Assembly (NCBI RefSeq): GCF_001194135.2
Contig: NC_068986.1
Span: 74,191,884-74,255,883, forward strand
From: Octopus bimaculoides
Taxonomy: Eukaryota
DNA length: 64,000 bases
Reading direction: 5' to 3'
Shown: positions 1-64,000 of the stretch, piece after piece
Position numbering within the stretch: the first letter of the stretch is position 1
How the letters are laid out: every line of letters begins with the position of its first letter
The notes under the pieces: generated by a model
Told to the model about the DNA's origin: nothing
The model's input: the letters and a program-made list of their open reading frames with translations, nothing else
The model's database searches: none
Made by a program: the position numbers and the translations under genes

Positions 1-379
1 AAAGGGTTATGGTATGAATTTAAATGGTTTGATATTCAACCCTATCATGCCATATTCCTGCTACAGTGGGAATAGGTTAAGCATCATCTCTCCCAGATTT
101 CTTGTAAAGCAGTAATAAATGATACATAGAGAAAAAGAAAATGCAGCCGATTCTGTCCATTAGTTTGTCTGTAACCATTTCTCTTGAGCTGTAGATGCAA
201 CTGTTTATTTCTTTCCTTTGCTTGGAATCCCAAGTGGAGGGTAAACTTAGATACAGGGGCCCAGGTCTGACAGGGTTAAACAGTTTGTGGTGATCACTAC
301 TAAAATAGTAAATTTTAATTAGTATCACATATATGTATTTACTGCTAACATATAATTTCACTTTTTTTTTTTTTTACAG

Positions 380-508
380 CTCGAAGAAGAAAAACACTCG
401 CTGATTCTTGAAAATAGTTTATTACGAGAACAACTACATGTTTTCAGGGACCGGTACAACTGCCTGCAATCATTCCAAGGTCATTCATTATATCGAGACA
501 GCTTGCAG
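380..508 (+). CDS. PLEKHH1/2: PLEKHH1/2 (MAX-1 family) internal coding exon, coiled-coil-like region (LEEEKHSLILENSLLREQL...DSLQ)
   Basis: Poly-T tract + ACAG acceptor (378-379), CAG|GTATTT donor (509). 129 nt open, phase 0/0, fits the next exon. Assigned by frame continuity; the sequence itself is not diagnostic. Confidence 0.8.
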
Positions 509-1384
509 GTATTTTATATCTCATATTTATATCACAATTAGTGATCACTAGTGTCATTTGCCAAGAGTTTCCAAGTCACCAATTAATTATTGATTAACTA
601 CTTGTTCTGACATTGAGAGTGACAAGGAAGTGTCAGTAAACTGGTGCAAAACGAATATGGCAAGGGACTTCTTTTGAAAAACCTCTCATTGATGTTAGCA
701 TCCTTTGCTGATATATTTTGGAGAATGATGTCTACATGTTTGTGTGTAGCTAGGTATTTTACATATCTCTATCTTTTTTTATCCCCACTTAAACATAGAC
801 ATTATGTTAGAACAGATTATACAGTGGTAAATACCATGAGAGAACTGGACATAAACAAGAGTGTATTTTGCACCAAATGCCAATATGAGAGTTTCTCTCA
901 TGGCATCTACCACAGTATAGTTTGTTCTAATAGAACAACCACTTTTTTTAAGTGGGGATAATTATTAAATCTTGATATTAATAGTGGCTCTGCTTCTTTA
1001 AGGTGGCAAGCTTGGCAGAATCATTAGCATGCTGGGCAAAATGCTTAGTGGTATTTTGCTTGTTGCTATGTTGTGAGTTCAAATTCCGCCATGGTCGACT
1101 TTACCTTTCATCCTTTTGAGGTCAATGTGATTGACTAGTCCCATCCACCAATTTCAGGACTTGTGCCTATAGTAGAAAGGATATTAATACTGCCCCTGTT
1201 GCTAATATATATTATTTCTCTTTCTCCTATCTTCCATTTGTCAAACAAAATGTGCCTTGTGTGTGTGTGTGTATCCGTCCAAATATGTTTATATAAATCT
1301 TTTACACACATGTGCACACACACATACACGCGCACACACACACACACACACACACACTTCCATAGAGTTTCTGTCCATTAAATT

Positions 1385-1577
1385 CTACTCTTCCTGGACC
1401 AGGCAACGCGTTGTGTTCTTGAACAAAACACTTCATTTCACGTTGCTCCAGTCCACTCAGCTGGCAAAAATGAGTAACGCTGCAATGGACTGGCGTCCTG
1501 TCCAGCTGGGAAACACATACGCCATTGAAACCGGGAAACTGGGCCCATGAGCCTGGCAAGGCTTTAAAAGGGTGCAT
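1385..1577 (+). mobile_element. 5'-truncated SINE (core Y + tail shared with the 6320 copy)
   Basis: Core as in 16601-16916 followed by the AACGCTGCAATGGACTGGC...GGGCCCATGAGCCTGG tail seen at ~6520-6625. Confidence 0.8.
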
Positions 1578-2668
1578 TTATTTTATTTATTTTAAATTCT
1601 ACTCTTAAAGTAATGATCAATGCTATAATAGAAGCCATTTGCTCAATGTGTCACACAGTACATATTGAACTCAGAACCATGTGGTTGTGAAGCAAACTTC
1701 TTAATCACCCAGCCATGCCTGGACCTGTTTCTGCTAATGATTGTCATATGAGAAGTAGCACCTCGTGCACACACACATGCATGCGCGTGCACACACACAC
1801 AAACAAAAGTAATGTTATTTTATAAGAAAAGAGATAGTTATTTTTATCAAGAAATTGAATGTCACTATAGAAACTAACCTTGTTTAGCCAGGATATTATC
1901 TTTTGAATAGTTAAACAGAGTTTTAAAATATTGTAACTCATTAGACATCACTATCAACTAATAGACCTTGTATTAAAAATTGAAGATGCTAATCTAGAAA
2001 GATAAATCGACCTCTCTGTCCTGTCTTAATTTAGACAGCAAGATGTAATAACCAAGTGTCTTGATAAAATAAGTTGCAGAGGGAAGCCTCTACATGGTCA
2101 TTCAATTTGTTAGAAATAGCAACCAAATTTTCTTCCGATTTGGTCCATCATACCATCTTGGAAAATGTAATTGCACATTGGACAATATAGTCTTGGATAT
2201 AAAAATAAACAAGATACCCAATGTTGGAACATCTTTGATCATTGGCTTGCTAAACAACAGCAATAAACTTGACACATGCTTTGTCTCCCACTTTACAACT
2301 TTACACTCAGAAGGATGTCTCTCACTGTATAGTGTTTAGGCAAGTTTTTGTTTCTGTATAGTGTTTATGCAGTTTTTATTTTCTGTTTTGTGTTTTGGTG
2401 GATATCAAACCTTTCTTTTGTTACATCAGCATCTCCATTGTTGTTATGTTCACTTTTCCATTCTCACATGCATCATATGGAATTTGTTGAAGTTGATTTT
2501 CTATCGTCAGATGCTCTTTCTATCACCAACCACGACCTGTTTCCAAGTAGTGTAATATTTTTCAATAATCAGAGATGTTTTCACAGATGATTATAAATGA
2601 CAGACATTAGTTGCATGATGGTGACACTTATTTACAACTATCAGGTGATGTCAAAGCAAGAAGACTGT

Positions 2669-2715
<47 letters not shown>

Positions 2716-3041
2716 GTTATGCTAGAAGATAATAATTGCCAAAGGTGCCATTCAGTGGGACTGAACCTGAAACCATGTGGTGGGGAAGCAAACTTCTTAC
2801 CACACAATCACTATCTTTATCCAAATGAAAACCACTTCTTAATTTTATTGTTCTTATATTTTGTTAAACTCTTCTTATCTCTAGCCACACTCCTCTCCAC
2901 ACACAGAGGAAGATATAATGATAATACTTAGTGATATTATCACTATATTTTGCCCAAAATCTAATTAGATGAAATTAAATAGTTAAAGTTATTGTTCTAT
3001 GTATGAAGAACTTAAAGATATTTTAACCCCTTAGTTAAAAT

Positions 3042-3370
3042 ATGTTGCCTTCCTGGCACTTGTGCCAGTGGTGCGTGTAAAGACATTTGAGTGAGATCGT
3101 TGCCAGTACCGCCGGACTGGCACCTGTGCAGGTGGCACGTAAAATACACCACTTTGAGCATGGCCATTACCAATACCGCCTGACTGGCCTTCGTGCTGGT
3201 GGCACGTAAAAACATCTACTACACTCTCGGAGTGGTTGGTGTTAGGAAGGGCATCCAGCTGTAGAAACTCTGCCAAATCAGATTGGAGCCTAGTGTAGTC
3301 ATCTGGTTCACCAGTCCTCAGTCAAATCGTCCAACCCATGCTAGTATAGAAAGCAGACGTTAAACGATGA
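3042..3370 (+). mobile_element. SINE/LINE 3' module ending GTTAAACGATGA(TGA)n
   Basis: AGGAAGGGCATCCAGCTGTAGAAACT...CCAACCCATGC..GACGTTAAACGATGA recurs at ~27880-28360, 31081-31242, 42755-42966, 54410-54560 and on - at 18402-18600. Confidence 0.8.
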
Positions 3371-3909
3371 ACAAACGAATGACACTGCTTTTGTTTCTAT
3401 TAATTTTTAAAATAATGAAGAATTTAGTAAAACAAAATTTTAATCTGGTGTTTGGAACACAAAAAAGGTTTTAAATTAGATCACTTAAAATAGTAAATTC
3501 ATATCATTGAACCAATGTCATATACAGGTAGATTGGTATCAAGTTAAAATATATGGAGAAGATTTTACAATTTTAATACAGCAAAAAAGGAATTTTTAAT
3601 TTAAATAAAAAAAATCAGACAGCTTAAATAATTATCCATCTAGATTAAACATTTGAAGATCACGTCTTTCGACTATATTGGAGTTGAAGCTTAGAATACT
3701 GACATTGGAATTTTAATCAATCATCTACCAGATGTTGATGATATAAATATTGGTGACATACAAACAAAAAGTATCATGAAATTACTCAATATCATTGTAT
3801 AGATTTGCTGTGTCTATTAAATTTACCATATCATTTTGGATTCTGTGTGTTTATTTCACTTAGCATATCATTGTAGGCTGACTATGTTTTCTTAACTTAC
3901 AGTCTTTAA

Positions 3910-4402
3910 CCCTTTAGCTATATCTGGCCTAGATATTCTACCTATTTTAGTGCAATGTTATTACCAGTTCAAATATGCCAATGGCACATTCTGACTTGTA
4001 GACAAGCAATTCACTGTGTTTTGTGATGGAGGAAATTTCTTTCTGTAGACAAACAGTGTAAATACATCTAAATCAGCTCACTGTGCCACCAATCAGTTCC
4101 TGTGACTGAAGTGGAGATAACCACTCTGAATGTTTGCATCTCAGTCTGGATAGATGCCACTGCCAGCATTTATATACATCACTGCTTAGCATTCCCACCC
4201 AACAATCTACCTATTTTATATTCAAACAGCCAGATCCAGCATTTCACACCTACCCTACAATGTTGTTCCAACCCCCCTCCCTCCCAATAATAATAGTAAT
4301 CACATCATTGAAATCTCAAAGCTACAAGATAATGCATGATAATTCAAAACAATGTGAATAGATAAGCATTACATCTGACAGAATAATCTGAGGCCTAAAG
4401 GG
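3910..4402. mobile_element. TTAA MITE with an internal ~250-bp insertion
   Basis: TTAA|CCCTTTAG ... CTAAAGGG|TTAA. Further copies or halves at ~15647-15874, 33165-33325, 33790-33877, 41113-41215, 52620-52746. Confidence 0.75.
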
Positions 4403-4912
4403 TTAATGGACTTAAGACAATAAGGAAATCTCTATATAGTCCTTGAAACTTTTAAAAGTAACCACCAAATCTGCAAATCACACCTTACTATGTTAAGGAG
4501 GGGATGTCACATTTGATAATGTAGTTCTAGATACAGTGTCTCAACAAAAAAAAAAAAAAAAAAGGATTGTCATGACTGGAATTACTTTGATCATAAATCT
4601 ACATAATCAGGACTGACCTGGTGTTAAAAAAACAACAACAAAGAATAACCAATAAGTTATACAATGACATGATGCTTTTATTGTTGCCTTACCTCAGAAC
4701 TAATGAGTCTGAACAAATTATTGTTCACTTCCAGTTAACTATATTATTTCAACGTTACCTTGTTAAACATGTACACTTCTACACACAACCTTTCTGTGAT
4801 AAGATTCTGTTTTCTCATGTAAAGCACCCAAGTGTTCAGTATGTCATTGTACACAAGTAGGTTACATGCCAGATTGATGAGTGAGGGCTGCAAAAAGTAT
4901 AAAAAAACGGTG

Positions 4913-4973
<61 letters not shown>

Positions 4974-5079
4974 ATTATTTTAAGGAAGAAAGTCAAAGCA
5001 AGACTCCACATTAATTGCGAATTAGCTAATTTCAAGACTAAGATCTTAGATAGATTTTCTATCTTCAGCGCAATATATG

Positions 5080-5357
5080 TGTTATAAACCCAAACTGGAA
5101 TATCTAAATTTAAAAGGTTATAATCAACTAAAAATACAGCAATCTCAATACAAACAAAGATTACTAAATTGTAAGCAAAACCAAACTTCAGCACAATAAC
5201 AGTTTTATGCAGCAAGTTGCTACAGTCTTGACTAACTAAAAACCAACACTGAACACATTGTGCCGCAAACAGAATAGAACTCTATGCAGCTGCACTGCAA
5301 GCAAATAACAGCAATTGAGACAATCAAAATCACGTGATCAAAACTAAAATCACAACA
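5080..5357 (-). repeat. 3' LTR of the Gypsy element
   Basis: TG...CA termini (TGTTATAAACC...CACAACA); direct repeat of 9422-9701. Confidence 0.95.
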
Positions 5358-5369
5358 TTTTCCCCCTCT
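5358..5369 (-). promoter_or_regulatory. Polypurine tract (AGAGGGGGAAAA) for plus-strand priming
   Basis: Purine run directly abutting the 3' LTR on the element strand. Confidence 0.85.
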
Positions 5370-5659
5370 AAAGAAAAAGAACAATTAACCAACAAAATGC
5401 AAAATACAAACATAACCATGAGCCAACAACGTAATGATGTGGCATTTCATAAGCGTAACACATTATCAATCAGAAATTTAACCTATCAGGAAATTTTTTT
5501 TTGTTCTGGATGAATGCCAGTGCAAAGTAGTTTCAGGTTCTGGTTCTTGGGCTGGTGTAGGTGGGACAGAATCAGTCACGGTATCAGAAAAACCACCACG
5601 GTGCTCATGCATTTGAGTAGGATCAGTGTCAGCAACATCGGTTTGATCCCTACTTAACT

Positions 5660-8600
5660 GATACTCACTCCTCAGTCATTTTGCCAGTAGGAGCTAAATC
5701 TCTAATGGACACAGTACTTTCACATCCATCTGGGTACTGCACCCTCCCATGGTTAGGGTTAATTTGCACCAATTGGGCTTCATCTACTAATAGATCATAC
5801 TTATTGCATACATGTTGTTTAACAAACACTTTGTCAGGTCCTTGCATTAACCAAGTAGGAACAGAAACACCACACATAGAACATCTGGGAAATTTAAAGA
5901 ATCTCTCATGCGGGGTCTCATTAGTTGTTGTGCATAATAATGAATGTTGTGAATGCAAAACTTCTGGAAGCACAACTTCCCATTGAGAAACTGGTAAATT
6001 TCTGCTATGTAAGGCCAATTTAATGGAATTCCATATTACTCCATTATACCTTTCACATTCAGCATTTCCATGAGAATTGTACACCATAGAATGAGTAATC
6101 TATATACCCCTATCGTACAGAAATTGTTTAAGTTCTTTAGATACAAAACATTTAGCATTATCACTATGAATAACTGCAGAAAATTTGAAAAGATTAAACA
6201 AAACCTTCAAATTACTAATAACGGAATGAGCACTAGTATCAGTGCATGGAAAAATAAATGAAGAACATGAATACTCTTCCACAACAGTTAAAAAATAATG
6301 GTTCTTTGATACTGAAGGTGTGGAGGCGCAATGGCCCAGTGGTTAGGGCAGTGGACTCGCAGTCGGAGGATCGCGGTTTCGATTACCAGACCGGGCGTTG
6401 TGAGTGTTTATTGAGCGAAAACACCTAAAGCTCCATGAGACTCCAACAGGGGATGGTGGTGACCCCTGTTGTACTCCTTTGCCTCAACTTTCTCTCACTT
6501 TTTCTTCCTGTTTCTTGAGTAACACTGCGATGGACTGGCATCTCGTCCAGCTGGGGAGGAACACATACACCACTAAAACTGGGAAACTGGGCCCATGAGC
6601 CTGGCTAGGCTTTAAAAGGGCACATAGATAGATAGATACTGAAGGTAGGGGTCCTTTAAAATCAACACTCAATCTTTCAAAAGCTTGAGTAGATTTAATT
6701 ACTGATGAAACAGAGGTTTTAGTAAAGTGAGGCTTCAACTCACAACATTACACAATTGTTAGTTATATGATTTACACCATCTACAGAGTATAGTAAATTC
6801 TAGACTTTAATATAATGAAATAATCGTGTGATCCCAGGATGACACAGTACTGCATAAACACAGTACAGTTCATTATCAGTCGTAGCTGTGCAATATGTAT
6901 ATGATAAAGCATCTGATGCAACATTAAACTTACCTTGGTGGTAAATATCAAATTTATACTGGGCTAGTTTGATTCACCAACGTATTATCTTTTCATTTTT
7001 AGGTCTACTGTACTTTTGACAATTAAACATAAAAGCAACACTGTTTTGATCACTTATTAGTGTGAAGTTACATTCAAAAAGAAAATGAGACCATTTTCTC
7101 ACAGATTCTACAATCGCCATCGCCTCTTTTTCAATACAAGAATAACAACGCTCACTTGGGTTGAGAGTTCTTCAAAAAAATGCAACTGGCTTTCCATTTT
7201 GGTGTAAAATGCCAGATATAGCTAACTCCGATGCATCTGTTTCTATTGAGAAAGGAAGACTTTCATCAACCGTTTTTAAGGTAGCATTTGTTAAATCATC
7301 TCGTAAAGCTTTTAAATTTGACAAGGCTTGTTCACTCAAAGGAAAATATTTAGTATCAACCAACGGTTTTATCTTTTCAGAGCATTTTGGAATCCATTTG
7401 GAATAATATGCAAATAAACCAACAATTCAACTCACTGTTTTGTGGGTACTAGGAATAGGTAGTTCCAACAAGGGTTTTACCTGGTCAGGGTCAGGCTTCA
7501 AGTTATCATTTTGAATTTCATAGCCAAGCAATCGAATCAGTGTAGCGCTGTAAATGCATTTGGCATCATTAAAAGTTATATTACAGTCTTTAGTAACTTG
7601 AAGAAAATGCTTTAAATTTTGATCATGTTCTTCCTTCGATTTACCACACACAGTTATGTTGTCGATATATGCAAAAGTAGCTCTACAATTATGGCTTTCA
7701 ATTATATTAGCTATCACTCTCTGGAAACAGGGCACTGCATTTGTAAATCTGAAAGCAATATGTTTGCTTTGATATAATTTTCCCTGTGCTTTGAAAGGTC
7801 GACCTTCAACTGGAATCTCAACTTGATGATATGCACTTTAAAGATCCAGTGTGCTAAAATAATTAAATTGAGCTTTTTTTGTGACCATGTCATGCATATT
7901 TGGCAGTGGATATCCATCTAATTGTGTAAACTTATTTATAGTCTCACTATAATCAATACACAGTCTCTTGTGATGATTTTCTCCTGATATTACCAATACC
8001 TGGACTCTCCAGGGTGAGACACTGGGTTCAATTACCTGTTCTGCCAGATCGTGGCTTATAGTATCAGCAATAAATTTTTCATTATTGGCGGACTGTCTTC
8101 TCAATTTTGTAACTTTGGGTTTACAGTCAGAGTTTAAATTTCAAACAACCTCAGTGTAATGCAATTGAGAGCTCCCAAATGTAACGGGGGCTTGTTGCCG
8201 TCAAAAGTAATTTGTACATGTTGATGCTGTTTTAAGAAATTTTGTCCTAAAATTACATCTACAAACAAATTATCAAGTACCACCAACTTTACTTGCTCGT
8301 AAATTCTTCCTTGAAGTTCAATTGAACCCATACAAAAACCGTCGCTTTGGGAATGATTTCCATTGACAGCCATGTTAATTTCATTCCTTTCGGACTTCAC
8401 CAATAATTTGGTTTTCTTTTTTTGCAAAGTCTTTGCTAATATGATTCATAGTTGAGCCGGTATCAATCAAAGCAAATGCTTTCCATACCATCAACTGTTA
8501 TTGTATAATTAACTTTAGTAGCAGCTCCACCTTGATATAAAACCACGGCAAAGTTGCCATCAAGAGCTACTGATATCTTATCAAAATTTTTGCGGTTACT

Positions 8601-9388
8601 TGACCAGCATTCTTGAGCAAAATGACCAAAATATCCACATTTGTTACACTTGCTCCACCTAGTGGGAAACTTAAACCTCAGATGAAAATCATTAGATCTG
8701 CAAAAGGGGCAGGACTTTTGCATTCATTTTATTGCTGCACAAGCTGTGTTTCAGTCAGGAATTGAGATTTTGTCTTCTTCACATGGAATAAATGTTGACG
8801 AACAGCTTCCCTGGCTATTTATATCAATATGACTGCTATTATACACTTCGGAATTCCTTTGAGCAACTTCCAGTGTGTGAGCTTGGTTAAATATTGCTTC
8901 TAAAGTTATCACCGTATCTTGAACATTTACTAAAAGTCTAAGGTGAGTTGAAGATGACGTTAATGCTGAGATAAATGCGTCACAAACAGCTTCATTGTTA
9001 TGAGTCTCAGTGTCCACTGCTCTGTACCCGCAATCTTTAGTTAGTCATTTCAATTTCTGTAAATAGTCGTCAACAGATTGACTTGGTTCTTGTTGGCACG
9101 TCATTAAAAGGTGTCTTGCAAAAATAATGTTCAAGGGTTTCACGTACAGTCTCTCCAGAGTTTGAATTGCTTCTGCGTAATTCTCATATTCATTTATGAG
9201 TTCGTAAACATCTTTATCTAAGTGCGCTATTAAACACCTAATCTTGCTTTCATCAGTGAAAGGCAGTTCAGGTGGAAATGATTCTAAAAATTTTTTAAAG
9301 TTCTGAACCAATATTTCCATTCTTTTGAAGCTTGACTCGAACTTGGATCAGTGGTGAACAAATTTTGTTTTATAGATTTACTGTCTAT
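5660..9388 (-). pseudogene. Fragmented gag-pol of the Gypsy element
   Basis: ORF-track fragments 9045..9320 (gag), 8463..8723 (CCHC), 8134..8427 (protease), 7838..8104 and 7427..7735 (RT), 7172..7363 (RNase H), 6484..6738, 6100..6282 and 5665..6087 (integrase), separated by frameshifts and stops. Confidence 0.93.
6320..6634 (+). mobile_element. tRNA-derived SINE nested in the Gypsy integrase
   Basis: tRNA-like head GTGGAGGCGCAATGGCCCAGTGG..GGTTTCGATT, (AGAT)n tail, exact 12-bp TSD GATACTGAAGGT (6308-6319 / 6635-6646). Confidence 0.92.
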
Positions 9389-9421
9389 TCTCTCTTTCTG
9401 GTTATTTTTAGTTGATTAAAT

Positions 9422-9701
9422 TGTTATAAACCCAAACTGGAATATCTAAGTTTAAAAGGTTTTAATCAACAAAAAAATACAGCAATCTACAATACAAACA
9501 AAGATTGCTAAATTGTAAGCGAAACCAAACTTCAGGACAATAACAGTTTTATGCAGCAAGTTGCTACAGTCTCGACTAACTATAAACCAACACTGAACAT
9601 ATCGTGCTGCAAACAGAATAGAACTCTGCGCAGCTGCACTGCAGGCAAATAACAGCAATCAAGACAATCAAAATCACGTGATCAAAACTAAAATCACAAA
9701 A
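9422..9701 (-). repeat. 5' LTR of the Gypsy element
   Basis: Direct repeat of 5080-5357; the outer terminus has a C>A change (CACAAAA on +). Confidence 0.93.
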
Positions 9702-9939
9702 ATATATGAACTTATATTGTGGTGAAGATAGAAGAAAATCTATTTAAGATTTTAATCTTGAAATTAGCTAATTCACAATTAATGTGGTGTCTTTTTAAAT
9801 ATCTTCTCTGTAGCACAATTTCAATCGCATGTATTTATGGAGTTTGTTCAACCTCTTGATAAACTCCGACACTTGGGTCAATTCGTAATGCTCGGACATT
9901 GATTCTGTATGGAGGAGATAAGTGTTGTTTCAACTTTAT

Positions 9940-9977
<38 letters not shown>

Positions 9978-10240
9978 CCTATACGAAAGTCATTATATTT
10001 AAACAAAGTATAAGCAACTTTTCAAGTGAGAATTTTGCTACTTTGATAACAGTTACAATACTTATTTTACCAAATATTTGGTTGATATTTAAATACACAA
10101 GTATATATATATATTTATATATATAATTATTAATTTAATATATAAATTGTTTATTTCCATGCTGACTATCATTAATGTGATTTTTATCCTTATTTTATGA
10201 GTGTATATATATATATATATTATATATATATATATATATA

Positions 10241-10861
10241 GTGATATTTTAAATTCTCAATCGCAGAATAATGCTAATAATATAGCCTGAACAGGATAAA
10301 CTATCCCTATTTTGCAGAGAAAAGTGTAGGTGACTAGCTGTGAACTCGAACTCACATCCCCGTCATTACATGTGACGATGCTTTTGCCGATTAAGGTAAA
10401 CTACCCACTACAAATTCCTCTGCAAATTAAGATATATAAATCTCGCATTATGAGACGCTCTCAAAATATCACTTCTTTAACTTTCTAAAAAAGACATCTC
10501 AACGCTTCTAAAAGCAAGCTCCGCTTGTTTATTTACGTTTGTCGTAATTTGAATTTAATATATAAGAGCATCTCATAAAGCGAGATTTATATATCTTAAT
10601 TTGCAGAGGAAATTGGGTAGTTTAGCTTAATCGGCAAAAGCATCGTCACATGTAATGACGGGGATGTGAGTTCGAGTCCACAGCTAGTGACCTACACTTT
10701 TATCTGCAAAATAGGGATAGTTTATCCTGTTCAGGCTATATTATTAGCATTATTCTGTGATTGAGAATTTAAAATATCACTTCTTTAACTTTCTAAAAAA
10801 GACATCTCAACGCTTCTAAAAGCAAGCTTCGCTTGTTTATTTACGTCTGTCATAATTTGAA

Positions 10862-10872
<11 letters not shown>
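10241..10872. repeat. Foldback plus direct repeat unit (A'-B-A-B) between (TA)n tracts
   Basis: Arms 10241-10461 / 10565-10780 are inverted; 10463-10564 is directly repeated at 10771-10872. Confidence 0.95.
10615..10693 (+). pseudogene. tRNA-like sequence (Thr-UGU-like anticodon arm), degenerate; inverted twin at 10328-10406
   Basis: A-box-like TAGCTTAATCGG, anticodon stem CGTCA/TGACG with 7-nt loop CA-TGT-AA, B-box-like GTTCGAGTCC. Acceptor stem is poor and U33 is absent. Confidence 0.55.
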
Positions 10873-10904
<32 letters not shown>

Positions 10905-11535
10905 TTAAGTTTCAGTTATAACATGATCATATTGTTAAGTATAAATACATTTGCATACATACACGTAGTAAAGTTGACCTTAGTGTATGAAAGAGAGAGA
11001 GAGAGGGTTTATACTTGAATCTGATTGATGGTACACGTGAAATGATGACAGATGTACCTGTAATATCTCTCAGGTAGTTGGATATCTTCATATATCATCT
11101 AACTCAGTGGTTCTCAAGCTAATGAATATCAGCACCACAATTCCTCAAAAAAAAAAAAAAACCCCCTGAAATTTTTGGGATCTACTCTTCTTCATTTATA
11201 AGTAAACTAAATAGAATTTGTTATGTTTATGATTTTTTTGTAAGATTCTTCATGTGAAAACGTGTTGAAACAGATATTGTTATACTTGGGGGACAGTCTT
11301 TTTTTTCTTAGGTGTAGTGGAGGGATACTAATTATGTCTTTTATTGGCAAGAAAAATATGACTGTCCACAAGTATAACAATATAATAGAATTTTTGTTAT
11401 CCACATAAATCTTCATCTTTTGCCTTCATGTTGGAAAAGATTAAGTTTTAAATGCATTTTCAATCTTCCCAGCACTCACTACCTCCATTTAAAAAACATT
11501 GGTCTCAACCATCTTCTGTTTTTTCTTTGCATTAG

Positions 11536-11889
11536 GATGAATCACGGCCTATGTCATTTACTGCCACTACTCCACCACCAATCAATGTGAAACGCAGGTC
11601 ATCATCTCCAAATCTCGATGCTCTCAGTGACCCAAGCCACAACGTGATCTCAGAAAGCAGCAGTAGCCCAGAAGGGGAGCTAACTTCCCAAATATCAGAG
11701 GGTGACAGTGAAAACAGCATCGGTGAAATTGACCCAAGTGTCGGAGGTTATCAAGAGGTTGATCAGAACCACGAAAGTATCTATGAACCAAAGCGTGTCT
11801 TCTTGCCCCAAATTAAAATTGAAAGAAAATTTTTCACCGAACTTCAACAACTTGAATCATTAATAAATTCTGGCGGTACAAACGAACAG
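11536..11889 (+). CDS. PLEKHH1/2: PLEKHH1/2 coding exon, Ser/Pro-rich linker (DESRPMSF...GGTNEQ)
   Basis: TTTTCTTTGCATTAG acceptor, CAG|GTGAGT donor, 354 nt, phase 0/0; matches ORF-track 11551..11898. Confidence 0.85.
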
Positions 11890-12131
11890 GTGAGTTAGAA
11901 TTATTACAGGAAAATGGTCTAACATTCCTACTTTTTCTTCATTGTTGAACTCTGTGCGATAATCCCTACAGAATCAAATTTTCTCAAATAGTCCACTACC
12001 GAAATGCTGACCAGATTTGAACTTCTTTCTTTAGATCAGAACTACTGCACCCAATGGATTTATTATCATTATTATTATCATCATCATCATCATCATTATT
12101 ATTATTATCATTATTATTATTATTATATGAA

Positions 12132-12330
12132 GGCGCATGGCCTAGTGGCTAGGGGTGCTGGACTCACAATCTTGTGATCGTGATTTCAATTCCAAGGTCA
12201 GGTAGTGCATTGTGTTCTTGAGCAAAGCACTTTGTCTCGTGTTGCTCTATGGTCACTTCAACACTTGACACATGGTACACAGTGCACCTGTTCAGACAAT
12301 GTCGATTTGATCACTATAAACGAATCATTT
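12132..12330 (+). mobile_element. tRNA-headed SINE fragment (related copy ~40480-40620)
   Basis: GGCGCATGGCCTAGTGG..GATTTCAATTCC head plus GTGTTCTTGAGCAAAGCACTT core. Confidence 0.7.
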
Positions 12331-12994
12331 GTACAAGTTGTTTGGCGAAAGCTGAACACTCATATGTCATCTTTGATGGGAGAATTCATCATCATTATTA
12401 TTATTATTAATATTATCATTGTGTGAGAGACAATGCTTGCCATCAAAGTGGCATTGGGTACAAATATATAAGCCCAAATACCCATCATGATTACCTGTCT
12501 GATAAGGGTACACCAGGCACATGCTTCGCAACCATATGTGTGTGACATAGTGACCTGATACCAAGATAAACTGCACATAACCTTGCAGGTGGGACCCAGT
12601 TAGAATTTTCTTCCGGTCAAGTGACCCATCCCACTCAAAAGGTCCCTGAATAAGGGTTGTTTAAGGATAATGAAAAAAACTCATGTTTCCAGGGGTGAAT
12701 TATACAAACCCTAAAGAATTACTCTTAACACATGGTTATGATTCTCCCCTACTACTCCTGCTTGTGATTAGAAATGCACATATCATCAACCACTAAGGGA
12801 CATGCTCAAACTGGTTAAGCTCAAGCAAATCTCTGATTGAACAGATTCAAATCCTGCCTGGGTTGACTTCGCCTTTCATCCTTTTGGGGGTCGATGAAAC
12901 AAGTACCAACTGAGCTCTGAAGTCAACATTATCGACTCCTCACAAAATTTCTGGCATTGTGCCTATAACAGAAAGGATTATTATTATTATTATT

Positions 12995-13537
12995 GAATTA
13001 GAGAGTAGTGCATGTCATCAAAGTGACACTGGGGTAAAATATATAAGCCCAAATACCCATCATGATTACCTGTCTGATAAGGGTACACCAGGTGCATGCA
13101 TCACAACCATATGTATGCGACATGGTGATCTCATATCAAGATAAACAGTGCATGACCTTACAAGTGAAGCCCAGTTAGAATATTCTTCAGGTCAAGTGTC
13201 CCATCCCACCCAAAAGGTCCCTGAATAAGGATGTTGAACAAAGCACCTGTTTCTAAAGGTGAATTGTCCAAACTCCGAAGAATTCCTCTCAACGCTTGGC
13301 TATAATGCTGCCCACCTACTTCTGTTTGTGATTAGAGTTGCACATATCATAAGCCACTAAGGGATATGCTCAACTGGTTAAAGTCAAACAACTGACAAGA
13401 AAATCTGTGATATTGAGCAGAATATTTACTGTAGCCCATCTTTTATACCAAGACATAATAATGTACATGATAACACTTCCAATCAGTTAAGATGAGAAGC
13501 CATGAGAGCCACTACTTGGTACTGCATCAGGGCATTT
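12995..13537. mobile_element. ~550-bp non-coding interspersed element inserted in (ATT)n tracts
   Basis: Collinear copies at 12421-12838, 21932-22482 and 24101-24205, all starting right after (ATT)n; the full copy ends CAGGGCATTT(ATT)n. Confidence 0.85.
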
Positions 13538-14060
13538 ATTATTATTATTATTACTACTATTATTATTATTATTATTATATTTGTGCCAAGAATGGCCCAT
13601 GTGAATGGGCCTACTCTAAGTGTGTGCCTGTAGGCTGAATGGAATGAAGAGGAGAGGGGTGCCTTTGGTGTTAGGGAGTCCAAAGTGTGTGAGATTTCTT
13701 TGGTCACCTCTCGGTGGAACTCCCTTCTATTGGGAAGTATATTGTTGGTTTTAATCTCTTTGTTAATTGTTGTGTTGTTTTGCTGCTTACATGTTTAACC
13801 ACACTGTCCCTCGTCTGTGTATTGTCTTTTATGTTTTGTGTTTGGCCCTGATGGCCAATAAATAATAATTGTCATCATTATCATCATCATTATTACTATT
13901 ATTATTATTATTATTATTATTGTGGTGGTGATATTATGAACATGAGTTTTATTTTCAGTTTTCTTATGTAATAAATCTAAAATGCATAAAAGGATTTATG
14001 TGTGTTGATCTATTATTTCTCTTCCTCTCTCAGACATAGTCTCCTTTCTATATCTTTTGA

Positions 14061-14101
<41 letters not shown>

Positions 14102-14615
14102 TCTCACTGTGTCTCTCTCTCTTGTTTGTTCTTTCTTACTTGCTCTATCTCAGAATCTTTATCACGTTTTTACAAAATATTTTTATTAGCTATTTCAGGT
14201 AGTAATTTTCAGCTTTGACTCGATATCACTTCAACTTTGATGTGACAGTAATCTTTATAGTATTGCTATTGCCCATAGATGTAATCTACAAGATTGTATG
14301 TTACACATTGAAATTTACTGATGTCTGATTTAGTTAGCCTATAAGTTTTAAGCTGTTGTCATTTCTTTTCCTCAGTCACGTTATATTTTCTTTTGCAATA
14401 CTTTATTATGAAGTTTATCCTTGGAATTTTCTGTGAGTATATTCTCTCTAGTCGGAATAGAAGGAACAATGGCCATAGTAAGAAGAAGAAACCACATATC
14501 TGAATTAGTGGTTATAGCACATTGATGAGTATCTAGGGCTATAATTGAAAACATTTGTGTATATGTGTGTTTATCCCATACATACAAGCAGTATTCTAAC
14601 ATGGGTCTGGCTTAA

Positions 14616-14837
14616 CCCCTTTGCATTCAGATTACTCTGTCAAATGTAAAGCTTATTTATTCACATTGTTTTGCATTAATCATGCATTATCTTGTAAACT
14701 TCAAGATTTTGATGATCTGATTGTTTATTTTTAGAATGAAATTGTAGGGTAAATGTGTGAGGCTTGGATCTGGCTGGTTTGAACATAAAACAAGTAGAAT
14801 ATTTGAGTCATATATATCTGGTTTAAGTGTTAAAGGG
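14616..14837. mobile_element. ~225-bp TTAA|CCC..GGG|TTAA MITE (piggyBac-type ends)
   Basis: TTAA on both sides, CCC..TTT / TAAAGGG termini; collinear with the copies below. Confidence 0.88.
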
Positions 14838-14989
14838 TTAAGTCATTGTCTTTAAGTGTTCCTACTGTCTATAAATTCTTGCTCATTTTCAAAAGTATTA
14901 TCAAATAGTGATGTGAGTTAAATGCATATTCCAAATATGTTCTGGTGAATATGGAGGCAACAGGAGCATCAAAGTTATTCCTTTATTCT

Positions 14990-15227
14990 TTTACATGTTT
15001 CAGTCATTTGACTGCAGCCATGCTGGAGCACCACCTTAAAGGGTTTTAGTCAAACTAATAGATTGCAGGATTTATTCTTTGTAAGCCTAGTACTTATTCT
15101 ATTGGTCTCTTTTCCCAAACCACCAAGTTACCGGGATGTAAACACACCAGCATCATTTGTCAAGCAATGGTGGGGGGACAAACACAGACACAGACACACA
15201 TACACACACATTAATATACATACATAC

Positions 15228-15258
<31 letters not shown>

Positions 15259-15418
15259 TACGATGGGCTTCTTTCTGTTTCTACCTACCAAATCCACTTA
15301 CAAGGTTTTAGTTGGTCTCAGGCTATAGTAAAAGACATCTGTCTAAGTTACCACACAGTGGGACTGAACCTGGAACCATATGGTTGGGAAGAAAGCTTCT
15401 TACCACATACCTATGCCT
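14990..15418 (-). mobile_element. Same abundant SINE family
   Basis: Collinear with 61815-62250. Further copies or fragments at ~2720-2810, 17880-18290, 19790-20560, 34260-34650, 57120-57260, 58265-58690. Confidence 0.8.
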
Positions 15419-15449
15419 GTTTTTTTTTGTTTTTTTTTGTTTTTTTTGC

Positions 15450-16450
15450 AGAACTGTATTATTATGAAACAAGATGTTGTTGAAAATCATGTACGTAATG
15501 ATAGTAGTGCACTCACCAAGAAGCAGGAAATGCTAATAAATGAGGTTGCTGAAGAGATGAATGCATGGCCGAGAGAGGTACTAATGCTAGCAGACCCAAC
15601 AGAGGGAGCTATTATTGAAATTGACAGCTACGTAGTTGAATGAGCATTAGCACTTTAGTATTTGAAACGGCCATATCCAGCCCAGATATTCCCCTTGTTT
15701 TATGTTCAAGCCAGCTAGATCTGGTTTCTCACACTTACCCTACAATGTCATTCTAAAAGTAAACGATCACATCTTTAAAATCTCAAAGGTATGAGATAAT
15801 GCATGATAAATTCAAAGCAATGTGAATAAATAATCATTACATTTCACAGAATAATTTAAACACTAAAGGGTTAAGGATGTGAAAGCAAATTAATCAGTTG
15901 TTTGAAATCAGATGATGAAAATATCCAGTAAAATAAGACAGACAATGGTTAGTAGCATACTCAAACAGTATAACGAAGTATAATTTCTAGTGACTGACAT
16001 AGCAGTGTCACCATGAATTACCACAAGAAAAGAAAAGATACACTAGAAAGAAATAACTCTAGAGATATCAAACTGATATGGAAACATTTTACAAAATTCT
16101 GTAGCACAACTAATTAGGAAAAGAATTAGTTTAGATGTAACAAAGTAAACATTTATCCTAAGATTGGATACCTTTGATGCTCTCTTTCTAGTATGTTAAT
16201 TACAGAAAAAAGTTCTTAATAAAGAGCCATGCACTATACCTAGCATTTGTTGTCCTGGAAAAGCCTTTAGCAGGGCACCATGCTGTGTAATCTACCGGTC
16301 ACTAAAACACCTAGGTGTAGAAAGAAAACGTTTTATGACAACTGTGCAAGCTGTGTACTGAGATTGTGCTAGCAAAGTATGGAGTTGACAATGTGTTTAG
16401 CATATAGGGAGATTTTCATCAGGGTTCAATTCTCTGTTGATCATTAGTCC
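15450..16450 (+). mobile_element. Decayed RTE-clade LINE (pre-RT and RT fragment), interrupted by a TTAA MITE
   Basis: Translates to DPTEGAIIEIDS, DALFLV..LQKK, LYLAFV(V)LEK, HQGSIL, i.e. RT motifs LAFVDLEKAFD and GVHQGS with stops. Confidence 0.75.
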
Positions 16451-16600
16451 TTCAGGCCAATAAAAGAGTTCAAAAGCTGCTGTTGATGGGAACTCACATA
16501 GTTGAGCTGAGTCAAATCAGCCTTGATCAAGTAGGCCTAGGATTAAATACATTCCAGCATGATCATCTCATTTTTTTTTTTAGTAGTCTCAGTGTATATG

Positions 16601-16916
16601 GCACTCTGTTGGTTACGACAACAAGGGTTTCAGTTGATCCAATCATTGGAACAGCCTACTCATAAAATCAACATGCATGTGGCTGAGCACTCCATGGACA
16701 TGTGTACCCTTAATGTAGTTCTCTGGGAGATTCAACATGACAGAGTATGACAAGGCTGGCCCTTTGAAATACAGGTACAACTCATTTTGCCAGCTGACTG
16801 GACTGGAGCAACGTGAAATGAAGTGTCTTGCTCAAGGACACAACATGTTGCCAGGAATCGAACTCATGACCTTGGAATTGTGATCTGAATGCCATAACCA
16901 CTAAGCCATGTGCCTT
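16601..16916 (-). mobile_element. tRNA-derived SINE (core Y + tail shared with the 57304 copy)
   Basis: Reverse-complement reads: tRNA head, GTGTCCTTGAGCAAGACACTTCATTTCACGTTGCTCCAG core, then TGTACCTGTATTTCAAAGGGCCAGCC tail. Confidence 0.85.
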
Positions 16917-17755
16917 CACTACAGTGTCTATATAACAACATTATATAATGTATCCTTACCTTCTTTTAAAAAAGGTAGAATGTGATACAAGGAAAATTTG
17001 GCTGTTGTTTCTAGCAGGTCAAGCAATTAGGTTTCCTTTAGTAGAAGTAGCAGCAGTTGTGGTGGTAGTGGGGTGGGGATGTTGTTTTGGTAAAGTGATG
17101 ATTTTGGAAGTGATGAAAACAATTTTATCCAATTCAATGGGAATAGTTTCTATGCCTCTGACTTCTCTAAAAATGAAAAGGTAAAAGAAAAGACCCCAAA
17201 AAATCCAACCTGTTAAAAATCACGTCTTCAATTCCTCAGTGTAAATATCCTTTTTTCTTCCTTATAACAACCATTGACCATCATCCACATTTATTTCATC
17301 TTCTAAATCACTTCTTCCTTTCTTTCAAATGTTGTTGGGCTTTCAGCCTCATCAGTCTTGCTTATCTACATCTTTCTTTTCCTTCTTTCTCTCTCTCATT
17401 GCATCTCACTTTCACTTTCCTTAATGTCTCTCTCTCTCTCTTTCTCTGTGTATTCCCTTCATTATTTACATTCAGTTCGTTATCGTCTCATTGTATACAC
17501 AAAAGCTCGTTTATTCACACCATTTCACTTCATTATCACAAAGTGCTAACTAGGCTCTTCATTATAGCATGTACTTCACCTTAATGAAATTCTAATTATC
17601 CACATTATCTGTTTTCTAATTCTGGAAGAGAAACAACAACAACAAACACGACAACTTTCATTCAAATTATTAACGAATACTTCTCTCTTTGATTTTTTTG
17701 ATTTTGTTTCAATATACTCTATAACCACAAATACACTTGTATATGTGTGTGTGTG

Positions 17756-17801
<46 letters not shown>

Positions 17802-17808
17802 CGTGCAT

Positions 17809-17844
<36 letters not shown>

Positions 17845-18077
17845 TAATATAAGCAGCATGTGTGTGTGTATGTATCTTTTATCTTTTACTTGCTTCAGTC
17901 ATTGGAATGTGGCCATACTGGGGCAACACTTTCAAAGGTTAGTCAAACAAATCAACCCCAGTACTTATTTTTTAAAGCTTGGTACTTATTCTATCAGTTT
18001 CCTTCACTGAACCTCTAAGTCACAGGAACGTAAACAAATCAACACCAAATGTCAAGGTGGTTTTGCANNNNNNNNNN

Positions 18078-18134
<57 letters not shown>

Positions 18135-19011
18135 GTATGTATACATATGCATGCACACAGGCTTCCTTCAGTTTTCATCTACCATGTCCCCACACAAAGC
18201 TTTGGTTGACCTGGGGCTTTGGTAGCAAACACTTGATCAATGTGCTACACATGAATCTGAATCTGGAACAGTGCTATTTGGAAGCAAACTGCTCAACCAT
18301 AAAACTGTGCATGCACTGAAATATATATATATATGTTTCCTGGAAAAAAGTACATGGGTCACTACATGGCTAAAAAATACCATATATCATCGTTATCATC
18401 ATCATTTAGCATCTGTTGTCCATGCTGGCATGAGTTGAATGGTTTGACCAGGGCTGGTAAGCTGAGGGGCTGCACCAGACCCTATTCTGATTTGGTATGG
18501 TTTCTATAGTTAGATGTCCTTCCTAATGCCAACCACTCTGAAAATGTAATGGGTACTTTTATATGCCACTGGCATGGGTACCAGTTACATGACACCAGTA
18601 TCTGCCACCACTACAATTTCACTTCACTTGATGGGTCTTCTTCTCAAGCACAGCATGTTGCCAAAGGTCTTGGTCATTTGTCATTGTCTCTATGAGACCC
18701 AGTGCTTCAAAGATGCTTTCTACATGCCACCAGCACAAGTGCTAGTTATGCAACACTGATATCAGCCACATTACCTCTGTGAGGCAATACACATACACAC
18801 ACACACTTTCTGTCTGAAGATACACTTCAACATGTTGAACTGTTAATCCCAATATATCTTTTTCTCACCCTGTTATCTTTCTCTCAATCCTTTCTGTCAA
18901 AGAGCGTAGGCTTCAAAAATCAAAGACTTTTCCATTCTTCTCGAGTGCCAAACTAATACACCTGCTTGTTGTTCCCTCACTTGTTGTCATCTTTTGTTTA
19001 CTGTAAATTCG

Positions 19012-19063
<52 letters not shown>

Positions 19064-19177
19064 AGAGTGTTAGGTGTATTATTATATCATCATCATTGTA
19101 ACATCCACTTCAGGGAAGAGGAAAAGGGGGAAGAAATGAATAGTTTGGAGAAATGGGTAGCTACATGGCCCAAAAAT

Positions 19178-19223
<46 letters not shown>

Positions 19224-20171
19224 ATACAAATAATAAATGAGTATATGCATATATACGTACATGTATGTACATACCTACATCTACATGTATATATAGATGC
19301 ATATCTGGGTACAGGACATTGCAAAAAAACGTGGACAAAATGATAAACAGAGTACAGAAAACACACAGGGCACATAGAGAACATTTAAATTTATATTGTA
19401 TAAATGAGACTAGACTGCAATATCAAAGACTGGTTATTGCCAATTCAAATATGCTTGAGATAGACTTATTTCTGAGCTCACATCACATTCTGTCTGGTTT
19501 CTGTGACTGTAGAGGAGATAACCAATCCAAAATGCTTGCATCTAACAGTCTGGGTAGGTAACACTGTGAACTGATTTTGGTGTATTTGCACTATTTGTTT
19601 ATAGTGAGAAATTTTCTCCATAACAAAACACAGTGAATGACTTTCCTACGAGTTCAAATATGCCTGTCATATATGAATTGGAAATAACCTTTTATTTATA
19701 CACATTACTACTTAGCCCTGCCACTCCATAACTTCTTTCTTATGGTTATTATATAGATTTATATTATGGATCTTTTATTGTTTATTTCTTTCAGCTATTA
19801 ATCTGTGGCCATGCTGGGGTTCTGCCTTGAATTTTTAGTCAAATGAATCGAACCCAGTACTTCTTTTTCTAAGTCCCCTACTTATTCTATTGGTTACTTT
19901 TGCTAAACTGCTAAGTTATAGGGATGCAAACTCACCAACGCTGGTTGTCAAGTGGTGGTGTTGGTGTGTGATGAGGCAACACAGACAGAAAGACACACAC
20001 ATGTAGATATACATACATAAATGTAGGTTAATTTGAATGGCTTAACAGATCCGACTTAACTGGACTTTTCTTAGACTGTTCTTTTCTTCTGAAAATTGGC
20101 CTTTGTACCTGAAATATAACGGTTTTATTAAACTTACTGCATTCTCAGAAGCTGTATATTTTCTCTCTTTT

Positions 20172-20207
<36 letters not shown>

Positions 20208-20873
20208 CGGGCTTCTTTAAGTTTCTGTCTTCCAAATTCATTCACATGACTTTAGTCAGCCTGAGGCTATAGTAGAAGACATTTGTCCAAGATTCCATGT
20301 AGTAGGACTGAACCTGGAACCATGTGGTTGGAAAGCAAGCATCTTACCACACAGCCACACCTTTGCCTGTATACATATATATACATATATAAATACACAC
20401 ACACGCACACACACACACTCACACATAAATGATGAGCTTCTTTCAGTTTCCGTCTTCCAAATCCACTCACAAGACTTTGGTTAGCCTGAGGCTATAGTAG
20501 AAGACATTTGCTCAAGGTGTCATGCAGTGGGACTGAACTCAGAGCCATGTGGTTGCAAAGCAAACTTTTTATTTCTTTATTGCCCACAAGGGGCTTAACA
20601 TAGAGAGGACAAACAAGGACAGACAAAGTGATTAAGTCGATTACATCGACCCCAGTGCATAACTGGTACTTAATTCATCGACTCCGATAGAACGAAAGGC
20701 AAAGTCAACCTTGGCGGAATTTGAACTCAGAATGTAACAGCAGACGAAATACCGCTAAGCATTTCGCCCGGGGTGCTAATGTTTCTGCCAGCCTGCCGTC
20801 TTAGCAAACTTCTTATCACATTGCCATGCCTGTGCCTTGATGACGAAAATTAATTTTTTCTTTTCTTTTGCAG

Positions 20874-21281
20874 CTTCTTGAACAGGGTGATAATTCATCA
20901 GTAAAAAACGACGAAGAAGAAAAAGGAGAAGAGGAAGACAGCAATTCATCAAAGTCATCATATGCAGTTACACCACTAACCCCAAAGTCTCAGACAGTAT
21001 CTTTTGTTCCTTTTGCACCGCCAAGTTCTCCTAATGGTGTTTTTGTGCCACCCCAAAATTTGCAATATGTCTCTGCATTGGCCACACTGCCCAGAACTAA
21101 GTGCCAGCCAGCATCAATGAAATTCAATGAAGAAATATATTCTCAGGTGCCAAAACGAGAAATAAGGATTTCGACGTCAGATATCCAGAAGAATGCTCTT
21201 TATGATGAGTGGCCAACATCACCCTTTGATCGAGAACTTCCTCCAAGGCTCTTATTAGCTGACCCACCTGACTCAAACGAG
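20874..21281 (+). CDS. PLEKHH1/2: PLEKHH1/2 coding exon, acidic/Pro-rich linker (LLEQGD...PPDSNE)
   Basis: Long pyrimidine tract + TTGCAG acceptor, GAG|GTGAGA donor, 408 nt, phase 0/0. Confidence 0.87.
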
Positions 21282-21290
21282 GTGAGATTC

Positions 21291-21318
<28 letters not shown>

Positions 21319-21321
<3 letters not shown>

Positions 21322-21497
21322 TAGTTTTATTTTTATAGCGTGCTTTCACTTCACTACCGAGTGCAGCTCTGTGTACCTTGGGTATGTGCTGTGGTTTGTT
21401 GCAATGCTCTTATGGTTACTGTATTGAAAGTGTTTTGCGTAGGATGTGTGCAGTGCCCATTAGTGCAATTTTCTGTATGTTATATATTCTGTATCAT
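21319..21497 (-). mobile_element. R4/Dong-like LINE 3' terminus (~95% identical to 37238-37408)
   Basis: Direct comparison by eye: ~8 mismatches in ~168 bp; flanked by (TAT)n. Confidence 0.88.
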
Positions 21498-21554
21498 TTC
21501 TTCTTCTTCTTCTTCTTCTTTTTCTTATTATTATTATTATTAATGCTGTTGTTG

Positions 21555-21860
21555 TTTTACTTCTCAGGATGTTTGGTCTTGTTTGTTCTGGTAGATTCTG
21601 TGAGAGCTGACAACAGCCTGCTGTCAGAGGTTTCACAGAGTCTCTTTCTGCACATTATAAGTTTTGATACTTGGTTGTTAATTATCATGGGAGACATTCA
21701 GCGTCCAAGTACCAAGCTCAAAATCCAGACTGTCCCCAGCAGAGCAGTCTTTTGGGCTTGCTCTGCTCTCATGTCAATTCCGATTTCTCAGACATATTTC
21801 TTGAGCTTGGTTGCTAAGTGTTCTGAGGGTCTCTGCAAGTACTGGGATGACAAGCACTTA
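21555..21860 (-). mobile_element. 3' end of a second R4/Dong-like subfamily
   Basis: - strand reads ..AQKTALLGTVWILSLVLGR*, homologous to QKIALLGTAHILRKTL*; (ATT)n on both sides. Confidence 0.7.
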
Positions 21861-21865
21861 TCATC

Positions 21866-21931
<66 letters not shown>

Positions 21932-21932
<1 letters not shown>

Positions 21933-22482
21933 AGTGGGAGAGCAGTGCATGCTGTCGAAGAGATACTGGGGTAAAATATACAAAGCCCAGCATACCCATC
22001 ATGACTATCTGTCTAATAAGGGTACACCATCTGTGCTCAACATGGTGAACTCATATCAAGATAAGCAACACATGGCCTTGTAGGTAAGGCCCTGTTAGAA
22101 TTTTCTTCAGGTTGAGTAGCCCATTCTTCTCAAAAGATCCTTGAATATGGGCTGCTTAAGAATGTTAAACAAATCAACCATGTTTCCAGTGGTGAATTAT
22201 TCAAACTCCAAAGAATTCCTGTCAGCACATGGCTATGATGCTCTCCCACTACTGCTGCTCATGATCAGAGAAGCACATATTGTAAGCCACCAATGAACAT
22301 GCTAAACTGGTTAAGGTCAAACAACTGACAAGCAGTAAATCTGTGGTACTGAGCAGAATGTTTGCTGTAGCCCATCGTTTTTTTAAAATTTTTATACCAA
22401 GACCAAACATGTACATGATAACACTTCCAATCAGTTAAGATCAGAAGCCATGGAAGCCAGTGGCAGGTACTGCATCAGGCCA
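21932..22482. mobile_element. Second full copy of the ~550-bp (ATT)n-associated element
   Basis: Collinear with 12995-13537. Confidence 0.85.
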
Positions 22483-22519
22483 ATATCATAATTATTATTA
22501 TTATTACTGATGTTTTTCA

Positions 22520-23950
22520 ATCACAACACTGTCCTACCCAGTGTCAACCACTCTAGTGTTACTTGGTCAGCATTTAACAAGGTGTTGAGTTGCGCAGCTA
22601 TTTGTCCATGACATTCACCAAATCTTTTGATTCAGTAGCCTTGAACTCCATCTGGTCCCAGAGTCTTCCAGTTGCTCATTTTTTATGCTGATTCCCTTCA
22701 CTTCCCTAACTGAAATTATTAGTTCTGCCTGTTTTGGGCAGACTGCTGTTTGATTCAGTTCTTGCAACCATTTAGCATCCTTCTTGCGCTCCTTGTCTTT
22801 GCTCCAGATATCACTTCAAAACCTTTGACTTTCATTGTTATCTGGTATCAACTTTTCATCTGTACACTCTCCATTTATTTCTTTATAGAATCTCTTCTTA
22901 TCTACTCTGAATAACCTATTCTGGTGGTAACCCTTCATTCTTTGGTCATATCTTACCATCTTTGCTTTCTTTGCAATGAGACGCTATTTCATTTCCTCCA
23001 TTACCACTTTCAGGTCCTTTCTTTCACTATTATACTTCCTTTTCAGCGCCCTGTATTTTTGTTCGCTTTTAAGTTCCCCTTTCTCTTTTCGGTCTGACAC
23101 AGAAATGTCCTTCGAGAGCATATCAAAACTCCACATGTATTCTTCTTTTCCAACATGGATCTTTTCTTTTGTTACTCCCATTATATTTCCTTTTCTTGAC
23201 ATCAACTCCCACGTTTTCTGCTACAACAATACTTGCTGCCTTGATCAAATTATTTGTTTCTGTGATGTTGTTTGTTCTGATGTATTTCAGAATTTCATTG
23301 ACATTTTTCGTTTCTTGGCTCAATTTCCACCAATCAACCTTTTTAAGATTGCAAATAATGTTGCTATCATTCTCCTGTAGGCTTGCCCTTATTCTGTAGT
23401 AGATTGCCTTTTGCTCATCTGTCATGTCACCATTAGTTTTATTGTCTTCTTTTAGATCATCTATATGTCTCTCATCAAGTAAACTACCACTCCTCCTTTC
23501 CTGTGCTATGAGATTACTTCTATTTGTAAGAACTGCATTTTCATCCTTATCTCTGCTATTTTCCAAGACCAGTCTTTTGATAGCTTCGAACTCTACTTCA
23601 GTGAACCAACGATGCTTTCTTATTGCTCTAGCTTGATTACATAGCCTGTGTTCCGCGAGTTGAAACAATCCCTTTTCCCTCTAATGATCATATATACATT
23701 GTCGGTAATCCCTAATTTGAGCACTATTTTCATTTACCAGGTTGCTCTAGTAGTAACACTCCATGACCACAGCATTAATTTGCTTGCTCCATCTATGCCA
23801 TGTGTGGTGGTCCCTTTCTGGATATTAACAGGCTGGAGCTGGACCAAAATTTCTCAGCCTGCCAGATGCAACACTGTCACCATCAATGGCTTCAGTTTCA
23901 TTACCCCTGTTTTTCACAATATTTTGTTTCTTCATTGTCCCTCATATGAG
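22520..23950 (-). mobile_element. R4/Dong-like non-LTR retrotransposon, 5' part (N-terminal domain to start of RT)
   Basis: WSKQINAVVMECYY...EHRLCNQARAIRKHRWFTEVEFEAIK (ORF 23123..23668) and NWKTLGPDGVQGY near 22660; 5' end abuts an (AAT)/(AGT) tract. Confidence 0.8.
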
Positions 23951-23959
23951 GTAGCAATT

Positions 23960-24100
<141 letters not shown>

Positions 24101-24235
24101 GAGTGAAAGAGCCGTGCATGCCATCAAAGTGACACTGGGTTACAAATATATGAAGCCCAATATATCCATCATGTCGACCTGTCTAATAACGGTATACCAG
24201 CTACATGGCACTCTTCTTTTAATTTTGACTCTATT

Positions 24236-24580
24236 AAGTTACTTTCGAGTTGGCCTTGGTGATGGATTATGTCAGCGATGTTTACCTTAGTGATGGATTG
24301 TCAATCGTATACAAAAGTAAAGAACTTTTCTCTCTATTATACTTCTGCTGAGTTACTTCAGTCCTTTATATAAACTAAAAAAATGAATTAGACTGACATT
24401 TATTTTGAACCTATGGAAGGCACACGAAATGCCGAAATATTGTTCAAAGCACCAATAAATAAGTTACTTTCGAGTTGCACTTTTTGTCATTAAGATGGCC
24501 TTGGTGATGGATTACGTCAGCTATGTTTACCTTAGTGATGGATTGTGTCAATCGTATACAAAATATAGAACTTTTCTCTC

Positions 24581-24590
<10 letters not shown>
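24236..24590. repeat. Local ~105-bp direct repeat with a structured spacer
   Basis: TAAGTTACTTTCGAGTT..GGCCTTGGTGATGGATTA..GAACTTTTCTCTCTATT at 24236-24340 and 24461-24590. Confidence 0.9.
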
Positions 24591-24629
<39 letters not shown>

Positions 24630-25089
24630 GTCAGTGAGCTGGCAGAATCATTAACACACTGGGCAAAATGCTTAGGTTCACTTTGCCTTTCATCCTTTTG
24701 GGGGTCAATAAAATAAGTACCAGTTGAGCACTGGTGTTGGTCTAATTGACTTAGCACCTCACTCGAAATTGCTGTCCTTGTGCCAAAATTTGAAACTATC
24801 ATTATTATTGTTATTATTATTTCATTTACTTTTAATCTGCATGTTTGTTACAATCACTTGCCAAGACACCCCCAACGTCCTAGGGTGAGTGAAGGATAAG
24901 AGATGCTACATTATGACTGAAAGCTTGGGGAGGGGAAGTGGCAGGGACAGTAGTGAAATATCTTCATGTAATGCAACACAGACATTTAAATGGATAGGGT
25001 TTTTCTAAAGATGTGGGCAGTACTTGTCAGCACAAGTTTTTGGATTTCTTTGAGACATGGTTCTCCTGGGATCTTATCTAAATGTTTCT

Positions 25090-25440
25090 GACATCCTTTT
25101 TTTTTTATTATTATACCAAGGCACCTACAATAATAGGAACAGTTCTCGCTTTAAGATGCCACATCTTTTGTATTTTAATTTCCAGGCCCTTATATTTACT
25201 TACTTGTAAATTCCTTTACAAATATATTTTTATCAGAAGGAACACTTACATCTATTAGTCTATAAGTATTTTCTTCCTTGTCTTTAATAATCATACCTGG
25301 TTGATTAGTCTGGATTGTTCTGTCAGTATTGACTGGAAAATCCCTGAGAATAGTGACATTTTTACTTTCAACAACTGGCTCAGGATGATGTTCACACAAG
25401 TAAGCAAGAATGCTGATTTTGTAGAGTTTACATATTTTCC
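25090..25440 (-). mobile_element. R4/Dong-like endonuclease-domain fragment
   Basis: ORF 25196..25399: EHHPEPVVESKNVTILRDFPVNTDRTIQTNQPGMIIKDK..LIDVSVPSD. Confidence 0.8.
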
Positions 25441-26339
25441 AATGTAAATACTGTCCTACTCTATTATTATTATTAATATTATCATTATTGTTGTTGTTGT
25501 TGCTGTTGTTATTATTATTAGTTAAGGTGTCTTCCCTTTGTAATAGTCATGTGTTTAAAAAGTTTGCCTCGTGACTTAAATAGGGTAGACGAGATCTGAG
25601 TGGATGTCTTTTGTTTTTGTATTTAGTTTACAAGATTCTTGCTGTGAACTCATGTATTGAAGCAAATTTTGTATCTTGAGAGGGTCATTATGTCAACAAT
25701 AAACACACACATTTGTTCAATTTCACTTCTTTATTTATTAGTCAGTTGATTAGTTATTTAACCAACTAACTGATAACTTACTTAATCAGTTCTTTGTCAA
25801 TATTTGCAACCTCATCAATGACAGACTCTATCCTCTCAATTCCAGGTCCATTTCAAATCTCTTTCTTTTAAATGAACTTTGTACGTGTTCTTCACTTGAT
25901 ACCAACTAAGCTGAAACCGTTTCTGGCTCTGTAGTACAAATGTCTTGTTTTCATAAGTTTTGAATTAAAATCTCCCACTAAACCTTAGTCGCAATTTATG
26001 TTCTTAACACCAGCTTAATGATAACTAAGTTATTTTACTAAATTCTTTGTTATATTTAAAATTAAATGAAAGAAACACAGAGCATCTCAAAAGAAATATG
26101 GTAACAAAAGGATTAACCCAACCACCTATCCCTGAACTACCTTTAGCTAAATTCAATCTGTTGGAATCATTCAGATTTGGTTACTACTCTAAGGATACCT
26201 TCCAGTCTTTCTTCCTTACTGTCTTGAAGATCCAACAAAAACTCACCTGCTCTTGACTAAATCTTAAAAAAAGAAACTGAATTTGTTTTACTGAAATTAC
26301 TCTTATAAAACTGCCGTAGTAAGTATGGTAATTATAGTT

Positions 26340-26607
26340 CACTGCTAAGTATAGTAACACTTTAGTAGTTATGATAACTACAATACCAATAATAATTAAG
26401 GAAGCTATGTGTTTTGGTCAGTAAGTATGGTAGGTATGGGAACTGTGGTAACCATGATTGTTATAACAACTGCTATGTAACCTATAATAACTATGGTAGC
26501 TTTGGTAACTATGGTAGCTACTGTAGCTATGGTAACTATGCTAGCCGTGGTAATTATGATAACAGCAGTAATTACTGCTGCTGCTGCTGCTACTACTGCT
26601 GCTGCTG

Positions 26608-26639
<32 letters not shown>

Positions 26640-26640
26640 G
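26340..26640. repeat. Degenerate GGTAACTAT-type low-complexity repeat grading into (CTG)n(CTA)n
   Basis: 3/9-nt periodicity seen directly. Confidence 0.85.
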
Positions 26641-27289
26641 TAAAATTATGTGACTAATGTTCCACACAACAAAGGTGACTTTATGATTTGATGCAAATGG
26701 TTGGATCTGTCATCATTATTTCTCTTAATCATGTTGTTTAACCCCGGGTGGATCAATGACCAAAGGCTTTCCAGCCATGACAATTCTGTGTTTTATATAT
26801 ATCATGGACTACACTGTACAATGCAGCTTTCTTGAGGATGGTAGGGTGTGATTTGAAGGAAATTTTACTGTTATTTCTAGTTAATTGGGTGACCACTTAG
26901 ATACTCCCTTATTAACGCATCAACATATTTTTGCTGTTGCTTAGTATCTAACTTAGATAGATGTAAGCTAAACACAGCATTTATACAGGACTATAACTGA
27001 GAGAGAGAGAGAGAGGTGGGGAAGTGGTTTAGGAGGAGTTTGTGTGTGGTGGGGGAGGGGAGTTTGATAATTATCATTAAAAGACATTTTTATCTTTTAT
27101 TTGTTCCAGTCATTAGACTGGTCTGTGGCCATGCTGGTGCACTGTATTAAAGGGTTGAACCAAACCTAGTGGTTTTTCTAAAACTTACTTATTCTATTAT
27201 TCCCTTATACCAAACTGTTTAAGTCCAAACTGTTAAGTTAGAGGGACATAAACAAACCAACACTGGTTGTCAGACAATGGTAGGGGACA

Positions 27290-27516
27290 CACCCACTACA
27301 TCACTCACACACACCCCACATCACTCACGTACACACCACATTACTCACAAACATCACATCACTCACACACACCACATCACATGCACACACACCACATCAC
27401 TCACACACAAACCACATTACTCACACATACACACACACACACACACTACACCACTCACACATACACACCACATTACTCACACATACACACACTACATCAC
27501 TCACACACATACCACA

Positions 27517-27550
<34 letters not shown>
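27290..27550. repeat. CA-rich minisatellite (CACATCACTCACACAC-like unit)
   Basis: Tandem degenerate units seen directly. Confidence 0.88.
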
Positions 27551-29425
27551 TATTGGACTCTTCCTTTATTCAATGATGGTTGAAGGTTTTGCATTTTCGA
27601 GCTGTACAGCCACACAGATGATTTGTTCATAGCAATCAAATGCATGTGCTGTACACTATCTCACTTCCTCCATCAAGTGAGCATTGCCTGTACAGGTACA
27701 CAAGCGTTCCACATGTTTAGATGTCACAGTATTTACAGAGCAAGTAAAATGAAGTGTTATGCTCCAGAACTCAACGTACCACCCAGTCTGGGAATCAAAG
27801 CCTTGTGAGTGGATTTGGTAGACGGAAACTGAAAGAAGCCCGTCGTCCGAGACCTTTGGAAATGGGCTGTGCGTGAGAAGACCCGGCAAGCCAAGTAAGA
27901 TCGTTGCCAGTGCCCCTGGACTGGTTCTTGTGCGGNNNNNNNNNNNNNNNNNNNNNNNNNNNNNNNNNNNNNNNNNNNNNNNNNNNNNNNNNNNNNNNNN
28001 NNNNNNNNNNNNNNNNNNNNNNNNNNNNNNNNNNNNNNNNNNNNNNNNNNNNNNNNNNNNNNNNNNNNNNNNNNNNNNNNNNNNNNNNNNNNNNNNNNNN
28101 NNNNNNNNNNNNNNNNNNNNNNNNNNNNNNNNNNNNNNNNNNNNNNNNNNNNNNNNNNNNNNNNNNNNNNNNNNNNNNNNNNNNNNNNNNNNNNNNNNNN
28201 NNNNNNNNNNNNNNNNNNNNNNNNNNNNNNNNNNNNNNNNNNNNNNCAAATCGGACTGGAGCCTGGTGTTGCCATCCGGTTTCACCAGTCCTCAGTCAAA
28301 TCGTCCAACCCATGCTAGCATGGAAAGCGGACGTTAAACGATGATGATGATGATGATGATATGTTTGTGTGTCTGTGTTTGTGCCTCCAGCGTTGCTTGA
28401 CAACTGATGCTGGTGTGTTTATGTCCCCGTAACTTAGCGGTTCGGCAAAAGAGACTGATAGAATAAGTACTAAGCTTACAAAGAATAAGTCCTGGGGTTG
28501 ATTTGCTCGACTAAAGGCGGTGCTCCAGCATGGCCGCAGTCAAATGACTGAAACAAGTAAAAAGAATAAAAAGAGAATATATATATATATGTGTATATGC
28601 ATGAATATAAATGTGTGTGTCTTGTGTCTGTGTTTGCCTGCCACTATTGCTTGATAACCAATATTGGTGTGTTTACATCCCCGTAGCTTAGTGGTTTGGC
28701 AAAAGAGACTGATAGAATAAGTATTAGGCTTACAAAGAATAAGTCCTAGGGTCAATTTCTTCAACTAAAAAGCTTTCTACAGTGGTGCTTCTGCATGGTT
28801 GCAGTCAAATGGCTGAAACAAGTAAAAGAATATAAATATGTCCACACGCGTACACAACAGGCTTTTTTCAGTTTCTGTCTATCAAATCCACTCATAAGGT
28901 TTTGGTCATAAGGTGCCATTCAGTGGTACTGAACCCAAAACCATGTGGCTGGAAAGCAAACTTCTTACCATGCAGCCATGCCCATGACAATAGAAATTAT
29001 ATTCCCAAGCCAGGAATTGAACCTAGGTCACCTTGGTGAAGGCCAGAAATCCTAACCACTAGGTCACATGGGGAATGTAAACTAATCAATGATTAATACA
29101 ATGATAATTGTAATGATGCTGAACATGATTATAATGATGATGATGAAATTATATACATTTGTCTGTCAATTATTTATCCCTGTCAATTATATTTGGCTGT
29201 TAAATGAAAGTTAACAAACCAATAATATCTTTGAAATTATATATCCATTATTATTATTATAACATATTTGATCATTTCACTTTGATCCAACCTCATTTCT
29301 TCTATATTGCTGTCATTCATCTTTATGTTCATAAAATTATAAATATTTGATGTCTATTTAAACGATTAAGTGGCTAGTTGTAAGGTTCAATATTTGTAGT
29401 TAGGTAACTTGTACAACACATAAAC

Positions 29426-29469
<44 letters not shown>

Positions 29470-30373
29470 TTAATGTAGTCATTAGTAATAGCCGGTCAGA
29501 AAGTTATTGTTGGTTTCACATCTATTGTGTGGTTAACAACATAGGCAACTTATCAGATTTCCTGGCCAGCGGTCAAAAGGTTTGATGAGTTTTTACTAAT
29601 GGAGGTAAGAATACAGTCTTGATCAATCAGGGTTGTGAAAAGAATCCCTGAAAACAAAATCTTCAATGTGAAAACCCCCTCTAGGTAAGGTGGAGTTATC
29701 TCCCTTTGACCAATTCCATTTGTGTCTGAAAAGGGACAACAGCAATTTATGTACGATTTCTGTTTATTAGTCAGCAAGCAAGGAATTCCATGTCAGCAGC
29801 ATAAATTTTCTCTCATGAAGGCACTGATTAAACATCTCACTTTTGGAACAACTGTTTCTATATCTATGTATTTTTCCATACTTGTGAGAATTAGACAAAT
29901 ATATTAGTGAGACATTGTTTTATGGCCAGAAGCCTCTCCTATCCCCTAACCCTTACCTATTTCTCAATTAAGTGATCTCTTAATTCACATAACTTCAAAG
30001 GTGTAAAGTGAACATAGAATTTGACAGGAGAAATAAAAACACCACCCCTACTTGTAATGACAGTCATAGAACAGAAATGTAAGCAAATACACAATGTTGA
30101 GAATATACACCTTATTTATATAATTTTATTGTTGTGACTTCAGCATTGGCAAAATATTCTTTTAAGGTGATAATATAATGTAATAATAATGATGATGATG
30201 ATGATATTGAAAATGATAAAATTTTAGCTGTATTAATTTGACTATATGAACTCTGTGAACATATTCTATGTTTCTTGATGCTCTGAGTAACTTTTGCAGT
30301 GTTCTTGATATATGAAATATATACTCTACACAATGATTGAGTACACTTTTCTCCTTATTGTCAATACAAACTT

Positions 30374-30430
<57 letters not shown>

Positions 30431-30992
30431 TTCCACATCTACCATACACATAATTTCAAACATTTTTTTCTACTCTTATCTCTAAACAATGTCTCTGTGC
30501 ATTCAACTGTGCTAACGATTCTTGTTATTCTCTACACCTCATTTAATTCCATACTTTCCTATCTGTCTGTATTCTATTTCTGTTTAACCAATATAATATA
30601 CATATATTAGTAAATGTTGAACTATAATATTATGGGATGCTATACATACAAAAAACATCTATATGAATGTGTTTCTATGTATGTGTGCATACACACACAC
30701 ACACACAAGATATGTTGTTGACAGCAACTTCGAAGTTTCAGCCAGACGATAGCTTAGCTGGCCAAAACATTGAACTGCATTGTCAACAGCATTGTTGCTT
30801 TAGAATTATAAATTTGTACTCAACAAAGTATAGAGTAATCCATCAGATTAATGTAAAATTGTTTTTATTATAACTGAACACAGAGCCTGAAAGATTGCTT
30901 TAAAATACATGGTGTAGTTTATAAATATGCCTCCTCAAGTATCATAATAGCATGAAACTATTAGTAGTTATTTCAATTGTGTATTTAATTTG

Positions 30993-31066
<74 letters not shown>

Positions 31067-31245
31067 AATTAAAAGTAAAAGCACCCACTACACTCTCGGA
31101 GTGGTTGGTGTTAGGAAGGGCATCCAGCTGTAGAAACTCTGCCAAATCAGATTGGAGCGTGGTGTAGCCATCTGGTTTCACCAGTCCTCAGTCAAATCGT
31201 CCAACCCATGCTAGCATGGAAAGTGGACGTTAAACGATGATGTAG

Positions 31246-31284
<39 letters not shown>

Positions 31285-31641
31285 GCAAATATATGCAAGT
31301 ACATATATATACATGCAAGTAAGCACATAAATGCAAACCAAGGTGGACACAATAGTATTCAGATACCAAAGGTAGTGTAATATGCTTTTTTATCAAAACT
31401 GCCAAAACATTACAAAAAAACTGTTTCTCAGAGTTTCACGTTTCTGTTCATCGGACATTTGTGATCAAGTCGCATGGGTGTCTGCTGACAACATTTTCCA
31501 TCATATAAGTGTAAAATACCCAATCTTTCTGCTGTTTTCACGTCTATATTGTTTTCGAAATATTACCTTTTTGTCTGTATAATACAGTACACATTCAATG
31601 CTTCCAAAACCAAAAACAAAAAGTTTGTTTACATATGTTGT

Positions 31642-31679
<38 letters not shown>

Positions 31680-31842
31680 CAAGATATATCTTTGTGTAAC
31701 ACTAAATGCACAGGTAAAATTACTGTCTTGAAATTGCAATGAACATAGCTTGATCATTTCCTTAGACTAACCTTCACAGATATACATATTTCATGAGACA
31801 AGTACTTTAATAACGACAGACCAATGTCTCTTTCTTTTTCAG

Positions 31843-31909
31843 TCTGAACCTCTCTATGAAGAAGTATGGAAGGGAGCTAAGCATAAAAGTGGCAGAAATA
31901 CATCCCCAG
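31843..31909 (+). CDS. PLEKHH1/2: PLEKHH1/2 short coding exon (SEPLYEEVWKGAKHKSGRNTSP-G)
   Basis: TTTCTTTTTCAG acceptor, CAG|GTAAGA donor, 67 nt, phase 0/1; supplies exactly the phase needed by the next exon. Not in the ORF track. Confidence 0.85.
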
Positions 31910-32174
31910 GTAAGACATATACCATTACCATTCTTTATAAATAATTTACGCTGTATTGACAGTGGCTGTGAATGGCACTAATTGCTGCTTTTGTTATTGT
32001 TGTTGTCTAGTGTCACATGAAACTTGATCCTTCAAACCTGTGACCAAAAGATGTTCTCTTCATAGATGTTCCACATTGTTTTTCTATCAGAGATTATATT
32101 GTATCTTTACTTAACACATTAGCTGCAATTTCTAGCAGTTTAAGGCTGGACATAGGTTCCTTTGTTGGTTCATA

Positions 32175-32581
32175 CTCTTTACTTTTTTCAGTCATTTGAC
32201 TGCGGCCATGCTGGAGCACCACCTTTAGTCGTGCAAATCGACCCCAGGACTTATTCTTTGTAAGCCTAGTACTTATTCTATCGGTCTCTTTTGCTGAACT
32301 GCTAAGTTATGGGGACGTAAACACCCCACCATCGGTTGTCAAACAATGCTGGGGGACAAACACAGACACACAAACATACACACACACATACATATATACA
32401 TATATACGACAGGTTTCTTTCAGTTTCCGTCTACCAAATCCACTAACAAGGCTTTGGTTGGCTCGATACTATAGCAGAATATAGCAGAAGACACTTGCCC
32501 AAGGTGCCACGCAGTGGGACTGAACCCGGAACCATGTGGTTGGTAAGCAAGCTACTTACCACGTAGCCACTCCTGCACCTA
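32175..32581 (-). mobile_element. Same abundant SINE family
   Basis: Collinear with 61815-62250 over its full length. Confidence 0.88.
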
Positions 32582-32639
32582 TGTGTATTAGCTTTTGTTA
32601 TACCCGTGTTTTTGTATGGCTAATATGACTGGTTAGCTT

Positions 32640-32850
32640 TAAGGTGCAAGCTGGCAGAACTGTTAGCATGCCGGGCAAAATGCTTAGTGGCATTTCGTCC
32701 ATCTGAGTTCAAATTCCTCTGAGGTTGACTTTACCTTTCATCCTTTCAGGGTTGACAAAATAAGTACCAGTTGAGCACTGGCATTGATTTAATCAACTTA
32801 GCCCAACCTTTTATTTCTGTTCTGGCCTTCTGCCAAAATTTGAAGCCAAT
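32640..32850 (+). mobile_element. tRNA-derived SINE with Nin/Deu-like core (GTCGACTTT(G/A)CCTTTCATCC..AAGTACCAG)
   Basis: GGTGCAAGCTGGCAGAA head plus core. Related copies ~1003-1200 (+), 24630-24800 (+), 20572-20800 (-), 36260-36870 (-, several), 38750-38900 (-), 58812-59022, 59250-59435 (-). The Nin/Deu label is from memory of the motif. Confidence 0.75.
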
Positions 32851-33356
32851 CTGACTGGTTAACTTGATACAATTTTGCTGCTGTGAGAATCCATGATTTG
32901 TAATATGATGGATCTATGACCAAACTGTGGAAAGACTAGTTTATTTAGTTACAAATAAATACATCATGATGGGTAATTTAATTCATAGAGAATTGACAAA
33001 CAGACCAAACTGTGTTAGATGACTAATTTGTGTAGCCATAAATAAATATCTAGTGGTGGCTAGTACAGCTTACTGAGATAAATTGCATTTGAATAACCGT
33101 TTAGTATTTAAACCAGCCATATGTAAATGAAAAAATATTCTACTTGTTTCATATTTAAACAGACCATATCCAGCTCCTCATACCTACCCTATAATGTCAT
33201 TCTAAAAATAAATAATCACATCACTAAAATCTAAGAGATATGAGACAATGCATTGGTAATTCAGAACAGTGTGAATAAATAAGCATTACATTTGACAGAG
33301 TAATCTGAATTCTAAAGAGTTAAGCTACTCTGGCTCTTAGATAAATTCTATTTTAA

Positions 33357-33780
33357 TGGTGCAGGCATGGTTGTGTGGTAAGAAGCTTGCTCCCCAAGCA
33401 CATGGCCATGTGTTCAATCCCACTGTGTGGTACCTTGGGCAAGTGTCTTTTAATATAGCCTTGCGCCAATCAAAGCCTTGAGAGTGGATTTGGTTGACGG
33501 AAACTGAAAGAAGCCTGTTATATATATATATATNNNNNNNNNNNNNNNNNNNNNNNNNNNNNNNNNNNNNNNNNNNNNNNNNNNNNNNNNNNNNNNNNNN
33601 NNNNNNNNNNNNNNNNNNNNNNNNNNNNNNNNNATATATATGTATGTATGTATGTATTGTGTGTGAGTGTGTGCGCGTCTGTGTTTATGTCCCCGTAGCT
33701 TAGCCATTCAGCAAAAGAGGCTTACAGAATAAGTCCTGGGGGTGATTTCTTCAGCTAAAACCCTTTAAAGCAATGCTCCA
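33357..33780 (+). mobile_element. Same abundant SINE family, opposite orientation
   Basis: GGTGCAGGCATGGTTGTGTGGTAAG head on +. Other + copies at ~27790-27850, 28360-28565 (3' half), 53140-53290, 55170-55445. Confidence 0.8.
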
Positions 33781-35686
33781 GCACATTATTGAAATCTCAG
33801 AGCTATGAGATAATGCATGATTAATTCAAAACAAAGGACTATGTTTGACAGAGTAATCTGAATGCTAAAGGGTTAAACTGTACTTGCTTCTACATAAATT
33901 CTATTTTAAAGCGTTTTATACCCAAATATAAAACTTGTATAAATTTTATATCAGAAACTTGTTGTGTTCTAAATCTGAGATTTAATGATGATAAAGTTCT
34001 TGGTTAATTTCAAATATGCTGTATATTACATTGACATCCCTATGATTGTAACAGGGGTTGGAGACTCAAGATCAGTGTCATCACAATGCATGGATACACT
34101 GAGTAGTTGCCTAAGGATCCAATAGGTCCAGGGTCTCAATGCTAATCTCTATATGCAGTGACTTGTATCAATGAATACAAAAGGCGCACTTTTTATTTTT
34201 GCTATAACACTCCTAAGATGAACCTGCTCAAAGTTAGGCTATATAGCATCTATCTTTTAGATGTTTCAGTCATTGGACTGTGGCCATGCTGGAGTTCTGC
34301 TTCGGGGGATTTAGTTGAACAACTGGCCCCTGTACTTATTTATAAGTGTGATACTTATTCTATTGGTCTTTAAGTTATGGAAACATAAACAACCAACTCC
34401 AGTTGTTGAGTGGTGGGAGCAAACAAACAGAAGCGCAGACACATGCACACACATACTCAAGCACAAAGATACATGCACACACACACGCACACACACACAT
34501 ACACACTTATACTTGAGCTTCCACACAGTTTCCATCAACCAAATTCACTCACAAGGAATTGGTTGAGCTGAGATGATAGTAGAAGACATTTGCCTCATGT
34601 GCTGCACAGTGGAACTGAACCTGGAACTATGTGATTGTAAAGTGAGCTTCTTACCTACACAGCCATACCTGTCTTTCTCTATTTTATTGGTATGGCAACA
34701 TTAAAAGTCAGCTCTGCCAGATAATGGAATATTTATCCATTATGAATCATTCCTACTGCTTAAACTAATGTACTCCACTTTAACATGTTACCCCCAACAT
34801 CAGCCCTTATTGTAGAGACCTATAATCAAATGTATCCCTGTCATAGCCATCCTTTCATTTTGCTTCTTAAGGATTACATTCCCCGGTATGTCTTTTTTTA
34901 AAGCAAGTAATGATTTGGTTGCTATTTCTGGCAGATTGAATGACCATGTAGAGACACTGTTTTTGGTATGTCACCATGGTGATAATTTTGCAGCCAGCTT
35001 TCTAATACAGAAATTGATAGCTATGTTCTGATAGGTTAGCTATGCATTTTATAGTCATGATTAGCTGTGAAGTTTAACACTCACCAGAACAATCATCATA
35101 AACAGAAACATAAGCTGACTGTGGTAGGCTTTGAACTCAGAACATATAAAGAGCCGATACTCAATATATCACAAAAGCAAGGCAGCTGATTCTGCCAATC
35201 AACCACAGTTTTATCTGATATTCTATCAACTCTGCCAAAATAATAAAGAATATCTGTGTTAGAATATTAATTACAATTGCTGCAATTATAATTACTTACA
35301 GTCACATTAATTAAAATTATTTCATCAGATAGATTCAAAAGCCTGTTTCTTTTCTTTCTTTTCCAAATAATTACAAATAATTAGTTAATTCAATAACAGT
35401 ATATAACTGGTTCTTATTTGATTAAGCCTTTTCCATGGAATTCAAAATCAAAATGCTAAGTGTTAACCCTTTACCTGCATAATTTAATTTAATGGTTATT
35501 CTTATAATGATGTTAATTATCTGCCAAAATATAAAACTGGCATTTTCTGAAAGTCATGTTGCTTCATGATAAACTTAATTTACTTCAACAAAAGATATTT
35601 GCAAATATGATGTTCCTCAATAAAAGACAGATAAGGATAATGAAATTCTGAGTGGATATATCAGATTTCTGCAGTGAAGGGATTAA

Positions 35687-35909
35687 CCCTTTAGCATTCA
35701 GATTACTCTGCCAAATGTAATGCTTATTTATTCACATTATTTTGAATTTATCAAGCATTATCTTGTTACTTGGAGATTTCAAAGATGTGAGCATTTATTT
35801 TTAGAATGACAGTGTAGGGTAGGTGTAAAAGACTGGATCTACTCAGTTTGAACATAAAACTGGTAGAATATTTCAGGTCAGAGGTGTTGCCGGTTTAAAT
35901 GCTAAAGGG
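35687..35909. mobile_element. TTAA MITE, same family
   Basis: TTAA|CCCTTTAGCATT ... AATGCTAAAGGG|TTAA, 12-bp perfect TIR. Confidence 0.9.
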
Positions 35910-36870
35910 TTAAAACCATCATGGCATTCATGAAGAATTTAATCTGGTTTTATTCAATTTCTGACTCTAACATGATATTTTCTTTGTAGTTTAATAAGCC
36001 TCATCATCATCACTGCCATCACCATCACCACCACCAACACCACCATTACCCACAGCATCAACACTACCACCACCACCAACACCAGCATATGTCTATTTTC
36101 CTCCATGCTGGTCTTTATTTTATAGACACCCCAGGATTTGAACTCTCGTTATAAAGTGACATGACCTGATACCACAGGCACTCTACTGAGCCTACCATCC
36201 ATTACCCTTTTTAATTACACTAATGATTTCTAAATTAGTCAAGAAGCTCATATATCTGTAGGGGGAGAGGTAGTCAATTATATTGACTCCCCAGTAGTTT
36301 ACCAGTACTTTATTTTAACAACCCTTGAAAAATGAAATACAAAGTCGACCTCAGCGGAATTTGAACTCAGAATGTAAAGAGCTGGAAGAAATACTGCAAA
36401 GTATTTTTTTTCTATGCACAAGCAATTCTGCTAGTTTACCGCCTGAATAACAATACTACTATTAATAATAATAATAATAATCCTGTCTACTAAAGGCACA
36501 AGGCCTGAAATTTGGTGGGAGGAAACTAGTTGATTACACTGACCCTGAAAGGAAGAAAGGCAAGTTGACCTCAGTGGAATTTGAACTCAGATTGTAAAGA
36601 CAGTTGAAATGCCAGCTTGGCATCTTACTACTAATAATAATGATAATAATAAAAATGGTAATGATAATGATTTCAAATGTTGGCACAAGGCCATCAATTT
36701 CAGAAGAGAAGATAAGTCAATTATATCAACCCCAGTGCTTATTTTATTGACCTCAAAAGGATAAAAGGAAAAGTCGAACCCCGCAGCATTTGAACCCAGA
36801 ACATAAAGACGGACAAAATGCCCGCTAAGCATTTTGCCCAGTATACCACCAATTCTGCCACCTTGTTGCC

Positions 36871-36914
<44 letters not shown>

Positions 36915-36918
<4 letters not shown>

Positions 36919-37408
36919 GGTCACAGAAAACGAGAAAGCAACCATACTCTGGGATATGCCAATACACACAGATAGAGAAATTAAGGCCAATAGACCAGAT
37001 ATAGTTGTCAAAGATCATGNNNNNNNNNNNNNNNNNNNCTAATTGATGTATCAATACCAGCAGATGACAACGTTTCCCTAAAAGAAATGGAGAAAATTAC
37101 AAAATACAAAGACCTGGAAATAGAGGTAACTCGAATGTGGAATCTAAAAACAGAAACAATTCCTATAGTAGTAGGTGCATTAGGTATAATAAAAAAATAT
37201 TCAGACAAATACATAACAAAAACACCAGGACTTACAAATATATATAACATACAGAAAATTGCATTACTGGGCACTGCACACATCCTACGCAAAACACTTT
37301 CAATACAGTAACCATAAGAGCATCACAGCAAACCACAGCACATACCCAAGGCACACAGAGCTGCGCTCGGTAGTGAAGTGAAAGCACGTTATAAAAATAA
37401 AACTACTG
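36915..37408 (+). mobile_element. R4/Dong-like LINE 3' end with restriction-like endonuclease domain and 3' UTR
   Basis: ILWDMPIHTDREIKANRPDIVVKD..LIDVSIP..EKITKYKDL..LGTAHILRKTL* (PD-(D/E)xK type); flanked on both sides by (AAT)n. Confidence 0.88.
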
Positions 37409-37715
37409 AACAATAATAATAATAATAATGTTTACCTCCAGCTGTGTAATTAAATTTATTTTCCTTTTATTTCCTTGTTTACTGCTTGTAAAAATATGTT
37501 TTGATTTTTCTTCGAAATTTTGGATGTACCCCTGACTGATTTAGCAGAAGTAACCTTAGGAGAAAGAGATTTAAACACATGAAAATAAGAATGTCTTAAA
37601 ACTGAACTTTTTATGCCCCACCCAAGTACTGGGTAACAGTACACTTTCATTAGGTTTCATAAGGTTTCCTCTTGGAAAATGCCTACAAAAACAGCTTTTC
37701 ATTTATGATTTAAAT

Positions 37716-37972
37716 CAGTGATTCTCAACCAAGGTCTCTATGACCCTTGGGGATCAACATAACATTTTGTTGTCAAAATTTATTTGCAATATATTGGGTA
37801 CACTTCTACAATGCATAAAATATTTTAACAACTTTATTTTTATACAATTCTTAATATTTAATTGTAAAAATATAATAAAACATTTTTAAACAGCAAAATG
37901 TTTATTTAGGTCCAGTAGAGTAAAATAGGAATCAAAGGGGTCCACAGGCAAAAAAATTGTTGAGAACCTCTG
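37716..37972. mobile_element. hAT (Charlie-like) MITE
   Basis: TIRs CAGTGATTCTCAAC / GTTGAGAACCTCTG; 8-bp TSD ATTTAAAT / ATCTAAAC (6/8). Confidence 0.75.
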
Positions 37973-37999
37973 ATCTAAACACACAGTTCCATCAGAACA

Positions 38000-38470
38000 A
38001 GATGATACATCTATCTATCTGTCCAGTCAGGTGACTTCTCCAGACCAAGGCAACTCTTCCATACCAGATCTCCTGATCTTCCATAGCAGTCTTCATGTTC
38101 TCAACTTGACATCCAGTGTCTTCTGTAAGCTGATCGGTATATGTGCTCCTCTTGGTCTGCTGAGACTTGGATGTCCCTGCATGGGTTTCCAGAGCAGAAG
38201 ATCCCTGGATATTTCATCGTTGCTTCTCCAGCAGTGTCCTGCATAACCTGTTCTTCTTTCTCTGATTAGTGAGGTGACGGTAGGAAAACTACCATACAGT
38301 TGTTGCTTTGCAGGGTGTTGCTACCAAGAAAGAGTGAGAACTGCATGAAACATTCTCGTGTATGGACCATCAAGCTTCCTTTCAAAACGCTTATTTAGTG
38401 TTCATCCTTAAGAGTCATAGAGAAGTATTGATTACTGCTCTGAAGAAACTCCCCTTCATGTTCTCGATAT
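38000..38470 (-). mobile_element. RTE-clade LINE 3' fragment
   Basis: - strand reads ..AGHCWRSNDEISRDLLLWKPMQGH.., a typical RTE ORF2 C-terminus. Confidence 0.7.
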
Positions 38471-39029
38471 AATTTCGAGTAGAAGACATTCTGCAATTAA
38501 AATATTGAATGCTGATTATGCATATGGTTTTGAACTTCTTGGAGACAATGAAAGAAGTAAAGAAAATGCTACATGTACCTGAGATTGCAGAAACACAACT
38601 AGGACTGTATATATATATATATCAATCCCAGTAAGACAGTGATGTCTGTACTCTGAATGGCACCAATCTGAAGTTGATACATATGTAACTACAATAAACA
38701 CAAATAATAGTTTGGGATTTAGACTCAAAGTAAGCAGTTTTGTTGGGGAGAAGTAATTTGGTACTGTTGACCCAGCACTTTACTGGTACTTTATTTTATT
38801 GACCTTGGAGGGATAAAAGGCAGAGTTGATTGTGGCAAGATTTGAACTTCAAAATGTAAAGAGCCAAAAGAAATACTGCATAACATTTCTTCTGATGTAA
38901 TGATGATCTTACCAATTTACTGTGCTTAACCCTTTCACTGTGGAAATCAGATATATTCACTCCAAATTTCATTACTTTGAATTGTAGAAAGTAGTTTCAT
39001 TGTGTTGAGTCAAACGTTTTGCAATATTT

Positions 39030-39735
39030 TGGTAACTTACTTGCATTATTTGTCAAGCTTCGACAGAAGCAGTTGAACACTCAAAGTAGAGACCATCTGA
39101 AGCCACCTTTCTGCCAGTTATTTGATCCACACTGATACCAGTTCTTGTCCTTAAGGTGAAGAACTCCTTCACTGAAGCAGCCACCTTCTCTTGGTCGATG
39201 AAGTATCATGATCGCAGGAAGTGAGCCATGGATTGGAAGAAGTAATAATCTGAGGGAATTGAGTCCGGACTATATACTGGGTGTGACATTAGTTTGATTC
39301 TCTCAAGTTCCTGGAGTTTATTCCGGGTCATTCAAGTGGTATAAGGTTTTGCTGCAGAAGACTTTGATTTCTGTTAACCAATGCCAGTTATTTTTGCCAC
39401 ACAGTAGCATACATTCACTCCAGTTTGGGGTACAGGTTGGCATCAGTGGTTCACCTGTCCAGAATAAACTTGCAGTGAATTATCTCCTTATAACTCCACC
39501 AGACACAGTGCATCACCTTGTGTTTGAAATGCTCATATTTAGCAATAGGTTCTGAAAACCGGCCCTTACTTAACCACTGCTTACGTACGTTAGGATTGCA
39601 AAAAAATATCTTCTTCGGATAATTACTTGTTCAGATCCATGACAATTCATCAGCCAAGAGGCGGTGGAAGCTTCAATGAAAGGTGGTGTCAGATGGTGCA
39701 ACACAATGACCTCTACTTTCAATGCTTAGCTGCTT
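39030..39735 (-). mobile_element. Decayed mariner (DD34D) transposase fragment
   Basis: - strand reads MHCVWWSYK.IIH and HPVYSPDSIPSDYYFFQSMAHFL (mariner MLCVWW and HPPYSPDLAPSDY motifs). Confidence 0.82.
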
Positions 39736-40151
39736 TTGTTGTAACTTGATGAATAAAGTAAATAAGCTACCAAAATATTGCATAACTTTTGACTCAATGC
39801 AATATGTACCAATCTATCTTTTGTTGAGGCATGTCTTATTTGAAACTATTTTCTGTTGAGATGTGTCAAGTTTATTGTGGTAATGTAACTTTGCATAAAA
39901 TACCAATTCCGTTTTTGGTTAATATTTAACATAATTACTGGAATAATCAGGAAATTTAATTTCACAGATTAAGAGTTCACAGAACAACAATAACAACAAC
40001 ACAGATAAATAAACAAATAATAATTGGCCATAAATATAAGAGTAAATTTAATTACAGTTGAATTTTAATCATTGTTAAATGCTTTGGTAAATATTAATTA
40101 AACAGTAAGTGGATTGAGTTAAGGAATCAATATTTAACAAAAAAGGTTAAT

Positions 40152-40189
<38 letters not shown>

Positions 40190-41886
40190 GGTGGTGTGAA
40201 ACAACACAGGCTACTTAATGTAGCTGAGTAATAGTGATTGGGTAAATCGCTTTTATAAAGATTAAATCTGCTAAATATTGTTAAGATGAGAAGTGGTTCT
40301 GAAAGGATTCTTCAAAATAGTTATTAGAAATCTGATTCTAATTTTAGCTTATTAAATTTGTTTTCTATCATATTTATTTATCTTCTTATGTTGTTTGTGT
40401 ATGTACTTGTGTGTGAGTGTGTATCTGTAATGAATAAGGTATGCATTGACTACATTACATTATACAATACTCTAATGGTTAGAGGTTTAGGGCTCACAAT
40501 CATAAGGCTGTGGGTTCAATTCCTAGACTGGACAGGATGGTGTGTTTTTAAGCAAGGTATATTATTTCATGTTGATCCAGTCTGCTCAGTTGAAAATGAG
40601 TACCAGCTCAATGTTGGTGCAGCTCTCTCCCTTTCCCAGANNNNNNNNNNATATATATATATCTCTTACACACACACACATTTATTGAATGTGGTGTTTT
40701 GCTGTTATATATACCCTTTGACCCTTTCCCACTCACAATGCTAAAGAAGCTAGCTGGAATATTGCTTTAGTCTTCAACAATGTTTTGCTCTACAAAACGT
40801 TCTCCCTCCCAATTTCCGTATATCTTAAATTACAATTCAAATTAAACTCTGCAATAATTCAAATTAAACATAAATTTGTTTTATATTAGCTCAGGGTCGC
40901 AAAAACTATTGGGAGCGGTTGCTTTACTCAACTCCAGCATTTAACTGGAACAGTTTCTATCAATTGTTGAAAGATAAAGGACGAAATTGAACAGATTTGA
41001 ACAGGCAACATAAACAATCATTTATGCTATCAATTCAAACAATAAAAGGTATTAATTGCAATGACTTCACCTAATTATTCATGTTTCCAAGTCTGGGAGA
41101 TTCTATAAAGGTTTTAACCCTTTGATATTCAGATTACACTTTCAAAAGTACTTATTTATTCACTGGTTTTGAATTAATCATACATTATCTTGTAGCTTTG
41201 AAATTTCAATGGTGTCACCATCATCACCATCATCATCATCATTTGTCCACTTTCCCTGCTGGCATGGGTTGGGCGGTTTTACTATCTATCTATCTATCCA
41301 TCCATCCATCCCTGCCTCCTTCCTTCCTTCCTTCCTTCCTTCCTATTTTATAGTTTGGAGGAAGAGGTTGTGGCCATGACCTTGCAGACCTTCCAAACTT
41401 GGTTATTTTTCTTGAATGCAGGAAAAATACATGTAGGGATTTTGTTAAGAGGTGGCAGGATTAGGTGAATTTGTTATTGCCAGGCCTGTGTGGGTAGGAG
41501 GGTGGTCTTATTATATAGTTGAGAAAACGAGAAGCAATATATAAATCAAGGGTCTGAGTGAGTGAATCATGATACCAATTAAGTCCAAGTTTTGGTGGGA
41601 CATATCAGTGAGTTATGTATGATAGCTATCTTGTTGTCCTCTTATTTCTAAATAAAAACAAGGCATCTACTAATGTTCTAAAATGATTACAATTGAGTTG
41701 AAATAAAACAGCTCTTGAACAGAATTATCTTTGGTTCACAGGTAAAGGTTGCTATCAGAGTATTGTGTCATGAACGATATTTGGTGGTTGATATCCAGAT
41801 CACACACACACACACACAGACACACACACACACACACGTGAGAGGACAAACAAAAGAAAGGCTACTCAACACATTTATTGGGAGTT

Positions 41887-42070
41887 ACATATATTACCCA
41901 AAACAGTTTTATTTGGATTCCATGCTACTTCAAGTTTTGAAGCCCCTACTGGGTCCTTTCTCGTCAGGCTGGTAAGAATTTAAATCAAATTCTTACCAAT
42001 CTGATGAGGGCTTCAAAACTTGAAGTAGCATGGAATCTGAATCAAATTGTTTTGAGTGATATATATATGT
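41887..42070. repeat. Foldback element with nested hairpin
   Basis: 30-bp perfect arms 41916-41945 / 42008-42037; inner 12-bp perfect stem 41970-41981 / 41987-41998. Confidence 0.93.
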
Positions 42071-42190
42071 GTATGTGTGTGTGTGTAGAAAGATAAAGCG
42101 AGGCCGTAGGCTAATGAGTTTAGGGTCTGTAGAAACACTGTAAAGCTAATCGCTTTATGGATGTGAAACACTGGGTAAATCCATAAACTG

Positions 42191-42269
<79 letters not shown>

Positions 42270-43013
42270 GCACACACACCCACCCACATATAAATAGATA
42301 TATAACAGAGTTATTAGTAAGGGATTATCAATCCAGGCAAATACTTTATTAGATCTCCGTGAGTATATCAGGCTGACAGTATTGTTTAGATTAGTAAAGA
42401 ACTCCAGATATTCTTGTGGCAGGGTCCGAGGTTATAGTTCACCACTATTCTGTATCTTAAATCCATGGTTGTGCTCTAGTTAAACTGCTTTTTACACAGA
42501 ATGATAATATATGACAAGGCGTATATAATGGAAAATATTTGATAACCATTATTTACGCCTTGGCTTCTATATATGTTTGAGCCTTCTCACGCACAGCATA
42601 TCACCAAAAGTCTTGATCATTTGAAGTTGCCTCTGTGAATCCCATGACCTCTGAATGTTGGACCTCATGGAGGCAACAACAAGCGACCAAGACCTTTGGC
42701 AATATGCTGTACTTGAGAAGATTCCTCAAGCCATTTGAAATCGTAGTCATGGCCGTTGCCAGTGTCATGTAAATGGCACCTGTGTCAGTGGCACATAAAA
42801 AGCAACCATTACACTCTTGGAATGGTTGGCACTAGGAAGGGCATCCAGCTGTAGAAACCATGCCAAATCAGACTGGATCCTGATGCAGCTCCCTGGCTTA
42901 CCAGTTCAAGTCAAACAGTCTAACCCATGCCAGCATGGAAAGTAGACACAAAATGATGATGATGATATATTGTAATTAGCATTGACATGATAATTATTTG
43001 TTTTAATTGACAG

Positions 43014-43120
43014 GTAAAAGATCCACAGGAGTTCCTTCAAATACAATCACATCAGATTTCCCGACATGTAAAGACTTATACCAGGAGGTTGTCGTTCCAG
43101 TGTTTGCAACTCTAAAAGGA
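43014..43120 (+). CDS. PLEKHH1/2: PLEKHH1/2 coding exon (GKRSTG...LYQEVVVPVFATLKG)
   Basis: GACAG acceptor, GGA|GTATGT donor, phase 1/0. Joined to the next exon it gives PVFATLKG-KAAQI, matching the PLEKHH-family 'VY(T/A)TLKGKATQI' motif as I recall it. Confidence 0.9.
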
Positions 43121-43649
43121 GTATGTAGAATTTTGCCTTTTTATTTCCCGTTTCTCGTTTCTTTACAGGTGCAGGCACAGGTGCATGATAAGAAGTGTAC
43201 CTCCCTACTACGTAATTTCAGGTTCTGTCCCACTGCATGTCACTTTTCAGTGAACACAAACAGCACAATGACCAGGCTTGTTGTCACAAAAGATAGCAAA
43301 GGAGCATTACAGCTTGTTAAGACCATGTCATCTAATTACTACTATTATGTAATGTCAAGACAAGGAGATGGACAATACATACACACATACATATGTGTTT
43401 GTATATATATATATATGTACACACACACACACACACGTTTGTGCATGTGTCTCTGTGTGTACATGATGGGCTTCTTTCAGTTTCCATGTAACACAACCAT
43501 TCACAGGGCATTGTTGGACCCAGAGTTAAAGTAGAAGGCATGTGCCAAAAGTTACCACACTAGAGGATTGAACCTGGAACTACATGATGGTAAACATGTT
43601 AGATCTCTTGCCTTGGAGATCTAAAACGATCGAATACCCATTTTATCAT

Positions 43650-44058
43650 CCAAAGCAGCACATTTATATATTTACCCATTCTTTAAACATAATACTAAGT
43701 ATTTAAACATAAGCTGAAATATTCTTATTAAAAAAAATAGTTGCAAACGTTGTATAATGTTCCTAACATTCTTTTTGTTTTATTATTTACCCTTAAATTA
43801 AGTATGACAGCTCAAACAGAATGTGAACAAATTGTAACATTGAAAATGGCTGGTATAAAGAATTTCAAGTTGATAAAGTTGAGAAAAAATTAAGGGCTAC
43901 AGTGAAAGTAAAGAGTGGCCATTTTGAATTGTAAATATATAGTAAAATATTGTCAATAATTATAACAATTGGCCTGTAAACTTTCATTAACCAAAAGATA
44001 AAATGTTTTATTTTATGATAAAAGGAAGAATGGGTAAATATATATGGTACACCCAGTA
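43650..44058 (+). mobile_element. Tc1/mariner-derived non-autonomous element
   Basis: Inverted ends TATATTTACCCATTCTT / AAGAATGGGTAAATATA, right terminus ..GGTACACCCAGTA, internal AAAGAGTGGCCATTTTGAA (transposase C-terminal 'GGHFE'-like). Confidence 0.6.
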
Positions 44059-45174
44059 GACTAAACTATCTAATTCCAAATTTCTTCAATTTACGTTGCA
44101 GAGAAATAACTACATGGCATTCTGGGAACTTTAATTTTGATATACAAGTGAAAATATTTGTCTCATTTACTGATTGCTACAGAAACAGGGGTTAAGCATC
44201 AACTTCATAAACTTTTATGGTCTTTAGAGAAGATTAGAATTTTGTCAATTTAAAATAATCTTGTCAGTCTGCTGCACGTTTTTGCACAGCAGATTATGCC
44301 ATGAAATATGTGGTAGAAATAAATGAAGCAGAAGATGAAGGAATATAACAGAAGGAGGAGATATATATACACCTTATGAAATGAGATTGAATAAAAGTAC
44401 AGTTGCTTAGGGCTGCAGTATCTGAAATTTATTCAATATAAGAATATCTTTATATGGTTTCAACCAACAAAAAAGCAACTAATATATCTAAAAAATTATT
44501 TATATACCGACATTTCTTAAGAATTATTTTTTCTGGAAAAATTTGCTCTATTTCCCAAAGGAATAATTTACAATATTTATATAATCTTAGAGAGAAATTT
44601 CTTTCCTTCTCTCACAAAACTATTCAAAACTTCTTGAAATATTAGCACTTGTGACATTAAACCATTTCCCACCATTTTAAGGCGGGTATTTTTGTAATTT
44701 TTACACAGAATTTAATATTGGCATATTACTGAATTTTGTGGCATTTGACTCCGAAGTAATTACAAAAATGTAGAAATATGAATACAATAATATTGCAAGC
44801 TGATGTAGTCATGGTTGGTTGCAGATCTAGCCAATATAACATAGATCAGGATGTTGTCAGTCACAGAACAATACACATATGAAATATTGAAAAATCTCTC
44901 TCTTTACTTTCAATCAACTTAGGATTCCCAATTTACTTTTTGTAGAAACTTATGAATGTTTGGCTACACATAGCTTAATGATAAAACAATACCAACTGAG
45001 TATATCTGGTCTTGTACACTGTTTTATTGACACTTCTACAATTAATAATGACAATAACATTAAAACAAACAATATCTAAAGAATAAACAGCAATTATTAG
45101 AAGAACAGTAGTAACAACAGTCTCAATGTAGCCACTCAATTTGTTAGACATAATAATCAAATCATCCTCTACTG

Positions 45175-45495
45175 CAGGGATCCTCAACAATTGTTTTACC
45201 TATAGACCCCTTTGATCCTTATTTTATTCTGGTGAACCCCATAACCATTTAATGTTTAAAAACTAGTTTTATAGAGACTTTTTTCAAAGTTCCTATTTTG
45301 TTTTTCACACATCAATTTGTGTAGGTTGAACTATGTAAAATGTTGGAGAAAGAAACCTAGCTATTTCTTGCAAAATGTTTTTCAGGGGCTTTTAGAATAC
45401 TATTGTGGATCCCTAATTTACTCTTTTCTTGTGTGGACCCCAAAAATCTTAAATGGACCCCCAGGAACCATATGGACTCTGGTTGAGAACCCCTG
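45175..45495. mobile_element. hAT (Charlie-like) MITE
   Basis: TIRs CAGGGATCCTCAAC / GTTGAGAACCCCTG; 8-bp TSD CTCTACTG / CTCTAGTG (7/8). Confidence 0.82.
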
Positions 45496-45959
45496 CTCTA
45501 GTGGCTTAAACAAAAGACATGTTGGAATATGTAGTCCTACATGTGCAATACTTGAAAACAGTGAGCCAGATGATCATGGCTGGAGTGTCTTCTATCATAG
45601 GGTTGTTGGATTCAGGCAGAAATGAGACAGAAACATCAACAGAAGAACAAAGTTAGGAACTTATCTGTAGGTTACTTTGATCAAAGAATTCCAGCTATGA
45701 ACACCCCTTCTATTTATGTGTCAATACAACCAGAATTGTAATCCAAATCATGTCTTTCTATTTTTAAGCATGTAGGGTATGTTTGAGGGGAATTTGGCTG
45801 CTTCTTCTAGCAGACTAAGTACTCACCTAGTAGTTCTAATTATAAATGTTTCACTGAGTCTGTACAAAAAAATGCAGAGGCAGTGTGTGTATGTGTGTAT
45901 GAGTGAGTAGATTATGTATGCATATATTTATATCTATGCATGTATATATATTTATATAT

Positions 45960-46920
45960 AGGAAAATGAAACATAATAATGGGGCAGAATGCCAAACTGG
46001 AAGCATATTTTAATAAAGATTTCTAACCGGCTTTCATTGCATAGCAAATTATCAAGAAGAGGGAGAATGAAAATGTTTTTTACAACAAAGTAAAAAATGA
46101 AAAAAATAATATATAAAACAAATTATATATAAAAAAATAAATATACCAATACATTATATTGTCTTTGAGCTTTTAAAGTTCAATGGTAATTCATGTAGAT
46201 AATGGTTGGAAAAATAAGGATGCTTGAAAATTGAGAGTTGTGTTAGGTTTAAAAAAAGAGAAAAGGGTCTAAAAGTTTGTGTTAAGCAGGAAGTGTGGTG
46301 TCAAAACAGGAAGTGTGTGTAAGGGGAGACATATCTTTTTAGTTGGAGTTATGAANNNNNNNNNNNNNNNNNNNNNNNNNNNNNNNNNNNNNNNNNNNNN
46401 NNNNNNNNNNNNNNNNNNNNNNNNNNNNNNNNNNNNNNNNNNNNNNNNNNNNNNNNNNNNNNNNNNNNNNNNNNNNNNNNNNNNNNNNNNNNNNNNNNNN
46501 NNNNNNNNNNNNNNNNNNNNNNNNNNNNNNNNNNNNNNNNNNNATAACTCCAACTAAAAAGATATGTCTCCCCTTACACACACTTCCTGTTTTGACACCA
46601 CACTTCCTGCTTAACACAAACTTTTAGACCCTTTTCTCTTTTTTTAAACCTAACACAACTCTCAATTTTCAAGCATCCTTATTTTTCCAACCATTATCTA
46701 CATGAATTACCATTGAACTTTAAAAGCTCAAAGACAATATAATGTATTGGTATATTTATTTTTTTATATATTATTTTTTTCATTTTTTATTTCGTTGTAA
46801 AAAACATTTTCATTCTCCCTCTTCTTGATAATTAGCTATGCAATGAAAGCCGGTTAGAAATCTTTATTAAAATATGCTTCCAGTTTAGCACTCTGCCTAA
46901 TTATTATTTTTCATTTTCCT
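45960..46920. repeat. ~390-bp inverted repeat flanking an assembly gap
   Basis: 45960-46352 is the reverse complement of 46544-46920. Confidence 0.9.
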
Positions 46921-47010
46921 TTTATTTCTCCACGTGCGGTTAGCACATCCCCACTATTTACTGACTTATTTATATATATCTATATCTATACGTATGTATA
47001 CATATACATG

Positions 47011-48778
47011 TCTACTACATATGTGGAAATCTGTGGGTGAGTTTGTTTGTGGCCTTGTTATCTAACTCCTCCTACATCGTTTTATCGATTTTGATGAAAC
47101 TTGACACGTGAGTAGAACTCATGTCTGGAAAACTAGGGCTCCTGGAAGGGATTTCATATCAACTACATATAACTAATATATTATTTTTAAACGTCCAAGG
47201 GAAATAGCCCATTCCCTCCTGCAAATAGACCCTTATATATAGCCAAGGGAAATAACCCATTCATGTTCATAAAGTATTTCATCTTAGTCAAATTGAGTAT
47301 GCTTATTTCTTAGTATTTGAACTATTTAACTTACTTTCGCAATTTATCCAGTACAATGCTTAACCCTTTCGTTACTATATTTCTGACCAAAATACACCCC
47401 TCATGAGTTTCAATTAAATTCTAAAATAATCATGAATTTAGACTAGTCTCATTAAACACCTGTAACTTTTTTATTTATCAACACATTAATGTGATATTTG
47501 GAACATAATTAAAGAAAGGGTTCTTAATCAATTCTATTGCATAATATTTGTCTCTGGGGTACTGCTAGTGTCTCTCACATGTAAATATTGGTTCAGCTTC
47601 ACGAATCGTACTCGTTCATAATACTGGAAATATATTCATCGCCAAAAGGTACCTGATCGCTCCAGTAATTTGTTATTCTGGGTAACTGTCTAATACCCAT
47701 AATAATATTTATGGCAAAAAATGCCCGTATTTCACNNNNNNNNNNNNNNNNNNNNNNNNNNNNNNNNNNNNNNNNNNNNNNNNNNNNNNNNNNNNNNNNN
47801 NNNNNNNNNNNNNNNNNNNNNNNNNNNNNNNNNNNNNNNNNNNNNNNNNNNNNNNNNNNNNNNNNNNNNNNNNNNNNNNNNNNNNNNNNNNNNNNNNNNN
47901 NNNNNNNNNNNNNNNNNNNNNNNNNNNNNNNNNNNNNNNNNNNNNNNNNNNNNNNNNNNNNNNNNNNNNNNNNNNNNNNNNNNNNNNNNNNNNNNNNNNN
48001 NNNNNNNNNNNNNNNNNNNNNNNNNNNNNNNNNNNNNNNNNNNNNNNNNNNNNNNNNNNNNNNNNNNNNNNNNNNNNNNNNNNNNNNNNNNNNNNNNNNN
48101 NNNNNNNNNNNNNNNNNNNNNNNNNNNNNNNNNNTCAAATGTACATTTAAATAACAATGGGTACTCTCGGACGGCTACGGCCGGGTTGGTCTTATGAACT
48201 AAAAATTTTTTCGGACGGCTACGGCCGGGTTAGTAACGAAAGGGTTAAACAAGCAAATAATATTTTCTTAAACAATAGATTCACTTATTTTGGTTAGTAA
48301 CTTATTCATGAGTATACTAACACTAGCGCTGCTGAGGGTAACATTCTTTGCAAATGCACAAAAGCTTTTTTCAGAGTTATTTACTTTGAATTATTATCTC
48401 ATCTGATTAGCCTGTTATTACATAACATGTTTTGTGATTTTAGTATACATACCTTATCAGTATTTCCTCCTAAGTTCTATATACTCTGGGAATGTATTAA
48501 AGCCCTTTTCATTGCTACTTTATCTGAATTCTTACTATCGGGTAATTAATTTCATGTTATTACATAACTGACTTCACAATTTGAATATTCATAACTTATT
48601 TGGAATTCCTAAAAACAAGATCCTGTGTAAGACAGTTCACTATCCTCAATAAATGCACAAAAACCGTTTTAAAGGCTATATACTTTTTATTGTTGTTACT
48701 GGATTAGTGAAACAATTATGAGATTTGAACCAGGGGGTAAGCCCCACTTTCCTGGGAATTACCGGGTATGTCAGCTAG
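47011..48778 (+). mobile_element. Non-autonomous Helitron-like element (contains the piggyBac insertion)
   Basis: 5' TC start (TCTACTACATATGTGGAAA) and typical ..GATTTTGATGAAACTTG; 3' hairpin CCTGG-GAATTA-CCGGG followed by CTAG at 48775-48778. Confidence 0.65.
47364..48244 (-). mobile_element. Internally deleted piggyBac element
   Basis: TTAA TSDs, 14-bp perfect TIR CCCTTTCGTTACTA / TAGTAACGAAAGGG, subterminal direct repeat GGACGGCTACGGCCGGGTT (x2), transposase fragment EIRAFFAINIIMGIRQLPRITNYWS. About 400 N inside. Confidence 0.92.
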
Positions 48779-49185
48779 TCTACTACATATGTGGAAAATC
48801 AGTGTGTGTTTGTTTGTGACGTTGTTAGCTAACTCCTTCGTCGTTTTATTGATTTTGATGAGCCTTGACATGTGAGTAGAACTCATGTCCGGAAACCTCA
48901 TTACATACTTAGATTGTTGAAAACATCGATAATACGGCCCCTGGAAGAGACCTTTATATCTACCTCATATAACTTATTTCTTTTTTTCTTTAACACCCAC
49001 GGAAAATAATCCATGGCACCTGTGCAATATTTTTTTAAACACTCAAAGAAAATAACCCATTTCATTGTTTATGTTCGATTGCTTTGAATATTGATTTTTT
49101 GTGTGTCCTATTTCTAATTTTTGCAGACAATATCACTTTTATACTTTATTTGACATGTGAGTAGAACTTATGTCTGGAAACCTCG
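48779..49185 (+). mobile_element. Second, head-to-tail Helitron-like copy, 3'-truncated
   Basis: CTAG|TCTACTACATATGTGGAAA junction; collinear with 47011-47290. Confidence 0.68.
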
Positions 49186-49707
49186 TGACATCTGGCTTTG
49201 TGCAGCTCCTGGCAAACAGTTTTTGTGGAAACTGGGTTCTAGAAGTGATCATTAAGCAAAAGTAATTTTGGGAGCTGTACTTTTGTGATCCTTTCTAACA
49301 ATTCGTGTAAAAGTCCATTGGTCCCTATCTGAAAGTTTTGGTTTTCTTCCGGAGTTTTATTTCAATGAGGAGGTTTTTCCCTCTTTCTCAAAGGGTGTCA
49401 GTACTTTTGAGACAGTACTTCTTGATACACCAAACATTTCGGTTGTTTTCATCATGCTAGAACCTGCCATATGAGCACCAAAAATTTGACCTCTTTGAAA
49501 GTCCGATAGATCTGTCATTTTAATGAATTTTAATTACCTTTTTCTGATGATATCTGAAAAGAAACAGCAATTTTAGCAAAGCATATTAAGCAACACTAAT
49601 AATAAACCAAAAAACATAAAAATAAACAAGCTTTTGGTGGTTTCATAGATATTTCAAAATTATGATGCTAGGATGCTACGTGTTTCCATTATTTTGTCCA
49701 ACCCCTG
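49185..49707 (-). mobile_element. Tc1-family transposon, 5' remnant
   Basis: TA|CAGGGGTTGGACAAAATAATGGAAAC terminus; ATG at 49518 gives MTDLSDFQRGQIFGAHMAG..FGVSRSTVSKV..GRKPKLSDRD (paired-like HTH). Confidence 0.88.
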
Positions 49708-51118
49708 TATATAGATACATACAGTAATGCAAGCACCTGATACTAGCCGGAAGCCTATTTCTTGGAGTATTAGTACTGTTCCTGAATAGGAGGAGGACCA
49801 AGAGTCAACTCATAGTGCCCAGGACCATTCTACTCAATATGCTCAGAGCACAAGAAGTGCATGCAAATCTGAAAGCCTTAAGCCACGAGAGCTTGAGGTA
49901 GTAGATACTACACATATTGCCTTTTGATTAAAATATATATACATTACTAATACTGAGAGGTAAAATTTATCTCACTTAAACGTAGATGTTCTGTTTGAAC
50001 AAGTTATACTATGGTAGACATCATGAGAGAAACTCTCATAATGGCTTTTGGTGCAAAATGTGTAGAATGCACTCTTATTTATGTTGCTAGTGGGGAGATA
50101 AATTCCCATTATCTCTAGTGCCGAGACCACTAGATCACATGGTTTTGACCTTCTTTAGTCTTGTCAATGATGGACTCTTGGCTGCTAGAGATAACAGCAA
50201 CACATCTCCCTGCCAGTTATGTATAGAAGGACAATGCCAGAACAGGCATAACTGAATATGCTACCAGTAGCAGATTTGAGATGGACTCATTTGAATGGGG
50301 ACTTAGATGTGATCCTGGACAACATTCTGGGAGGTAATTACACCTGCTGAAGATATGAAAGCTTTCCAAGCTGGTAGTACTTTTAGTCCACCTTCAAGAG
50401 ATGAGGTTCCAATATATTTTAAGAAGCTTCTACATCTCAGATGTTGATTTCACATGTGGTGACCACAGTTAGGAACTTAGGTTGATGTAATTTCACATAG
50501 ATATACTGCCTGGGAAAAAGACATAAAGCTGGAAATTATTTGAAATTATTTGATTGGAAATTATTTAACTGTGTCTCTGCTGGTTCAGGGGTGACTTTGG
50601 GCCAGACAACAATAAGAACAACACCAGTTAGTATCTCTAATTAGAGATAAAGACCAGCAAAGATTGAGAAAATGTCAAATGAAATGTAAGAAACCAAAGT
50701 CTTAGATTTGAAATGGCACGCAAGAATGGTGTCTGGGGTTTGGAATGTTATATTGTAGATCTAGCAAATCATTCAAGCATGGGACTGACAAAACAATGAT
50801 GGTGCTGGTGTGGATGACTTATGATGATGACAGTTGTTGTAGTGGTGTGGTAGTAGTGAAGGTGATGGTGATGATGTTGCAGTTGTTTATGATCTTATAT
50901 TTTCTTCTTTGTATAGAAGATGACATCACTTCTACTACATTGCTCTTCACTATGTTGATCTCTCCATCAACATTGTCATCACCATTATGATCTTCCTCAT
51001 CAATACCACAATTGTCATGGCCACCACCTAATCATCTCCCCCAAACCACCACTGATAACCCACTGCCACTAGCACTACAAATGATGTTGTAACAGTTATT
51101 TTTATTTACTACTTTCAG

Positions 51119-51320
51119 AAAGCAGCTCAAATCCGCAAATCTCCATTCATGGATGATACTACATCAGACTCATCTGATGACGAGGCATGTACTGGACTAT
51201 ACAGTGGCCAATCAGAGGCAATAGAATCAGTGACCAGCCCAGTTAGTGGACACACATTCAGCTCCCTTTCCATACGAAAGACAGCAATTAACCAGAGTAG
51301 CTCTGGTGCTGTTAAGAGAG
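51119..51320 (+). CDS. PLEKHH1/2: PLEKHH1/2 coding exon (KAAQIRKSPFMDDTTSDSSDDE...AVKR-G)
   Basis: TTTCAG acceptor, GAG|GTAATT donor, 202 nt, phase 0/1; KAAQI..PFMDD..SDDE resembles vertebrate KATQI..PFMDESSGSDDD. Confidence 0.9.
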
Positions 51321-52859
51321 GTAATTATCTCCACAGTCCTTTGCAAGTGTGTTTCTCTTTCTAGTTTGAATAGATTTTATTTGTAATACCTTAAGTCAAA
51401 ATAGAAGAAGGGGAAGCAGCATGTATTGTCTTTAGAAAAAGCTCCAAGACTGACAAGTGTAAGTAAAGAAGGAGGCACAAGTCACAGATTAATGCTCATT
51501 ACCAAATAGAAATTAAAATTTTTAAGTACCTTATTTTCTAGCATATAAGCCAAGCCAAATTGTTCAGACCAAAATATACTGCATAAAAAAGGTAGACAAA
51601 CTTTATACACTGTGACAACTTTGAAAGACCAAAAATTCCATGCAAAATCCAGCAGGATTTGGAAAGATGGTAACTACAGCATAGAACAAAAATTTTAGTT
51701 ACTTGTTAATTTCCGTTATAATTACATTGTGTTCATATTGATGTGCAATTATAATCATAAACCACTCAATCATTTTACTATAGCAATTTGTATGCTGGAA
51801 AATACAGTATCACAGCTAGACATTAGTGAACTTAGGTGGGTTTCACAAGATCCTGTGTTTGCTTTAGTCACCAATCATGAACTGTAACAAAATTTAGAAG
51901 GTATTTAGTACCAACTTGATTTTTTTAAAACTTTGATTTCTTCTGTGTTAGTTAGAAACAAGACTCAGTATTTAGTGCAAAGAAAGAACTAATGATAAAA
52001 ATATTGAATATATCTTTTGAAAAATTCCTAATGCATAAAATGGAACCATTCCTTCCACTAGCTAGGAATCTATCACTGAATTATGATATAGTGTCTATTC
52101 TATTGTCATCAAACCTTGATTTACTTGACATAACTGGTAATACAGCTATCACATGTTACATATTTATTTAATATTTGCTATGTGGATATGAGTGAAACAG
52201 GTGATTGTCTATAGATGATAGTGAGTAGTAGATTCTCTGTTAGATTTAATGGTAAGCATTCAGTTGTTCAATCAATTAAACTTCCTAATCATCAAATTAA
52301 GGGATAAGTGGCTAAGTATTCTACAGACATGTATATTGTTAACCTGGTAACGCAGCTCTCAAGCTAAATCAGCAAGACACAATATGTAACAAAGTTGGAT
52401 CTTTGAATTACACGTATGATGAATCTGATGGACCTTCTCACAGTATCTGCTTCCCTAGTTTCTCTCAGAAGTTTCAATCAGTCTAAGGTTAAGGCAAAAC
52501 ATGCATGTAGAAGATGCTGCATAAAGCGACTGAACGCTGTACGTCATGATTTATGATTGCAAAGCAAACTTTGTAATACCTCAGGCATGTCTGTGTCCAC
52601 TGTATAAATAAAATATCAAATACAATTGCTTATTTCTAGAATGACATTGTATGGTCAGTATGAGAGGCTGGATCTGGCTGGTTTTCATGTAAAACAGGCA
52701 GAATATTTGGACTGAGTATATAGCCAGCTTAAATGCTAAAGGTTTAAATTATATTTTCAAAAATCTGTTGTGACCTAGAAACCCTTTCATGGTGTGTCAG
52801 TGTTCTGAGTTACATCTAGATACCATTTATATTACACATGTGCAAAGATGCATGCCTGG

Positions 52860-53110
52860 ATTCTACTTTTGCTGTACCAGTGCATTGCAGAACACATAGT
52901 TAATGCATGTACTGTTCCAGTGCACCATAGCACACATAGCAACTCCTTTGTACTGCATCCATGCACTGGAGAACACATGGATAATGCAACTTGTGGGGCA
53001 TTAGTCCAATGCAGCACATCTAGATTCCCCTTGCACTGCATCATGCATAGATATCGCTTATCCTGCACCAGTGCACTGCAGTACATACATATAGATACTT
53101 TTGTGCTGCA
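52860..53110. repeat. Degenerate ~40-42-bp TGCA-rich minisatellite
   Basis: CCAGTGCA(C/T)TGCAG(A)ACACATAG-like blocks at 52877, 52917, 52959, 53001 and 53068. Confidence 0.7.
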
Positions 53111-53819
53111 CCTGTGCCACACGACTTATTATCTGAGAACTACTTTAACTGTGTGGTAAGAAGCTTGCATCCCAACAACATGGTTCTGGGTTCAGTCCCA
53201 TTGCGTGGCACCTTGGACAAGTGTCTTCATCTTTAGCCTCAGGCCAACCAAAGCCTTGTGAGTGAATTTGATTGACTGAAACTGGAAGAGACCTGTCGCG
53301 CGCGTGTGTGTGTGTGTGTGTGTGCGTGTGCGTGCATGCGCGCATGTGTGTGTGTATGCGTGTGTGTCAAGAGAGCATATTGTGGGTATGGCAAATTCAC
53401 TATAAACATTAACCTCACTCATTAATTTAATCACAAATCTTAATGGAAAACCTTTGTTATACCCCTGCTTGAAATTTGGTGGCCTTGCGTGTGGAAGCAC
53501 ACCCAATGCAAAAACCACCATATGCCACTGATATGTGTGAGTGTGTGTGTGTGTGTGTGTCTTTGCATTTATATTTGCATTCTATCATCTCTTGACAACT
53601 GCTGTTGGTGTGTTTATGTCTCTCTAACTTAGTAGTTTGACAAAATAGATCCATTAGAATAAATACTGGATTTGATTCATTCAACCAAAAATTCTTCAAG
53701 GCAGAATCCCTGCATGGCCACTGTTTAATGACCAAAACAAGTGAAAAAAAAGAAAAAATGGATATAAAAATCCATTTCCAACTGTGACAATTAAGTTTGG
53801 TTGTTTTCATTATTTATAG

Positions 53820-53959
53820 GTGTTTCGTGCCATTCCGAACTCTCAGATATCTCCTGCGACTATGCACTGCCCCCTGATGATACTTCCAGCAAGAGTGATT
53901 CAGAGAGTTCGGAACCTGAACAAAAAATACTCAAATATGCGACAGACAGTCGTAAACAT
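53820..53959 (+). CDS. PLEKHH1/2: PLEKHH1/2 coding exon (GVSCHSELSDISCDYALPPD...SESSEPEQKILK...RKH)
   Basis: TTTATAG acceptor, CAT|GTAAGT donor, phase 1/0; DYALPPD and SEPEQK match the family motifs DYAIPPD / SEPEHK. Confidence 0.92.
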
Positions 53960-54569
53960 GTAAGTTGCATTTTTTCTTATCTATTTGAGGGAAATTGATT
54001 TAATAATCACTGTAATTAATTATTGATACAGTCCCCTTCTTTGTTTGCTGTTCAATACATTACCTGTGTCCCTATATTCCCTACCCCTACCAATCTGTCA
54101 CTCACCTCACATTCTTGTAAATTTACCTGATTGTCTGCTCCCTATCTCCCTCACCTGTACCCCATCCTCATCCACACCCCTCACATTTTCTCTTTTGTAT
54201 CTTGAAGGTATACCTAACATCTCGTCTCCAACATCTTTTCTCCTTTTACAGCTGAGTTAGCTATGTCTCTCCTTGAATGCAAGACACCTGTTCCTCTATC
54301 ATACACCTAGCTTTCAACCCTGAGCATAAGCCACCTCTCTCAATACCACATTCCCATTCAATCAAAGGGTCTTGTCTTGTAAGCTACCTGGTGTCTTCAC
54401 ATGTGATACAAAACGAAAAGCACCCAGTACACCCTGTAAAGTAGTTGACATTAGGAAGGGCATCTAGTCATAGAAACCATGAAAAATCAGCTCAACATAT
54501 GTCTTCACACTTGATGTACCCTGTTAAACCATCCAGTCATACCAGCATGGAATGCAGATGCTAAAGATC

Positions 54570-54612
54570 CCCCTCCTCCTCTTCCTCCTCCTCTTCCTCC
54601 TCCTCTTCCTCC

Positions 54613-54644
<32 letters not shown>

Positions 54645-54662
54645 CTCCTCTTCCTCCTCCTC
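54570..54662. repeat. (CCT/CTT)n polypyrimidine microsatellite
   Basis: Seen directly. Confidence 0.95.
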
Positions 54663-55451
54663 TCTTTCTCTTGTGTATATTTTTGGTTCTTGTTTTCTTG
54701 ATAACATATGGATACAGTTATGGCCATGTGATTATGAAGTTTCCTTATCATCAATCCCATGACATAGAGTTTGAACGTAATGGAAACTTTGCCACATGTT
54801 TTCTATGAATAAATCTTAGTCCAGCATTGCATTGTGAATAAAATTTGATCAACAGAAAATAAACGCCACCACATCAATGAGTAAATCGACATTTGTTTTA
54901 AAAGCATGTTATTCAGCTGCCCCAACTTTCATAAAAGCACACACACACACACGCACACACACACACACACATTCATATACATATGCATGCACACATATAT
55001 GCATGCAAGGGTGCACAGACACACACTATGAAGTAGTAGTAGTAGTAGTAAGTCCCCTGGACATTAATGTCTTTGAGTACTAGGATTCACTGGGCCAGTT
55101 ACCTGGTTTCTATGGCGTATAAGTGACCGAGATCATGACATAGCCCTTGAACAGCACACCAGTCATAGTTGTGTGGTAAGAAGCTTGCTTTCCAACCACA
55201 TTAGTTCTGAGTTCAGTCCCACTGCATGGCACCTTAAGCAAGTTTTTTTCTACTATATCCTTGAGCTAACCAAACCCTTAACGACTGGTGCTTGTGTGTT
55301 TATATCCTCGTAATCTAGTGGTTTGCCAAAAGAGACTGATAGAATAAGTACTAGATTTACAAAGAATAAATCTTGGGGTCGATTTGTTTGACTAAAACCC
55401 TCTAAGGCAGTGCTCTAGCATGGCCACAGTTAAATGACTGAAGTAAGTTAA

Positions 55452-56138
55452 GGATCTTTGCAGTTTCCATCACTGTTTACAATTATCTTTAAAAATAATT
55501 ATAATGTAATCATATAGATGTAATTTTTGAATCCGAATTTGTTCATTTATTCCAGAAAACTTTTGCAAAAATGTTATATGTGTTCGAAGCTTGATAATTT
55601 TTAGAATTTTCAGCCAATCAGAAAACAGCACGTTCACTGCCTCTTCCATCATCAGAGTGTAGGGCACTGGCATGTCAAAACATTAAACTATCTACAGTAA
55701 ACAAACCAGCAGGAGTTGCTACAAATAAGTCAAAACAGACATTTGTTAGTTAAAGAAATTGAAGAACAAAAGTTTGCAATACACTCTAGGATTTTATATA
55801 ACAAATTATTTTTCTCATATCTCGTTTTCCACATAAATTCACAAAAATAAGAGTCAACCATCAAACTGTGTGTCCCACACCTGCATTTGTTTCCTACACT
55901 CCTTGTGTGCATGCACAGCATCTTTGGTTACTATAGAAACAGATGTGTAAAATACTCACTTCTGATTGGCTAAAATACCCAAAGTTTTCATATTTTAAAG
56001 GCTAATGACTTTTTAATTATGGATTTATAGGAAAAATGAATTTCATTTTTATAATCAGTATACAAAACTTACTCCATAGACCAAATTTGAAAACAATTGG
56101 AACAAAATTGTAAACAGTGACGAAAACCACAAAGATCC
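55452..56138. mobile_element. TIR element, Kolobok-like non-autonomous candidate
   Basis: TTAA|GGATCTTTG..TCACTGTTTACAATT and AATTGTAAACAGTGA..CAAAGATCC; inverted AGCCAATCAGAA boxes further in. On the right, TTAA is 4 nt away from the end. Confidence 0.55.
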
Positions 56139-57303
56139 CAACTTAAAGAATTTTAAAAAATGTATACGGTGGTGCTCCAGCATGACCGCAGCCACATGAT
56201 TGAAACTAGTAAAAGTATATGCACATATATACATATAAATACGCACGCACACACAGTGAAATAAAAATATATGTCTATGTGCAAAGTTGCATCAAAGCAA
56301 ACAACGCTAACTTGTGAAGTTACATAATTTTAAGCAAAAGGTGTATTAAGTCATTTGATAAACAGAGATGGAATAAATAAGTTACGGATTATTAATTTAC
56401 GACCTTATACACTATACCATGCCTTAAACAAGAAACAGCAAGTGCCAAGGGAAATAACTCTGTCGAGAAATATGTATAAATGTAATACAATAATTACCTA
56501 AAAATTCACAGTGTTGTTGTTGTTGTTATTATTTCAAAAGATATTATGTATTCTATGTATTTTAAATATGTGATTATTTCAAAATTTTACCGAATGAATA
56601 TGTTTTTATTATGTTTTTAAAGAAAAACATATGCATGTTTACTGAGACAGACGAGAGATAGAAAGGGACATAATTAAAAATTTGTAGGAGTTATTGCCCT
56701 TAGATAATTCTTCACTTTGCTGTCTTTTCAATTTGTTTTTCTTTTATATGAAATCCATAGATATAAAAAAAATGACTTATCACATGATTATTTCTAATGA
56801 CCTAAAGGAAACAAGAAATCCTAAAGGACTCTAAAGCTGAATATAATTATAGATATTTTATAGCGTTGATGCTGCAGCCAAAAGTCTCTGCTTTCATTAA
56901 TTCACAAATAATTTGCATGAAATAAAATGGAAGAACAAATCTATAATACATAATGTAATATATACATAATANNNNNNNNNNNNNNNNNNNNNNNNNNNNN
57001 NNNNNNNNNNNNNNNNNNNNNNNNNNNNNNNNNNNNNNNNNNNNNNNNNNNNNNNNNNNNNNNNNNNNNNNATATATGCATGCATACATACATACATACA
57101 TACATACATACATACATACAATGGACTTCTTTCAGCTTCTGTCTATCAGATCCACTCACAAGGCTTTGTTCGACCCAAGTCTATAGTAGAAGATACGTGC
57201 CCAAACCCAGCACCATATGGTTGGGAAGCAAGCTTCTTACCACACAGCCATGCCTGCGCCTATGTATAAACTTCCTTTTCATTTGTGTTTATCCTATGAC
57301 TTT

Positions 57304-57691
57304 GTGGAGGCGCAATGGCACAGTGGTTAGGGCAGCAGACTCGCGGTCATAGGATTGCGGTTTTGATTCCCAGACTGGACGTTGTGAGTGTTTATTGAGC
57401 GAAAACAACTAAAGCTCCACGAGGCTACGGCAGGGGATGGTGGCGAACCCTGCTGTACTCTTTCACCACAACTTTCTCTGACTCTTACTTCCTGTTTCTG
57501 TTGTACCTGTAATTCAAAGGGTCAGCCTTGTCACACTGTGTCATGCGGAATATCCCCAAGAACTATGTCAAGGGTACACGTGTCTGTGGAGTGCTCAGCC
57601 ACTTGCACGTTAATTTCACGAGCAGGCTGTTCCATTGATCGGATCAACTGGAACCCTCGACGTCGTAAGCGACGGAGTGCTAACAACAACA
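57304..57691 (+). mobile_element. Full-length tRNA-derived SINE (same head and core as 6320, different tail)
   Basis: Same 5' start GTGGAGGCGCAATGG, (AAC)n tail, 14-bp TSD TATCCTAYGMCTTT with 2 mismatches (57290-57303 / 57692-57705). Confidence 0.9.
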
Positions 57692-57817
57692 TATCCTACG
57701 CCTTTACCAATGTTACCTATTTGTCTTAGTACTGAAAATCTTCCAGTGTATATATATCATTCATTTATTTTTCCATATATCTGTATATTGCCTTGACTCC
57801 TTTTATTTTCATTTTGA

Positions 57818-58030
<213 letters not shown>

Positions 58031-60701
58031 TAGAATAATGCATAGAAAGTAAACAATGAATAAATTGTTAAAAAAAGAAGAAAAAAAAGAAACATGGGTT
58101 GTGGGGCATCAGGTGTACCATTGGTGAATTTCAGGAAGCATAGAAGTTTTGAAGGATGTAGTGTTTCGACAGCTATCTACTGATGCAGGTAGCTTATTCC
58201 ATGCTTCAGCAGTTCTGAGTGTGAAATAATGTTTCCGAAGGTCATTGATGCTGTGTTGAATTTTTATCTTTTACTTGTTTCAGTCATTAGACTGTGGCCA
58301 TGTTGGGGCACCACCTTGGAGAATTTTTTAGTCAAATGAATCGATCCCAGTACTTATCTTTTTAAGCCTGGTATTTATTCTATTGCTTTCTTTTGTCAAA
58401 CTGCGAAGTTACAGGGATATAAATACCAACACCGGTTGATAAGTGATGGTGAGGGACAAACACACACACATATGCATGTATACACACACACATATGCACG
58501 TGTACACACACACACACACACATAACACACACAACAGGCTTCTTTCAGTTTCCTCTTGTCAAATCCATTCACAAGGCCTTGATTGGTATGAAGCTATAGT
58601 TGAAGACACTTGCCCAAGGTGCCATGCAGTGGGACTGAACTGGGAACCATGTGGTTGAGAAGGAAGCTTCTTACCACACAGCCATGCATGCACGTTTAAC
58701 AATTAGTACTGAATAAATATCAAATGCATTTATATTATTTCACATTATTATGTTTGTCCAATGATGTAGTGTTTAAGAGTTAATACTGAATTAATATTAA
58801 ATACATTGATCAAGATGGCAAAATGGCTGAATCAGCAGCTTGCTGGGCAAAATGTTTAACAGCATTTCGTCTGTCTTCATGTTTTAAGTTCAAATTCTGC
58901 CAGGGGTTGACTTTGCTTTCATCCTGTCGAGATCGATAACATAAGTACCAGTTGAACAGCAGGGTTGATGTACAGCTTACTCTTTCCCTGAAACTTGCTG
59001 GCCTTGTGCCAAAATTTGAAACCAATATTAAATACATTTATATTTATCTTATGTTATTAGAATGTATGTCTATATTTTCAGAGTGGTCTTATGATATAAG
59101 TCTTGTTGCTCTGAAATTATTTGTGTTTATCTGTGTACACATACATACAGTTTTATTGTATATAAAATGTGCATTGTTGTTGTGCATATGCATATAAGTT
59201 TGTTGTTCATACCTGTGTAATATTGTGTATATATGTGTAATATTGATTTCAAATTTTGGCACAAGGTTAGTAATTATGGGTGTGGGTGGGTGGGTGTTCC
59301 GCTGGTACTTATGTTATTGTCCCTGAAAGGGATGAAAGGCAAGGTCGACTTCTGTGGAATTTGAACTTGGAACATAAAGACAGACAAAATACCACTAAAC
59401 ATTTTACCTTGCATGCTATTGATTCTGCCAGCTTGATGCCCTGTATATGTGTAATATTGTCGTGCATACATGTATAATTATAATTATAATTATAATAAAA
59501 TATGATAAAATTATAATAAAATATGATAACATCGTGTCTGACACAATCTTAAGAAAATGCTTCTCAACCATTTTTGAAATGGTGTCAGTTCTTTTCTACC
59601 ATATAATAGATTAAATTTAATTCCTTATAGCTTCCATTAGACTCTTTCAAATTCACCATTGCCTTTGCTGCTAGCACCAAACCACCACCATCACTTTTAA
59701 GAACCATTTATCTATCATCTCTTTTGTCTTTCATTCTTTCACATTTCATGTTTCCCTGGCTATATTAGATGAACTATTTGAAATTGTTTCACATCACTTT
59801 CTTTGTGTCTTGTAGATCTCCTGCTGGCTAATTTTCTAAAGTTACTTCATCTTCTATCTTATGGATCACTCCCTAACCAACTTTTAGGTTCTCAGTGTTA
59901 GAATGGTCAAACCTCATCAAATATTAGTCTCTGTGGTGGAATGGCATGTGTGTGTGTGTGTGTGAGCGAGAGAGAGTAGGGGTGGAGTTTACTCACTCTT
60001 GGTTCCACTAAAATATGTGGATCCTGTTGGTTTAGAATTCCCTCTACTAAATATCACTTTCTTTTTTTCTCTCTCTTTTCTTTCCCTTCCTTCCTTCCTT
60101 CCTTCCTTCCTTCCTCTGTTTCTTTCTATCTCTCTCTCCAAAATACCTTGTCAGTGATGAATAAATAATTTCTCAATTTATATCTATGTATAAGCATCAT
60201 GCTTCCATGTCTCAAGGTGGCATGGCTTGCTTTGGACAGGTAATTATGATCCATATCAATTCATACCTTCTAGATGGGCTGGAGCACTATACCTTGTTCT
60301 TGTGTCCCATATATGCCATGGTTTCTATGGTATCCAACCATAGTAACCACACCAAAATGGTTTTTGTTAAGTGGTTGCTATTAGGAAACCTGTATAGAGA
60401 GTATCTGTGTATGCTCATGACTGCATATTCTCAAACAGTAGAACACAGTATTGGTTTATAAACCCAAAAGTTTGATATACTTCATAGTATATTATGGTTG
60501 CATAATGAAATACCATGACCCTACAAGTCATTAATTAATTAAAAATGGAGTACAAACTACTTGCTCACAAGTGATGGCTAAGATAACTACATGCATAACC
60601 TTGTGTATAGATATATGTGTAATGTTGTTGTGTATGTAATATGTGTCCCTAGATTTATTTTGACCTTGAGTTAACTGTTCTGTCATTTTAAGTATGTTTA
60701 A

Positions 60702-60925
60702 TCCTTTAGCGTTCAAATCATTCTGTCAAATGTAATAATGCTTATTTATTCAAATTATCTTGAATTAAACATGCATTATCTTGCAGCTTTGAGATTTCAA
60801 TGAAGTGATAGTATATTTTTTGGAATGATATTATAGAGTAGGTGTGAGAGGCCAGATCTAGCTGGTTTTAACATAAACCAGGTAGAATATTTGTGCTAGA
60901 TATGGCTGGTTTGAATGCTAAAGGG
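60702..60925. mobile_element. TTAA MITE, same family
   Basis: TTAA|TCCTTTAGCG ... TGCTAAAGGG|TTAA; collinear internal sequence. Confidence 0.85.
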
Positions 60926-61503
60926 TTAAATCTTCAATATTCATTCTTTTTTTAAAGTACACAATCATTGGGCAATCATATAGAAAGTATCTCATCGAGT
61001 CTTACTGTTAAATAATAATAAACGTATTGGAGCTTTCTCTGTTTGGTTATCGATTGCCAGTGACCCTGTTATCTTGTAGGTTCCAATAGGCCAGCAAGAA
61101 TTTCCTGAAATGCAAGCACAGTCTGAAAACCTCCATTCTGGAGTTAAGCATGTTCCCTGGGTTGAGGGAGTCCCTTAGAATCCTCACCTGTTGCACTATG
61201 CATAGTTTACAGTACTTGGACCCGTTAAAGCTCCATCCCCTGTCTTCTAGTTACAAAGGTGTGTCAAAGTTTGTCAGTAAATCTAAAACATAGTTCTGGA
61301 AGTTTAATGTAGGTAATATCTGGAAGTTTCTAAGGCTTCCAACCATCTGTAATATCGAATTTTCCCATAAATTCAAGCAACTGAATATGTAAAGCTAATA
61401 ACTATTGTTGGCTTGTTATGTTTTAACACTGTAATATACAACTGAACTGAATGCAATGCCACAACCATGCACTAATTTGCTTCATGTATTATTTATTTAT
61501 TAG

Positions 61504-61590
61504 CATGATGTGTTGAGAAAACCTCAGGGACACATACGTCTGGATATGCAGACCAAGATAAATAAATCACAAGGCCAACTGACCTTTGAG
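61504..61590 (+). CDS. PLEKHH1/2: PLEKHH1/2 PH domain 1, middle exon (HDVLRKPQGHIRLDMQTKINKSQGQLTFE)
   Basis: TTTATTAG acceptor, GAG|GTAAGA donor, 87 nt, phase 0/0; DV(I/L)RKPQG is characteristic of PLEKHH PH1. Not in the ORF track. Confidence 0.93.
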
Positions 61591-61814
61591 GTAAGAGTAA
61601 ATTTTTGTCTTTTATTCTGTGAAAAATCATCATTCAGATTGAAAATAGAGTGACGAAGACTTCCTAAAGGAAAGAATTCTAGATATAGCATCAGATTCTA
61701 GATTAATCTGCTTACATCATTTCAATTTGTCTGATTTCACTCTGTGTATTTTTCTTGGTGAACTTTTAGGTTTGAAGGTTGAGGTATCTCTCTTTCTCTT
61801 TAACTCTTTCTTTT

Positions 61815-62032
61815 ACCTGCTTCAGTCATTTGATTGTGGCCATGCTGGAGTACCGCCTTTAGTCGAGCAAATCGACCCCAGGACTTATTCTTTGTAAGCC
61901 TAGTACTTATACTATCAGTCTTTTTTGCTGAACCACTAAGTTACGGGGACGTAAACACACCAGCATCGGTTCTCAAGCGATGTTGGGGGGACAAACACAC
62001 ACACAAACATATACACACACATACATATATAT

Positions 62033-62075
<43 letters not shown>

Positions 62076-62250
62076 TATACATATATACGACGGGCTTCTT
62101 TCAGTTTCCGTCTACCAAATCCACTCACAAGACTTTGGTCGGCCCGAGGTTATAGTAGAAGACACTTGCCCAAGGTGCCACGCTGTGGGACTGAACCCAG
62201 AACCATGTGGTTAGTAAGCAAGCTACTTACCACACAGCCACTCCTACGCC
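61815..62250 (-). mobile_element. Abundant tRNA-derived SINE with CORE-like CCTTGGGCAAGTG motif and internal (TA)/(CA) microsatellite
   Basis: Head AGGCGTAGGAGTGGCTGTGTGGTAAG..GGTTCAGTCCC on the - strand; near-identical to 32175-32581 and 14990-15418. Confidence 0.88.
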
Positions 62251-62717
62251 TATTATGAAACATTTCTTAGTGTTGAGCATTTCTCTCTCTTTCTCTCTCT
62301 CTCTCTCTTCATATCTTATCAATAACAATAAACGTGAAATTCTGTCTGCCTGTCCGTCTGGGACCCCTGTGTCTCAGTCTACATTTGCTCTACATAGACA
62401 TTATACCTTTTTGGAATAAGGATGATCTCGGGATTGCAAATCTGCCCTTCATTTGGTTCTTGGACATCCAGCATTGGAATCAGGTTTTAATGAAGATGTG
62501 TTATATGCTAACAGTTGAAAATTCAAATTTTAATAGAATTTCAAAAATTTGTGAATTTACAAGTTTTTCATTTAAACTGAATTTAAAATACCATATTGGT
62601 GGGGTACCAATAAATGCTTTATTATTATTGCTCCCTTTAGATTTGGGCTGCCGGCCCAATTAGCCCTCCGCAGGAGCCAACCTAAAAGTCTGCGCAGAGT
62701 GCGGCTTTTAAGCTAGA

Positions 62718-62748
<31 letters not shown>

Positions 62749-64000
62749 TGCATGCATGCATGGGTGGGTGGATGGATGGATTCATTCATTTATTCATTCA
62801 TTCAAATGCAGGTGATATTCAAATCATTTATACTTCCAACATATGTTTCGAAAAAGCATTGAGATTATTCCCAAGGGAATAAAAATGATGTAAAACAATG
62901 CAATCACCTCGTCAGGATAAAAAAAGGAATAAATCACATCAATAAACCATTTTAACTGAATGTGATTCTATATATATATATATAACTGGCACATCATATC
63001 ATAAGGACTGCAATATAAAGGGCTTCATATGTGACACAAAATGTGTTGAAGCTTTTAAACAATCATCATGAGTTTTAATCCAGAATAAAGAAAAACAACT
63101 CTCCTGGCATCTAATGGAAACAGTGATGGTTTATATCAGCTAAATCAGTGGATAAAATTACTGAAAATAAAAGTGTATACTCTGGGGAGCAGTGTTTTCT
63201 AACCTTTTGAATAGGCTCTTGTTTGTTGATGCTTTGCTCCTAGTCAGCTTTGGTTGAGCAGACCTATGATCAAATGTGTTCCCTCCATGATCATACTGTC
63301 TTTTTGTATACCAGGTACCAAATTATGCAATAAAACTGAGGAAGGGGTTGATTTATTTCAAGAAAATTTAGCTGCTGTATCTTGTAGGTTAAGTGAGCAC
63401 ATAAAGGATTCCTAATCAATTTATTTTGTTTAGAGTAGAAGCGTATATTGGATCAGTAGCATAATTGATGGATGGGGGTGAAAGATTACATTCTGTCACG
63501 AGCAATGCTTTTATGAGGTGGCACTTTTGAGTTTGTTGTATAAGTTTGTATAGGCTTGGAGACCTGGTGTGGGGGGGTGGTGGCAAACTCAAGAGCTCTC
63601 CTGAGCAGCATACACTCAAAGCTATGCTACTACTGGTTAGCAGTAAAAGAAATAGAAATGAATCCTGTGCTTTACAAATTCACCAAAGCATTGGCCTCAT
63701 TGAATGTTACTTAACTAATTTTTTAAAGAATTATTTCTGTTTTACTAAGATGAAAATTTCACTTCAAATTAATAGTTTGAAATTTCATGACCAAAATTTC
63801 GTTGGTTCAGTCATTAAAATTTGAATTCAAATTGAAATTCTATAGAAAACTTAAATTTATATTCTAATGTGAGAGAAGCATAAATACATTCTGTTAAGAA
63901 AAACACTTCTAAATTTCAATTTTACTCAGACTTTCTTAGTTTCCATTACCAACCAATAACTTTGATCTTTTATTAGCAATGGTAAGGAGGCAGAACTGTG

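Follow-up and report, generated by a model that had tools for sequence, protein, structure and literature searches.

Structure of the Retroelement in the Window

The window, i.e., the whole stretch of 64,000 nucleotides from Octopus bimaculoides analyzed in this study, harbors on its minus strand a decayed Ty3/gypsy element without a chromodomain, the features of which are compiled in Table 1. Its long terminal repeats (LTRs) are direct repeats of the TG..CA type sharing 93.5% identity, and their limits were set from the junction between polypurine tract and TG and from the CA end, compared with those of related elements. The junction, GGGG(A/T)GAA followed by TG, is common to the window copy and its relatives, and clean 5-bp target duplications found in relatives (GAACG, GTCAG) confirm the LTR ends in the loci L087 and L089. 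Assignment to Ty3/gypsy (Metaviridae) is based on the domain order gag-PR-RT-RNase H-IN (Pfam models RVT_1, RT_RNaseH, RT_RNaseH_2, rve, and gag-asp_proteas), together with TG..CA LTRs, a polypurine tract, and a short target duplication, the latter matching at four of five positions in the window.

Table 1. Features of the retroelement in the window. Positions are those of the window; the element is read on the minus strand.
Feature	Position	Strand	Remarks
Target-site duplication, 3' side	5075–5079	-	CATAT on the element strand; partner 9702–9706, TATAT (4/5 match)
3' LTR	5080–5357	-	TGTTGTGA...TTATAACA; preceded by the polypurine tract
LTR motif, 3' LTR copy	5119–5136	-	TATTTTTAGTTGATTATA; 16/18 nt (5121–5136) pair exactly with the primer-binding site
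Polypurine tract	5358–5369	-	AGAGGGGGAAAA; abuts the 3' LTR on its upstream side
gag-PR-RT-RNase H-IN frame, decayed	5665–9388	-	native stop 5665–5667
In-frame stops of gag-pol	9045–9047, 8751–8753, 8724–8726, 7838–7840, 7427–7429, 7172–7174, 6974–6976, 6800–6802, 6100–6102	-	
Frameshifts of gag-pol	near 8465–8475, 8381–8390, 8134–8140, 6740–6750	-	
tRNA-derived SINE	6320–6634	+	foreign to the element; sits in the integrase after DFKGPLPSVS
RT motif YIDN	7658–7669	-	
gag start codon, ATG to ATA	9386–9388	-	aligned to ATGGACAGC.. of L001 and L002
Primer-binding site (predicted)	9403–9420	-	TTTAATCAACTAAAAATA; complementary to the LTR motif
Spacer base A	9421	-	separates the LTR end (..ACA) from the primer-binding site
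5' LTR	9422–9701	-	TTTTGTGA...TTATAACA, ancestral start TGTTGTGA; direct repeat of 5080–5357
Hairpin (predicted), primer motif to LTR end	9427–9454	-	would be R'/U5, template of minus-strand strong-stop DNA
Presumed self-primer motif, 5' LTR copy	9461–9479	-	TATTTTTTTGTTGATTAAA, ends ATTAAA; homologous to the 5' arm of relatives in alignment A2

The window copy is long inactive. Its gag-pol frame is broken by in-frame stops and frameshifts, the gag start codon is mutated, and the SINE residing in the integrase region is flanked by a 12-bp target duplication of its own (6308–6319/6635–6646). With respect to the RT active site, Y-x-D-N replaces Y-x-D-D in most family members.

The best match among solved structures, for both RT-RNase H and integrase, was Ty3 of Saccharomyces cerevisiae (7q5b and 4ol8; E = 9e-60 and 1e-49). 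Its domain order is identical to that of the animal family described here. Ty3 itself is primed by the initiator tRNA-Met and carries gag3 and pol3 in separate frames. The first-pass annotation had described a DFKGPLP-type integrase lacking a chromodomain, and both features were confirmed in the window copy. A chromodomain (PF00385) was detected in none of 20 relatives and in none of the integrase fragments of the window. Since no relative possesses this domain, the element is not a member of the Tf1/sushi group as far as the chromodomain is concerned.

Complementarity between LTR and Leader

The segments 5121–5136 (TAATCAACTAAAAATA on the plus strand) and 9403–9418 (TATTTTTAGTTGATTA on the plus strand) are exact reverse complements over 16 nt, as had been stated in the first-pass annotation and was reproduced on re-checking. 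Two changes had been ascribed to the copy of the motif in the 5' LTR; these turned out to be one substitution and one inserted base (9463–9479, TAATCAACAAAAAAATA). Likewise, no TGG adjoins the LTR, and gag homology begins 33 nt past the 5' LTR, at the mutated start codon, both as previously noted. By contrast, the gap of 3 nt (ATT) that had been placed between the LTR and the complementary block has to be corrected, as only 1 nt separates the block from the LTR end. Because the 5' LTR reads GATTAAA where the 3' LTR has GATTATA, the ancestral duplex most likely comprised 18 nt (TATTTTTAGTTGATTAAA/TTTAATCAACTAAAAATA, 9403–9420). The proposed duplex length of 16 nt thus applies to the exact match present today, whereas the ancestral length would have been approximately 18 nt.

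When up to two mismatches were allowed, these two sites were the only matches within the 64-kb window, compared to a mean of 0.34 matches in shuffled sequences. The significance of the match rests on its exactness and position rather than on the number of matches, as at least two matches also occurred in 3 of 100 shuffles. Together with the low G+C content of the window (35%) and the A/T-rich motif, this frequency is what can be put forward in favor of a chance match. Against it, the same positional relation, represented by different sequences, recurs in all 30-odd relatives and exceeds both the shuffle and the slide controls presented below. Judging from these sequence comparisons, coincidence is already refuted and was given practically no credence in this study.

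Compensatory Changes among Related Elements

The relatives compared, all of them featuring a readable 5' junction, comprise 30 aligned elements and five that were read by eye, with protein identities between 37% and 59%. The family occurs in elasmobranchs, insects, molluscs, worms, and crustacean-associated as well as cnidarian-associated samples. Locus L009, the junction of which crosses an artificial contig join, was excluded from the counts, and the Actinostola locus L088 is too rearranged for reading. The family includes recent copies, in Hypanus sabinus (locus L089) with no LTR difference over the 212 bp aligned and in Ischnura elegans (locus L086) with none over 132 bp.

In each of the relatives whose 5' junction could be read, the 11–18 nt following '..CA + 1 nt' are complementary to an LTR motif located 21–68 nt upstream. 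The exact complementary run measures 11–18 nt, versus means of 3–7.5 and maxima of 9–14 in shuffled sequences, and the same architecture was recognized by eye in L019, L024, L086, L087, and L089. Among the 31 aligned sequences, the spacer base after the LTR is A in 25 cases and otherwise G or T, and the site begins with TTTA, 1 nt past ..CA, also in 25 cases. The gag ATG follows 0–45 nt past the 3' arm.

Compensatory changes between binding site and LTR motif, which had been suggested as a check of the initial proposal, were evaluated in an anchored alignment (A2) of 31 sequences and 18 pairs. Both sides change in 16 of the 18 pairs. Pairing was observed for 87.8% of the cells, compared to 65.3% after shuffling (none of 500 shuffles reached the observed value) and 31–46% when the partner was slid by 1–3 columns, and double changes affected 122 cells versus 40 expected; these cell counts are inflated, because pairing was partly considered when the anchors were picked and several rows represent closely related elements. 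Loss of complementarity in relatives, named beforehand as an outcome speaking against the proposal, did not occur, and complementarity was kept in all relatives examined.

Individual loci illustrate how the pairing is maintained. In the near-identical elements L010 and L008, a G to T change in the primer is mirrored by a C to A change in the site, representing a very recent compensatory event. At one position of L025, a wobble pair of the G·U type was read by eye, which fits pairing at the RNA level. Furthermore, different primer/site pairs coexist, each site matching its own LTR, within the assembly WLWD01 (L005, L010, and L054) and within the Ga0210059/JGI24xxx series (L025, L032, L038, L046, L049, and L050).

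These data also bear on priming by a host tRNA or a fragment thereof (its 3' end, an internal part, or a half-tRNA as in copia and Ty5), in which case the LTR complementarity would be incidental. Internal tRNA priming is known from other elements, with half-tRNA sites described for plant Ty1/copia (PMC6317226). ARAGORN predicted no tRNA genes in the window and none in 26 related loci. However, none of the sites in the 31-sequence alignment has TGG at its beginning or close to it. The sites are rich in A/T, vary at 16 of 18 positions across the family in parallel with the LTR motif, and occur in several different versions within a single genome. Because TGG is lacking and the site varies between co-resident sublineages, each matching its own LTR, the site is not a tRNA 3'-end site; a match to a tRNA 3' end, likewise named in advance as contrary evidence, was thus not obtained. 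Overall, a tRNA primer appears very unlikely.

Leader Structure and Transcription Signals

Two features of the leader go beyond the first-pass annotation, namely a hexamer resembling a poly(A) signal in the LTR arm and a conserved hairpin directly after it. In 19 of the 31 aligned sequences, the last six bases of the LTR arm are AATAAA or ATTAAA, resembling a poly(A) signal. At the 3' LTR, the motif probably has this function as well, and at the 5' end it may be masked by pairing. An RCCU..AGGY hairpin follows directly after the arm in most of the aligned relatives. The ancestral-type leader of the window copy yielded a predicted RNA fold of -26.2 kcal/mol (z = -5.85), and the leaders of the relatives are predicted to fold as a long-range duplex plus the adjoining hairpin (z = -1.8 to -7.3), with a second predicted stem adjoining the site in some members.

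Given these features, the duplex could represent a regulatory or structural leader stem, involved in masking of the poly(A) signal, packaging, dimerization, or control of gag translation, while some host RNA serves as the primer. The frequency of the hexamer at the arm end and the position of the gag ATG at 0–45 nt past the 3' arm are in favor of this explanation, and in retroviruses the 5' poly(A) signal is known to be concealed within a hairpin, as exemplified by the HIV-1 poly(A) hairpin. However, the 3' arm begins exactly 1 nt past the LTR end, a position defined by the 3' end of a primer, and no alternative candidate primer site is located between LTR and gag, an interval that contains little or nothing beyond the arm in several members. 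In addition, co-resident lineages differ too much in this site for a conserved host RNA to match it, and masking and priming are compatible with each other rather than mutually exclusive. A leader stem combined with a host RNA primer is hence regarded as rather unlikely.

Concerning the start of transcription, no TATA box was found at a fixed distance upstream of the motif, either in the window copy or in the relatives, in agreement with the earlier remark that none is visible approximately 30 nt upstream. Among the relatives, the 5' edge of the pairing segment also lacked a consistent initiator. A conserved, initiator-like A-G 11 and 10 nt before the arm end was rejected as start, because the covarying pairing reaches 2–7 nt further upstream. 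As to transcript ends, the Logan contigs L083–L085 and several JGI contigs were discarded, being LTR-collapsed or circularly permuted assemblies, and none of the fetched loci (LTR-collapsed contigs) ends in a poly(A) run.

A further possibility is that self-priming does occur, but by something other than the capped 5' end of the RNA. If the hexamer acts as a poly(A) signal, transcription must cover the 3' copy of the motif, whereas it would cover the 5' copy only when starting upstream of it. Covariation does not separate pairing in cis from pairing in trans. On the other hand, a local fold at the 5' end agrees with the conserved hairpin directly next to the arm and with the short and constant spacing of 21–68 nt between arm and site. 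The Tf1 precedent involves the 5' end as well, and the first strand transfer needs R at both RNA ends in any case. Self-priming from elsewhere than the 5' end is accordingly considered unlikely.

Proposed Mode of Self-Priming

Taken together, the element represents a decayed copy of a chromodomain-less animal Ty3/gypsy family whose members, as deduced from their sequences, most likely self-prime reverse transcription in the manner of Tf1. Regarding the initial proposal of Tf1-like self-priming, the conserved and compensated pairing and the lack of a TGG site support the priming mode, but not membership in the Tf1/sushi group.

The site sits exactly where the 3' end of a primer must lie for an LTR ending in CA. 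According to the model proposed here, the genomic RNA would begin at the 5' edge of the LTR motif or close to it, and this 5' segment would fold back onto the primer-binding site, aided by the hairpin right after the motif. The RNase H of the element would then cut after the conserved ..UAAA, just ahead of the RCC of the hairpin, and synthesis from the freed 3'-OH would proceed across the spacer base, U5, and the remainder of R. The resulting minus-strand strong-stop DNA would be very short, about 40 nt for the window copy and 21–68 nt for the relatives, and would be transferred to the 3' R. Later, plus-strand strong-stop synthesis would copy the RNA primer, and the binding site would therefore be rewritten from the primer in each cycle. 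Such rewriting would explain that primer and site are hypervariable between lineages, but perfectly matched within young copies.

Several known systems are suited for comparison. Tf1 and Tf2 of Schizosaccharomyces pombe and the further elements of the Tf1/sushi group (such as Maggy, Skippy, Cft-1, and sushi-ichi) are likewise Ty3/gypsy elements without a tRNA-type site, and some of them encode a single gag-pol ORF (PMC7175516, PMC10085805, PMC6934838). The primer-binding site of Tf1 pairs with the initial 11 nt of the RNA, RNase H cleavage falls between bases 11 and 12, and accessory duplexes are needed as well (PMC7175516, PMC10085805). In both the Tf1/sushi group and the animal family, the stretch that follows the 5' LTR is complementary to a 5' LTR segment near the predicted RNA start, and additional RNA structure is located between primer and site. 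Differences concern the length of the duplex (11–18 bp in the animal family versus 11 bp in Tf1) and the accessory structure, which in the former, next to the central duplex, is a predicted local hairpin abutting the primer and in the latter has been described as a three-duplex 'pretzel'. The animal family is also set apart by the poly(A)-signal-like hexamer in the primer arm and by its hosts, which are animals ranging from those of cnidarian-associated samples to insects and elasmobranchs.

For the Tcn1 clade of fungi and non-seed plants and the TAR lineage of plant Ty1/copia (Houba, Osr-1), self-priming was likewise predicted, namely from the complementarity of LTR and primer-binding site alone (PMC6317226). 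The former are chromoviruses akin to Tf1/sushi, the latter is part of another superfamily, and neither of them originates from animals. Elements of the Mag lineage resemble the animal family in being compact (4–5 kb), having short LTRs and often a single gag-pol ORF, and lacking a chromodomain (PMC3286476, PMC6238403). Compared by description, Mag-lineage elements of mosquitoes possess sites for tRNA-Leu, tRNA-Ser, or tRNA-Arg, whereas the family of this study possesses none.

Implications

In the searchable literature, no report on the priming mode of this animal family was found. A more far-reaching reading, held here only tentatively and with somewhat less than even confidence, is that a single LTR motif of 13–18 nt acts as the capped 5' primer, as the partner from which the site is rewritten, and as the poly(A) signal of the 3' LTR in a large, still active animal family independent of host tRNA, and that self-priming arose or persisted outside the chromoviruses. 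To our knowledge, self-primed reverse transcription has been demonstrated for Tf1 only and was inferred for its chromovirus relatives and one plant copia lineage.

With the recent copies of Hypanus sabinus and Ischnura elegans, the prediction of self-priming can be tested directly. If it holds true, the family would provide very compact natural leaders, with only 21–68 nt between primer and site, for dissecting how RT/RNase H cuts an RNA duplex. It would also explain why annotation tools searching for tRNA-complementary sites miss or mis-score LTR elements of this kind. Furthermore, host defenses based on 3' tRNA fragments would be blind to this animal family, and priming independent of tRNA would be no oddity of fungi or chromoviruses.

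Structure and Decay of the LTR Element

The LTR element, with a length of 4.6 kb, resides on the minus strand of the window. Three-frame translation revealed the domain order gag (CCHC knuckle), aspartic protease, RT, RNase H, and integrase, which is, as read from the translated sequence, that of Ty3/gypsy; Ty3 was also the top solved-structure match obtained with a close relative as query. The copy is dead, because the gag ATG is lost, nine in-frame stop codons and four or more frameshifts disrupt the reading frame, and a SINE featuring a (TAGA)n-like tail splits the integrase. Two more partial SINE copies were detected in the window. An inverted repeat is centred on the LTR element, which appears to have been inserted mid-way into a foldback or MITE-like palindrome. 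A second, unrelated foldback, whose region also contains nested shorter inverted repeats and a direct repeat, was identified; long (TA)n microsatellites occur on either side of the element, and the window includes eight assembly gaps.

Features of the LTR element and its surroundings (window coordinates)
Feature	Position	Strand	Remarks
3' LTR	5080-5357	-	TG..CA; 93.5% identity to 5' LTR
5' LTR	9422-9701	-	TG..CA; 93.5% identity to 3' LTR
Polypurine tract AGAGGGGGAAAA	5358-5369	-	Directly before 3' LTR
LTR motif TAATCAACTAAAAATA	5121-5136		Within 3' LTR
Reverse complement of LTR motif	9403-9418		Exact
Complementary site TTTAATCAACTAAAAATA	9420-9403	-	Preceded by single A (9421)
gag start codon	9386-9388	-	ATG to ATA
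RT motif C	7658-7669		YIDN
tRNA-derived SINE	6320-6634	+	315 bp; splits integrase; 12-bp target duplication
SINE target duplication ACCTTCAGTATC	6308-6319, 6635-6646		Sequence of element strand
Partial SINE copies	57303-57499, 1471-1572
Inverted repeat	5000-5079 / 9707-9793		Arms ~80 nt, 92% complementary over 61 nt
Second foldback	10240-10407 / 10614-10781		168-nt arms, 97% complementary, 206 nt apart
Direct repeat	10463-10564 / 10771-10872		102 nt
(TA)n microsatellites	4915-4970, 9945-9976, 10866-10901
Assembly gaps	27936-28246, 47736-48134 (two of eight)		1,137 N in all eight

Complementarity between the LTR and the Adjoining Site

Read along the element strand, ..TTTATAACA closes the 5' LTR; a single A follows, and then the site complementary to the LTR motif (hereafter, this motif is called the arm). 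The 16-nt exact match reported in the first-pass annotation was reproduced without mismatch, but its geometry had to be revised, the spacer to the LTR being 1 nt and the ancestral duplex probably longer. The arm reads TATTTTTAGTTGATTATA in the 3' LTR and TATTTTTTTGTTGATTAAA in the 5' LTR, the copies having drifted at different positions; both, read together with the site, point to an ancestral duplex of 18 nt (TATTTTTAGTTGATTAAA / TTTAATCAACTAAAAATA). Folding of the leader with the ancestral arm, a hybrid of both LTR copies, predicted a long-range duplex plus an internal hairpin (-26.2 kcal/mol, z = -5.85).

Using the stitched RT-RNase H-IN translation of the window element as query, more than 1,000 homologues were found, typically encoding one gag-pol ORF of ~1,200 aa, with Mytilus, Hypanus, Scyliorhinus, Actinostola, Armadillidium, Macrosteles, Ischnura, Trichinella, and Trichobilharzia among the hosts. 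From 89 fetched loci, those with a readable 5' junction were evaluated, namely 30 aligned relatives and five loci read by eye (L019, L024, L086, L087, and L089). At all of them, the sequence from 1 nt past '..CA' exactly complemented a motif located 21-68 nt upstream in the LTR, with exact runs of 11-18 nt versus means of 3-7.5 in shuffles. The letters of arm and site vary from lineage to lineage (TGAGTCGTTTAAA and TTTAAACGACTCA in L003; ATTATGTTGCTGATTAAA and TTTAATCAGCAACATAAT in L026; CTTCCAGTCAATAAAA and TTTTATTGACTGGAAG in L089 from Hypanus sabinus; ATTCTTGCTGAATAAA and TTTATTCAGCAAGAAT in L086 from Ischnura elegans). Clean 5-bp target duplications set the LTR end in L087 and L089 and confirmed the one-base spacer. 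Locus L012 (~3975-4060 and the other LTR junction) apparently features two LTR-end/site junctions that differ in U5 length (arm-to-site distances of 31 vs 87 nt), the longer holding a second copy of site-like sequence.

The compensatory changes between arm and site that the first-pass annotation had proposed to look for were found among family members. In a gap-free alignment of 31 sequences, anchored on the conserved ..TAAA/RCC junction and the LTR end, 87.8% of cells in the 18 proposed pairs were paired, compared to 65.3% after shuffling (0 of 500 shuffles attained the observed value) and 31-46% with the partner slid by 1-3 columns; some rows are closely related, and three or four anchors were placed with pairing in view. 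Changes on both sides affected 122 cells (40 in shuffles) and 16 of the 18 pairs, pairing being firm across 16 positions and weaker at positions 17 and 18. A chance match is scarcely conceivable. On a very short time scale, the near-identical leaders of two WLWD01 contigs (L008 and L010, ~2395-2500) differ by G to T in the arm together with the corresponding C to A in the site, which is, judged from these sequences, a compensatory pair; in L025, one position was kept as a G·U-type pair (by eye).

Proposed Priming Mechanism

The region complementary to the arm is, by its position, the primer-binding site (PBS), because minus-strand synthesis must start beside the PBS for the LTR to end there; a purely regulatory stem combined with some other primer is thus regarded as unlikely. 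As stated in the first-pass annotation for the window copy, no tRNA-type site was present in the family members examined. Furthermore, lineages that share an assembly or sample series (WLWD01; Ga0210059/JGI24xxx) differ in their sites, and every site matches its own LTR. Since co-resident lineages possess different, LTR-matched sites, a conserved host RNA as primer cannot explain the data, and priming by a tRNA or tRNA fragment is highly improbable. A primer derived from the element's own LTR can account for the lineage-specific sites, its supply by a 3' or trans copy of the motif being quite unlikely. Self-priming, as originally proposed, is supported by the comparative tests that the first-pass annotation had suggested, namely retained complementarity, compensatory changes, and the lack of a tRNA-type site.

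By transfer from Tf1, the established model for self-priming (PMC7175516, PMC10085805), the RNA would start roughly where the arm has its 5' edge, RNase H would cut just past ..UAAA, strong-stop DNA would comprise the loop length only (~40 nt in the window copy), and the hairpin region would form the remainder of R. The RNA primer would be copied during plus-strand strong-stop synthesis, so that the site would be rewritten from the primer in each cycle, which would account for sites being hypervariable across lineages but perfectly matched in young copies. Under this model, the RNA start is expected to coincide with the 5' limit of the complementarity.

The window element is probably not a member of the Tf1/sushi group. 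In contrast to Tf1/sushi, the family lacks a chromodomain (absent from 20 of 20 aligned members), and its predicted leader folds, a duplex with a local hairpin, may differ from the 'pretzel'. Other elements predicted to prime themselves are the chromoviruses of the Tcn1 group and, among plant copia elements, the TAR lineage (PMC6317226). Mosquito Mag-lineage elements, similar to this family in size and layout, use tRNA-Leu, tRNA-Ser, or tRNA-Arg (PMC3286476). The priming of this family would be a variant of an already known mechanism; no report of self-priming in a chromodomain-less animal Ty3/gypsy family was found in the literature searched, in which subscription journals were thinly covered, and an earlier description may exist.

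Further Leader Features and Signs of Recent Activity

Two leader features were absent from the first-pass annotation, namely a hexamer within the arm and an adjoining hairpin. In the alignment, the arm ends in AATAAA (10 of 31) or ATTAAA (9 of 31), most others being xxTAAA, and this is the only conserved hexamer placed right for a poly(A) signal, which suggests a second role for the arm, with the promoter-proximal copy of the signal hidden by pairing. Directly 3' of the arm, RCC(U) opens a small predicted hairpin in most relatives (e.g., RCCUA..UAGGY, ACUAAU..AUUAGU, and GCUU..GAGC), and some members feature a second predicted stem ending at the LTR terminus. The gag ATG lies 0-45 nt downstream of the site; upstream of the arm, the LTRs are rich in T and G and lack a TATA box at any constant distance.

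The canonical RT motif is Y-x-D-D, the second catalytic-site aspartate usually being held essential. Among 120 related proteins, motif C was Y-x-D-N in 77 (YLDN 56, YIDN 12, YVDN 8, and YMDN 1) and YxDD in 36, and YxDN is also present in members whose ORFs are intact and whose LTRs are nearly identical.

In L089 (CM057979.1; 1763-1974 / 6017-6228), the two LTRs share 100% identity across 212 aligned bp and are flanked by a clean 5-bp target duplication (GTCAG), and those of L086 share 100% identity across 132 aligned bp, suggesting that the family was very recently active in one vertebrate and one insect. Species with young copies allow a direct test of the self-priming prediction.
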